From: Malacoraja senta
Lineage: Eukaryota
DNA: 60,000 nucleotides
Reading direction: 5' to 3'
Assembly (NCBI GenBank): GCA_038087875.1
Contig: CM075990.1
Coordinates: 10,728,001 to 10,788,000, forward strand
Part shown: piece after piece, positions 1 through 60,000 of the stretch
Position numbering within the stretch: position 1 is the stretch's first letter
Layout of the letters: each line of letters opens with the position of its first letter
Translations under genes and position numbers: made by a program
Notes under the pieces: model-generated
Databases searched by the model: none
What the model saw: only the letters and a program-made list of their open reading frames with translations
Told to the model about the DNA's origin: nothing

Positions 1-1618
1 ATCCTCCAAAGGTTCTCATCACGGCGGGGAGCGGTTGATCCGCATGGTTCGAAATGTGCTACGCTGTCTTAAACAACAAGTTCTGGACGACGAAGGATTG
101 CAAACTTTATTCTGCGAAGTTGAAGCGATTTTAAATGATCGACCTATTACTACGAGTTCTGATGATCCGAACGACCTGGAAGCACTTACACCAAATCATA
201 TTCTTCTGTTGAAGGCCAATCCAACACTACCAACTGGACTCTTTGTGAAAGAAGATTTGCATATAAGAAACAGATGGAGACAAGTACAATATATAGCGAT
301 GTTACAAAACCTACCTTCAGCGGCGCTACAGTTCTGCCACTGGCTGTGTGTGCGCCTTTGAGGGGGGGGGGGGGGGATTAAAATGCAGGTTTGTATCGCT
401 TGCCGGAGACGGATTTCCTCGGGCTGCTAGTCGATGAAAAATCGATCGGACTTCCGTTCCCGTTTTTTTTTGTAAAAAACCCGCTGGACAATTTAATTGT
501 TGGATTAAAGTAAAAAGCGACTTCGAACGCCCTCAACGCTTACAACGTGACGGATCATAATATCAGGACAAAACAAAAGGTATATCGTATATTTCACATA
601 TAATCTTCTTGGGGTGGCTTTAATCTAATTTTATGTCGTGAAAATGTTATTTGGGCCCCATATGAACTGGCAGTGTCTTTCCTGCCGATATGAGGTTAAA
701 ATTCACGGCAACGGCAACGTTCCAATCGATCGCATTCCAGAAACACCCACTCGCAAGATGATTTAAATCCTCTTTTTTTTTGTGGACAATCATGTCATAA
801 GAGCATCTAAATCGTCTATATTTTGTATTATTGTCTATCCATAGTCAATATTTTTATACTAAATATCCACAACAGTTTTAGCCACATGTATTGTGCAAAA
901 AATAATAATTTTGATTATATTGAGAGTGGATGTTTCTAGATTAATTTATGGGAATTAAACATTAAATTCCTTCCATATGGCATATAAATTCATGACAGTG
1001 AGATTTAAAAATCATATTATAGTGAATCCTTGTGTAAATGGGATTAGTTAGTTATTTGGATACATAGACTATTAAAAAAATTATCCTTTTCTTAAGAAAT
1101 GGATAGATGTTTAGATCTAGTAATTGAATTTAGATGAATTTAATTGATTAGATGAATTTAATTAATTTGATGAAACTGATGAATATGATTTTTTTGTTGG
1201 GTATTTATTATTTGTTTTAGCATTTAACTTTATCATTTCTACCTTTTTTCTAAAACTGCAAATAATAACTTGTTTCTGTTAATGCTGTTCAGCGTTTTTT
1301 TTCCTTTACATTTTAAACAGATGTCTCCGAAGAAAAAATGCAGAATTGTCAATCCAAATGCCCAGCAAAAGAGACTGATTTAGACAGCATTCGCAGAGAT
1401 TATCTGAATTTGGACTACTCCAAATGTGATGATCTACAGGACATTCTTAATGGGAAAGTAGTGGGCAGAAAGGCATGTAATGCGTGGTTTGAAGAGCAAA
1501 AACTTGTAGTTTACAATGCCAAAATTGAAAAGTTGAGGAAAAACAAGGTGTACAGAGTTGCTTATTGGTTACAATCTGAGGAGTATGATGATGCTACTGA
1601 TTATGATATGCCAATGTA

Positions 1619-3717
1619 ATAATAATAATAATAATAGATTTTATTTTAAGGGCGCCTATACAGAAGTCTCTAGGACACCTTACAATTTAACAAAGAAACC
1701 CAGTAGATGTATTGGACGAGGCAATGCAGATAAAAGCGGAATCAGCAAACTTAATATCATATTTGTATAATATTATTTTAAATGTACAAATACCACCTAC
1801 GGAGGGTATCAGAAGAGACTGGGAACAAGAGTTAGCTATTAAAATTTCAAAGGAAAGTTGGAATGAATACTTATTAAACGTGCATAAATGCTCGATTAAT
1901 GTAAGACACACTTTAATACAATTTAAAATTTTACATAGATTATATTATTCGAAAACTAAAATTCATAAAATTTTCCCAAACGTATCATCTATTTGTGATA
2001 AATGTCAATCCCAAGAAGCTACTATAGCGCACTCATTCGTCTTCTGTACAAAAATTCAAAAATTTTGGAATGAAATTTTTGAAATCTTTACAAAGTTATT
2101 TAAAACAAGACTGATACCCAAAGCAGAATGGATTATCTTCGGAATAACGGAAGATGATCCAGAACTAAATGTGTTTCAAAAGAAATTAATGGACTATGGG
2201 TTAATAACCGGAAAAAAGCTAATTCTAAAATTTTGGAAGAAGGCTCCAATACCAACTATAAATATGTGGATTTCAAATATGTTTGAAACATTACACCTAG
2301 AAGAGATAAGACTCCTCCTAGCAGGTAAACCAGATCACTTCCACCTGACGTGGTCTGCATTTATAGAATTATTACAAACATAGGGTGCAAAAGTACTTAA
2401 AAAAAAAAAAAAATTGAGGTCAGGTAAGGGGGGATGATAGTTGAAGAGTTGGTATGTCCTATTTACGTAATACTCAAAAAAAAAATTTTTTTTTTCTTTT
2501 TTCCTCTTTCTCTTTTTTTTCCTAGGGCCTATCTCTTAACTCTTTTTTTTTTTTTTTAGTTTTTAATTTCGCTCTTATAGGGTCTTCGTCCTTTTTTGTT
2601 GTTACATTTTCTACACTTTTCTACACGTTCACTTTTTCCTTCACTTTCTTCTTTCTTTCAATCTTTTCCTTTTCTAGTGTAAAAAAAATAAATAAAGGGA
2701 GTACATTAATTGTAAGAAGATACAAATGACGAGTATTAATGTATGTGGTTGTAATGTAATGTACTTGTAATAAATAAAAATTAAAAAAATAATAATAATA
2801 AAAAAAAACAATTTAACAAAGAAACATATAAACATATAATCAGAGTAAAATAAGTTATAAAGACATCACAAATACATAAATTAAAAACAGAAATTTGATC
2901 CAAAGAAAACAACAAAATTCAGAAAACACAATATGAAGGGAGAGCAGCGGCAGCCAAACCGCGCCAGCGTACACTCTCCCTTCCGACTGCCATGTTGGAC
3001 ATAGACTAACACAGACACTTAACACTACACACAAAATCATCCCCCCACAATGGTTACCACTGTGGGGGAAGGCATAATGTCCAGTCCCCAACCCAGTTCT
3101 CCCCAGAGTCAGGCCCATCGAGGCCGCCACAGTTGCCTCTACGGAGGCCCGATGTTCCTGGCCGTCGGGAGAGTCCTTGCAGCGGCTGGAACGGCCGGTT
3201 TCCCAGCGGAGTCCATGGCACCTGAAGCCGACAGGGCCGCGCCGATTTGGAGCCACGAGGCTCCCGATGTTAAAGTCGGTGCCGCCGCCCGCAGCTGGTC
3301 GCTCCGCAGACCGGCAGCCCAGAGGTGTTGATCTCGGCGGTCATCGCATACCGGAGCTCCAGCACGTCGATCCAGCGTGGCGACCCAGGCAAGGCATCGC
3401 CCGCTACGCTCCACGATAGCGCTCCAGCACTGTGCCGCCGACCGAAGCTGAAGGTGCTGGGCGGTCTCCGTCAGGAAACGGCGCTCCATGCCCGCTGGTA
3501 GGCCACGAGGACGGGTCGACGGGGCAGCCCGGAGAAAAAGCTGCCTCACCGACCAGGTAGGGACCTAGGATATAATTACCCCATTCACCCTACACTTAAA
3601 AGTAGAATAGTCCCACACACTGGACAATGGACACACTAAAACTATTTTAAAAAAAGGTGATTTAAACGGACGGCTGCTGGTTAGCAGCCGTTCCCCAACA
3701 TGTAGATGGGACTAGTG
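1619..3717 (-). mobile_element. Non-coding GC-rich retroposon with a (TTA)n LINE-type 3' tail, interrupted by L1
   Basis: (AAT)n plus TTTTATTTTAAGGGCGCC at 1619-1660 is the reverse of a LINE tail; apparent 5-bp duplication ATGTA (1614-1618, 3718-3722); no recognisable ORF. Confidence 0.6.
1700..2808 (+). mobile_element. 5'-truncated L1 LINE (ORF2 C-terminal cysteine-rich domain, 3'UTR, poly-A)
   Basis: ORF 1712-2383 contains QFKILHRLY...CDKC...TIAHSFVFC..IQKFW; AATAAA and A-rich tail; 17-bp TSD CAATTTAACAAAGAAAC at 1683-1699 and 2809-2825. Confidence 0.9.
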
Positions 3718-4693
3718 ATGTACCAGCTAGCAACTGATCTTCTCCATAAAGACTTGGTCTATTGCTAGAAATTGTAATTTTTATACCTATCTGTTACGGA
3801 CCTACAGCATATAATACAATAATATTAAAGTTCTGATCTTGAGAATATCACATTTTTGAATTTTTAAGGCAGTCTGGGTGTTTATTACCATTTCCGTCAC
3901 AACGGTCAATTTTGTAATTAGCTACAACTAGGTAACTAGCTAACTATGCTTTAATTTCAGGTCATCCAAGTAAGATGTTTTATATTTGTTTCAGAATGCT
4001 TCAATCTATAATAACTGAAAATTTCATTCAGTTCTCTTAATTTTTAAGAAAGTTATGGGCTTTTGACTGTCCTCGATCACAGCTTTTGTGTTAAGTCATA
4101 ATAATAGGGAACAAGATGCTAATTTCTGAGTATGAAAATGGCCATAACTTTTTTAATACTGAAGATATGAAAGTGAATTAGGTGTCAAATTAAACTTCTT
4201 TTGATGCTTTGATGGGATAAATTGCAGACTTGATTATTAAAGTCTCAACATTTTGTAACATTGCTACAATATATGGCAGATCTTTTTTGGAAGAGATGGA
4301 CAGAAGAATAATTGCCTCTGATCCAAAAGCGACAACGATGATCGAGGGTTAGAAGACATTTTGTCCCAGGTGATATTGTTTTGGTGGTTGATTCTACTGC
4401 ATCACGAGGTTCTTGGTTGATGGGAAGGATACTGGAGATCATGCCTGACGTTAAGGGTTTGGTGCGCACAGTACGACTTCAGACTAAGAATAATGTTTTA
4501 ATAAGACCAATAACCAATGCTTGCTTCTAGAAGGCGAAGGTGAAGATTGAAGAATCGCTAAAGAAGTCTGAATGCTAATATATGATGCATGTTATTTTTT
4601 AGTTTTTTGACATATGTTAAGCTTTTATAGCTCCTTTTTTAATGTCTATTAGTAATTGCCTCGTTATATACTCAGAACAATTAGGGGCCGGTA

Positions 4694-5124
4694 TGTAGTA
4701 GCCATTTAGCTTAACTCGGTATGTTATAACTATAACCCAGTTACCTTCAAATTTAACTGCCTGTAATTATGTGGGTGGGATTTATACGTCTGACGAGTGT
4801 TTGCAGCTGGGATTCTCGTGCAGACTCCCTAGTTTGAAGAAGCATGGGGAAGAGGTCACAGCTTTTGACAACGCATGAGTTTGACCATGAGTAATATCAA
4901 AATGTACTTATACAAGAAGAAGTTTGGATGAATATCTTACTGTTTTACTACTACAATAAATAAACTATTAATCAATAGACTATGTTTGGAAGATTTATCT
5001 TTCGACGGCATTGAATGTTTCGTGGAGAGCTCGTGAGTGTTTCGATTATCTCCTGATCCCCTGTCTTCAATCATAGTGACTAAAGGAAAGATTCCTTAAA
5101 ACGATATTGAAATCTGTCACTACA
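4694..5124 (+). repeat. 3' LTR of the BEL/Pao element
   Basis: Preceded by the PPT-like TTAGGGGCCGGTA; termini TGTAGT...ACTACA are inverted; internal AATAAA. Confidence 0.8.
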
Positions 5125-5799
5125 CTGTAGAGTATGACATTAATGAACGTATAGAGTGAGAATGTCTGACGAGTCTTTGTGCAGTTTTTGCTTTTAATAT
5201 ACTTTTATTCTGAAGTTAATTATTGGAAAAAAAGTACCTGGTGGGATAAGGCAGTGGAGAAGTCTCTTATTTAGACACCTGTTCCCAAATGTTTGCAAGT
5301 AAACCTTTTTCAACTGGGATAGGAACAACTGTGTTCAAATTCGTTGGTAGGTTGCTTGCTTATTTTAATGCAAATAAATGGTTTGTGTTTTAGAGGACAG
5401 TTAAAATTATTGCTACTGATCTGGAATCACATGTCATACATTAGAGACACTGATGAATTTTATGTGGTTACCGTTATATAGAATAATTTTAAATTACAAA
5501 TTATTAATCCGAATTTAAAATTCACAGCTGCAATGGTAGGACTTGTTCATACTCCCACTTGTCTAGAAACTCAACCACCACCAAATTTGTACGTTTTCTT
5601 TTGTTTTGCATAGTTGAACCCCCTCGCTCGAGAAAGCACGTTCAGTTTGATTTTTTCTGCTCCATTGATCCCACCCAGTTTTATTAAGCAAAGGCAGAAC
5701 CATTTCAACGCAGAGGTGACTCGGATAGAAATTTACAATAGGATTCATCAGCTTTATCCGACCAAGTGACACAGAGCAGGTGATAACTTGTCCTACATT

Positions 5800-6910
5800 G
5801 CCACGTCTCTGGCGACGAAATCAATACCGACGGTTGGTTTTAATTTGTTTTTGTGCGTGGGGAAATTTGGGTCTTTTGTAATTCGCCCCCCGCCCCCCGG
5901 TAACCTATCCTCCCCTGCTCTGATCAATTTACTTTGCTGATAGTCTGGGTTTGTATTTTCAAATGGGTTTTGCGAGAGCCAGAGAGCTTCCCTTTCCTGC
6001 TCCATGCACAGGATTAACGCCGGACGACAAGGATCTATAGACCCCTTTGCCGCGCAGCAGACGAGGTAAGCACAACACGCTATTAAATATGTTTTACAAA
6101 TAAACAATAGTGGGTTCACTTGACAAGAACGAATCTTGTTCAACGCTCCTCCGCAAAGAAAACAAATTACATCGGCAACTCAGACTTATCTCTGATACCT
6201 TGTTGTGGATGTTAGAGGTTTTTGTTGCCGCCATATTTTTAAAATATGAACAATTGTATTTTATTGATAAAAATTGTGGTCATTTATTTCGTTTGCTAAA
6301 AATAAATTTCGGTGAGAATGGGAACACTCGGCCTAGGAGCTTCATCGTGTGTTTTACGCGTTTCTTTTTCTAAGCCTCCAGGTTTTGTCTTTATTTTTTA
6401 AGTGTTTGTAAATAGAGAGGAAGGGGGAGGGGTGTGTTTTGTTTAAGTCGCCGATTCATTCTGCTCGCCGTTCTGAGCAAAGATACTAGAGTAAGAGTAT
6501 CTGGTTCTGAGGAACAGTTGGGAGGCGATGCACCCGCTGCCTGAATAAAAGCTGTAACGGCCTCGCAACTCCGCGTGTAAATGTATAAACAGTAAAACAA
6601 AACAAAAAAAGCAAATTCTAATTGCGGAATTAAGAATGCTTACCGTGCGGAGTTGTTCAGAAGATGCGGGTTTTTTTGTGCGTGTGTTGGGGAGAGGGTG
6701 GTAGATGGGAGGACTGTGAGTCGAGGCCCTGTGCGAGCCGCTCCTGGGAGACGGTTGAGCGGGGCCGCTCGAGCTCGCGGTTTGAACGACGCCGCGTTCC
6801 ATTCGGCAGAAGGTGCCGACCGTTAAATGAAGGACGAAAGCGGAGGGAGAGTGAGCAGGCAGTTTTTACAAAGGTACTAAACAAGCGAGGAAAATGTTCT
6901 GAGGTGAGCG
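5800..6910. promoter_or_regulatory. CpG-rich promoter/first-exon region, probably of MACROH2A2 and possibly bidirectional
   Basis: Apparently unique CpG-dense sequence with GC boxes (about 5885); splice donors on + (6066 GTAAGC, 6904 GTGAGC) and on - (6643 GTAAGC). The macroH2A2 ATG exon has an upstream acceptor, so a non-coding exon 1 is required. Confidence 0.5.
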
Positions 6911-7058
6911 TAACATGGGGGAATGTGAAGATATTAATTTTGCAGGACAAGCAGAATTTTCTTTTAAATGGTATAGATTTTTAAATAAAATTGAATAGAA
7001 ATGCCCCCCTTCTATCAGTTCCACCATTCAACGTGTTATTGATCGAATTGCTTGTGCG

Positions 7059-7337
7059 TGTATCATGATGTTAAACACTGAGTCGTTCAGCTTCGTATAC
7101 AAGTTCTTTATTAGCATAACCATATAGAGCGAACACACATAACTGTTGTAGGTTCTAGCTCTAAAATGAATCTGAAGAATAGCCGAACCGGCACACTAGA
7201 TCAAAGATACTGGAGGAGCTCCGCTATATAATCTTTGCACTAGATGACGGAGTAGAAACACGAACTGGATTACGGATCGGGTGTACAACAGTAAAAACCA
7301 GACATGGATCAAATCAGCTAATCGTGATTGATCTACA
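7059..7337 (-). repeat. 3' LTR of the outer Gypsy
   Basis: TG...CA termini; matches 16957-17188; adjacent purine tract on minus. Confidence 0.88.
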
Positions 7338-7821
7338 TCCTCCTTAAACATAAGCTCGCAAACTAAATAAAAGTACATAAGACGAAAGCTTACGAACATC
7401 ACAATATAAGGATGTATACATTAACTAAAACAACAGCTAAAGCAGTGGAGGATACGAAATGAGCAAGATGAATATAAGGAAACGAAGAAGACCTTAATCA
7501 ATTAAAATCCGTGATAAGTGTCTAAACACAGTCTTTGTACTTGGGGTTGGGCTTACAAATCCGTCCCGCACGCGTGCTCTTTGCAGGTGATAGCACTGCA
7601 GATGGTGGTTCAGTCAGCACTGGTTCCGCAAGAGTCTTTTCCACAGGTGACTTTATAGGTGATTTCGCCATCGGCACCAGCGGTTCCTTCGCCGGTGTAA
7701 AGACCAACTCGCGGTCTGCTGATACCTGTCCCCCATTCAAACCAACGGTCTCTCCATCAGTCCATAACACGCCATCTGGGACATCCGTGTAACCATACAA
7801 ATACTGCTGAGATGGCACCGG

Positions 7822-10800
7822 TTTTCATACTCGGAAATTAGCATCTTGTTTCCTATTGCTTTTCCATTGACTTAACACAAAAGCTGTGATTGACGACAGT
7901 CAAAAGCCCATAACTTTCTTAAAAATTAAGAGAACTGAATGAAATTTTCAGTTATTATAGATTGAAGCATTCTGAAACAACTATAAAACATCTTATTTGG
8001 ATGACCTGAAATTAAAGCATATATTTAGTTCGTTACCTAATTGTAGTAAATTACAAAATTGACCATTGTGACGGAAATAGTAATAAACACCCAGACTGCC
8101 TTGAAAATTCAAAAATGTGATATTCTCAAGATCAGAACTTTAATATTATTGTATTATATGCTGTAAGTCCGTAACAGATAGGTAAATAAATTACAATTTC
8201 TAGCAATAGACCAAGTCTTTAGTGTAAATAAGTAATTTCCACAATCTGAAGTTCAAGATCATCTTTAATCAGTACCCATATTATAATGGTACAGCAGGTC
8301 ATTAGTTGTTAGTTCATCGTGACCGCTTCCAAGACTGACTAGTGTAGGAAGTGGGTGTTAGTATAAATCATACAGTAAGGTGGGGTTAGTGATGCTATTC
8401 TACTATGATTGGTTCACATGCATAAACCAATCTACATTCTTCCCCGTAAAGAGTGAATATGGTTAAACACACATGCCGTAAGAATTCAAACATACTCGCC
8501 ATATATGTCGGGCGGTCTACTAATACGGCCCGAACGCGTACGGACCAAGCCATCTCCCCCTTCGCCAGAAAAATTAGGAGGCGGTGAACCCAGAAGTGAG
8601 AAAGCAGCAGGGGACACCCGTGGACCGACAGGGGGAGCATGCAGGAGAGGTAGTTTTGTGGTTAGTCATAGCCGCCGGTCGTGGTGGGGTAAGGGACATG
8701 CTGGAACTGGTGGTGGACGCGGCAGTAGACGGCCGGAACAGTAGAGGTGGAGCGAAAGGATCAGCTGGTGATGAACGTGGCTCCTTCACAGCCAGCAAGT
8801 GTTGGTGGCTCCGACGGTACAGGGCGCCATCGATGTCAACAAGGTAGGATCGGGCTTCTTCAGACGGGCTGACCGCAACCTAGACGGGAATGTCCCACAG
8901 TAGTTTGTAAAAGAACGACTTGGCCCGGTAGTAGTGGCGTAAGTGGTCTGCTGGACTTGTCATGAGAATGTTTCTGTATGTCGTGTTTCTCCTGAATGCG
9001 CTTCTGGATCGTAGCTGGCTTCAGCACCTGTGGCACCAGCTTCTGCTGGGCAATCGGTATCGGAGGTCTTGTCATCCTGGACATCAGTCGCTGGGCCGGT
9101 GAGCCCAGGATCCCGTCTCTAGCAATGTTCCTGAGGTTTAAGAGGTCGAGATACACATCTGACTTGGCTAGGTGGGTGCGTTCCATTAGCTGTTTAGCGC
9201 TTCTGACGGCTCGTTCAGCGAGCCCGTTACTTTGTGGGTATTCGGGGCTGCTCGTGACATGGTGGAAATTCCATCGGTTAGCAAAGTGTTTGAAGGCGTG
9301 ACTGGTAAATTGTCTTCCGTTGTCAGTCTGCAAACGGACAGGTGCGCCGAATGTGGAGAAGTGTTTCTGTAGCTTTTGAATGACCATCTCTGATGTGATA
9401 GAAGGCAGTAAGTCAAGCTCGAACCAGTTAGAATAGGAGTCAACTAGGACTAGTTAATGTTTACCGTGCCACTCGAAAATGTCTGCCGCCAGCGACGTCC
9501 AGGGCAGTGCTGGTGGTGGTTGTTGCAGCAGGGGCTGTCTCTGTTGGTGCATCGCCAGGCTGTTTTGTGGGAACAAAGTCAATGCTGGGAACCGTAAACA
9601 CGTCCCGTTCGTAGGGGTGTCGTTCGTTGGATGCCCGTGGTGCGCGAGAGAGGGTATCAGCCACGAGCATGTCCTTGCCCTTTTTGTAAACAATCTTGAA
9701 GTCAAATCGCTGGAGTTGCATCATCATACGCTGCAGACATGCAGGTGCTGCGTGGATAGGTTTGTTGAGGATAGTCACCGGGGGATGGTGGTCTGTCTCG
9801 ACCGTGAAAACATTCCCAAAGACAAAGTCCTTGAATTTAAAACAAGCGAAGACCACAGCCAGCAGCTCTTTCTCAATTTGCATGTTGCGCTGTTCGGTGT
9901 CGGTCATGGTGCGGGAGGCATAGGAGACAGGACGTAAAGTCCCATCGGCTGATGGTTGTAGGCAGGCGGCACCGAGTCCATATCGTGAGGCATCGCAGGT
10001 AACTGTCATGGTCGAAAAATGTCAAGGTGGGATCGCTGGTCAGCCTCGATTTTAAAGCATCAAATGCTTTTTGGTGTTGCTGGAACCAGGACCAGGCAGT
10101 ATCCTTTCGAGTTAGTTGTCTCAGAGGCGAACTCAGTTCACTGAGGTTCGGTATGAACTTTCCCAGATAGTTCACCATACCCAGGAATCGCTGCAGGCTA
10201 AACACGTCGGTGGGGGCTGGCATCTCTGTGATGGCAGCAGTTTTTTTCGGATCTGGTCTGAGACCACCAGGGGTGAAAACATGTCCGACATAGGTGACCT
10301 CTGGAACCCTGAACTTGCACTTGTTAGGGTTGAATCAGGATTCCGCAGTAACTCTGTCCTTAGCTTCTGATCATTCATCCCAGAAACTAGTTTATCCCTT
10401 ATCAGCTCATTCGTCATGGTTTCGAATCGGCACCTTTGAGCCATGTATCGCAAATCACAAATAAATCTCTCTACCGGCTCATCAGGAAGCTGGTGTCTCG
10501 CGAAGAATTTGGTTCTTTCTAAAATGCGGTTCGACAGTAGGTCACATATCTCACGGAATTTACACAGTAAAACATTAGGGTCATGCATAGACTCGGCAGG
10601 CACAAACTACCTGATCATTGTCGTCTTGGACGGCTGGTGCGTATTCAAACGTCCGAGCTCTCATCATGGCCTCGGGTCCCGCAAGGTTAAGTAGGAGGGA
10701 AGCCTTGACAGCGTCTGGTTCATTTCGGTGGACGATATTGATGTAGTGTCCGTAATCAATCCGTAGTCCGTAATCCGCCATCACTCGCCGATGTCGGAAT

Positions 10801-12454
10801 CAAAGATAAGCTGTGCAGGCTTTCTGCATGATTGAGCCATAGTGAAGCAAGGGGAAAAAAACTGATAAACAGAAATAAAACCCGGTAAACGGACGCAGTG
10901 GATTACTCCAAGTTATCTGACACCATGTAAATAAGTAATTTCCACAATCTGAAGTTCAAGATCATCTTTAATCAGTACCCATATTATAACGGTGCAGCAG
11001 GTTGTTAGTTCATCGTGACCGCTTCCAAGACTGACTAGTGTAGGAAGTGGGTGTTAGTATAAATCATACAGTAAGGTGGGGTTAGTGATGCTATTCTACT
11101 ATGATTGGTTCACATGCATAAACCAATCTACAGAGAAGATCAGTTGCTAGCTGGTACATTGGCATATCATAATCAGTAGCATCATCATACTCCTCCGATT
11201 GTAACCAATCTGTACACCTTGTTTTTCCTCAACTTTTCAATTTTGGCATTGTAAACTACAAGTTTTTGCTCTTCAAACCACGCATTACATGCCTTTCTGC
11301 CCACTACTTTCCCATTAAGAATGTCCTGTAGATCATCACATTTGGAGTAGTCCAAATTCAGATAATCTCTGCGAATGCTGTTGAAATCAGTCTCTTTTGC
11401 TGGGCATTTGGATTGACAATTTTGCATTTCTTCTTCGGAGACATCTGTTTAAAATGTAAAGGAAAAATAACACTGAACAGCATTAACAGAAACAAGTTAT
11501 TATTTGCAGTTTTAGAAAAAAGGTAGAAATGATCAAGTTAAACGCTAAAACAAATAATAAAATACCCAACAAAAAATTCATATTCATCAGTTTCAAATCA
11601 ATAAAATTCATCTAATCAATTAAATTCATCTAAATTCAATTACAAGATCTAAACATCTACCCATTTCTTAAGAAAATTATTATTTTTTTAATAGCCTAAA
11701 TATCCAAATAATAAACTAATCCCATTCACACAAGAATTCACAATATAACATGATTTTTAAATCTCACTGTCATGACCATATGCCAGATGGAAGGAATTTG
11801 ATGTTTAATTCCCATACATTAATCTAGAAACATCCACTGAATATAATCAAAATTATTATTTTATGCACAATACATGTAGCTAAAACTGTTGTGGATATTT
11901 AGTATAAAAATATTGATTATGGATAGACAATAACACAAAATATAGACGATTTAGATGCTCTTATGACATGATTGTCCAAAAGAAAAGAGGATTTAAATCA
12001 TCTTGCGAGTGGGTGTTTCTGGAATGCGATCGATTGGAACGTTGCCGTGAATTTTAGGCAAAGACACTGCCAGTTCGTATGAGGACTAAATAACATTTTC
12101 GCGTCGTAAAATTAGATTAAAGCCACCCCAAGAAGCAAGATTATATGTGAAATAAACGACTTACCCTTTGTTTTGTCCTGATATTACGATCCGTCACATT
12201 GTAGGTGTTCGAAGTCGCTTTAATTACTTTAATCCAACTATTAAATTGTCCAGCCTTTTTTTTTAATTAAAAAAAAAACGGGAACGGAGGTCCGATCGAT
12301 TTTTTTTCATCAACTAGCAGCCCGAGGAAATCCCTCTCCGACAAGCAATACAAACCTGCATTTTAATCCCCCCCCCCTCAAAGGCGGCAAAGTCGTGCAC
12401 ACAGCCAGTGGCAGAACTGCAGCGCCGCTGAAGGTAGGTTTTGTAACATCGCTA
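7822..12454 (-). mobile_element. hAT-like (hATw-type) element, copy 2; one end deleted, interrupted by the inner Gypsy
   Basis: Reverse-complement match to 294-1618 and 3723-4140; TIR at 12439-12454; ORF 11185-11427 nearly identical to 1338-1619. Confidence 0.88.
8223..11132 (-). mobile_element. Gypsy LTR retrotransposon (inner), internally deleted and non-autonomous
   Basis: Near-identical LTRs 8223-8436 and 10926-11132 (TG..CA); PBS TGGTGTCAG; PPT GGGGAAGAA. gag is fused directly to mid-RT near 10335; RNase H (TCDASRYGLGA); integrase (TDNGRQF..SSPEYPQSNGLAERAV). Confidence 0.92.
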
Positions 12455-14781
12455 TATACGAGCATACCCCTTCTGGGTTTGCACGCGGACCGTCTGACCC
12501 TCCGATAGTGGCTGGAGTGGACGACTTGACTAGTCGTAATACACCTTCTGAATCTGTTGTTTGTATTGCAACTGAGCCTGAACTGCTTGAGGCTCGTAAA
12601 CGTGAGGTTGAAGTAGTTGCCTTGCAACGGGAAGAGTGGTGTGAATCTGTCTGAACATCAGACGTTGCACTGGCGAACCCAGCACCGGGTCGTGTGAAAC
12701 ATTGCGAAGATTAAGGAGGTCCAGGAATACATCGGACCCAGCTCTTTTGGATCTTTCCATGACTTGCTTCGCACTACGGACAGCTCTCTCGGCCAACCTG
12801 TTCGACTGCGGATACTCCAGGCTGCTGGTGATGTGTTAAAAATCCCAGCGCTTAGCAAAGTCTTTGAAACATTGATTAGCAAATTGTCCAGCATTATCCG
12901 ACATGAGGGTGAGAGGAGCCCCATGGACCAAGAAATGTCTCGCAAGTTTCTGAACTACCACCGCCGACAAAGTTGTGGGGAGCAAATCGATTTCGAACCA
13001 CCCGGAAATAGGAATCCACTAGGACTAGGTACTGATCACCGCGCCAATCGAAAATGTCAGAAGCCACTGTGGACCACGGTAAATCAGGAACCGTGTTTAG
13101 AGAAGTGGTTCCTTTTGTTGATGCGGTGTCAACCTGTTGCATACCGCGTACGATTGCGTCCTCTGGCGTAGTTCGACATAGCAGGCCAGCAAAACATACT
13201 TTTCACTCGTTGAACCGTTGCCTCTGTGCCAGGGTTTCCTCTATGTATAGCGTTGAAGTACTTCTGCTGTAGTGAAGCCGGGATCACCGCTTTGAGGCCT
13301 TTCATAATGACCCTGTTCTCGATTACCAGCTCATCTCTGATGGGAAAATATTGCTGCACGGTGAGTGGTAGCATATGCTAATTGTCTGACCATCAGCGTT
13401 GAGCGATGGACGCAAGTGTCTGTGAAGAGTTATCCTCAGCCTTGCGTGCCACTAACATGTCCAAACAGGATGAATGAATATAGTCGACCATCATCACATC
13501 AAAAATATCCTTCTCGTCTGCATGTCTGCCATCAGTTTTCCTGGGCGCACTGGACAGGGTGTCAGCCAGGTGCATGTCCTTGTCGCGCTTATAAATCAGG
13601 GTAATGTCGTACTTTTGGAGACGTAGCATCATTCTTTGCAGCCTCGCTGGGGCAGCATGTATCGGCTTATTCAAAATAGTAACTCAACGGTGATGGCCTA
13701 GCCGAAAATATAGTCATTGAATTTTTCGCACAAGAAAACTACTGCCAACAACTTTTTCTCGATTTGTGTGTATCGTATCTCTGTGTCTGTCATAGTCCTT
13801 GAGGCATAAGCAATAGGCTGGTTTTCTCCCTGCAGGCACGCTGCGCCGAGACCGTACTGGGATGCGTCGCAGGTCAACATAACTGGTTGATTGATGTCGA
13901 AATATGCAAGAGTGGGAGGGCATGACATCTGCTGTCTGAGAGTGTCGAAAGCTCGCTGCTGCTGCTCATACCACTTCCTTGTGAGTAAGTTGTCACAGTG
14001 GAGCCAAGAGTTCGCTAAAGTTCGGAATGAACTTGCCAAGATAGTTTACCATGCCCAGAAACCTCTGCAGGCTGGTGACATCAGTCGGCACTGCCATCTC
14101 GCTGATGGCTGCCGGCTTCGCAGGATCAGCTTTGAGGCCGTCGCTGGTGAAAACATGTCCCGCATAGTTCACCTTGTTGACACAAAACTTGCACTTATGG
14201 GGGTTGAGTTTCAAATGTACCTTCCTGGCACGATTGAGCACCTTTCTCAAATTGTCATCGTGCTCCTGCTTGTCCTTACCCACCACTATAATGTCATCAA
14301 CAACAATCGAACATAGGTATCCGTCAAAGATCTGCCCATAGTGCGTTGAAACACTTCGCTGGCCGAATTAATACCAATCGGCATCTGCAGAAATCTGTAG
14401 CATCCGAAAGATGTGCTGAAAGTAGTGAGCAGAGATGATTTGTCGTCCAGGGGGATTTGCCAGAACGAGCTCTTGGCATCTAGAACCGAGAACACTGTTG
14501 CCTTGCCCATGTGTGCGGCCACCTCCTCCACGGTGCGTATGGGGTGATGTCTCTTGAGTGCATGCAGTGTTTAAGTCCCTCGGGTTAATACAGATAGGTA
14601 TCTCTTGCTTGTTCTTCTTGGTAGCGGCTAACATCGAGGACACCCAGCCAGTGGGCTCCGTAACAGGAGTAATAACCCCCAGAGCTTCCATCCTTTCGAG
14701 CTCTGCCTTAACTCGGTCTTGCATCCTGGTCTGTAATCATCGAGTACGTGACAGGCAGCTTGCCAAGTTCGTCGTTAAAAA

Positions 14782-15570
14782 GATTAAGAGTCAAGAGTGT
14801 TTTATTGTCATATATCCCAGATAGAACAATGAAATTCTTACTTGCTGCAGCACAACAGAATATGTAATCATAATAAATAATATAACAAAAACTCAGAAAA
14901 AAAGAACAAACAATTACAGTGCAATAATAATAATAATAGTCTATTGTAGTTCATAGCTTTGTAGTGTTTAATAGCCTTATGGCTGTAGGGAAGCAGCTGT
15001 ACCTGAACCTGGATGTTACAGTTCTCAGGCTCCTGTACCTTCTTCCCGATGGCAGTGGTGAGATGAGTGTGGCCAGGATGGTGTGGGTCTTTGATGATGT
15101 TGGCTGCCTTTTTGAGGCAGCGATTACGATAGATCCCTTCGATAGTGGGGAACTCAGAGCCGATGATGGCCTGGACAATGTTTACAACTTTTTGCAGTTT
15201 TTTCCGCTCCTGGACGTTCAAGTTGCCAAACCAGGCCACGATGCAACCAGTCAGTATGCTCTCTACTGTGCACCTGTAGACGTTCAAGAGAATCCTCTTT
15301 GACATACCGAATCTCCGTAATCTTCTCAGGATGTAGAGGCGCTGATGTGCTTCCTTTATGATTGCATCAGTGTGCTGGGTCCAGGATAGATCGTCAGAAA
15401 TATGCACGCCCAGGAATTTGACGTTTTTGACTCTGCACCATCGTTCCATTAATGTAAACAGGATTGTGGGAACTCAACCTTCCTCTTCCAAAGTCCACAA
15501 TCAGTTCTTTGGTTTTGCTGATATTGAGACCTAGGTTGTTGTGCTGGCACCATATGGTCAGTCATTGTTA
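14782..15570 (-). mobile_element. Rex1/Babar LINE 3' fragment inserted in the outer Gypsy pol
   Basis: KFLGVHISDDLSW..HQRLY.LRRLRRFG...YRCTVESILTGCIVAW; tail GACAATAAAACACTCTTGACTCTT on minus. Confidence 0.88.
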
Positions 15571-16956
15571 TCCGCAAGGATACGCTGTGTAGAATCGGGG
15601 ACCGGCACAAGCTGATGCACAGCCTTGCCAAATGAAACCAGTCCCATGTCCATGCAGGTATCTATGCCAAGGAGAGGCAGGACTGTGCCTTTAACTGTGA
15701 AAATTTGTAATTTATACTATCTTGCCGCTAGGTGGTTCTGCAGGTCCACCACTCCAATAGGAAGTACTTTACTAACCCCATACGCTAGAAGCGTTGCGTT
15801 ACTTGTTTTCATTCTCTGCATTCCGAAGTCTAGAAAATTCAACTTGAGACATTACATTGCACCTCGTACCTGTGTCTATCTTTGCAACAACAGCCACATT
15901 GTTTATCTTTAACGTGACCATGGGATCTGTGTTTATCAAGTTGTTCACGGTCAGAATCTGTTTTGAGACAAAATACATTCTCAGGAATGTTTACAGTAGT
16001 ACCATCAGATAAATCATGTGCAAGCTCAGAATGTAGCAAATGTACAGCCTGTTTTGTCTCGTTCATTCTGGAACGCGATCTGCAGCATCTCCAGAAATGG
16101 TTTCTACGTTTGCAACCATGACAAATCTGTCCGAAATCCGGGCATTTCTCCCGGTTGGCAATATGAGAGTTTCCACAATTACTACAATCGTTAATAAATC
16201 TTATGCCAGACCTACCAGGTTGGGCTTGTTTCGCTTCATTCGGTTGACGTTCACTTCTGAAATAAGGTCCTGCCGTGTCAATGCTGAAAGCAGACTGCGG
16301 CGTGGTGCACAAAGTCTTTGTGTGAGCATCCGTCATTTCATGAATCCAACGGGTTCTAATTGCTTTAGCCAAAGTCAGATCGTAATCACGTAAAAGATCC
16401 CTTTTCAATTTATCATCAATGATGCCACACACAAGTCTGTCTAATAAGTTTGTCGTAGAGATCGCCAAATCTGCAGCTCTTTGCTACACGCTTTATATAA
16501 AGTTTATATAAGCTTCAATTGGCTCATCCGGTTTCTGGTTGCATGCAAATAATTTGTGCCGTTCCATGATGAGGTTAGTCTGTGGATCGCACAACACTTG
16601 AAATTTATTCTTGAGACATACCGGGTCATGAATTGTCTCAGCAGGTGTGACGACTGCATCATTTGCATCCAGTACAGCCTCCACATAGACTAACAACTTC
16701 GCAAGTCGAATTGCTTCCAATCCTGCCAGATTGAGGAGAATGGATGCTTGTATGCAGGGAGACTTGTCGTGGTGTGCAGCATCCGTGTAGACATCATACT
16801 CCTCCTTGAAGATATGCCATCGTTCTCCGATATCGCCGTCGAAGACAAGTGGGTCAGGCTTTCGAAGATATTCAGCCATGGCTAAGACAGTCAAAAGTAG
16901 TAAAAAAATAGCCACTGATGTTGATCTGAAGAGTTAATCCTGTACTTCTGACACCA

Positions 16957-17188
16957 TGTATGATGATGTATAAACACTGAGTTGTTTAGCTTCGTATACA
17001 AGTTCTTTATTAGCATAACCATATAGAGCGAATACACATAACTGTTGTAGGTTCAAGCCCCAAGATGAATCTGAAGAATAGCCGAACCGGCATACTAGAT
17101 GACGTAGTAGAAACCCAAACTGGATTACGGATCTGGTGTACAACAGTAAAAACCAGACATGGATCAAATCTGCTAATAGTGATTGATC
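16957..17188 (-). repeat. 5' LTR of the outer Gypsy (44-bp internal deletion, terminal bases lost)
   Basis: Matches 7059-7337; adjacent PBS. Confidence 0.85.
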
Positions 17189-17713
17189 AAGTCCGGTTTC
17201 CTGTCGTATCCTCTTAGATCATAAAAATCTTTTGATCTCAGTTTTGAATGTACTCGGTGAGTGTGCGCAGAGCTTTTGAAATGGATAATTGAAAAGACTT
17301 GCAACAACGTATGCAAAGGAATTTTTCATCGGCCGCAAGTGGCTGATTTCCTTAACTTGAAATTGCTCCTCAACTTTGGACTCTCCATTGTGAACTTCTT
17401 GTCATCAATTACATAAATCCTTCTTCATGTATGCCTCAATTAGATCACATCTGATCTTCTAAAATCCAGTCAGCATACGGCAAGCGTCCTCAGTTGCCTT
17501 TTGTAGGACAAATCCAATTTTTCATGAACGGACTTGTAAAATTACATTGCACTAACTTAATCCTCTGATACAAAAACCAATATGACGTGCAAATGTACTC
17601 TTACAGAAGAATTATATAGTCTCAGCACTGCATTTATACTTTGCAGTAAAGGCAAATGTTTCATTTGCTGCCTTATTTGCTTTGCCATACCAACATTTTT
17701 TGTATTACCTTAA

Positions 17714-17918
17714 AGGGCCTGTCCCACTTTCACGACCTTTCTTACTCATGGACATTTTTCATCATGCTAGAAAAAAACGCCCTGACCTACTTGATGCCAC
17801 GAGTACCTACGGCTAGCATCACGACCTCCTACGACCTATCTACGACCTCGTGACGACCATGCTGTGAGTATGAGTCAAGGGCAAACTCGGCAGAGGTCAT
17901 GAAAGTGGGACAGGCCCT
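17714..17918. mobile_element. PIF/Harbinger-type MITE
   Basis: TIRs AGGGCCTGTCCCACTTTCAYGACC at both ends; TAA TSD at 17711-17713 and 17919-17921; internal ACGACC repeats. Confidence 0.85.
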
Positions 17919-18709
17919 TAATCAGAACACTTAAATCTCTCAATTCATGAACATATACTGGTTTCAAACCACAATTTAGAAAGAAACATTTCTTCCTGTA
18001 AAAGTATTTAGCCTCACACTCACACGCATAATACTCCATCTCCAGCGTCCAGTCCATTTGCTTAAAACACTGGTGCCTTTTTAAGACTCTGTTTCCTTCT
18101 TACAATTCACTTTCTCGCTGTGCTTTGACAGAAGCAAGCATGAATACCTTACACTCTCTTCCCATCTAGGGCATTGAGATAAATTGTGAATGTAGCTCTG
18201 CAACAAGGAACAATCTGCTGACTGGGAATATGCCTATTAATTCCTGTGTTCGTACTATTGGCCATTGATGGAAGTGGGGGGATGAAATTTGGGTATCTGG
18301 AACGGATCACAAAATTAAAACGCAGGAACAATAAACAATTTGGGAGAAATTGTTTGTTTTATATTGCAAAAGAGATTGGTGTAAGAATACAAGTTTTATG
18401 AGCAACATCTGTTAATAATCTGAATAATAATCTTGTTCCTCAAAATCTCTCCAGTATTGTAAAAAGACACATATTCTTTTTGCAATATTGAAAAACGCAT
18501 TGCTCCTGAAAATTTTGTAGACCACATTTTTCTTTCAGCTTTTAAGCAAACATAATATTTTTAACACCTGATCAACCAGTTTAACAATGTGGTTTTGAGT
18601 CAAAATAATGCACCACTTTTCTATTGTAAATGAGTATTTCAGCTAGTATCTGGATTTAAATAAACAATCATGATCTTCAACTTTTCTTGCAGCACTATAA
18701 CCACACCAT

Positions 18710-18732
18710 TGCAGCTGCCCACAAGATGGCGC
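18710..18732 (+). promoter_or_regulatory. Candidate CTCF site in macroH2A2 intron 1
   Basis: TGCAGCTGCCCACAAGATGGCGC resembles the CCASYAGRKGGCRS core with an upstream TGCAG; it also contains a YY1-like AAGATGGCG. Motif match only. Confidence 0.4.
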
Positions 18733-19594
18733 AAGCTGAAAGGCCCAAGTGGGTTTTGGAAGGCAAAATTGAGGCCTTGATTTTGGATTGCCCAAAGCCT
18801 CCTGAACAAAGAGATTAGTAATGGTGAAAATAAGCTGAAAATTAAAACGATTAATAATTAATTTCTATTAAAATATATTTAGATATAAATTGATTGAAGA
18901 CTTTACCGAACAAAAAAACAATTTTAAACACCTTCATTTTTTGAAGGTTGGCAACCCCTTTTGAATGAATGGGAATAACATATGTATCCAGCCCCTTGGC
19001 TCATTAAAATTAGCAACTGCTCCAAGACTGGTGAATTCATAACTGAGCCTCTGACCACCAGAGGGTATTTTACTTTCCAAGCTTCAGCATGTAGGTGCAA
19101 AAATCCAGAACTTCCTGATGCCTGTATTTCAGCTAACTAGTATTTTTGTTTGGAACAGCCTGCGAGCCAGTGGTGCATTGCTTATATGCAAGAAATTGTT
19201 TGGAAAATGCAGTTTATTTTTGATTTGTTAGTTTTGACTTCTTGAATAATTATATAGTTTAAGTTTTATGTTCCAAATTGGGGGGAAGGCTGAGATGCAT
19301 CCTGTCAGAATACCTTCTTTAGTGTATCTGTAGAGGTTTGAGAGAAGTGATAAATTTGCCCCTTCAATTTTTGACATGCTTTATCAATTTGAACTCTGAA
19401 CTTTTCATATATAAGTTGTCTGACAAGTGCTAAAGAGGTGCAGATACATTGAACATTGTACTGTTGATATTTTGTAGTTGTAAACTGTAAATTGCAGCCA
19501 GTGTTGGTTTATTTTTAGGGTTTCGTGAGGCCCTTGCTAGAATTTTACCAGTTCTTTGACTTGCATGATTATAATTAAATTATCAAATACATCA

Positions 19595-19770
19595 GTGCTC
19601 GAGATTCAGGATCAATCCTGACCTTGGGTGATGTCTGTGTAGTTTGCACGTTTTCCCTTTGATTGTGTGGGTTTCCTCCATGCGCTGTGGTGTCCTCTCA
19701 CATCACAAAGATATGCGGGTTTGTTGGTGCGGACTTGGTGGGCCGAAGGGCCTGTTTCCATGCTACATCA
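19595..19770 (+). mobile_element. HE1-like V-SINE fragment
   Basis: V-core-like GTTTGCACGTTTTCCC..GGGTTTCCTCC and CR1-type tail GGGCCGAAGGGCCTGTTTCCATGCT. Confidence 0.7.
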
Positions 19771-21607
19771 ATCAAAAATACTTGGGGGAGGAGGGTGGTG
19801 GTAGAGAATAGTAATAGTTAAAATTGATTTACTTTTTGGTCAAATAAGGAAAAATCAAAGAGATATGAGCAATAAATGTAAATATTAATGTTAAATAAAT
19901 AGTCTGGTTCAAATAAATGACTAACAGCAGCTGTTTACATTTTTTTTAATTGACATAATTTTTATTGAGTGACATTTGAAAACCAGTGAAGTTATGTTAA
20001 CTCATGTAAAACTAGTGACAAAATAAGTTATAATGCAGGATATACAATTCATTGTACTAGCCTATCCATCCACGCACAATTCGCCTCAGTGTGGTTGCAC
20101 TCTCATTCAGACTGAATCAGTGCAATTCGTTGCCACAGACGGCTATGGGGGCCATAGATAGACACAAAATGCTGGAGTAACTCAGGCAGCATCTCTGGTG
20201 AGAAGGAATGGGTGACGTTTCGAGTCGAGACCCTTCCAGGGCTCGAAATTAGCAGTTGCCCGGGTGCCAATGGCAACCTACAGTCCCACCGGGCAACCTA
20301 AAAGTCATGCCATTTTGCCCGGCTTGGCAAGCACCCGGGACACCTATCGTTTAATTCTTAACGGGCCCCCTCTCTATCTCTCTCTCTCTCTCTCTCTGTC
20401 ACTCTCCGTCTCCGCCCGCCATCCGTCTCGGGTCTCCGCGCGCTCCGCATCCGCCGGCAAGACAGGTCGCCTTATACATGCGCACTGCCACGGCCTGCAC
20501 ATCCTCCCTGCGCACTGCCACGGCAACAGGTCGGCCACTTTCTCCCTCCTTTTGCATTGTGGGAGATCTGGTCGCCATTGCTGTCCGGTCGCCGCCTCAC
20601 CGCGACCGCTGAAAACCAACGCAGAATCACTCCCTGGAGCTGGAGTAACTCCCTGGAGTAACTCTTGCTTCTTGGTTTCCTGGTCCTCCAAAAATATTCG
20701 AAATGGAATTTAAACTGGAGTGGACCCACCACCATCAAACTCCAAACTCTGAAAAATAACAGCTTATTGCATTTTATCTGTTTAATTATTGTGTGTATAT
20801 ATATGGTCTATGGTATACAGACACACTGAACTTTTATCTCCTGTTCTGTATTATGTTTACATATTCTGTTGTGCTGCAGCAAGCAAGAATTTCATTGTCT
20901 TATCTGGGACACTTGACAATAAAATTCTTGACTCTGAAGCAAAAAAGGGTTCTTGGGTGAAAAAGAGCTACCTTAAATTTAGTTGCGTCTGGTTGGGTAC
21001 CTATGGTAGGGTGAAGACTATTCCATGCTTTAATTGTGCGGGAGAACTCCATGGAGCAGCCAGCATCTCTGGATAGAAGAAATTGCGTGACTTTCGGGTA
21101 GAGACCCTTCTTTAGATTTCCTCTGGTTTTAGTGTTTTTAGTTTAATTTAAAGATACAGCGTGGAAACAGGCCCTTCAGCCCACCGAGTCCACGCCGACC
21201 ACCAATTACCCGTACACTAGTTCTATCCCACACATTAGCAACGTAAGTTAAGAGTCAAGAGTGTTTTATTCTCTCACGTCCCAGTTAGAACAATGAAATC
21301 CTTACTTGCAGCAGCACAACATAATATGTAAACATGGTACTCTGTAAACAATGTTATAAACGAGAAAACAAAACTCCATACAGACAGCAACCATATTCAG
21401 GATCAATTCTGGGTTTCTGGCAATTTTAGGCAGCAACTTTATGGCCAATGTACTGCCCCATAGTCTTGAACTGAATTAAAACATACAGTAATTGTAAAGG
21501 GGGACATAGCGTCACTTAGAGATTTAAGACTGAAAATGGATAGTTTCTTTTTTTTAGTAACCAAAGTTATCAACGTATAATTTTTTGTGTGTTGGAAAAT
21601 AAAATAT

Positions 21608-21823
21608 AGTGGCACAGCTGGTGGACTTGCTGCCTCACACGCCAGAGATCTGTGTTTGATCCTGTTCTCAGGCACTGTCTGTGTTGAATTTGCACATTCA
21701 CCCTGGTTTCCTCCCACATCCCAAAGACGCATTAGCTTTGTAGGTTAACTTGTCTCTGTAAAATTACCCCTAATGTGTAGGGAGTGGGTGAGGAAAGTGG
21801 GATAACAGAACTTGTGTGAATGG
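21608..21823 (+). mobile_element. HE1-like tRNA-derived V-SINE
   Basis: Head TGGCACAGCTGG..TGCTGCCTCACACGCCAGAGA with the V-core CCTCCCACATCCCAAAGAC. Confidence 0.75.
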
Positions 21824-21873
21824 GTAGACAAAAATGCGGGTGAGGCAGCATCTATGGAGCAAAGGAAATAGGC

Positions 21874-21901
21874 GACGTTTCGGGTCGAGACCCTTCTTCA
21901 G
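21874..21901 (-). ncRNA. Minimal hammerhead-ribozyme-like core in the Penelope pLTR
   Basis: Minus strand reads CTGAAGA-A-GGGTC-TC-GACCC-GAAACGTC. Confidence 0.6.
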
Positions 21902-22593
21902 ACTGATGTGAGGGTGGGGGGGGGGGGGGAGAAGAAAGGAAGAGGCGGAGACAGTGGGCTGAGGGAGACCTGGGAAGCGGAGGAGAAAGCAGGGACTACC
22001 TGAAATTGGAGGTCAATGTTCATGCCGCTGGGGTGTAAACTGCCCAAGCAAAATATGAGGTGCTGCTCCTCCAATTTACGGTGGGCTTCACTCTGGCCAT
22101 GGAGGAGGCCCAGGACAGAAAGGTTGGATTCAGAATGGGAGGGGGAGTTGAAGTGTTGAGCCACTGGGTGATCAGGTTGGTTATTGCGAACCGAGCGGAG
22201 GTGTTGGGCGAAGCAATCGCCAAGCCTACGCTTGGTCTCACCGATGTAGGACAGCTGACACCTAGAGCAGCGGATGCAATAGATGAAGTTGGAGGAGGTG
22301 CAGGTGAACGTCTGCCGCACCTGGAAAGACTGCTTGGGTCCTTGAATGGAGTCAAGGGGGGAGGTAAAGCGACAAGTGTAGCATTTCCTGCAGTTGAAAG
22401 GGAAAGTGCCAGGAGAGGGGGTGGTTTGGGTGGGAAGGGACGAATTGACCAGGGACATACGGAGGGTGCGGTCTCTGCAGTAAGCCAACAGGGAAGGAGA
22501 TAGGACGATGTGGCCAGTGGTGGGATCCCGTTGGTAGACAAAGCTGGAGAAAATCAGCGGGTGAGGCAGCATCTATGGAGCGAAGGAATAGGC

Positions 22594-22621
22594 GACGTTT
22601 CGAGTCGAGACCCTTCTTCAG
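22594..22621 (-). ncRNA. Minimal hammerhead-ribozyme-like core, second pLTR
   Basis: Minus strand reads CTGAAGA-A-GGGTC-TC-GACTC-GAAACGTC. Confidence 0.55.
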
Positions 22622-23849
22622 ACTGATGTCGGGAGGGGTGGGGCGGGAAAAAGAAAGGAAGAGGCAGAGATAGTAGGCTGTGGGAGAGCTAGGAATGGGA
22701 GGGGAAGGAGGGAGAAAGCAAGGACTACCTCAAATTGGAGAAGCAAATGTTCATACCGCTGGGGTGTAAACTACCCAAGCAAAATATGAGGTGCTGTTCC
22801 TCCAATTTGCGGTGGGCCTCACTCTGGCCATGGAAGAGGCCCAGGACAGAAAGGTCGGAATGGGAGCGGGAGTTGAAGTGCTGAGCCACCGGGAGATCAG
22901 GTTGGTTATTGCAAACTGAGTGGAGGTGTTGTGCGAAGCGATTGCCAAGCCTGCGCTTGGTCTCACCGAGGTTGATCATACGCTGAATAATCCAACCAGA
23001 TTTTTGTTTGGAAGTGGAAAGAGATAATAGAAATTGCATTAATTGCAATCTGTAAAAAGAGATGAGATACTGTATTGTAATTTTGCTGCATGTGATTGTG
23101 GTATATATCATGTCTTGATTGGTGAATATGTTTAGTTTGCGACTTTATTTGAAGCAGAAATAATATGTGAATGCTTTATTGACCATAATTCCGACTGGTA
23201 ACTACGCACTTCGTCCGAGCACATTATCGCACTCGTCATGCAAGCCATCTTAAATGACCACCTAAACTGTCATTTGGCAACCTAAAAAGCTGCCGAGGTT
23301 GCCCGGCTGGCAACAGGGAAAAAAAGTTAATTGAGAGCCCTGCCTTCTTCAGACTGATTCAGAGGCCAAGTTGTTGGGTATATTTAAAGGAGATGGGCAG
23401 ATTTTTGATTACGGATGCCAAAGATTATGGGGTGAGGGCAGGAGAATGGGGTTGAAAGGGAAAGATTGAATGGTAGAGTAGACTCGATAGGCCAAATGGC
23501 CCAATTCTGCTCCTATGACGTGAACATGATGTCATTTTGTGCAGTTTCCTCCATTGTCTGTATCAAGTGGAGCTTTAGGGTGCAAACTGTGACATTCATT
23601 GAATACTTTGAAAATAAAACAGAAAAGTATACAGTGATTGATATTTAAAGCTGTAATTATAGATAGATCAAATGGGTGGGAAATAAATGTGGTCTATTTT
23701 AGTAGGAAAAGTAATCCAAAATAATTTTAGCTGGGCTATTGACATTAAAATTCTGATTCAGGAATGCAGCTGGTCAGGCAGACCTTTCAACCATTCCAAC
23801 TGCTTTTCTTTACACATGCTGCCTGACCTGAGTTTATGTGGAGAATACT

Positions 23850-24470
23850 AAAGGGGAAAGTATACAATTAATGGCAAGACCCTTAACAGCAGTGATACAC
23901 AGACTGATCTTGGGGATCCATGACTCTTTGAAAGTGGCAACACAAGTAGATGGAGTTTTAAAGAGACATGTGTTTTGCTTGCTTTCATTGGTCAGGTCAT
24001 TGAGTATAAGAGTTAGGAACTAATGATGTAGCTTTGTAGGACTTTGATTAGGCCTCAGTTGGATAATTGTGTGCATTCTGGTAGCCCCAAAACAAGGAGG
24101 AAGTGGAGGCTTTGCAAAAGTATAAGAGAATGCTGTTTGTATTAGGAAGTATTGGTAACAGGGAGAGGTTGGACAGACTTGGATTGTTTTCTCTGGAATG
24201 CTGTAGATTGAGGGGGTATCTAATATAAGATTATGAGAAGCATTGATAGCATAGATGGTGAGAACTATTTTCCCAATTTCAATTACCAGAGGGTAGAACT
24301 TTAAGGTGAGAGGGGCACAGCTTAAAGGAGATGTGCAGGGTAATTTTTGTTTTAGAGGGTGGCGAATGCCTGGAACGTGTCGTGGTGGTGTAGACAGATA
24401 GAATAATAGCATTTAAGATAATTTTGGAAAGGGACATGGAGATGTATGGAATTGGGGGATATGGAGAGGC
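23850..24470 (+). mobile_element. CR1 LINE 3' fragment (degenerate)
   Basis: Remnants of HDSLKVATQVD, TLIRPQL..CVQFW; AGAGGG..AACTTTAAGGTGAGAGGGG. Confidence 0.8.
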
Positions 24471-24644
24471 TGCTAAAAGTTTTGAAGAGGTTATTTAGCT
24501 GATTGAAACAAATGGAAATCTCATATCAAGTTTGTAAATCTTTATAATTCACTCCACCAGAGATCTTGGACATCAGAAATTAGATGGATAGATTTGAAAT
24601 TCCAAGGGGTATGGAAATGGGGAAGGAAACGTTAAAAGATTGTC

Positions 24645-24740
24645 GATACACAAAAAGGCCGGATAAACTCAGCGGGTGCAGCAGCATCTATGGAGCGAAG
24701 GAAATAGGCAACGTTACGGGCCGAAACCCTTCTTCAGACG
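24645..24740 (-). mobile_element. Solo Penelope-type pLTR
   Basis: AACTCAGCGGGTGCAGCAGCATCTATGGAGCGAAGG..CCCTTCTTCAGAC. Confidence 0.75.
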
Positions 24741-24944
24741 TTTGTCCATGATCTTAAGACATGGCAGAGTGGATCAAATTATTGACTTCTGCCCTGATAT
24801 TATTCAGCTCAATTAGATCATGCTTGGTATGCTATGCATGTTTTGCAGAAGGGATACAGAAATATAGAGAAAGTGCAGGGAAGCTTTATTGGGGTGATAA
24901 CAGAAGTAAAGATTAGACGTATCGAGAAAAGCAGAGTAAGGCAA

Positions 24945-25825
24945 AGGTCTTTTATTGTCACATGTACCAATTGAGGTACAGTGATATGCAAATTACCATA
25001 CAGCCATACGAAGAAAAAAGCAACAAGACACAACTAAATAATAGTTAACATAAACATCCACCACAGCGGATTCCTCACTGTGATGGAAGGCAAAAACGTC
25101 CAATCTTCTTCCTCTTATTCTCCCGCGGTCGGGGCAGTCGAACCATCTGTTGGGGCGATCGAAGCTCCCGCAGCCGGCAGTCGAAGCTCCCGTGTCGGGG
25201 CGATCGAAACTCCCGTGGCTTGGAGTTCCCGAAATCGGTCCTTGACCAGAGACCGCGGGCTCCGTGATATTAAGTCCGCAAGCATCAACAGTTGGACCTC
25301 CGAGGTCGACCCCCAGCAAAGGGATCGCGATCTCCGCGATGGTAAGTCCGCAGGCGACCATGGTGGAGCTCTCAAAATCGGTCTCCAGCAAAGGCCGCCA
25401 ACTCCTCGAAGTTAGGCCGCATTGCTGACGGAGATATGATCTGGGGGGGGGAAAATGCATCTCCGTTGAGGTACAAGATTAGAAAAAGTTTCCCCAACTC
25501 CCCCCACCCCCCCCACATAAAACAAGCTAAAGAACACTGAAAACGTACATTTAACACATACAATTAAAACACAAAGAAGGAAAGGATGGACAGACAGACT
25601 GGACAAAGAAGGAAAGGACAATACTTTGCTAATTGCCAAGTTACTAGTCGTGACTAGTTGATGATAAGACTGTAAATGGTCTAGGCAATAGCATGTTTAA
25701 ATATAGTTCATAAAATCAGTGAGCATACTTCAAATTAATTCTAATTAACCCCCTTGTTTTTGAAAAGTTAATTACACAAAGAAGGAAAGGACAGAGAGAC
25801 TGTTGGCGAGGCAGTCAATGCTGGT
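24945..25825 (-). mobile_element. Non-coding GC-rich retroposon with a Rex1-type 3' tail
   Basis: TTTTATTGTCACATGTAC is the reverse of the Rex1-like tail GTGACAATAAA; GC-rich body with internal GGGGCGATCGAA repeats; no ORF homology. Confidence 0.55.
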
Positions 25826-26686
25826 CACCCTGATTGAAAATACTTTGCTAATTGCCAAGTTACTAGTCATGACTAGTTGATGATGACTAAATGGTCGAGG
25901 CAATACCATGTTAAAATATAGTTCATAAAATCATTGAGCATGCTTCAAATTAATTCCAGTCCCTTGTTTTTGAAAAGTGAATTAAAATTTCAAACAATAA
26001 TCTTAACTGTTGGTATAGTAATGCCAACAGTTCTTAATATGATTCTTCAGCCACTCATTATTAATTATAGTTTTTGACCTTTTTCTACATTTTGGTGTTC
26101 TAAAGCTGAACTTGTCAAATTTATTTTCATTATTTAATGCATAGATTTTGTTTTGTCTTTCAAGTTGCTACTTTAATCATTTTTTTTTAACAATTCAAGC
26201 TAATGTTTAAAGATTGGAGATTAAATGTGCTACAAAATTGTGGTGTAGACCTGTGCCAAAGTACTAATGTTTAAGCTTTGTGGCCCCAAAATAGTAAGAT
26301 AAAAATTTGAACATTCCGAGTGATGGATAAGGATTGCTGTTCAACATTTCTTTTGAGCTACTGCCAAACTTGCTGACGCTTCCTACTATATCCATTTATT
26401 GCTATATCCACAAACCTATCTGCAGCTGTTGAATTTGTTTGATAATGTAAGAAAGATTTTAGTTGCTGGCCTATTATGCACATTAAACACCTTTTAAAAT
26501 ATTCATTTAATTCTAAAATACAAATATTTGCAGGATAATAAAGGAATGACGGGGAGAGTGGGAAGAAAGCTGGCATGTCCCAGATGAGCCAAATATCCTG
26601 GTGTGCTACAAGATTCAATGTCTAAGTGACCGATTATATCCTTTTCAGATCTACAGGTGGTATTTTTCTAACTCACAAATTGCAAG

Positions 26687-26858
26687 ATGTCAGCCCGAAG
26701 TGGAAAAAAGAAAATGATCAAGATATCACGCTCATCCAGAGCTGGAATCATTTTTCCTGTTGGCAGACTGTTGCGTTACTTGCGGAAATCAACATTCAAT
26801 TATCGTATTGGAATGGGAGCACCCATTTACCTGGCTGCAGTCATGGAGTACCTTGCCG
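26687..26858 (+). CDS. MACROH2A2: macroH2A2 coding exon 1 (histone fold)
   Basis: [32 protein letters not shown]...[10 protein letters not shown]; 172 bp; donor GTAAAA. Confidence 0.95.
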
Positions 26859-27038
26859 GTAAAAGTCTAAATTTAGAACATGAAAACCAGGTTAAAGTCT
26901 AAAGCTTAAAAACAAATTATTTTTGAGGAATCAAAATGTATCTGTTCATTTTGGAGGATGTTTTATTTTGGCACTTTCGGCAAATATTTCTGGTATCAGT
27001 TGTTTTAAACTTAATAACAAACATTTATTCTTGTGCAG

Positions 27039-27145
27039 CTGAAATTCTGGAACTGGCTGGAAATGCAGCCAGGGATAACAAAAAGAGTAGAATTACTCCA
27101 AGGCATATTCTGCTGGCAGTGGCAAATGATGAAGAACTAAACCAG
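27039..27145 (+). CDS. MACROH2A2: macroH2A2 coding exon 2
   Basis: [40 protein letters not shown] boundaries; 107 bp. Confidence 0.96.
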
Positions 27146-28789
27146 GTAAGGCTCATGGTGTTAGTTATCTTGATCTATTTGAAACCCAATTCATTCGTTT
27201 TCTTGATGCTTGTAGAAATCTTTAATTTTCAAAGGAGAAAGATACTTGGAGGATTTGGAAAACATTGGAGAGTGCAGCTAAGTGTAGAAGGACTTAATTC
27301 AGCCCATAATGGTTTCTTGCAGCACACTCCTTCAGACCCATCCTGTCCCTCTTTCCTGTGATTCTTCTACCACATACTTTGACACTTGCTATTTATTTAC
27401 ACTGGGTATTTATTTATTTACTCACTATTTACAGTTCATTTAACTACCGGCACATTTTTGCGAACTGGAAGAAAACTGGACACTGTATTGGAATTTTTTT
27501 TTAATTCCTCCAGCGTTATACAGATTGCTGTAAATCTGAAAGGAAATGGGAAAAGTTAGAAACATAAAGCAGGCCAGTCAGCGCACGTGAAAAGAGAAAC
27601 ACTTAACATCACGGGCCATGGACCTTTCATTAGAACTGAATGAAGGCATGAAACATTTATGTCTGTACTGATTCTAATATGAAAATATGGATACATTAAT
27701 AATAATGAGAATAAATTAAGCAGGTGTGAAGAGCATCTGCTAGTTATACTGATCTCTGGTCTTGTCATGCTGTATCTAGAATTGAACTGACTTCTAAGAC
27801 AAGATGCTTTTCACCATGTTTAAGAAGGATCTGCAGATGCTGGAAAATCGAAGGTAGACAAAAGTGCTGGAGAAACTCAGTGGGTGCGGCAGCATCATGC
27901 TTTTCACCATGCTGCACACTGCAAAATCCTCTTGAGAATTGCAAAGTGCCTTTCCTTTCATCAAGTATACTTATACTTGTGTACAGATTTTGAAGGGTTG
28001 CGGCTTTGAGTGCAATAAAAACTTTAGTAATCGATGAAGTAACATTTGTTGTCATGGCCCAATGGGAGCACTCTTGCGAGTTTAATTCCAGTCCTGGAAA
28101 TAATTTGAGCGCATAATCAATGCTGTACTTTTGGAGATGGTTTTGAGTTCATCCGAGTGTGTAAAAAATCCTGTGGCATCTACATTCTTGGATGTTCATG
28201 CATTTGTCAATATAGTAGTGGCTATAGCTGAAAACTAATTAATCTGCTCCAGATTGACCCAGTCCACTTGGCGTATTTAAGGAGCACAGTGTGAAGTAAT
28301 GAGTTCATTATATTTAATAGTTTTATCGTACATGTTTCCCATTTTTAATTTAGAATGCAGATGCAACAAGAACTGTCATAATGAACGCCTGAAAACTAGT
28401 ACCATCAAAAACACGAGTAATGGTAGAAATATTAAACATTTAATTACCAACATTGCTACAAACTAAAATTTGTGTATTTTATAAATTGGCTGCTATTAGA
28501 GCAGCAATAAGATGCAGTGAAATGTTAGAAACATTAGAAATTCCATCCATTTAGTTTTTATAAACTTCCATCTAACTTTATGCATTGATTCTTTAGACAA
28601 ATAAAGTATTTCGCTCAATAGTACATCTTCCCACAAAGTGGTCCACATAATATAAAGAACCAAAAACAAACCAACCTTCATTTTGAAATGTATTAATTTT
28701 GGGTGCAGTTTTCTAGAACAGTAGTATTTCAGTGCAGGATCATTTTATTGAAAAGCTTTGCCTATATATAATTAATTTTGTGCCTGCAG

Positions 28790-29020
28790 TTATTAAGGGG
28801 AGTAACAATTGCGTGTGGTGGTGTGCTGCCTCGAATTCATCCTGAACTCCTGGCAAAGAAACGTGGTGCCAGAAGTAAAGTGGAAACCATTCTATCTACG
28901 CCAAAAGAAAAGAAGGAAAAGCAGGCAAAGAAGGCAAAGAAAGCAAAGCCATCTCCAGTTAAAAAAGCAGCCAAGAAAGCAACTGTCAAAAAGGGTAGAA
29001 AATCCAAATCGCCCAGAAAG
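28790..29020 (+). CDS. MACROH2A2: macroH2A2 coding exon 3 (end of histone fold, basic linker)
   Basis: LLRGVTIACGGVLPRIHPELLAKKRG...KSKSPRK; 231 bp. Confidence 0.93.
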
Positions 29021-29954
29021 GTTTGTATCAAACACGCAATTCCTGCTGTCTAAGAGGGACGACTTGCTGTACTACAATGGCACTAAATCATTTTGGATTA
29101 GGAAACGGTCAGCTATTATCTTTAGAAACGTTAACTTGTGATGCCAATTGATATGCAGTAAAACTGATTACATCATGACGATTTGGAATTACTGGTGGTT
29201 AAGCACCTGCATCAAAGGTGAGCTTCTTGCCAGTTCACTTTGCACCTGGTCTCACCTCTCACTTCCTGTTCTCGGAAATCTGTTTCCACACTCCTTAACT
29301 CCCCAGACGCCCTGGCTCCCACATTCTTTTTAAACCTGCCTGTCTTCATTGCAAAATATGTTTCACCTGAGTAACATATTTTATAAAAACTATGGGTGTT
29401 GGGGCATTGCTTCAAATGATGTCCAATGATCTGGAAAATTTGTACGTCTGGCACCACCAATGTCTCAAATGTGTCAGATTATTGGAATTTTATCAAACCT
29501 AATTATTTGAGTTCCAAATGGACCTCAATTTAAATTGTGCAATTTAGTTTTCATTTTTAGTTCTGACATCGCACTTCCACCATTAAATCTGTAAAAGAAA
29601 GAGTGAGAAGCCAAAGTAGATTTTTCTGAAATATCACAATTTGAAGCTGTTTTAGCTTTTTGTGTAGTCTAATCTAAATTAAGTATCTGCATGAGAAAGT
29701 GTAGGTTACTGACTAAATTAATTTGGACATTTGCATTGACACTTAATTAAAAAATGTATCCCTAAATATTTAATCAATAATTCAGGCAGCTCCCTACGAT
29801 TAAACTGCAATATTAGTTATGTTTTAATGCATTCAACTTGACGTGGGGAAGAAAGATGTGATGTAGCAGGTGTGGAAATTTGACTTGTGATCCCATCGCA
29901 ACAAATCCACCAATGTAATTCTTTGTCAGGCAATCTATTACCAAAATGTTACTC

Positions 29955-30310
29955 CAGGTTGCAACAGGCCCTTCCACCCAACTTGCCCACTCCGACCAAC
30001 ATGAGTCCCATCTGCCTGCTTTTGGCCCATATCCTTCCAAACCTATCCTATCCATGTACCTGTCCAAATGTCTCTTAAATGTTGTGATAGTACCTGCCTC
30101 AACTACCTCCTCCGGCAGCTTGTTCCATACAACCACTCCCCTTTGTGTGTAAAAAAAAAGTCACCCCTCAGGCTCCCATTGAATGTCCCCCTCACCTTAA
30201 ACCTATTTCCTCTGGTTCTCTATTCCCTTACTTTGGGCAAAAGACTCTGTCCATTTACCCAATCTATTCTTCTCATGATTGTGTACACCTCTATATGATC
30301 ACCCCTCATC
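29955..30310 (-). mobile_element. CR1 LINE 3' end
   Basis: VVWNKLPEEVVEAGTITTFKRHLDRYMDRIGLEGYGP on minus. Confidence 0.88.
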
Positions 30311-30809
30311 TCCCCACGGGGTGGGGGGGGGGGGGAGAGGGAAAAAGGAGGAGGGGAAGGGGAAGGGAAAGGAGTTGGGGGGGGGGAGGAAAAGAGAGTG
30401 AGAGACTCTGCCTCTGCTGTGGATTATTACAATTCTATCAAAGGCCTTTAAGAATGTTTCATTTTCATAGACTATAATGCTATACACAGATCTCTAGTAT
30501 GTTCAGCTATGTTTAAAATTAATCAAAACCTGAAGATTTAAACATTCAAGTATTCACAAGCTATCCAAAATTTATAATACCATCTGTCTAAAAGTGGAAA
30601 GACAGATTTGTATTCATGCTAAGGTTAGTAGGTCACATACTTGTACGAAAAACAAATAGACTACCTTAGTCATTGTTATCAGTGTTTTGTTGGTGACTAC
30701 ATTAGTACAGAACAAATAAAAGGGGTGCAGAGAAATGTAATTGGTTCTGTTTTATGGAATAGTTTTCATTATTTCAAAATGAACAATTCAAACACTTTTT
30801 TAAAATCAG

Positions 30810-30920
30810 GGTAAACGAATAGAAAGCAAGAAGGAAGGAGCATCTAGTTCCACTTCAGATGATGTACCTGGTGAAGGTTTCACAATTCATTCAACAAAGA
30901 GCCTTTTTCTGGGACAAAAG
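30810..30920 (+). CDS. MACROH2A2: macroH2A2 coding exon 4
   Basis: GKRIESKKEGASSSTSDDVPGEGFTIHSTKSLFLGQK; 111 bp; donor GTAAGT. Confidence 0.93.
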
Positions 30921-31149
30921 GTAAGTTATGTGGTATTTTAATTTAAAATTGGATATGGGTAAATGTGTACCCCTGGGTTGTATCAATTTCAATTAAGTGC
31001 ACACAATACATTATCAATTCTCTGCTTTTCTATTTTGAGAATTGATGCCAATTATGACAAATTATTGATTTAGCATTATATAAATGTCAATATTAAATCT
31101 GGATTTAAGTTAATTGTAATGTTTTAAATTTGTTAATAATAAAAAAGCA

Positions 31150-31820
31150 GTGGGGATTGTGGGTTGTTAGGAGCATGCATCAAGTTGAGTGATTCGACAA
31201 ATGCATGGCCTATGCAGTATTACAAGGCAGAGTAATATTTAAATGGCAATAGATTCAATTAGAAAATAGCAACGTACAAAGCGATGATAATGTCTGTGTA
31301 CCAAGCCTTTGAAAGGTAACATGCAAGTAGTTAAGGCAGCAGGCATGTCAACCTTTGTTAAGAAATGTTTTGAGTACAGAATCAAGGCTGTCTTGTTACA
31401 TTTTTAACGGTCCTTTCTGAGACCACAGGTGGTCTATGCAGTTTTGGTCTTTTCAAATAAAAGAGATATTTGCCCTAGTGGAGGTACAGTGAAGTTCACC
31501 AAACTATTTCTGAGATGGTGACACTGTCATTAGAGGAGAGATTGGATTGACGTCAACAGTAGGTTGAGAGGAAATCACATTGAAATGTATGATGGGATAT
31601 GCAAAGGTGTTTTCCTTGGCTGGGATGCAATGGAATGAAGTTCATGAATTGTGGGTCACATTTTCAGGGTTAAGACTTTAATATGAGGTGAAATTTCTTA
31701 CCACATATGGTGATGAATTTGTGAGGCTTGCTAAATATATTTAAGAATGAAATGGTATCCAGGAGTATGGGGAAAGAATGTATGAAATTAAGGGAGAGGT
31801 ATAAACATGGAGGGCTTAAT
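31150..31820 (+). mobile_element. Old CR1 LINE fragment
   Basis: Degenerate CR1 ORF2 3' motifs (TATTTAAATGG, GAGACCACA, CAGTTTTGGTCT, AGGTTGAGAGG). Confidence 0.6.
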
Positions 31821-31906
31821 GTCCTGCTCAAAAAAGTTAAAGGCAAACTATCTTGGCAATCTGATTGTTGTTTCCGCAGTTTATTAAATCTTATCTCTTT
31901 TTTCAG

Positions 31907-32006
31907 CTGTCATTAACACAGAGTGAAGTCAGTAAGATTGGTTCAGTTAAGGTTGAGTGCATCATTAACCCGACGAATGCTGAAATAGACCTTAAAGAGG
32001 ATGTTG
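31907..32006 (+). CDS. MACROH2A2: macroH2A2 coding exon 5 (100-bp, macroH2A1.2/2-type exon)
   Basis: LSLTQSEVSKIGSVKVECIINPTNAEIDLKEDV(G). Confidence 0.95.
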
Positions 32007-32515
32007 GTAAGTTTTTTGGTGTTTTTGTTCCTGGTTCACAATTTTTGCTTTTGGTTGAGGGAATTTTTAAAAATAACAATTAAGTCTGCTGAATGCATTT
32101 TCATAAAGCAACTAATATAAATAAAGTTGCTTGAAAATACTGAAATATATAAGGCACTAACTTTGCACTAAGTACATAATTAGATAATTCATTGTCAGCA
32201 CTGATTTTTATAATATTGTTTCCTCAAATAAAAAGTTAATCCAGTCTATCGAAACTCCAAATAAAACCTTTCAAATGTAAATCAAAAATGCGCCGAAAAA
32301 TCATTATAGCAAACTAGTTTTGAAATGATTAAAGAACTTTTCTGGAAAAATAGTAATGGGTAATAATGTGCTCCTGTAGTCTGCTCATCCCTATGCTTTC
32401 ATCTGCAAAGCCATGGCAATCTTGAATTCCTTCTATAATCCTATCTTATCTGCCTCTTGCTTTCTTGTTTAAGATGCTCTTTATGACCTATTCTTCCACC
32501 TAACCATTGGCCATT

Positions 32516-34078
32516 TGTACTCCACAATTTAAGATTTTGTAATAGAAAAAAATCACATATGGTTAAAGTGCACATTGTCAGATTTTATTAAAGGGTATTA
32601 TACATTTTGGTTTCACCATGTAGAAATTACAACTGTGTTTATACATAGTCCCCCCATTTCAGGGCACCTTAATGTTTGGGACACATGATTTCACAGGTGT
32701 TTGTAATTGCTCAGGTGTGTTTAATTACTTCCTTCATGCAGGTATAAGAGAGCTCTCAGCACCTAGTCTTTTCCCCAGTCTTTCCATCACCTTTGGAAAC
32801 TTTTATTGCTGTTTATCAACATGAGGACCAAAGTTATGCCAATGAAAATCGAAGAACCTATTATGAGACTGAGAAACAAAAATAAAACTGTTAAGAGACA
32901 TCAGCCAAACCTTAGGCTTACCAAAATCAACTGTTTGGAACATCATAAAGAAGAAAGGGAACACAGGCGAGCTTACTAATCGCAAAGGCCAAGGAAGACC
33001 TCCACAGCTGATGACAGAATAATTCTCTCTATAATAAAGAAGAAAAAAAAAAACACCTGTCCAACAGATCAGGAATGCTTCAGGAGTCAGGTGTGGATTT
33101 GTCAATGACCACTGTCCGCAGTAGACTTTATGAACAGAAATACAGAGGCAACATTGCAAGATGCAAACCACTGGTTAGCTGCAAAAATAGGATGGCCAGG
33201 TTACAGTTTGCCAAGAAGTACTTAAAAGAGCAGCCACAGTTCTGGAAAAAGGTCTTATGGACTGAGGAGACGAAGATTAACTTATATCGGAGTGATGGCA
33301 AGAGCAAAGTATGGAGTAGAGAAGGAACTGCCCAAGATCCAAAGCATACCATCTCATCTGTGAAACACGGTGGCGGGGGTGTTATGGCCTGGACATGTAT
33401 GGCTGCTTAAGGTATTGGCTCACTTATCTTCATTGATGATACAACTGCTGATGGTAGTAGCATAATGAATTCTGTTCAAGTTCAAACAAATGCCTCAAAT
33501 CTCATTGGCCGGCGGTTCATTCTACAGCAAGACAATGATCCCAAACATAATGCTAAAGCAACCAAGGAGTTTTTCAAAGCTAAAAATGGTCAATTCTTGA
33601 GTGGCCAAGTCAATCACCTGATCTGAACCCAATTGAGCATGTCTTTTATATGCTGAAGAGAAAACTGAAGGGGACTAGCCCCCCAAAACAAGCAGAAGCT
33701 AAAGATGGCTGCAATACCAGCCTAGCAGAGCATCACCAGAGAAGACACCCAGCAACTGGTGATGTCCATGAATCGTAGACTTCAAGCAGTCATTGCATGC
33801 AAAGCATATGCAATAAAATACTAAACATGACTACTTTCATTTACATGACATTGCTGTGTACCAAACATGGTGCCCTGAAATGGGAGGACTATGTATAAAC
33901 ACTGGTGTAATTTCTCAATGGTGAAACCAAAATGTATAAAAATGTCCTTTATTAAAATTTGACAATGTGCACTTTAATCACATGTGATTTTTTTTTCTAT
34001 TACGAATCTCAAATTGTGGAGTACGGAGGCAAATAAATAAATGATGGGTCTTTGTCCCAAACATTATGGAGGGCACTG
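32516..34078 (+). mobile_element. Tc1 DNA transposon, degenerate; left TIR truncated
   Basis: RLQFAKKY...WKKVLWTEETKINL...[32 protein letters not shown]; long inverted repeats; ends in CACTG-TA. Confidence 0.92.
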
Positions 34079-34382
34079 TATACTTATCTTCTGTTTTGTT
34101 TGAAAACTGCTTGGGAACCAGCAAAATTAAAGACAATATAAATGGGAATTATTGCATAAAGTAATCTTCCAATTTGAAAGAGCAAATGATGCATTAAAGC
34201 CTTTTTTGAAGTATACTTACAAGTGCTGGTCCCCTGTATTTATTTTACCTTTTTCATTTTAAGATGTCATTAAATCTGTATTATGATGCCCTACCCTCCC
34301 ACATGTTGTACTTTGCAAATACAGTTCCAGTTAGGTATTCATCAGTTTGACCACTTTAAGCAGATCTACCAATAGCCTATGA

Positions 34383-34505
<123 letters not shown>

Positions 34506-35094
34506 TAGTCATTTGTAATTTAAAACATATTTATAGCTATCTGCTTAGATTGATTGAGCTTAGTTATGGCATTTATAAAGCTGTACTTTGTCATGTGTGA
34601 GGAATCTGCTTGAAATATAATATTGTGGCATTCAAAACAAGTGAAATATTAACATGCACACATTGACACTTTTGAACAACAATCTCATTTTAGAAATATT
34701 TCAAAATTTCATCTAGTTCGATTTCATATTATACCCCAATATCCTCTTTGCAGAGTAGTCATCATGGGAGAACAAGGCAATAATGTATAGAAATATCAAA
34801 GGCAACGTGCCCCTAATCTATATTGTAATTGCAATTCAACAAGAGTTCTATGGTCAATGCATATTTTACTACTTATTCAGCAGTGTGGAGCTGTAGAAGT
34901 AACCATATGGCACACTTGCCTTCATATCTTGCCTTCAAAATATTGAGATTGAGTTGGGACGTCATTACAAAATGTGAGTGAGACCATACTGGGAGTAATG
35001 TGTGCCGTTCTGGAATCCGGGTTATCATTAAGATGGAAAGAATGTCATTAAGATAGAAAGAATATGGAAAAGGTTCTTGAGCATGTTACCCAAC

Positions 35095-35900
35095 AGCTTT
35101 ACTTACTCAGAAGATTACGGAATTCAGCTTGTCTCCAATGACTTACCGATTTCTAAGGTGCACCATAGAAAGCAAATTATCAAATGCACCACAGCTTTTA
35201 TGGAAGTGCTCTGCTTTGCAAAAGATTAAGAAATTGCAGAGTTGTGGACACGGCCCAGTCCATCATACAAATCAGCCTCTTCCCATCTCCACTCTCCCCC
35301 ACCCCATCCCTATTGATTTAATCTACACTTCACACTGTCTTCAATGGCATGTTATCCATTTGATAAATGTACCTTATTGTATTTGCTTGTGCAAGTTGCA
35401 ACACCAGACAGCCTGCAGACCTACACATGGTTAACTTTGTTCCAAATTGGTTGTAAATTTAGTATTGTCCAGTTATATATGAGCAGATGTGACCTATAAA
35501 TCCAATTGAGATCCTCTTTGAAACTTCCTAAAGAGTGGATTGCTTTGGCAACTGCTCTACCCAAGACACCACAAAAAATTGCAGAGATGTGGAGGTATCT
35601 CAAAATATCACGCAAACTATTTACACTGTGTTTCCTTGGGATGCAAAAGCTTTAAAGTACAGAGCACCAGATTCAAGAACGGCTGTTATCAGACTCTTGA
35701 GCTGACACTCATCACCTACCTTATTGTGACCCTGGCACTTTTTTTTACCTGCACTTTATCTAGTTATAATACTATATTCTGCACTCTGTTCCATTTTTCT
35801 TTTGCATTACATGTTGTACTCATGTATAGTATGATTTGCCTGGAAAGTACATAAAGGTTTTGTTCTATATCTTGGTGCACGTGACAATAATAAACCAATA
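35095..35900 (+). mobile_element. Degenerate Rex1-like LINE fragments
   Basis: RCTIES motif; CACCAGATTCAAGAAC; tail CACGTGACAATAATAAAC. Confidence 0.6.
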
Positions 35901-36124
35901 ACAAGAGGGTGAGAAGGGGAAAGGTAAGAGGATGCGGGAGGCAATTGTTTTGTTACACTGTGGTAGATGCTTGGAGCATGCTGCCATTATAATCATACTT
36001 GGAAATTATTGTTGCACTGTCCCAATATGGCGATCAGAGCATGCTCAAGTAGGGTTATAATGGTTCCAGAATTTAAGAATCGAATCAGGATTTGGTCATA
36101 TGCCCTACTAGGAACAGTTACTAA

Positions 36125-36370
<246 letters not shown>

Positions 36371-39300
36371 TAAAATGCATTTTATGTCTAAAAGTTAAAG
36401 GTATGTTCAAATTGATTGGAACTTGCACCAGAACTTTGAATAATTTTGGTTTTGTTCTTTTAAAACAGAAATATGTAAATGCTCTCTTGAAAGGTTATAA
36501 TAAATATTTACCATAAATTTCCACTGACATTTTTCAGAGACAGAAATTTGTGTGCCATCATTTGGCTTTGTTTTTGCGGGGTTTGTATTAAGTTAAATGC
36601 AAGATGTCTATTTCTGCATAAACGGGATGTGTGAAGGGTGAAGTTAATTTTACACAGGGTGTATATAATATCTATGCAGTAATAACTTCTGTATGAGTGC
36701 ATGACAAAGGTACTGCAGTAGTGACAATAATCCAGTGGTTGACATTAAAATGGCTCCATCAGATCCTTTTACCACTTGATAAGGCAAACAGGCCCTGAAC
36801 TCGCCTTCAATAAACAAATGTTAGCACTTCTTTTACTCGGTGTATGGGGGTGCCAAAATGTTGTGCTTTCCCTGAAGAAGGACTTGAACCCACAACCTCC
36901 TGACTCAGGCTATTAATTAAGCTAAAACTAATATCTGTTGTGGCAATATTAATGCCTCCAGGAAAAAGCCCAACCTTTTTTGACCATGGCTACTGATGGT
37001 GCAGGATTGGCAGTACTGTTACGGCTGGTGATGCATAAAAAAGACTTGCCTATGGATCTTCTGGGGTGGGGGAGAGGGGAGAAACCAAAGCTACAGTTAA
37101 ACTTTCTGCTGCAATTAATGCAAACTGAATGGATCAAGACGCCAAAATTGCATCCAGTGCCTGTGAGAGTGTTAATTTTAGCTTCGAGGCCATGATGATT
37201 TGCCAGAAAACTGTGTTAAAACCATGGATTGCGACCAAAAGAGTTTATTACTTGGATATCCATTGGTTCTACTTTAAACTGTCTGAAAATGAATAGGTTG
37301 TGAAAAAGAGAACACTTTCAGCCAGTCTTTGATTTAAACGAATCACACATGACCACGTTAATTAATGCAAAGTCATCAAGTCTTCCATTCTTCACCATTT
37401 ATTCATGGAATAATTATTCTCAGGAGATTCACTAATTTGCTGCAATTCTCAAGCAACGGCAGATGATGCAGGAATGAACATTACGTTTGCAGCTTGAAAG
37501 ACAATAGTTCAAACTAGACGCAAGGTATCTTGTGAATTTGCTGTACTATCATTGGGAATTGAAGGCTGAACTGAGAGAATGGGGAAATCTTAAGGGGCTT
37601 TCACTATCTGTTGGGTTACCTCAGAAGATCAAAGATTGTGCTACAATGCTTTTAGCTATATCAAATTTCATCTGAAAACTTTAAGCGGATCATGGATATC
37701 AAACAAGTTCTACAGATTGTACGAAAGCTTGTGTGCGTTTCTGGGGTTGTTTGTAAATATTTGAAGGACATGTGAAAGCACCAGGTATATTGCAGGTATA
37801 AAACAAGGACATTTGTAATTTTAAATAATCAAGATTCTCTAGAATTACGAGAAAAACAATTCCTCACATTAGCACTGAATCGAGGCTGCATTTACTGGGT
37901 AACTGAAGAGATTTCTGAAAAATGTTGAGCTTCCTAATTGTTGGTTACAAAGTAAAAGATAAACTGCTTCATACCACCCCCGCGTTATTTTGTCCTTGAG
38001 TAGTGGAAGGGGGTGCATAAACGGACTCCAGATTGTCAATGCAGTCTCCGTGAAAATATGTTATGCACAGCTGGGTAAGACGATGGAGGCACGAAGAAAC
38101 AATATGTTGATGTCGTTCCATCTGAAATGGCAGAATGTCTTATTAACTATGTTAAATTAAAATTAATATAATTAAAACTACACTACGGGTACAAATTATT
38201 CAAATATTATTAGTGCCACATCACAGTTGTGCAGAAAGTTAGGAAAATAATGGAAGGTATTACTCCAATAACCATTGCAGTAGTTTAAATAAATGGTGGT
38301 TGAGAAATAAATAAAGTGGAGGATGTTTCATCCTCTGAGATTTCAATGTTTAAGATAAGCTAATAGTTGAAGTTTGTGAAGGAGCTTTAATTGTAAACTT
38401 TTACTGCTACATTATCCAGCAAATGTAATTCTTTTGCTTAATAGCCAGTTAATATCAGGTTGGTTTTGGGACCAAGCTTTTGTGTTCCTTGTCTAACATC
38501 CCATAAATTCTTTAATTAATGATCTAAGATACAACAACGGTCTGCCATTGAAAAAAACATTACTACACTATTGGTTAGTTTAAGCACTGACATCATTCTC
38601 AGAAGCAAGATGGGAATAGACATGTGCAGAGTACAAATACCAACAATTGGTCATCTTTGTGCTGTAATTCAATGCAAGCTTCATCGTGGAAGCTCTCCTA
38701 ATGCAGATCATACCAGAGTGAGGGGGGAGTCTCCCACTAAAATTAATAATAAACTCTTTTGTCTTTTGGGGTTGATTTCCATGTCATTGGACAGGACCAG
38801 CTCTCGAGCTTCAGGTCGGTCTCCAAACCAATCAAGGTAGGATGTTCAAATGCTTCTACAATGATGGTCATCCACTTTTAACATTTTCCTTTAACTGGAA
38901 GATTGTTGTTAAAGGGCGAGTTGCCATATTTGGTGCCTTGAAAGACCCCCACCATTGGTATCCAATTCCTTTTCTTTGGCATATCTCAGTGAGTTAGAAA
39001 ATCCCCGATCCACCAAATAAATTTGAATGAATGTAACCATTAACATTATTTTCAGATGAAATTATGCCTAAGAATGAATATTTCCCCTGTTATAAAATCT
39101 TAATTTGTGCAGTTTTTGTTAGTGGACAGGAATTATGAGCAGTACCTCAATTCAAATGTCTCTGAGCAGTTTTAGAGTGGAATCTGTTAACTACACTGTT
39201 GTAGATTAACCATTTTGGCATGGTAATCAGCAGTACTATTCACAATACACATCTGTTGCTACTAAGTGTGCATTGCAGTAGTTAATGAAAACCTCAATCT

Positions 39301-39996
39301 AATGGAACACAAAGAGCAACCCTCCCTACTTCTACAAAACCTTCTGGCATCTCTACATAGTAATGGCGCTGAACCTCTATTCTGGAACAAAACTGGCATC
39401 CAGATTTGATTCTTTCAGGTTCAGGATGGATTACTTAATGGCCTAGAGTCTGGTTATGTACAAGGGCTGTTATGTAAGTGTTACTCCCAGAAAAGTTCAC
39501 ATGACGTCTAGGACCAAATACATGACCAGGATATTTCCCTTTGGTCTCTTCATCTCAATTCGAACTGCCAAGTCAACCACTGGAATAGAAAACCCGCCAC
39601 TACCAACATTCTTCAAATCTTGCATTGTTCAGACTGAAGATTTATCGGTAACAACTTTATGAATCTCATAATCAAACAGAACTCTTTTTAACAATTGTGA
39701 AGTATGAAGGCAAGCACTCAGACTGGTAATTTGCAATTGATAATTTTGATGGATTTATTGGTTATTTCTTTTGTCGTCACTGCACTGAAGAATGCAGCAA
39801 TGGCACAACATTTTTCTCTCCATTTTTTAATCTGGATCATTTATGCAGGAGGCTTGTGTGGGAATTGCAAGGGATAAGAGACCCTCGGAGCAGCAAACGG
39901 CATCAAAAGTTCAATGGAGGCATGGTATTAGAAATGTATGGAAGAGAATAAACATGCAGTAAATTATTTAAACATGGAAGAGACTATCCACCAACA

Positions 39997-40230
39997 ATAC
40001 AGCTGGTAGAGCTGCTGTGTCACAATACCAGAGACCTGGGTACGATCCTGACCTTGGATACTGTCTGGAGTTTACATTCTCTCTGTGACTACATGGGTTT
40101 CCTCCCACATCCCGCAGGTTAATTGAACTCTGTAAAATGACCTTCGAAGAGTGGATGGATGAGATAACAAAACTAGTAAGCTGGTGATCGATGGGCCAAA
40201 GGGCCTGTTACAATCCAATATCTTTAAACC
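39997..40230 (+). mobile_element. HE1-like SINE
   Basis: CAGCTGGTAGAGCTGCTG..GAGACCTGGGTACGATCCTGACC..TGGGCCAAAGGGCCTGT. Confidence 0.7.
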
Positions 40231-40552
40231 AAACTATGTTTAAATTTGTATTAGTGATTAGAAAAAAATCATTAAGGAATAAAAAATGTAGTCTCGTATT
40301 TAGTGCAGGACAACCTCAGCATTCTGTGGTTGTGCTGCTTCTTGGAAATTAAATGGGAAAGAGAAGTTGGTTTTAAATTGTTATCATCTACTTCAAATAT
40401 TTATCCACTTTTCCCATGAAAGTGCCAGGAGTCTCCTAACAATGTCTAAAATGTGTATGTTGCATTGAAACTAACTTAATCACTAATAACTAGACTTGAG
40501 CAGCTGCGAAGCATTACAAGATTTTGCCTTTTGCACAATTAACCTTATGTGA

Positions 40553-40762
<210 letters not shown>

Positions 40763-42453
40763 TAATCCTTTTTTAATAACAATTTGAAACAGCATTTTGT
40801 TCAGCAATGCAGAAAAGTGTGAATGTGTGTTCAAAAAGTAAATGAGAAAGTACAAAATATTCGTTCGGTTATCACAAACATGACCAGATGGTTGAAGTGT
40901 AAACTTTTGATTACATTTTTATAGCACTCCTCCCAAATAAGGAAAATGTTTTGAAATCTACTTGTGGAAAATCAGAAAACAACCTTGATACTGTGCATCT
41001 TTTGCAGGGTTTTTTTGTGATTTTACTAAAACATTGAAAGTTTAGATTTTTAAAGAAAATTGTGACATTTAACAGTCTAGTGGAAAATATATCATGCTAG
41101 ACAAATGACTTCATGTAATTGTGGTTACGTATTCCTTTTGTTAAGCTAGTGTATTGGTTTCACATTCAGTGTGTAAAAGAACAACAGAAAATTGAAACAG
41201 CAATATTGCTGCATATGTTTCCTCCAATACCATTTGCTGTTGTTTCATATGTGACAGTTTAAGAAAAACTATTTAAAAAATATCTGGATGTTCTGAGGCA
41301 GGTAATTCTAAAGAAACACATGGGCTCTTTAAAGTATGTTAAATATTGTGGAAGGAGGGTCATTGTTCAATAAGACCATGAAAATAATGTGGCTGTAATT
41401 TGAACCTATAACCTGTGCACGAGTTTCCAGTTTTACCCAAGTGGGCTTAAATGAATGCTTTTGCCTCACAGCTCCAATGATTCAGCTTTTCTATCTACCT
41501 TGGATGCTACTCTCTTGTAAGCAGTTGGATTCCCAACATCCCCTCTACACGTGCTAATCTTTTTTTTTATATCTCAAGTGTAGATAAGTGGTAAAAAAGA
41601 AACAAGGGCGAGTTACTGGGCATATTAGAACAAGTTGTAAGATCACAAGGGAACCTAAATGGAAGTTGGCATGAACAGTGGGCTGAACGGCTGCCAGGTG
41701 TCAGTGGAACCCTGGGCTCTGTGTGACCAACTTTTAATTTCTCTTATAATTAAAGGGCAGAATAAAGCACATGTTCTTTCTCTTTGTTCATTGAAGTTGT
41801 ACACATGGACGATGACAAGTTTTAAATAAATAAATGTAGATTAATCACCTTGTCATGCACATTTGTAAAGAGATATCAAATACTGCAGATTTTGGAGGTA
41901 CTCAACAAGTTAGGCAGCATAAGTAGATAAGAACAGATCATAAGTCTGAAATGAAGCATCTTTTCCTAATGGAGATGCTCAAGTTGGGAAAATTATACCA
42001 TGTTGCTGAAGGAATTAAGTGTAACCATAACATTTATTTGGGCTAGATGTTTAGACAAAATGTCATGTGTGCCTACCGTAATGGAACATTTAGAACTATT
42101 CTGAAATGCCAGTGCATTATTCAAGTAATTTATTAACTTGAATTCCTTGGATCCTAATTATTGTAATTCATTCAACTGAGTGAGGTCTGTTGGCCATGAC
42201 AAAAGACATGTTTACAGCAAGTTGACAAAATTCACCTTAAATGTTCCCAAAGATTTATCACTGCATAGGCGCCACTAGTCTGTTTCTATTGTCTTTTAGC
42301 TGGAACGCGCCATTGTGACCTTCCAGGCCCAGACAATTTGTTTCAGAATAAGATTTTGCATAAATGTGATGTATAACTTAATTTGCTTTTTCAATATAAA
42401 TTCAATAATGAAAGCTACTTACTACAACTCCTCACAGATCACCTAGTTAAATC

Positions 42454-42494
42454 AATAAACCACAGCTAAATGTCTTTACATTTTGATATTTATT
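42454..42494. terminator. Candidate convergent polyadenylation signals (macroH2A2 +, GBF1 -)
   Basis: AATAAA on + at 42454-42459 and on - at 42489-42494; other + AATAAA at about 41761 and 41825. Confidence 0.4.
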
Positions 42495-43781
42495 ACTGTA
42501 AAAAGTACATTTAAATTTTCTTTAAACCATTCTTTCTATATACATTACCTATGTCTACTATCCCTCCCTCATTCTCATCCAGAGAATGTGGGACAGATCA
42601 TTTAAGTTTTACCATAACCACAGAAAGTCTTGTTGTCATTTTGCACACATTAAATTAAAATCTTTGTGAAATGTACAAAATTTAGAACAATGTAGATTCT
42701 GTTGGTCTCAAATTACACAAGCTTTGGCCTTCATGCCTATTTATGTTTTGGGTCATTTACAGCTAATTCAGGCTTTATGGGAAGCAAACAGGACAGGAAT
42801 GTAAAGCAAGCTCAACATATCCGCCAGCATTATTTTTTATATTACAATTTCACATCTCTAAATATAATGGTACAAGTGAAAATTTTAACCACTGCAAATT
42901 CATTTATATTTATACACTTAATGTTTTACACTAGGTTTCCATTTAATATGCAGTACAGAAACTTCCTAGAAACTGCGGACAATTGGAAATACAAACCAAA
43001 ACAATTGACCAAAAATTATTAATTGGGGTGAAAATCTAAAGTTGACAAACTTACATTTGACCAAGATCTTTGCATTTGACAACAAAAATGAGCCAAGTCC
43101 TGGGAAAGGAAATAAGCTACTACGAAATGGAACTTAACATGAGTTTTCAAAGGGTGGAATACTTTGACTATCACATTTGGGTTAGGTAAAACATCCATCC
43201 TGCTGCATGATATTTTAAAAAATCATGCATTTTATTACTGTAACAAAGTTGTTTATCTCTTGTTCTTTTGTTTTATGCAACCTGAGTATCAGGGTCCTGT
43301 TGTAGCCCTTCACATTGTCACTTGTCTTCTAAAAATTACTTTAAACATATCAGTTAAATAAAGGGCTACTATACAGATAACTTAATGTTAGTTTACAGCC
43401 AAAAAACACATTTTCATGTTCATTATAATGTGGCAAACAGCATTTTAGAAACATTGATAACTTGAGCAGATAATGAATAAAACATTGCAATGCACCACAG
43501 ATGGCTTTTGCCTTCGGTCATACTCTACATTGAATGTTTGACAGTATTTGGCGCTCAATATGGCTAATGCTCCAAAAATAAATAATGGTATCTGTGGAGC
43601 AATACATTCTTTGCAGTGATGGATGCATGATTTCTTCACACAAATTGAACATTAGAGTCAGTGACCGGTTTGAAAAGTTGAGAAATTATTTTTTTAAAAG
43701 CTTGACAAAAAGAAGTATATTGTCATAATACAAAACAGAAGAACATGTTAAATAAACTGATCCTTTCCTAATCTAGAGGAA

Positions 43782-44047
43782 TTAGTTCACTTCAGATGCC
43801 GTCGACGTGTTGGCAGGACGGGGTGGAGACAACAGTGGGACAGGAGATGTCGCTTCAATTAAAGCAGGATTAAGTATAATTGGTAAAGGCATAGGTGGAA
43901 CACCAACTTGAAGTGATGAAGTAAGAGGGTGCAGAATTAAAGGGGACTGTGCAATTGACTGATTAACATCTGGCCCGACATTCATCTTCACTGGTGTAGA
44001 GAGTGGAGTAAGGCTGGGAGTCCCTCCAACTTGGATGTGTTCAGAAT
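43782..44047 (-). CDS. GBF1: GBF1 terminal coding exon
   Basis: ...LQVGVPPMPLPIILNPALIEATSPVPLL...SEVN*, matching the vertebrate GBF1 C-terminus. Confidence 0.95.
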
Positions 44048-45044
44048 CTGAGGACAAAAAATATAATTAGCGTTCATATTTAACTGAAAATCATTTAATA
44101 GGTTAAAACCAACATGCCATGATTATATTGATTATTAACAGCAGAGTTTGTATTTTGAAACCTGAAGATGCTGACTTCCTGCTGAATGGCAGAGCAGGAA
44201 TTGGACATTGTTGCTAGTCTTCAGATGGAAGCACAGAAACGGGGACTTGTTTAGAGGTGATAGGAGGTGTAGTGTTTGAAATATGCAAAATTGCATTTGC
44301 ATTTGAGATAATAGTTCATGTTACTCAAACAAAATCTTCATTAACCAAGTGTCATTTTTGGCTCCCGTTTAAGTTATGTAATGAAATGACATACCACACT
44401 ATTCAAATGTTTTATCTTTAAGTGCTTATTTCTCCACATGATTGAGTCATTGTTGCTGTTTTTAAAAAGCGTACGGTGCTATTTACTAACTTAATTTGGT
44501 ATGTAATTTACAGGGTGCCATTTAAAAAAAAAAAACGAATTTCACAGACCACAAATGGGTTCACTTAATGGATGGATCAGTACATTCTTGAGCCAGTTTT
44601 GTGGATTTTGAATGGCATCTTTTAAAATTAGTACAAAAGATCACAAACTTGATTTGTAAAGGAAAATATTTTCGCCCGAAATTCCTCTCTTGCATTGCTT
44701 CAGATGGCTCTACATTAAATCGCACATTGACACAAACAGCTCATCGCTGCAGAAGTAACATAGTCCAAAAGCAGATATCAAGTCTTAGCTAGTCGAGGTG
44801 TGGGGGTGCAGTTAATTTAAATATCTTCGTGTCAATTACTTTAGATTTCATAAGTGAGATTATAAAACAAATCCACAATCTTCAATGTATCTAAGTAAAT
44901 GTTAATATAAACATTAATTTCATACAGATTATTAAAGGAACAGACTATTCTAGGTATAAAATCTTTACATATTCCGGTAGAGATTTACCCCATGATTTCA
45001 AAATCTCATCTGAAAATTTGATTCATCATTTCTTGAGTTTTTTT

Positions 45045-45890
45045 ACTAAAATTGTTCACCAATCTGACATCTTTTTTAAATCTAACGTGCTTAAGTGAGC
45101 TGATGACGTCACAATGCCTTTGCTCCTCGCGGCCAGCTGCGCAGAGTTTTCAACGCGCAGCCATGAGCTGCAAGTTACGTGGCCCAGCCACCCGCCACCC
45201 CCCCCCCCCCCAGCTCTGGATTGAAGCCGTTGAACACGTGATCAAGTCGCACCCCGCTGGGCTCCTTGAAGTTCTACAACATGGCGGCTGCGGACAAACG
45301 CAGTGGAAAAGTCGCCATGGCAGCCATCACAGGGGACGACCTTTCCCCCGCCCAATCGTCTGTCACGCTGGTGGGTGAGCTTCCCTTCACGGAAGCCACG
45401 ATCGGCCGGCCCTCCACTACTTTTCACCGTCCTCAGATCGCTCCGGGCCTTGCTCTGGTTTCACCCCTGCCGCAGCCTAGCTCGGGCCCTGCGCCTGGTG
45501 GGGAGGCCTGCTCTACGACCAGAGAGAGAGGGTGGGAGGGGGGAGCAGGGGTAGGGGGCCCACCCTCTGCCCCCCCTTCCCTCTCTTGGGAGTGGTGAAT
45601 ATTGGGACCTTTGGGTGAGTGGTGGAGTATTGCGTTCGGGAACCAGCCCTCCCCTGTGACGACACGCCCCCCCCACCCCTCAATCTCTGCCCCCATCCCT
45701 CCCTCTAGCCGCGCCTGCGCAGTTGGGGGTTATGCGTGAGTGGATAGGGCAGGGGATGGGGTAAAAGGAGAGAATGAATAATAACATAATATCGGGGGGG
45801 GGGGGTTAGTGTGTGTGTTTCACCGAAGGCCCCCCACCCCACGCAACCGCACGTTGAGGGGACGGAACCCAACGGGTCCCCCCGGTCTAG
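45045..45890 (+). mobile_element. Helitron-like non-autonomous element (5' end uncertain)
   Basis: 3' hairpin ACCC-AAC-GGGT followed by CTAG|T at 45887-45891; GC-rich body in an AT-rich intron. Confidence 0.55.
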
Positions 45891-46959
45891 TTTCCACTAA
45901 AACAATTGATACATGAAAACCTATTTTGAAAACCTACTGCTTCCCATTTGTATCTACATAAAGGATTAATCTTGCAAATGATGCAAAATGTGAATCTAAA
46001 GCAGTTACAAGAGTGTGTTCCAGTAGATCACACAGGTGTCAGGAACTTTGCAACATGCGGAATGTGGGGACACATTAATTTAGTAAACATACTCCAACCA
46101 CCCATGGGATAAATACAATAATAAATATATCCTTTTATTGAAGAAGGATCCTCTTTCACTGGAACACAGTCCCGATAATGAATTAAGATTAGATTAGTGT
46201 AAAAGAACTAAAATTGACAAAATCAATGATAATTAGGTGAATTAATTTCATTTGAATAATGGTATTTTAAATTAAACCATTCGTCATTTAAGACATTTCT
46301 TACGTGGCTATCTCAATTTCATCAACTTAAAAGGTAATATTGTATTAATCAAAATGATTTGGAAAGAAAAGTTTCATTTTTTCTGGAACCGCTTAAAGAC
46401 TATTTTTTTTTTTGAAGCAGTCAGAACGCTGCAAGGTCCAAGAAATCTGACCACTTGCAATAACTTGATTTTTCTCATTACTAGGTTGCGTTTCTCACTG
46501 GCTGGCCAGTATTACTCAATCTACTATGATTTCCAAAATATTTTGAATCGCTCCATGTATTCTGCTAAGGAATATCTTTATCTTTGTTAAATCGTTGGCA
46601 TAATTCTTTGCCCTCAAGGGTGATTGGGATTTGACACCAAATTTAGTTTAATAAAGTATTTGACAATTTATTACTGCATGGCGAGCCAACACTGTATGCC
46701 CAAGCTCTGCTGTGGGACTTTTACCCAAATCTCTTGATTCATAGTGACTGGACTAAATTGTGCTGAGAGTAACAATGCCTGCAACAATTGTGATGGCAAG
46801 AGCCAACTGGAGAAAAAAAAAAGGAAAGTTGGACAACTTAAGGCAGGAAACCATAAATCAAATCTAAAGTTCAATTTCAGCGACTTTTTATAATAAAAAG
46901 ATGGAATATGACTTTGTACACCAAAGCCCTCCTGGCCTGAAAACGACTCCTTTGCTCAC

Positions 46960-47100
46960 CTTTGGCACAAGCCTCTGTGGGTTTTTCTGATGCTGAAATA
47001 TGACCAGATGGATTTGTATCTGAACCAGGGAGTATAGATGCTTGTCCACTAAGATGCTGCATTGAATTAGAAGATGGGTCTGGTACACCAAGGACAGGAT
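46960..47100 (-). CDS. GBF1: GBF1 penultimate exon
   Basis: (D)PVLGVPDPSSNS...TEACAK; 141 bp, phase 1-1, joins both neighbours in frame. Confidence 0.85.
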
Positions 47101-47665
47101 CTACAAAATTAAAAATCATCAGCGTAATATATATTTAGCTTTTTACCCAAAAAATTTGCAACTCCAATATTATTCCAACAACAATAACACTTCCAGAGAT
47201 GCGCTGAATAATCAATGGCCATAATTTCGGAAGCATACAGTGATTAACAAACATTGAAAATATGCCCTGAAAAAGAGCAGTTATAACAGCACAGTACCCT
47301 TTATAACACAGAAGAACCCTGATATATTGAGGGTAAACAATAAAATTGGGAAGTAAAATATAACAAACGTCACCAAATTGTGCAGGACAAGGGGGATTAT
47401 TAAAATGTAGAAATTTTTATTGTATGTGTAGACACTGCCGATTACTATTTCAGTTTCACAATTGGCCAATATAATGGTACTGGTTCATACCAGCTGACGC
47501 ACCAAAAATTGTGTATGCCCACACTCATGCACAGTATGTTGACATCAACTAAAATTAATTGCATACTGTGTCGAGTGGACTGAAGTAAAAATCTTCCATG
47601 AACCAAAAGAATGATCATACCAGACGGCCCCGTATTCAAATACTGAGGCAGCATTAGGGGACATA

Positions 47666-47702
47666 CAGTGCATTCTGAAAGTATTCAGATCCCTTCACTT
47701 TT
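47666..47702 (+). mobile_element. Isolated Tc1 TIR fragment
   Basis: TA-CAGTGCATTCTGAAAGTATTCAGA matches the TIR of the 49037-50752 element. Confidence 0.7.
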
Positions 47703-48021
47703 CCTGCCGCCACACGCCTGAAGTGGCCACAAACTCTGCCATTTCAGGCATCTCTACTTTCTCATTAGCTCTACTGTATTATCTGTACTTTCACTGATAT
47801 TAATTGGTCCATTTTAGAGTGATCCCCAAGGGAGCTGGCTAATTAATGCAAACTTCTTTTTGTTATTGATTCTGTTTTCCAACCTGACCACATCCTACTT
47901 TATATCAGTATTGCTGAAAATGTGGGAGCATTTCCTTTTACCTTAATTTAGGAATACGCTTAATTTACATGCAAGGGGGGCATCAAATTAAAAAGTTAAA
48001 CATGGAGCATATGTTTTTCAC

Positions 48022-48199
48022 CTTGAATAACAGTTTGTTTGAAGAGTTCATCCTTTAGACGAGGCAAGAAACAATCGATTCTTTCCCATGTAATCTCCCA
48101 AAGCTGGGAATAACCAGTCCTCGACTCAGCACAGTGGAAAATGCCAGCTGTATCCATGACCAGTAGCATATTCTTTAGTGATTCTGGAATTGCTTCCAA
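48022..48199 (-). CDS. GBF1: GBF1 exon
   Basis: LEAIPESLKNMLLVMDTAGIFH...LWEITWERIDCFLPRLKDELFKQTVIQ. Confidence 0.96.
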
Positions 48200-48544
48200 C
48201 TGAAAGGAAACACATTATCAACATTCCACAGCAGAATGAAAAATGTACAAATTATAGAATATTTGTAGCAAATTCCACTGGAATTAAGTTTTTCTCACTT
48301 GACAAGATAATTCATTTTATACGTTGAGAATGAGATGCTTCAAGGCTGGGTCTGCATGAATTGAATGCAAAACTGACCCCACTGCTGTTTTTTTTTAATT
48401 TTAGAGTCAACAGGTTTGGGCAAAAATATTTCCTGTGCTGTCACTCTATTGATGATTAGATCCTAAATCTGAACATTCAGAATAAATATATAACATTCAA
48501 TGGTAACTAGTAAGGAAAAAAGGTCAAAAACCTTCATCATCATA

Positions 48545-49036
48545 TCATATACCTATTCAAAGTCTGATCTTGTATGTGTGTTTATTTGTTGGTGTATAAT
48601 CACATCTTCTCGAAAAACCGACTCGCTTGCGGTAACATTATTACATATTCCGGTAGAATTTTTTTCCGTGGAGTCCAAAATCGCCTCATCTCAAATATTC
48701 ATGCTTTATTTCTCGTTATTAATGAAAATGTTCAAAAATCTGAAAATACTTTGGGGGAAAAAACAGTCTTCTTGCTCGCGCTGCGAGTGATGTCACCGGG
48801 GGGTTGACGTCCCCCCCCCCCCCCCCCCCCAGCCCCCGCCCCCCAGACCACTCCCTCCCGTACTCGGGCCCTGAAGTAATTTACTGGCTGAATATTAAAG
48901 GTTTTCGTTTTTCAAAATTAAGCAGTATTTTGTATCAGATAAAGAGAATCTAATTTTCTAATATTTTTGTTTACACGACTATGTAAGTTTGTTAATTATT
49001 TGCACTATCACAACGTGAATAGTTGTGTGTAGCTAG
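48545..49036 (+). mobile_element. Helitron-like non-autonomous element
   Basis: A|TC 5' end, imperfect 3' hairpin CTATCAC-AAC-GTGAATAG, CTAG|T end, no TSD. Confidence 0.55.
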
Positions 49037-50752
49037 TGTATTCAGAAAGTATTCAGACCCCCTCACTTTTTCCACATTTTGTTATGTTACAGCCTTATTC
49101 TAAAATAGATTCAATTCATTTTTTTATCATCAATCTACACACAATAACCCCATAATAAAAAAGCGAAAACAGGTGTTTAGAAATTTTTTGCAAATTAATT
49201 AAAAAGAAATAACTGAAATATCACATTTACAGAAGTATTCAGACCCCCTTTCTCAGTATTTTGTTGAGGCACCTTTGGCAGCGATTACAGCCTCAAATCT
49301 TCTTGGGTATGACGCTACAAGCTTGGCACACCTGTATTTGGGTAATTTCTCCCATTTTTCTCTCCAGATCCTCTCAAGCTCTGTCAGGTTGGATGGGGAG
49401 CGTCGATGCACAGCTATTTTCAGGTCCCTCCAGAGATGTTCGATCGGGTTCAAGTCCGGACCCTGGCTGGGCCACTCAAGGACATTCACAGACTTGTCAC
49501 AAAGCCACTCAAGTTCAAGTGAGTTTATTGTCATGTGTCATAGGACAATGAAATTCTTGCTTTGCTTCAGCACAACAGAACATAGAAGGCATTGACTACA
49601 AAACAGATCAGTGTGTCCATATATCATTATATAAATCTTTACACACATGAATTGTCCTGCATTGTCTTGGCTGTGTGCTTAGGGTCGTTGTCCTGTTGGA
49701 AGGCGAACCTCCGCCCCAGTCTGAGGTCCAGAACGCTCTGGAGTAGGTTTCCATCAAGGATCTCTCTGTATATTGCTCCGTTCATCTTTCCCTCAATCCT
49801 GACTAGTCTCCCAGTTCCTGCCGCTGAAAAACATCCCCACAGCATGATGCTGTCACAGTAGGTATGGTATTGGCCACGTGATGAGCGGTGCCTGGTTTCC
49901 TCCAGACTTGACGCTTGGTATTCAGGCTAAAGTTCAATCTTGGTTTCATCAGACCAGAGAGTCCTTTAGGTGCCTTTTGGCAAACTCCAAACGGCTGTCA
50001 TGTGCTTTTTACTGAGGAGTGGCTCACGTCTGGCCACTCCACCATAAAGGCCTGATTGGTGGAGTGCTGCAGATGTAGTTGTCCTTCTGGAAGGTTCTCC
50101 CATCTCCACAGAGGAACTCTGGAGCTCTGTCAGACTGACGATCGGGTTCTTGGTCACATCCCTGACCAAGGCCCTTTTCCTGATTGCTCAGTTTGGCCGG
50201 GCGGCCAGCACTATGAAGAGTCCTGGTGGTTCCAAAGTTCTTACAGTTAAGAATGACGGAGGCCCCTGTGCACTTCGGGACCTGCAATGCTGCAGAAATT
50301 GTTTTATACCCTTCCCCAGATCTGTGTCTCGACACAATCCTGTCTCGGAGTTTCTGCGGACAATTCCTTCGTCTTCATGGCTTGGTTTTTGCTCTGACAT
50401 GCACTGTCAACTGTGGGACCTTATATAGACAGGTGTGTGCCTTTCCAAATCATGTCCAATCAATTTAATTTACCAATCAAGTTGTAGAAACATCTCAAAT
50501 ATAATCAATGGAAACAGGGAATCTAAGCTCAATTTTGAGTGTCATAGCAAAGGGTCTGAATACTTATGTAAATGTGATATTTCAGTTATTTATTTCTAAT
50601 TACTTTGCAAACATTTCTAAACACCTATTTTTTCTTCTTCTTTCTGGGGTAGATTGATGATGAAAAAAGAATTTAATCTATTTTAAAATAAGGCTGTAAC
50701 GTAACAAAATGTGGAAAAAGTGAAGGGGTCTGAATACTTTCTGAATGCACTG
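49037..50752 (-). mobile_element. Tc1 DNA transposon, degenerate, with a Rex1-tail insertion at about 49511-49650
   Basis: [55 protein letters not shown]; about 200-bp TIRs ending in CACTG-TA. Confidence 0.93.
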
Positions 50753-51117
50753 TAAGCAAGCTTGAAGCCGTGACAGTTCTATAACAAAACCTGTGCATGT
50801 GATCCAAATTGCAGGGATTTAAATGTACAGATTAATTATGTGCACTCTCATTACTCGTGCTTATAACCATCTTAAGCAAAGCAATTAAATCAGAAATTGA
50901 GAGTGGGAGCATGACGTCATTGAGCTCCTTATCCATACTATTTTCATTGACTGTCAGGAAACAGAGACATAGTGATAGAATATATGGCTAGTACAGGAAC
51001 AAGACAAGAACAAACCTTGAAACTACTCACATTGAATTTCTACATTATATTATGGAACTATCATTTTTATTGATACTTCCAAGCAGTAATTGGGACAAAT
51101 CACAGCATAAACAAAGA

Positions 51118-51400
51118 TGGGCGGCACAGTGGCACAGTGGTAGAGTTGCTGCCTTACAGCGCCAGAGACTTGGGTTTGATCCCGACTATGGGTACTGTCT
51201 GTACAGAGTTTGTACGTTACTCCCCGTGACCTGCATGGGTTTTCTCCGGGTGCTCCGGTTTTCTCCCATACTCCAAAGACGTACAAGTTTGTAGGTTAAT
51301 TGGCTTGGCAAAATTATAAATTGTCCCTTGAGTGTATGTAGGATAATGTTAGTGTGTAGGACCGCTGCAGACCCAGCGAGGCGAAGGCCTGTATCTCTAA
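51118..51400 (+). mobile_element. HE1-like V-SINE
   Basis: GGGCGGCACAGTGGCACAGTGGTAGAGTTGCTGCC..CTCCGGGTGCTCCGGTTTTCTCCCA. Confidence 0.85.
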
Positions 51401-51553
51401 ATTATCGACAGAAAGGATTCAAGAAAATCATCATTCATAAGATGCTTAAACAAATTGTTGAATTGTCACAAAGGAAAAAAACTGGACCAGAACTTAAACG
51501 GTAATTTTGAGGGAGAATTTGTGGAGACTTTGATACGAGATAGATTCTCTTAC

Positions 51554-51667
51554 CAGCAAGTCACTGGATCCTGCATGCATATACTTGTCCATGAAATCCA
51601 GGATCGTTAACCATAGAGCAGCAAATGTTGGTAGAGACAACAATGGAGACAAATGTTGGAGGAAAAC
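51554..51667 (-). CDS. GBF1: GBF1 exon
   Basis: VFLQHLSPLLSLPTFAALWLTILDFMDKYMHAGSSDLL; 114 bp. Confidence 0.96.
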
Positions 51668-52614
51668 CTTTAGATGGGCAGAGAAGGAGAAATATTATTA
51701 CATAAGAAAGTCAATGTTGCCAAATGAGTCCAAAATATAATTGTACAAGGTAAATGCATCCTAGCAAAATGACCAGTCAAGTTCATTTAGTAGATCTTGT
51801 GTTTCAATTCTTTGAAAATGCCAGCCTCCTTTCCAATGCAAGGTCGCTAACAACTCAGGCCCATCACTCACGAACTGAACATATTGGTACACATATTCAT
51901 TCTTTGCAACTCCTATCAGTCCAACAAAGATTGTCAGAAGATTTAAATCTTTAATTTTACATAACTATATTGCATGTAAACTATATTCAATGTAAATCAA
52001 ATTTAGTGGATGGTAGTTAATGTGAATTATTATGATCTGATGTGAGATGCAGAGCTTGACATCAACAGCCAATAGATTGAGCTGAATTTTGAACAAAAGT
52101 ATAAATCGCTCAATGATGTTAGTTTATTTGACTTTCTACCGTCTATGCCGGCTGGTAAGAAAAAAATACACTCTGGGAGGTAGCTTTCTACAAAGGTAGA
52201 AACTTACCAGAAAATATTACGGTTGTCTTTTCCATCCCTACTACCTTATATTCAGCATAATGCAGTTATCCCTATTTTGTTTTACCTACTGGCTTCCAGT
52301 TCAACAACATCTCATTCGTTTATTCATAGATAGCCAATAATTAGCTGGAAAAAATCACCTAAAGCAATCTCCAGATCAATTGTATGAGAGCTGCCTGAAC
52401 AATGTGGATATATGGAAATACATCACCAGTAGCCACTCATGGAACAAGTATATATTTCTCAGTCATTAATTCAATTTAGAATAATTTGCACACAAAATCA
52501 AATCTTTGTTACTAGTGTGGCAAAATACTATATTGTACATGCACAGCCCAAGTGGACAGTGGACGTCATCACAGCCCCAAACCCGTCTCATCAAAACAAG
52601 GACAACAAACTCAC

Positions 52615-52716
52615 TTTGCAAAGCAAGGTTGAAGCTCGCATTCTGGTCTCTTCCATCCCTCCGACATCAGCTGGGCTGATATTCTCCAAAAGTTTGGTCA
52701 GTAATGGAAACAATAC
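52615..52716 (-). CDS. GBF1: GBF1 exon
   Basis: VLFPLLTKLLENISPADVGGMEETRMRASTLLCK; 102 bp. Confidence 0.96.
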
Positions 52717-52816
52717 CTTCACAAACAAATAACATGATTAAGCAACTGCTAATTTATTTTAATCTGTTTTAAACATGGATTTTAAAAAAATTGTTGGTGG
52801 TGAGGCTTCTTTGTAC

Positions 52817-52947
52817 CTTGTTAAAGCAGGATTCCCATTCTAAAGCATCCAGTGTTTGCAGATCATGCACTAATAGTGCTCTCTGTAGGTAAGTAAGTGC
52901 TTGCATTCTGACTTGGCGCCTGGCATCACAACAAAGCCACGCAATGC
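52817..52947 (-). CDS. GBF1: GBF1 exon
   Basis: GIAWLCCDARRQVRMQALTYLQRALLVHDLQTLDALEWESCFNK. Confidence 0.96.
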
Positions 52948-53120
52948 CTGAAGAGACAATGTACAGAGATGGATTTGAGGCCCACCTAAAACTCCTGCAG
53001 ACATTTGTTTTTAATGCATTGTACAATGCACCACAATCTGTTTGAAAACTCCAATTTCTCCTCTGAGATTGTATTGAGATCCATCAATAAGCACTCTCTC
53101 CGTCCTAACCCCATATCACT

Positions 53121-53958
53121 GATGGGGATGAGTCAGAGTATAGAAGAGAGATCGAGCAACTGTCCATATGGTGCCAGCACAACAACCTGGCCCTCAACAC
53201 CAGCAAAACCAAGGAACTGATTGTGGACTTTGGAAGGAGTAGGATGGGGACCCACAGTCCCGTTTATATCAACGGGTCGATGGTTGAAAGGGTCAAGAGC
53301 TTCAAATTCCTGGGCGTGCACATCTCTGAAGATCTTTCCTGGTCCGAGAACAATGATGCCATTATTAAGAAAGCACATCAGCGCCTCTACTTCCTGAGAA
53401 CATTACGGAGAGTTGGTTTGTCAAGGAGGACTCTCTCTAACTTCTACAGGTGCACAGTAGAGAGCATGCTGACCGGTTGCATCGTGGCTTGGTTCGGCAA
53501 CTTGAGTGCCCTGGAGAGGAAAAGACTACAAAAAGTAGTAAACACTGCCCAGTCCATCATCGGCTCTGACCTCCCTTCCATCGAGGGGATCTACCACAGT
53601 CGCTGCCTCAAAAAGGCTGGCAGCATCATCAAGGACCCACACCATCCTGGCCACACACTCATCTCCCTACTACCTTCAGGTAGAAGGTACAGGAGCCTGA
53701 AGACTGCAACGACCAGGTTCAGGAACAGCTACTTCCCCACAGCCATCAGGCTATTAAACCTGGCTCGGACATAACACTGAACTTTACTAGCCAATACTGT
53801 TATTTGCACTTTATCAGTATATTGACCATTGTGTATATATTTATAGAATGCCTTGTAGTAAATGCCTACTATGTTCTGTTGTGCTCAAGCAAAGCAAGAA
53901 TTTCATTGTCCTACCAGGGACACATGACAATAAACTCACTTGACTTGACTTGACTTGA
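53121..53958 (+). mobile_element. Rex1/Babar LINE 3' fragment
   Basis: ORF 53223-53774 (SFKFLGVHISEDLSW..YRCTVESMLTGCIVAW); (ACTTG)n tail. Confidence 0.92.
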
Positions 53959-54990
53959 TATTCCTGCTTTCTCCCCATAACCCCCGACACCCGTAATAAT
54001 CAAGAATCTATCTATCCCTGCCTTAAAAATATCCATTGACGGCCACCACAGCCTTTGGTGGCAATGAATTCCACAGATTCACCACCTTCTGACTAAAGAA
54101 ATTCCTCCTCATCTCCTTCCGAAAGGAACATCCTTTAATTCTGAGGCTATGACCTCTAGTCCTAGACTCTCCCACAAGTGGAAACATCCTCCACATCCAC
54201 TCTATGCAAGCCTTTCAATATTCGGTAAGTTTCAATGAGGTCCCCCCTCATTCTTCTGAACTCCAGCGAGTACAGGGCCAGTGTCGTCAAACACTCATCA
54301 TATGTTAACCCACTCATTCCTGGGATTATTCTTGTAAACCTCTGGACCCTCTCCAGATCCAGCACACTCTTCCTCAGATATGGTGCTCAAAATTGCTCAC
54401 AATGCACCAAATGCAGCCTGACCAGCGCCTCAGCATTACATCCGTTTTTTAAATAAATGCTATCATTGAGTTTGCCTTATTTGCTACTGATTCAACTTGC
54501 AGACTAACTTTTTGGGAATCCTACACCAGCACTCCCAAATCCCTTTGCACCTTCGATTTCTGGATTATCTCCCCATTTAGAAAATAGTTTACGCCTTTAT
54601 TCCTACTATCAAAATGCATAACTCCACACTTTGCTATGCTATATTCCATCTGCCACTTCTCTGCCCACTCTCTCAACCTGTCCAAGTCCATCTGTAGAGT
54701 CCCCGCTTTCTCTACAATACCTGCCCCTCCACCTATTTTCAAATCATCCCCAAACTTGACCACAAAGCCTTCAATCCCCTCATCCAAACCATTAATACGC
54801 AACGGGAAGAGTAGCGGCCCCAGCACCGACCCCTGCGGAACTCCGCAAATGTCTGACATTTCCACTCTGGGAAATTGGTTCCAACTGTCTACCCTATCTA
54901 TGCATCTCGTAATTTCCTCTCAGCTTCCTGTGCTACAGACAAAACAATCCAAGTTTGTCCAACCTCCTCTTGTAACTAATACCCTCTAAC
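53959..54990 (-). mobile_element. CR1 LINE fragments
   Basis: GVPQGSVLGPLLF..KFGDDLKIGG..LQMDLDRLREWAEKWQM on minus. Confidence 0.9.
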
Positions 54991-55406
54991 AAATGAATTT
55001 TAGATTTCATAGAATTTATTGCTGCAGATGTATCATACATCTTGTGTCAATACAAAAGGCCTGTTGGTTACACCAGTGAGGAAGTATCATTTAGCTCCAT
55101 CTAATATATCTAACTGGGAGAAGAACGCAGATACTAGGCCAGTACAAAGACCTACCCTATTTCATATTTTGATATAGTGAACTTTTTTCCCCCCATTTAT
55201 TATATTGTTTACATATGTTTACATATTGTGCTGTGCTGCTGCAAGTCAGAATTTAATTGTTCTATCTGGGACATATGACAATAAAACACTCCTGACTTGA
55301 CTCTCATTTCTTCTCATTACTTTGAAAGCACGAGCTCCAAGAGCTCATAAGCTAAACATACGCAACTTATGAACCATCTCCCCACAATCCGGTCGTAATG
55401 GCTCAC

Positions 55407-55557
55407 CTTGCAACAGCGGACACCAGCAGTTCAACCACAAAGTTCTGGCATCAGCATCAATTTTCTTTCCTGCCGGCTCCAGGTGGCGCTGTTCTTCAGC
55501 CCAAGAGCTATAAATGTTGGCAGCTCTTGTGTGTAGTGTGTGCATCAAATCCAGAAG
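55407..55557 (-). CDS. GBF1: GBF1 exon
   Basis: LLDLMHTLHTRAANIYSSWAEEQRHLE...CWCPLLQ; 151 bp. Confidence 0.96.
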
Positions 55558-56864
55558 CTGAATCAAGAGACAAGAACAAGTTAGTTGGATCTTGTAGGCA
55601 TTTTATATAGAAACTACAAAGTATATTTTAAAACATAACCCTTGAGCTTGGTCCAACTTTCAATTAAATCATGGCTAGCTCTTAACTCCATTTACTCACT
55701 TTGGTTATATTTTATACCCTTGTCCAACAAAGGTCAATTTTCAAACCTTAAACTGAAACATAGCTTTGAAGCTTCTATCGAAGACAACTACTGCATGAAG
55801 TTGTGCTTCTTGACATCACCCGAGTGCCCTAATTCAGGGTTTGAGATAATCCCAACTAAAACACTGATATCTCGATTTAGTCCATTAAATCACCCTAAAA
55901 AATTTAATTTGATTACCCCTTAATTTTCCAAAACTTACAAGAATACAAACTACTAATCTTACAATTTAACCTGAGCCCCAGTATTATTCTGGTAACAATA
56001 CTTGAGTAACACCCTGATTTGAACACTGCAACGACATATTTACCAGACAGGACCTACCTCCTGTAGGACATATCTACAGGGGGAACATACACAAAAATAG
56101 GATTTATGTGGTGTAGAGAAGAGGATTTTGGAGTATACATTCATACATATATACAAGGCATACAATATAGTTTTCTCATTGGTTATCATACAGAACAAAG
56201 AACAGGAAGTCACTCTAGAATTATGTACACCTGAAGGCACAGCAACTACTAGAATTCAGATAACCATAGAATGGAAAAGACACAAATGTGCGACAGACCA
56301 GATTTACAAGGATGCTGAAAGGACTGAGAATAGTTTGCCATGGAGAAAATGTTGGATAAGCTAGGATTGTTTACTTTGAAACAAAGGTAGCTGAGGGGAG
56401 ACAATTAAAATGTATAAAATTGAGGTCCAAATAAACTTGGAGCACACATTTCACTGAGCACAAGTGGGGGGGAAAAAAGAGTATAAATTTAATCAATAAA
56501 ATTTATAGTCACCCAAAACAAAATTGAGATTAAGTCTCTAACAGCAGCCCGCAAAAAGTTAACTGAGAAGATTAAAGGAGTTGTGTAGGACATTCCCCAA
56601 AAGGTGCATTGCTAATTTAAATCAGACCGCAATGAGACAGAGCTTGGTCCAAGATGGGGAGGGAGGTGTTAGAACAGAAAGATAGTGGGAAGGCAAGTTT
56701 ACTGAGTTACTCTTGGTCAATTCAAACGGTGGAAATTTCATAAGGAACTCTGAAAAGGAAAAGGAATAAAAAATAAAATAGGATTCCAAGTTCGACAGAA
56801 CAGTCTCATTGAGAACAGGCAGCATGAGGCAAGATGAGGAATCGGAAAGACCTGCTATACTTAC

Positions 56865-57067
56865 ATCCTGACTAACCTGCAATGACACAGTGTGATAACT
56901 TGCTGGTACACTGTCATCTTCATCATCATCACTATGCAACTTTGATGGACGATGGTTAAAAGACTTGGACCGCTTCATCGAACTCTCCTTTTCCTTTTGT
57001 TTCTTCTTTAGTCGGTTTGATTTGTCAAATTTGTATGTTTTAGATTTCCTTTCATGTGTTTTATACC
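56865..57067 (-). CDS. GBF1: GBF1 exon (alternative donor at 56877 omits VSQD)
   Basis: GYKTHERK...SDDDEDDSVPASYHTVSLQVSQD; donors GTTAGT and GTAAGT 12 nt apart. Confidence 0.92.
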
Positions 57068-57629
57068 CTGCAACAAGCCCCAAATTACAAAAATACCAAC
57101 TGTGATATCAGCAAATCAATGTGGAAGGAAAAAATCCAATCCAATGATCGACAAGCCATGAGGATGGTAACGCCACAATTTTAGCCACATGTACTTTCGT
57201 AGATAATACCTTACCTGGTCTCAAACAATTCTGAAAAGAAATATACAAGTGGCAGTCTGCAAAACATCATCTGCCACCCCTGTAAACTGCTTCTTCTCTT
57301 ACCATTTCACAAACATGCAGACGCTCACATGCATACCATGCAAGAATGGGTACTGAGATCATAGCTGTATATTAATCTTTACTGAATGACATGATGCAAC
57401 GAAAAACAGCTGGATTCCTTAGTTATTACCAATGTTTTGCATGTCTATGCCTGGGCTGATTTTAGAAAGACCCAAGGGTTTAAAATTCTAAAATGAACAT
57501 TGCTGGACTGTAAAGCAAAGCAAAAAAGATATGCATAACATTTTAATTTATTAGTCACAATTTGCTGCTTAATGTGAAATGCAGATTTTTAGTGTGGATC
57601 AAGGAAAAGGAAACACTTCCACAACTTAC

Positions 57630-57876
57630 CACCGTTGAGATTTGCTTCTACAAAGATGCGAATTGTTTTTACACAAAGCTCAAAATTTTCTGGTGTTACA
57701 TGGGCAGCATCTCTTATAATAAACGACAGTGATTCCACACACTTGATAAGTGACTTAGTATCGTGTGAGCCCAGATCCTGTCCCAAAGTTAGGCTGTACT
57801 GATTGACTAGAGGCGAGCAGCCCGGCTTCATGCCTTGGCCAGAGGTTTTGTTGGTATCCAAGTCATCTCTCCCCAC
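57630..57876 (-). CDS. GBF1: GBF1 exon (the gene continues beyond the window)
   Basis: VGRDDLD...NQYSLTLGQDLGSHDTKSLIKCVESLSFIIRDAAHVTPENFELCVKTIRIFVEANLNG. Confidence 0.95.
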
Positions 57877-58042
57877 CTGCCAAAAATATCATCAACAATG
57901 TGAGCAATCAGATTTAGAAGTTTAGAAATATACAAAAACATTCTCGCATTATTGCTTCTTTTAGGTATATGGCATTAGGTTGTTTCATAATCATGTATCA
58001 GTATCCAAGTATATGAAACTTGCATTAATGACCACCTCAGGC

Positions 58043-58522
58043 AATTGAGGAAATTCAGAGTGTCTCCGAAGATCCTCCAGTGCTTTTACTCAGCGGCTGT
58101 GGAAAGCATCTTGTCCGGAAATATTACAATCTGGTTTGGGAATTGCTCTGCCCAGGACAAGAAGGCTCTGCAGAGAGTAGTGCGTTTGGCTGAACGCACA
58201 ATGGAAACTACACTCGCCCCTCGGCAGGAACTATGCATCAGAAGGTGCAACTCCAGAGCCAATAAGATCATGGGAGACCCTTTCCACCCCTGCAACGGAC
58301 TGTTCCAGCTGCTACGGTCAGGCAAACGCCTCTGTTGCCATGCTGTGAGAACAGAGAGGTTGAGAAGGAGTTTCTTCCCAGAGGCCATTAGGATTGTAAA
58401 CTCCTATCTCACCAGGGACTAACTTTACTGTACCATTCTACTGTTTTTACCGCGAGCATTGCCACTTTTCATTTCACTGCACATCTCGTATGTGTATGTG
58501 ACAAATAAGCTTGACTTGACTT
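58043..58522 (+). mobile_element. Rex1/Babar LINE 3' fragment (second family)
   Basis: FYSAAVESILSGNITIWFGN..ALQRVVR.AER; tail GTGACAAATAAGCTTGACTTGAC. Confidence 0.88.
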
Positions 58523-58804
58523 AAATAGCATCTTAATCCAAGTCCCACGATACAGCAGTGTCAACCTTGTGCATTTAACATACTGCAAAATATTTTGAAT
58601 TATTAAATGTGCGCTGGGATTTGGAGACACAAGAAACTGCAAATCTTTAGTCAGTTAGAAAGGTCCCAACTCGAAATGTTGTCTGAGCATTCCCTCCACA
58701 CAAGCAGCCTGACCTGTTGTGTTCCTCCAGCACGTTCTGTTTTTCATGTTGTGCACTAGGTCAGATAGTCAGTGAGCAAAAAGTCGAGTTTTCCGAGGCT
58801 TAGA

Positions 58805-60000
58805 GAGACAATTACTTTCCTTTTGATGTGTTTGATGAGGTCGTGGTACATATAGGTACCAATGACATAGGTAGAAAATAGGAAGAGGTCCTGAAAGGAG
58901 AATTTAGGGAGTTAGGAGGAGAGTTAAGGAGAAGGACCGCAAAGGTAACAATCTCGGGATTACTGCCTGTGCCACGCGACAGTGAGAGTAGGAATGGAGC
59001 GAGGTGGAGGATAAATGCGTGGCTGAAGGACTGGTGCAGTGGGCAGGGATTCAAGTTTCTGGATCATTGGGACCTCTTTTGGAGAAGGTGTGACCTGTAC
59101 AAAAAGGAGGGATTGCACTTGCACCCGAGGGGGACCAATATCCTGGCGGGGAGATTTGCAAAGGCTACAGGGGAGACTTTAAACTAGAACGGTTGGGGGG
59201 AGGGACTCAAATAGAGGAAGCTTGTAGACGGTGTGTGAGGCGGGAGGCAGAGAAGGGAAGCACTCAGACCCAACAGGTAGGGGGGAAAGAAGAAAAAAAT
59301 AGAGAAGAGGTGGTGGGTTTCTTAAATGTGTGAGCAGAGAGACAGAGGGGTGTAAAATGAGGGTAGAAGCAATAGGTAACAAGGTGAAAAGTAAACGTGG
59401 CAGACAGACAAATCCTGGGCAAAAATCAAAAAGGGCCACTTTTCAACATAATTGTATAAGGGGTAAGAGCGTTGTAAAAACAAGCCTGAAGGCTTTGTGT
59501 CTCAATGCAAGGAGCATTCGTAATAAGGTGGATGAGTTGAATGTGCAGATAGCTATTAATGATTATGATATAGTTGGGATCACGGAGACATGGCTCCAGG
59601 GTGACCAAGGCTGGGAGCTGAACATCCAGGGATATTCAATATTCAGGAGGGATAGACAGAAAGGAAAAGGAGGTGGGGTAGCATTGCTGGTTAGAGAGGA
59701 GATTAACGCAATGGAAAGGAAGGATATTAGCTTGGAGGATGTGGAATCGATATGGGTAGAGCTACGAAACACTAAGGGGCAGAAAACGCTAGTTGGTGTT
59801 GTGTACAGGCCACCTAACAGTAGTAGTGGAGTTGGGGATGGCATCAAACAGGAAATTAGAAATGCGTGCAACAAAAGTAAAACAGTTATAATGGGTGACT
59901 TCAATCTACATATAGATTGGGTGAATCAAATTGGCAGGGGTGCTGAGGAAGAGGATTTCTTGGAATGTATGCAGGATAGTTTTCTAAACCAACATGTAGA
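58805..60000 (+). mobile_element. CR1 LINE: ORF1 SGNH-esterase end and start of the ORF2 AP endonuclease (runs off the window)
   Basis: VVHIGTNDIG..INAWLKDWC..DHWDLFW..GLHL; then CLNARSIRNKVDEL..GITETWL..RRDRQKGKGGGVALLV..GVVYRPPN..IMGDFN. Confidence 0.92.

Follow-up and report, generated by a model that had tools for sequence, protein, structure and literature searches.

Short non-autonomous transposons in Malacoraja senta and a partner transposase with a predicted hAT fold and Spindlin-like Tudor domain

Two decayed copies of a short element

Does the stretch of 60,000 nucleotides of Malacoraja senta analysed here (hereafter the window) carry the remains of a transposon whose enzyme could read chromatin, and could these remains still encode a reader of their own? 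Both copies found in the window are dead and belong to a 1.9-kb, non-autonomous DNA transposon family present in high copy number. The TIR TAGCRATGTTACAAAA occurs at 294-309 (+), 4251-4266 (-) and 12439-12454 (-), three matches versus 0.13 expected, in line with the two copies of about 1.9 kb described in the initial annotation. Copy 1 is composed of 294-1618 and 3723-4266 (1,869 bp without its 2.1-kb insert), while copy 2 runs from 12454 to 11133 and from 8221 to 7822, with arms 90-93% identical to those of copy 1. The right end of copy 2 is missing and therefore no TSD is readable there, so that, as previously noted, it is visible in copy 1 only (CAATATA on both sides). The following features were annotated:

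287..293 (+), left 7-bp TSD copy (CAATATA) of copy 1, from the sequence and the 7-bp rule across copies
294..309 (+), left TIR of copy 1, whose TAGCG-type left end belongs to the older subfamily
294..1618 (+), left arm of copy 1, with left end, likely 5'-UTR intron, transposase start, deletion junction and most of the Tudor-coding DNA
580..1320 (+), predicted 5'-UTR intron (GT at 580, AG at 1319-1320), its donor decayed in copy 1
1321..1383 (+), ATG1 frame (MSPKKKC...), transposase codons 1-15 and then out of frame, with a stop after 20 codons
1338..1616 (+), ATG2 frame, 93 aa in copy 1, from 1368 equal to transposase residues 881 onward
1366..1367 (+), deletion junction, with transposase codons 16-880 gone and two extra bases shifting the frame
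1619..3717 (-), 2.1-kb insert in copy 1, with a 5-bp ATGTA duplication at 1614-1618 and 3718-3722
3718..3768 (+), last 16 Tudor codons, covering the C-terminal helix and its D969 and D974 positions, severed by the insert
3723..4266 (+), right arm of copy 1, 92% identical to the young autonomous element, with the right TIR at 4251-4266
4267..4273 (+), right 7-bp TSD copy (CAATATA) of copy 1, from the sequence
7822..8221 (-), right arm of copy 2, truncated, without right TIR
8223..11132 (-), LTR retroelement inside copy 2 (214-bp LTRs, RT_RNaseH E-value 1e-24)
11133..12454 (-), left arm of copy 2, with TIR at 12439-12454, a GTAAGT donor at 12164 and ATG1; its Tudor frame is frameshifted

The insert of copy 1 is a tailed repeat in which a second, poly(A)-tailed LINE 3' piece is nested (1700-2807), bearing 18-bp direct repeats and a zf-RVT match (E-value 5.8e-5) below the Pfam cut-off. 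The splice donor at 580 and the acceptor directly before the ATG at 1321 are present as annotated; across the short copies the donor is mostly AG/GTAAGT, the GTATAT of copy 1 being its decayed form. The 579/1321 joint was not seen in the RNA reads examined, no such joint being listed, and among the matches listed in the sequencing-run search no run holding the element was recorded as RNA.

Concerning the coding capacity, the 108-aa frame had been assigned to the MSPKKKC start codon and a stand-alone microprotein combining an NLS with a reader had been proposed, neither of which was borne out. ATG1 at 1321 closes after 20 codons and is out of frame with the Tudor frame in 50/52 distinct copies. 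The 108-aa frame begins at ATG2 (1338), a start codon that the Lys-Cys codons create incidentally 17 nt behind ATG1, and reads MQNCQSKCPA followed by transposase residue 881 onward, reaching 108 aa in uninterrupted copies. Compared with the autonomous element the deletion joins 2560 to 5156 with two letters in between, and of the exact places where the junction was found, 224 are out of frame and 4 in frame. In the window the frame is broken twice, as the insert cuts it short after 93 aa in copy 1 (where the Tudor barrel starts at about 1452) and a deletion shifts it in copy 2. Changes in the ATG2 frame of 45 distinct copies comprised 61 synonymous (62.0 expected), 182 non-synonymous (184.7 expected) and 16 stops (12.3 expected), an omega of 1.0. 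Since the frame starts at an out-of-frame ATG and decays neutrally, a free reader microprotein is unlikely as a trait of the family, judging from the sequences. That the short family is favoured as the source of such a peptide (108 aa from ATG2, or 112-113 aa with MSPKKKC in rare in-frame copies), which would compete with the transposase or the host Spindlin, seems to us very improbable. The frame is indeed unbroken in 20/45 distinct copies, poly(A) reads of a related organism map to it mostly in the sense direction, and three independent insertions carry a common, 2-nt shorter, in-frame junction, with an unbroken 112-aa frame in copy L218; this is opposed by the neutral substitutions, the indels in 17/45 copies, both broken window copies, the incidental origin of ATG2 and the prevailing out-of-frame junction.

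The autonomous partner and its predicted hAT fold

A genome search for a full-length transposase, as proposed initially, led to an autonomous partner of 4.27 kb, whose 978-aa frame is open in 12/20 copies fetched. These copies are young, with a median divergence of 0.32% from their majority (30 copies). The TIRs are 16 bp long (TAG...CTA), short as in the hAT superfamily, and the TSD is exactly 7 bp in 33/34 and 9/12 long copies (42/46 in all) and in 14/19 short copies, with a target preference of CWWNWWG. The alternative 9-bp reading, named beforehand as a possible refutation, fits just 2/34 long and 2/19 short copies, while lopsided 8-bp readings fit 8-9/34 long and 5/19 short ones. The short copies would be moved in trans by the intact transposase, and they probably keep Tudor DNA only because it adjoins the right end.

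The model of the 978-aa transposase (pLDDT 86.6) points to a hAT-fold enzyme. Foldseek returned Hermes (E-value 2e-6) ahead of the P element (9e-5), and VIA gave Hermes a Z of 18.4 (rmsd 3.5, 342 aligned), with ISCth4 as the next family at 10.9. The P element was not among the best 50 VIA matches, which does not by itself speak against P-type kinship; the THAP domain of the P element and of Galileo (7-8-bp TSD) had no Pfam match in the transposase. The hAT signature is a D-D-E triad with CxxH after the second Asp. In 121 sequences D429 (98%), D506 (99%), E784 (97%), C531 and H534 (both 100%) and W670 are kept at 97-100%, the catalytic roles being assigned by position, and thus the hAT motifs whose absence would have spoken against the annotation are there. 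The predicted core combines an RNase H fold bearing D429/D506/E784, the CxxH motif and a Hermes-like helical insertion domain. Apart from these shared features and the short TIRs, the element differs from Hermes (PDB 6dwz, 4d1q, 8sjd) in several respects: identity is about 10%, a helical N-terminal domain, a coiled coil and a long helix with Tudor tail are present, and the TSD is 7 bp instead of 8 bp. Neither a BED finger nor a hAT dimerisation domain of Pfam matched the transposase at E <= 10, and residues 18-108 model as helices; with BED and Pfam hAT domains missing, the enzyme is therefore hAT-like in working and not a canonical Ac/Buster-type member. The 108-aa peptide or the whole transposase as query against Pfam, PDB sequences and the Atlas gave nothing useful, and whole-length transposase profiles matched coiled coils only.

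A 7-bp TSD is not the usual 8 bp of hAT elements. The subgroup described with 7-bp TSDs is hATw, to which the element may belong. The label (Repbase/Dfam) stands in repeat tables of Hydra and snail (PMC13465017, PMC6128900), kinds of host that also hold homologues of our element, and in the snail hATw is reported to be enriched in piRNA clusters (PMC6128900). Groups with 5-, 6- and 7-bp TSDs are described as accepted inside hAT, among them hAT7 of rust fungi, which has the 7-bp TSD as well; hAT7 is described as grouping with Ac/Tam3-type elements of fungi and plants and as bearing TET/JBP (PMC12730594).

A predicted Spindlin-like Tudor domain

The last 70 residues of the transposase are predicted to form one Tudor barrel, kept in homologues from sponge to vertebrate. 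The Tudor model reached a pLDDT of 84.9 (93-98 over residues 31-108) and shows a barrel, then a helix and a last strand; a 58-residue helix would keep the barrel apart from the core. The domain is complete in 84/108 homologues holding the core and incomplete in 24/108, most ending early (gene models as given). It ends 10 residues or fewer from the C-terminus in 127/139 proteins, and none of the 139 has a second copy.

A Spindlin-like C-terminus of an internally deleted hAT-like element with 7-bp TSD had been annotated, and the element part stands with the autonomous partner and the Hermes-fold model, while the likeness to Spindlin is backed by profile and Foldseek searches and not by Pfam, as Spin-Ssty (PF02513) matched 0/61 domains at E <= 1. 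Specifically, Foldseek placed Spindlin1 first (E-value 0.024). A profile of the 61 domains against 177,635 PDB sequences listed 20 matches led by 17 Spindlin chains, the best E-value of 7.7e-4 adding over Spindlin's repeats (best single repeat 0.2). Repeat 1 of the host Spindlin scored 14.2 bits with the domain profile, reached by 0/1000 shuffles, and repeat 3 scored at shuffle level. Additionally, hhalign paired Spindlin repeats and the domain over 59 columns including the C-terminal helix (P 1e-5 to 5e-5). The repeats of Spindlin 1-4 (Spin/Ssty; PDB 4uy4, 4mzg, 5jsg; PF02513) share with the domain the barrel with C-terminal helix, the VG..xH.W start and, by prediction, the cage positions and the D184/D189 equivalents. 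The transposase, however, has one domain where Spindlin has three tandem repeats, at 14-18% identity and below the Pfam cut-off, with about ten extra residues before strand 4, and it combines zero net charge in this element with a basic, lysine-rich beta3 hairpin, whereas the Spindlin surface is acidic.

It is possible, although we doubt it, that the domain is a methyl reader no nearer to Spindlin than to the Tudors of PTM/DIR17/RDM15 or BAHCC1, the likeness reflecting deep Tudor-clan ancestry and telling nothing of Spindlin's origin. The shared motifs VG..xH.W and MYQL..D...DL can be read in this way, and the Pfam matches were PTM/DIR17 (6/61, best 1.1e-4) and BAHCC1 (4/61) Tudors. In VIA, Spindlin-4 (Z 7.0) was tied with plant RDM15, whose rmsd of 1.8 is lower, followed by TraI and BAHCC1 (6.3-6.6), and a Z of 7.0 is in the range that VIA calls common. 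On the other hand, RDM15, BAHCC1 and SMN chains were within the PDB set and yet, of these families, Spindlins alone stood among the matches listed for the domain profile, to which the Foldseek rank and the hhalign alignment through the C-terminal helix can be added.

Spindlin1 is described with a cage of F141, W151, Y170 and Y177 and the H3-tail-anchoring acids D184, D189 and E142 (PMC3967050). The positions predicted to match this cage, W920, Y929, Y946 and (F,Y)959, are all aromatic in 57/61 domains: three are aligned by the profile and aromatic in 61/61, and the fourth (959, 57/61) depends on strand register, as hhalign pairs Y177 with P962 instead, which is never aromatic. D969 (61/61) and D/E974 (60/61) align with D184 and D189, and the position of E142 is acidic in 1/61. 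The sequences establish the TIRs, the 7-bp TSD with CWWNWWG, an autonomous partner, a deletion that is out of frame, the neutral decay of the remaining frame and a family-wide C-terminal domain. We hold it as reasonably probable that the window copies are two dead 1.9-kb internal-deletion derivatives of an element whose 978-aa transposase, with a predicted Hermes fold, ends in a Spindlin-like Tudor domain. This domain is likely to bind a histone tail carrying methyl marks, and would thereby tether the transposition complex to chromatin. It would work within the full enzyme, several subunits possibly giving the multivalency for which Spindlin has its three repeats in tandem.

Less probable still than shared Tudor-clan ancestry, and in our view unlikely, is a Tudor fold whose ligand is not a histone mark but another subunit of the transposase, the target DNA or a methylated protein other than a histone. 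Integrases and TnsB, for instance, use SH3-like tails in assembly and in binding DNA. Non-reader barrels (TraI, CarD, TnsB) reach VIA Z 4.9-6.6, the domain has its lysine-rich hairpin, and Spindlin repeat 3 is described as binding the non-histone partners SPINDOC and HBx (PMC10400593). Complex prediction of the domain with the unmethylated H3 tail (1-35), alignment not used, scored 0.01 and weighs neither for nor against histone binding. Flanks of young insertions gave no target bias: CpG-island-like flanks in a first set (13/32 versus 25/118 control pieces, p 0.038, one among six comparisons with three pieces per control stretch) were not repeated in a second (3/9 versus 18/59), and GC, CpG and a repeat proxy showed no reproducible difference from controls in the two sets. 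Against this reading, conservation across phyla extends to all four cage positions and to both aspartates that would anchor the tail, in the proportions given above, and the structures of the three best eukaryotic matches (Spindlin-4, RDM15, BAHCC1) contain methyl-histone peptides.

Readers in mobile elements and the origin of Spindlin

Reader-guided integration is known from chromoviruses, and a Tudor domain that is a constant C-terminal part of an entire DNA-transposase clade would extend it to cut-and-paste elements. Gypsy-10_Ec32 was called the first Tudor-bearing transposable element to be reported (2025; PMC12477816), and hAT-Chromo fusions were described in a sponge (bioRxiv 2021.11.30.470311). 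Like chromovirus integrases, these join a chromatin-reader fold to an integrating enzyme, but they are retroelements or narrow Chromo/PHD fusions, whereas the Tudor domain described here sits on a DNA transposase across a clade from sponge to vertebrates. The main text of the sponge report has no word starting with 'spin', and a literature search linking Spindlin, transposase and Tudor brought up a single, unrelated review. A chromatin-steered transposase would be of interest to gene-delivery work. The window copies in themselves are ordinary fossils; the near-identical autonomous copies with an open 978-aa frame make binding and targeting directly testable.

A bolder proposal is that an animal-wide hAT lineage reads methylated histone tails through a single Spin-type Tudor domain to choose its landing chromatin, and that vertebrate Spindlins arose by capture and triplication of the transposase domain; we consider it a long shot, which, if true, would mean that a host reader of transposon chromatin itself came from a transposon. 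The PF02513 family search of the genome returned the host Spindlin gene only. Spin/Ssty proteins are described as vertebrate (PMC3967050), while carriers of the Tudor domain are found among proteins of sponge, cnidarian, mollusc and echinoderm, which turns the question of where Spindlin came from into a testable one.

Window copies and their autonomous partner

The terminal inverted repeat (TIR) pattern has three matches in the window against 0.13 expected, confirming the two-copy, TIR-bounded element of the initial annotation:

294-4266: copy 1, 1,869 bp without its insert, CAATATA on either flank
1619-3717: 2.1-kb insert splitting copy 1, with its own 5-bp duplication
12454-11133 and 8221-7822, minus strand: copy 2, interrupted by an LTR element, right end missing

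The 108-aa frame ends early in copy 1, at 93 aa, and is shifted by a deletion in copy 2. The insert at 1619-3717 is itself nested. Its outer part, a repeat on the minus strand, has a (TTA)n-type tail and a 5-bp duplication; inserted into it is the 3′ piece of a poly(A)-tailed LINE, flanked by an 18-bp duplication. Both parts recur at other loci (91-97%). Both copies are embedded in decayed LTR-retroelement coding regions (1-293 and 4274-4560 for copy 1; 7560-7821 and 12455-14700 for copy 2), presumably BEL-like and Gypsy-like, respectively; Pfam matched nothing in the pieces of these flanks that were tried. More dispersed and tandem repeats occupy 21831-22972, 24655-24739, 14784-15562 and 53159-53945, among them a 420-bp duplication (86% identical) and a LINE piece with an ALKBH8_N-type match.

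The genome (1.94 Gb) contains a Spindlin gene with three repeats. A first look at it gave 1,590-2,701 places for parts of the element, which are candidates rather than copy numbers; the 25-base deletion junction matched exactly at 224 places. Two longer database proteins with the same terminal domain supplied a probe for the deleted interior, and this probe found 150 scored places. The full-length transposase sought in the genome was thereby recovered: a 978-codon frame, running from MSPKKKCKIVNPKAQ to LLLKDLVFC within a 4.27-kb element, is open in 12 of 20 fetched loci. Median divergence from the majority is 0.32% for 30 full-length copies versus 4.6% for 13 short ones. In the short element, codons 16-880 are missing and two additional bases at the joint throw the tail out of frame. 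Identity to the young long family is 96% in the right part but drops to 68-79% in the left. The TAGCG left end of the short element also occurs on older long copies (loci L180, L188, L191 and L120, the last matching at 83% along the entire left arm), so its parent is an older subfamily. The identical deletion joint is present in sequencing runs of three other organisms. A second deletion family of ~1 kb without coding DNA (locus L056, 2360-2362 joined to 5592-5595) was observed in runs of all related organisms examined. Additionally, locus L058 has a young long copy with a second left TIR, in the opposite direction, 337 bases past its right end (5880-6217).

Class of the transposase and its target sites

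The element is a real, ancient hAT variant. Its transposase matches no Pfam family and no PDB sequence. It has 130 homologues (34-75% identity), and 1,853 representatives match at E <= 0.001; named hosts are a sponge, Hydra, molluscs, a brachiopod, a priapulid, a sea spider, echinoderms and teleosts. One sea-spider homologue (P0075) carries the annotation bric-a-brac 2 and a BTB domain, and would be a fusion or the product of merged gene models. The predicted model (pLDDT 86.6) has an N-terminal domain made of helices, a coiled coil, an RNase H core that carries a helical insertion, a helix of 58 residues and, at the end, a barrel. The N-terminal helical domain (residues 18-108; L056:2567-2840) has a pLDDT of 87-97 and no Pfam match. 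The proposed hAT-like identity was borne out, as Foldseek placed Hermes first, then the P element, and structural alignment (VIA) gave Hermes a Z of 18.4 versus 10.9 for the next family. D429, D506, C531-x-x-H534 and E784 are almost invariant, presumably as the functional positions known from hAT, and the model indicates that the transposase works like an hAT. However, the BED finger and the 8-bp target site duplication (TSD) of hAT are absent.

The 7-bp reading of the TSD was upheld. Among copies with both ends present, it is exact in 33/34 and 9/12 long copies (60 loci examined) and in 14/19 short copies (70 loci examined), or 18/19 allowing one mismatch; the 9-bp alternative fits only 4/53. 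The candidate subgroup is hATw, a hAT group with 7-bp TSDs. The consulted parts of PMC13465017, PMC6128900 and PMC4455052 carry this label, or 7-bp hAT entries, without a definition, and a fungal hAT group with a 7-bp TSD is named hAT7 in PMC12730594. The 51 sites give a palindromic target consensus, CWWNWWG, with C1/G7 at 59% and A/T at positions 2 and 6 at 90%. GC, CpG and repeat content of insertion flanks showed no difference from controls, in small samples (32 and 9 sites) and with sequence being a poor proxy for histone marks. A CpG-island-like flank excess at young insertions in the first set failed to recur in the second. The repeat proxy showed no preference of young long copies for embedding in retroelements.

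The terminal Tudor domain

The model of the 108-aa peptide is confident at residues 31-108. The proposed Spindlin-like C-terminus stood in part. Spindlin1 tops the Foldseek list with weak E-values (0.024), and a 61-domain profile, picked from 85 script-extracted domains, returned 20 rows at E <= 10 led by 17 Spindlin chains (best 7.7e-4, aided by summing over repeats). On the other hand, VIA tied Spindlin-4 with RDM15 at Z 7.0, followed by TraI and BAHCC1, and Pfam recognised Spin-Ssty in none of the 61 domains, a few of which instead matched the Tudors of PTM/DIR17 and BAHCC1. Against the host Spindlin repeats, the 85-domain profile scored 14.2 bits (equalled by 0 of 1000 shuffles), 8.7 bits (by 2) and 0.1 bits (by 447), and hhalign gave 67-83% probability across 59 columns.

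The Spindlin repeat-2 cage consists of F141/W151/Y170/Y177, with E142, D184 and D189 as tail anchors, as described in PMC3967050. In the transposases, W920, Y929 and Y946 are aromatic in 61/61 domains and position 959 in 57/61, its pairing with Y177 being register-dependent; D969 is kept in 61/61 and D/E974 in 60/61, whereas the equivalent of E142 is not acidic. Each of the 139 proteins bearing the domain has one copy, at the end of the chain, and its conservation (0.54) is similar to that of the insertion domain (0.59). We read its conserved positions as a retained putative ligand pocket, and the predicted ligand would most likely be a methylated histone tail; the domain is probably a reader. 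Chromo and PHD readers on mobile elements, including hAT-Chromo fusions in a sponge, are described in bioRxiv 2021.11.30.470311, and a Tudor on a Gypsy element is termed the first such case in PMC12477816. Among the papers listed by our literature search, none dealt with a Spindlin-like domain in a DNA transposase. The present work contributes intact young copies, a TSD table, the junction frame, a neutrality test and the residue-level comparison.

The leftover frame and the intron

The single 108-aa frame opening with MSPKKKC proved to be two frames merged: the frame from ATG 1321 reaches a stop after 20 codons, and it is ATG 1338 that opens the 108-aa frame. Evidence went against a stand-alone reader microprotein, since ATG 1321 is out of frame with the terminal domain in 50/52 copies and omega is 1.0. 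Specifically, in 45 distinct short copies (51/60 loci cover the frame) stops number 16 versus 12.3 expected, a neutral pattern expected of any inserted copy, and the test would overlook a single exapted one; indels occur in 17 and the 108-aa frame is unbroken in 20. An in-frame junction, 2 nt shorter, occurs at four places representing three independent insertions (L218, L219/L220 and L221; 83-91% alike), and L218 (G000:C1:71277544-71280566) holds an unbroken 112-aa MSPKKKC+Tudor frame.

The donor is conserved as AG/GTAAGT in short copies and kept at the same place in the diverged young family (AAAG/GTAAAC), which argues for a real 5′-UTR intron in the ancestor. Poly(A) reads from a related organism (6% of its run, at 85% likeness) are mostly sense, continue across the intron and cover the transposase core 1-4x. 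The predicted 579/1321 splice joint was absent among the 15 joints shown of 19 in this run. Finally, in one contig from a presumed RNA run, 58 unrelated letters are attached to a long element at its acceptor position, an isolated and weak hint of acceptor use.
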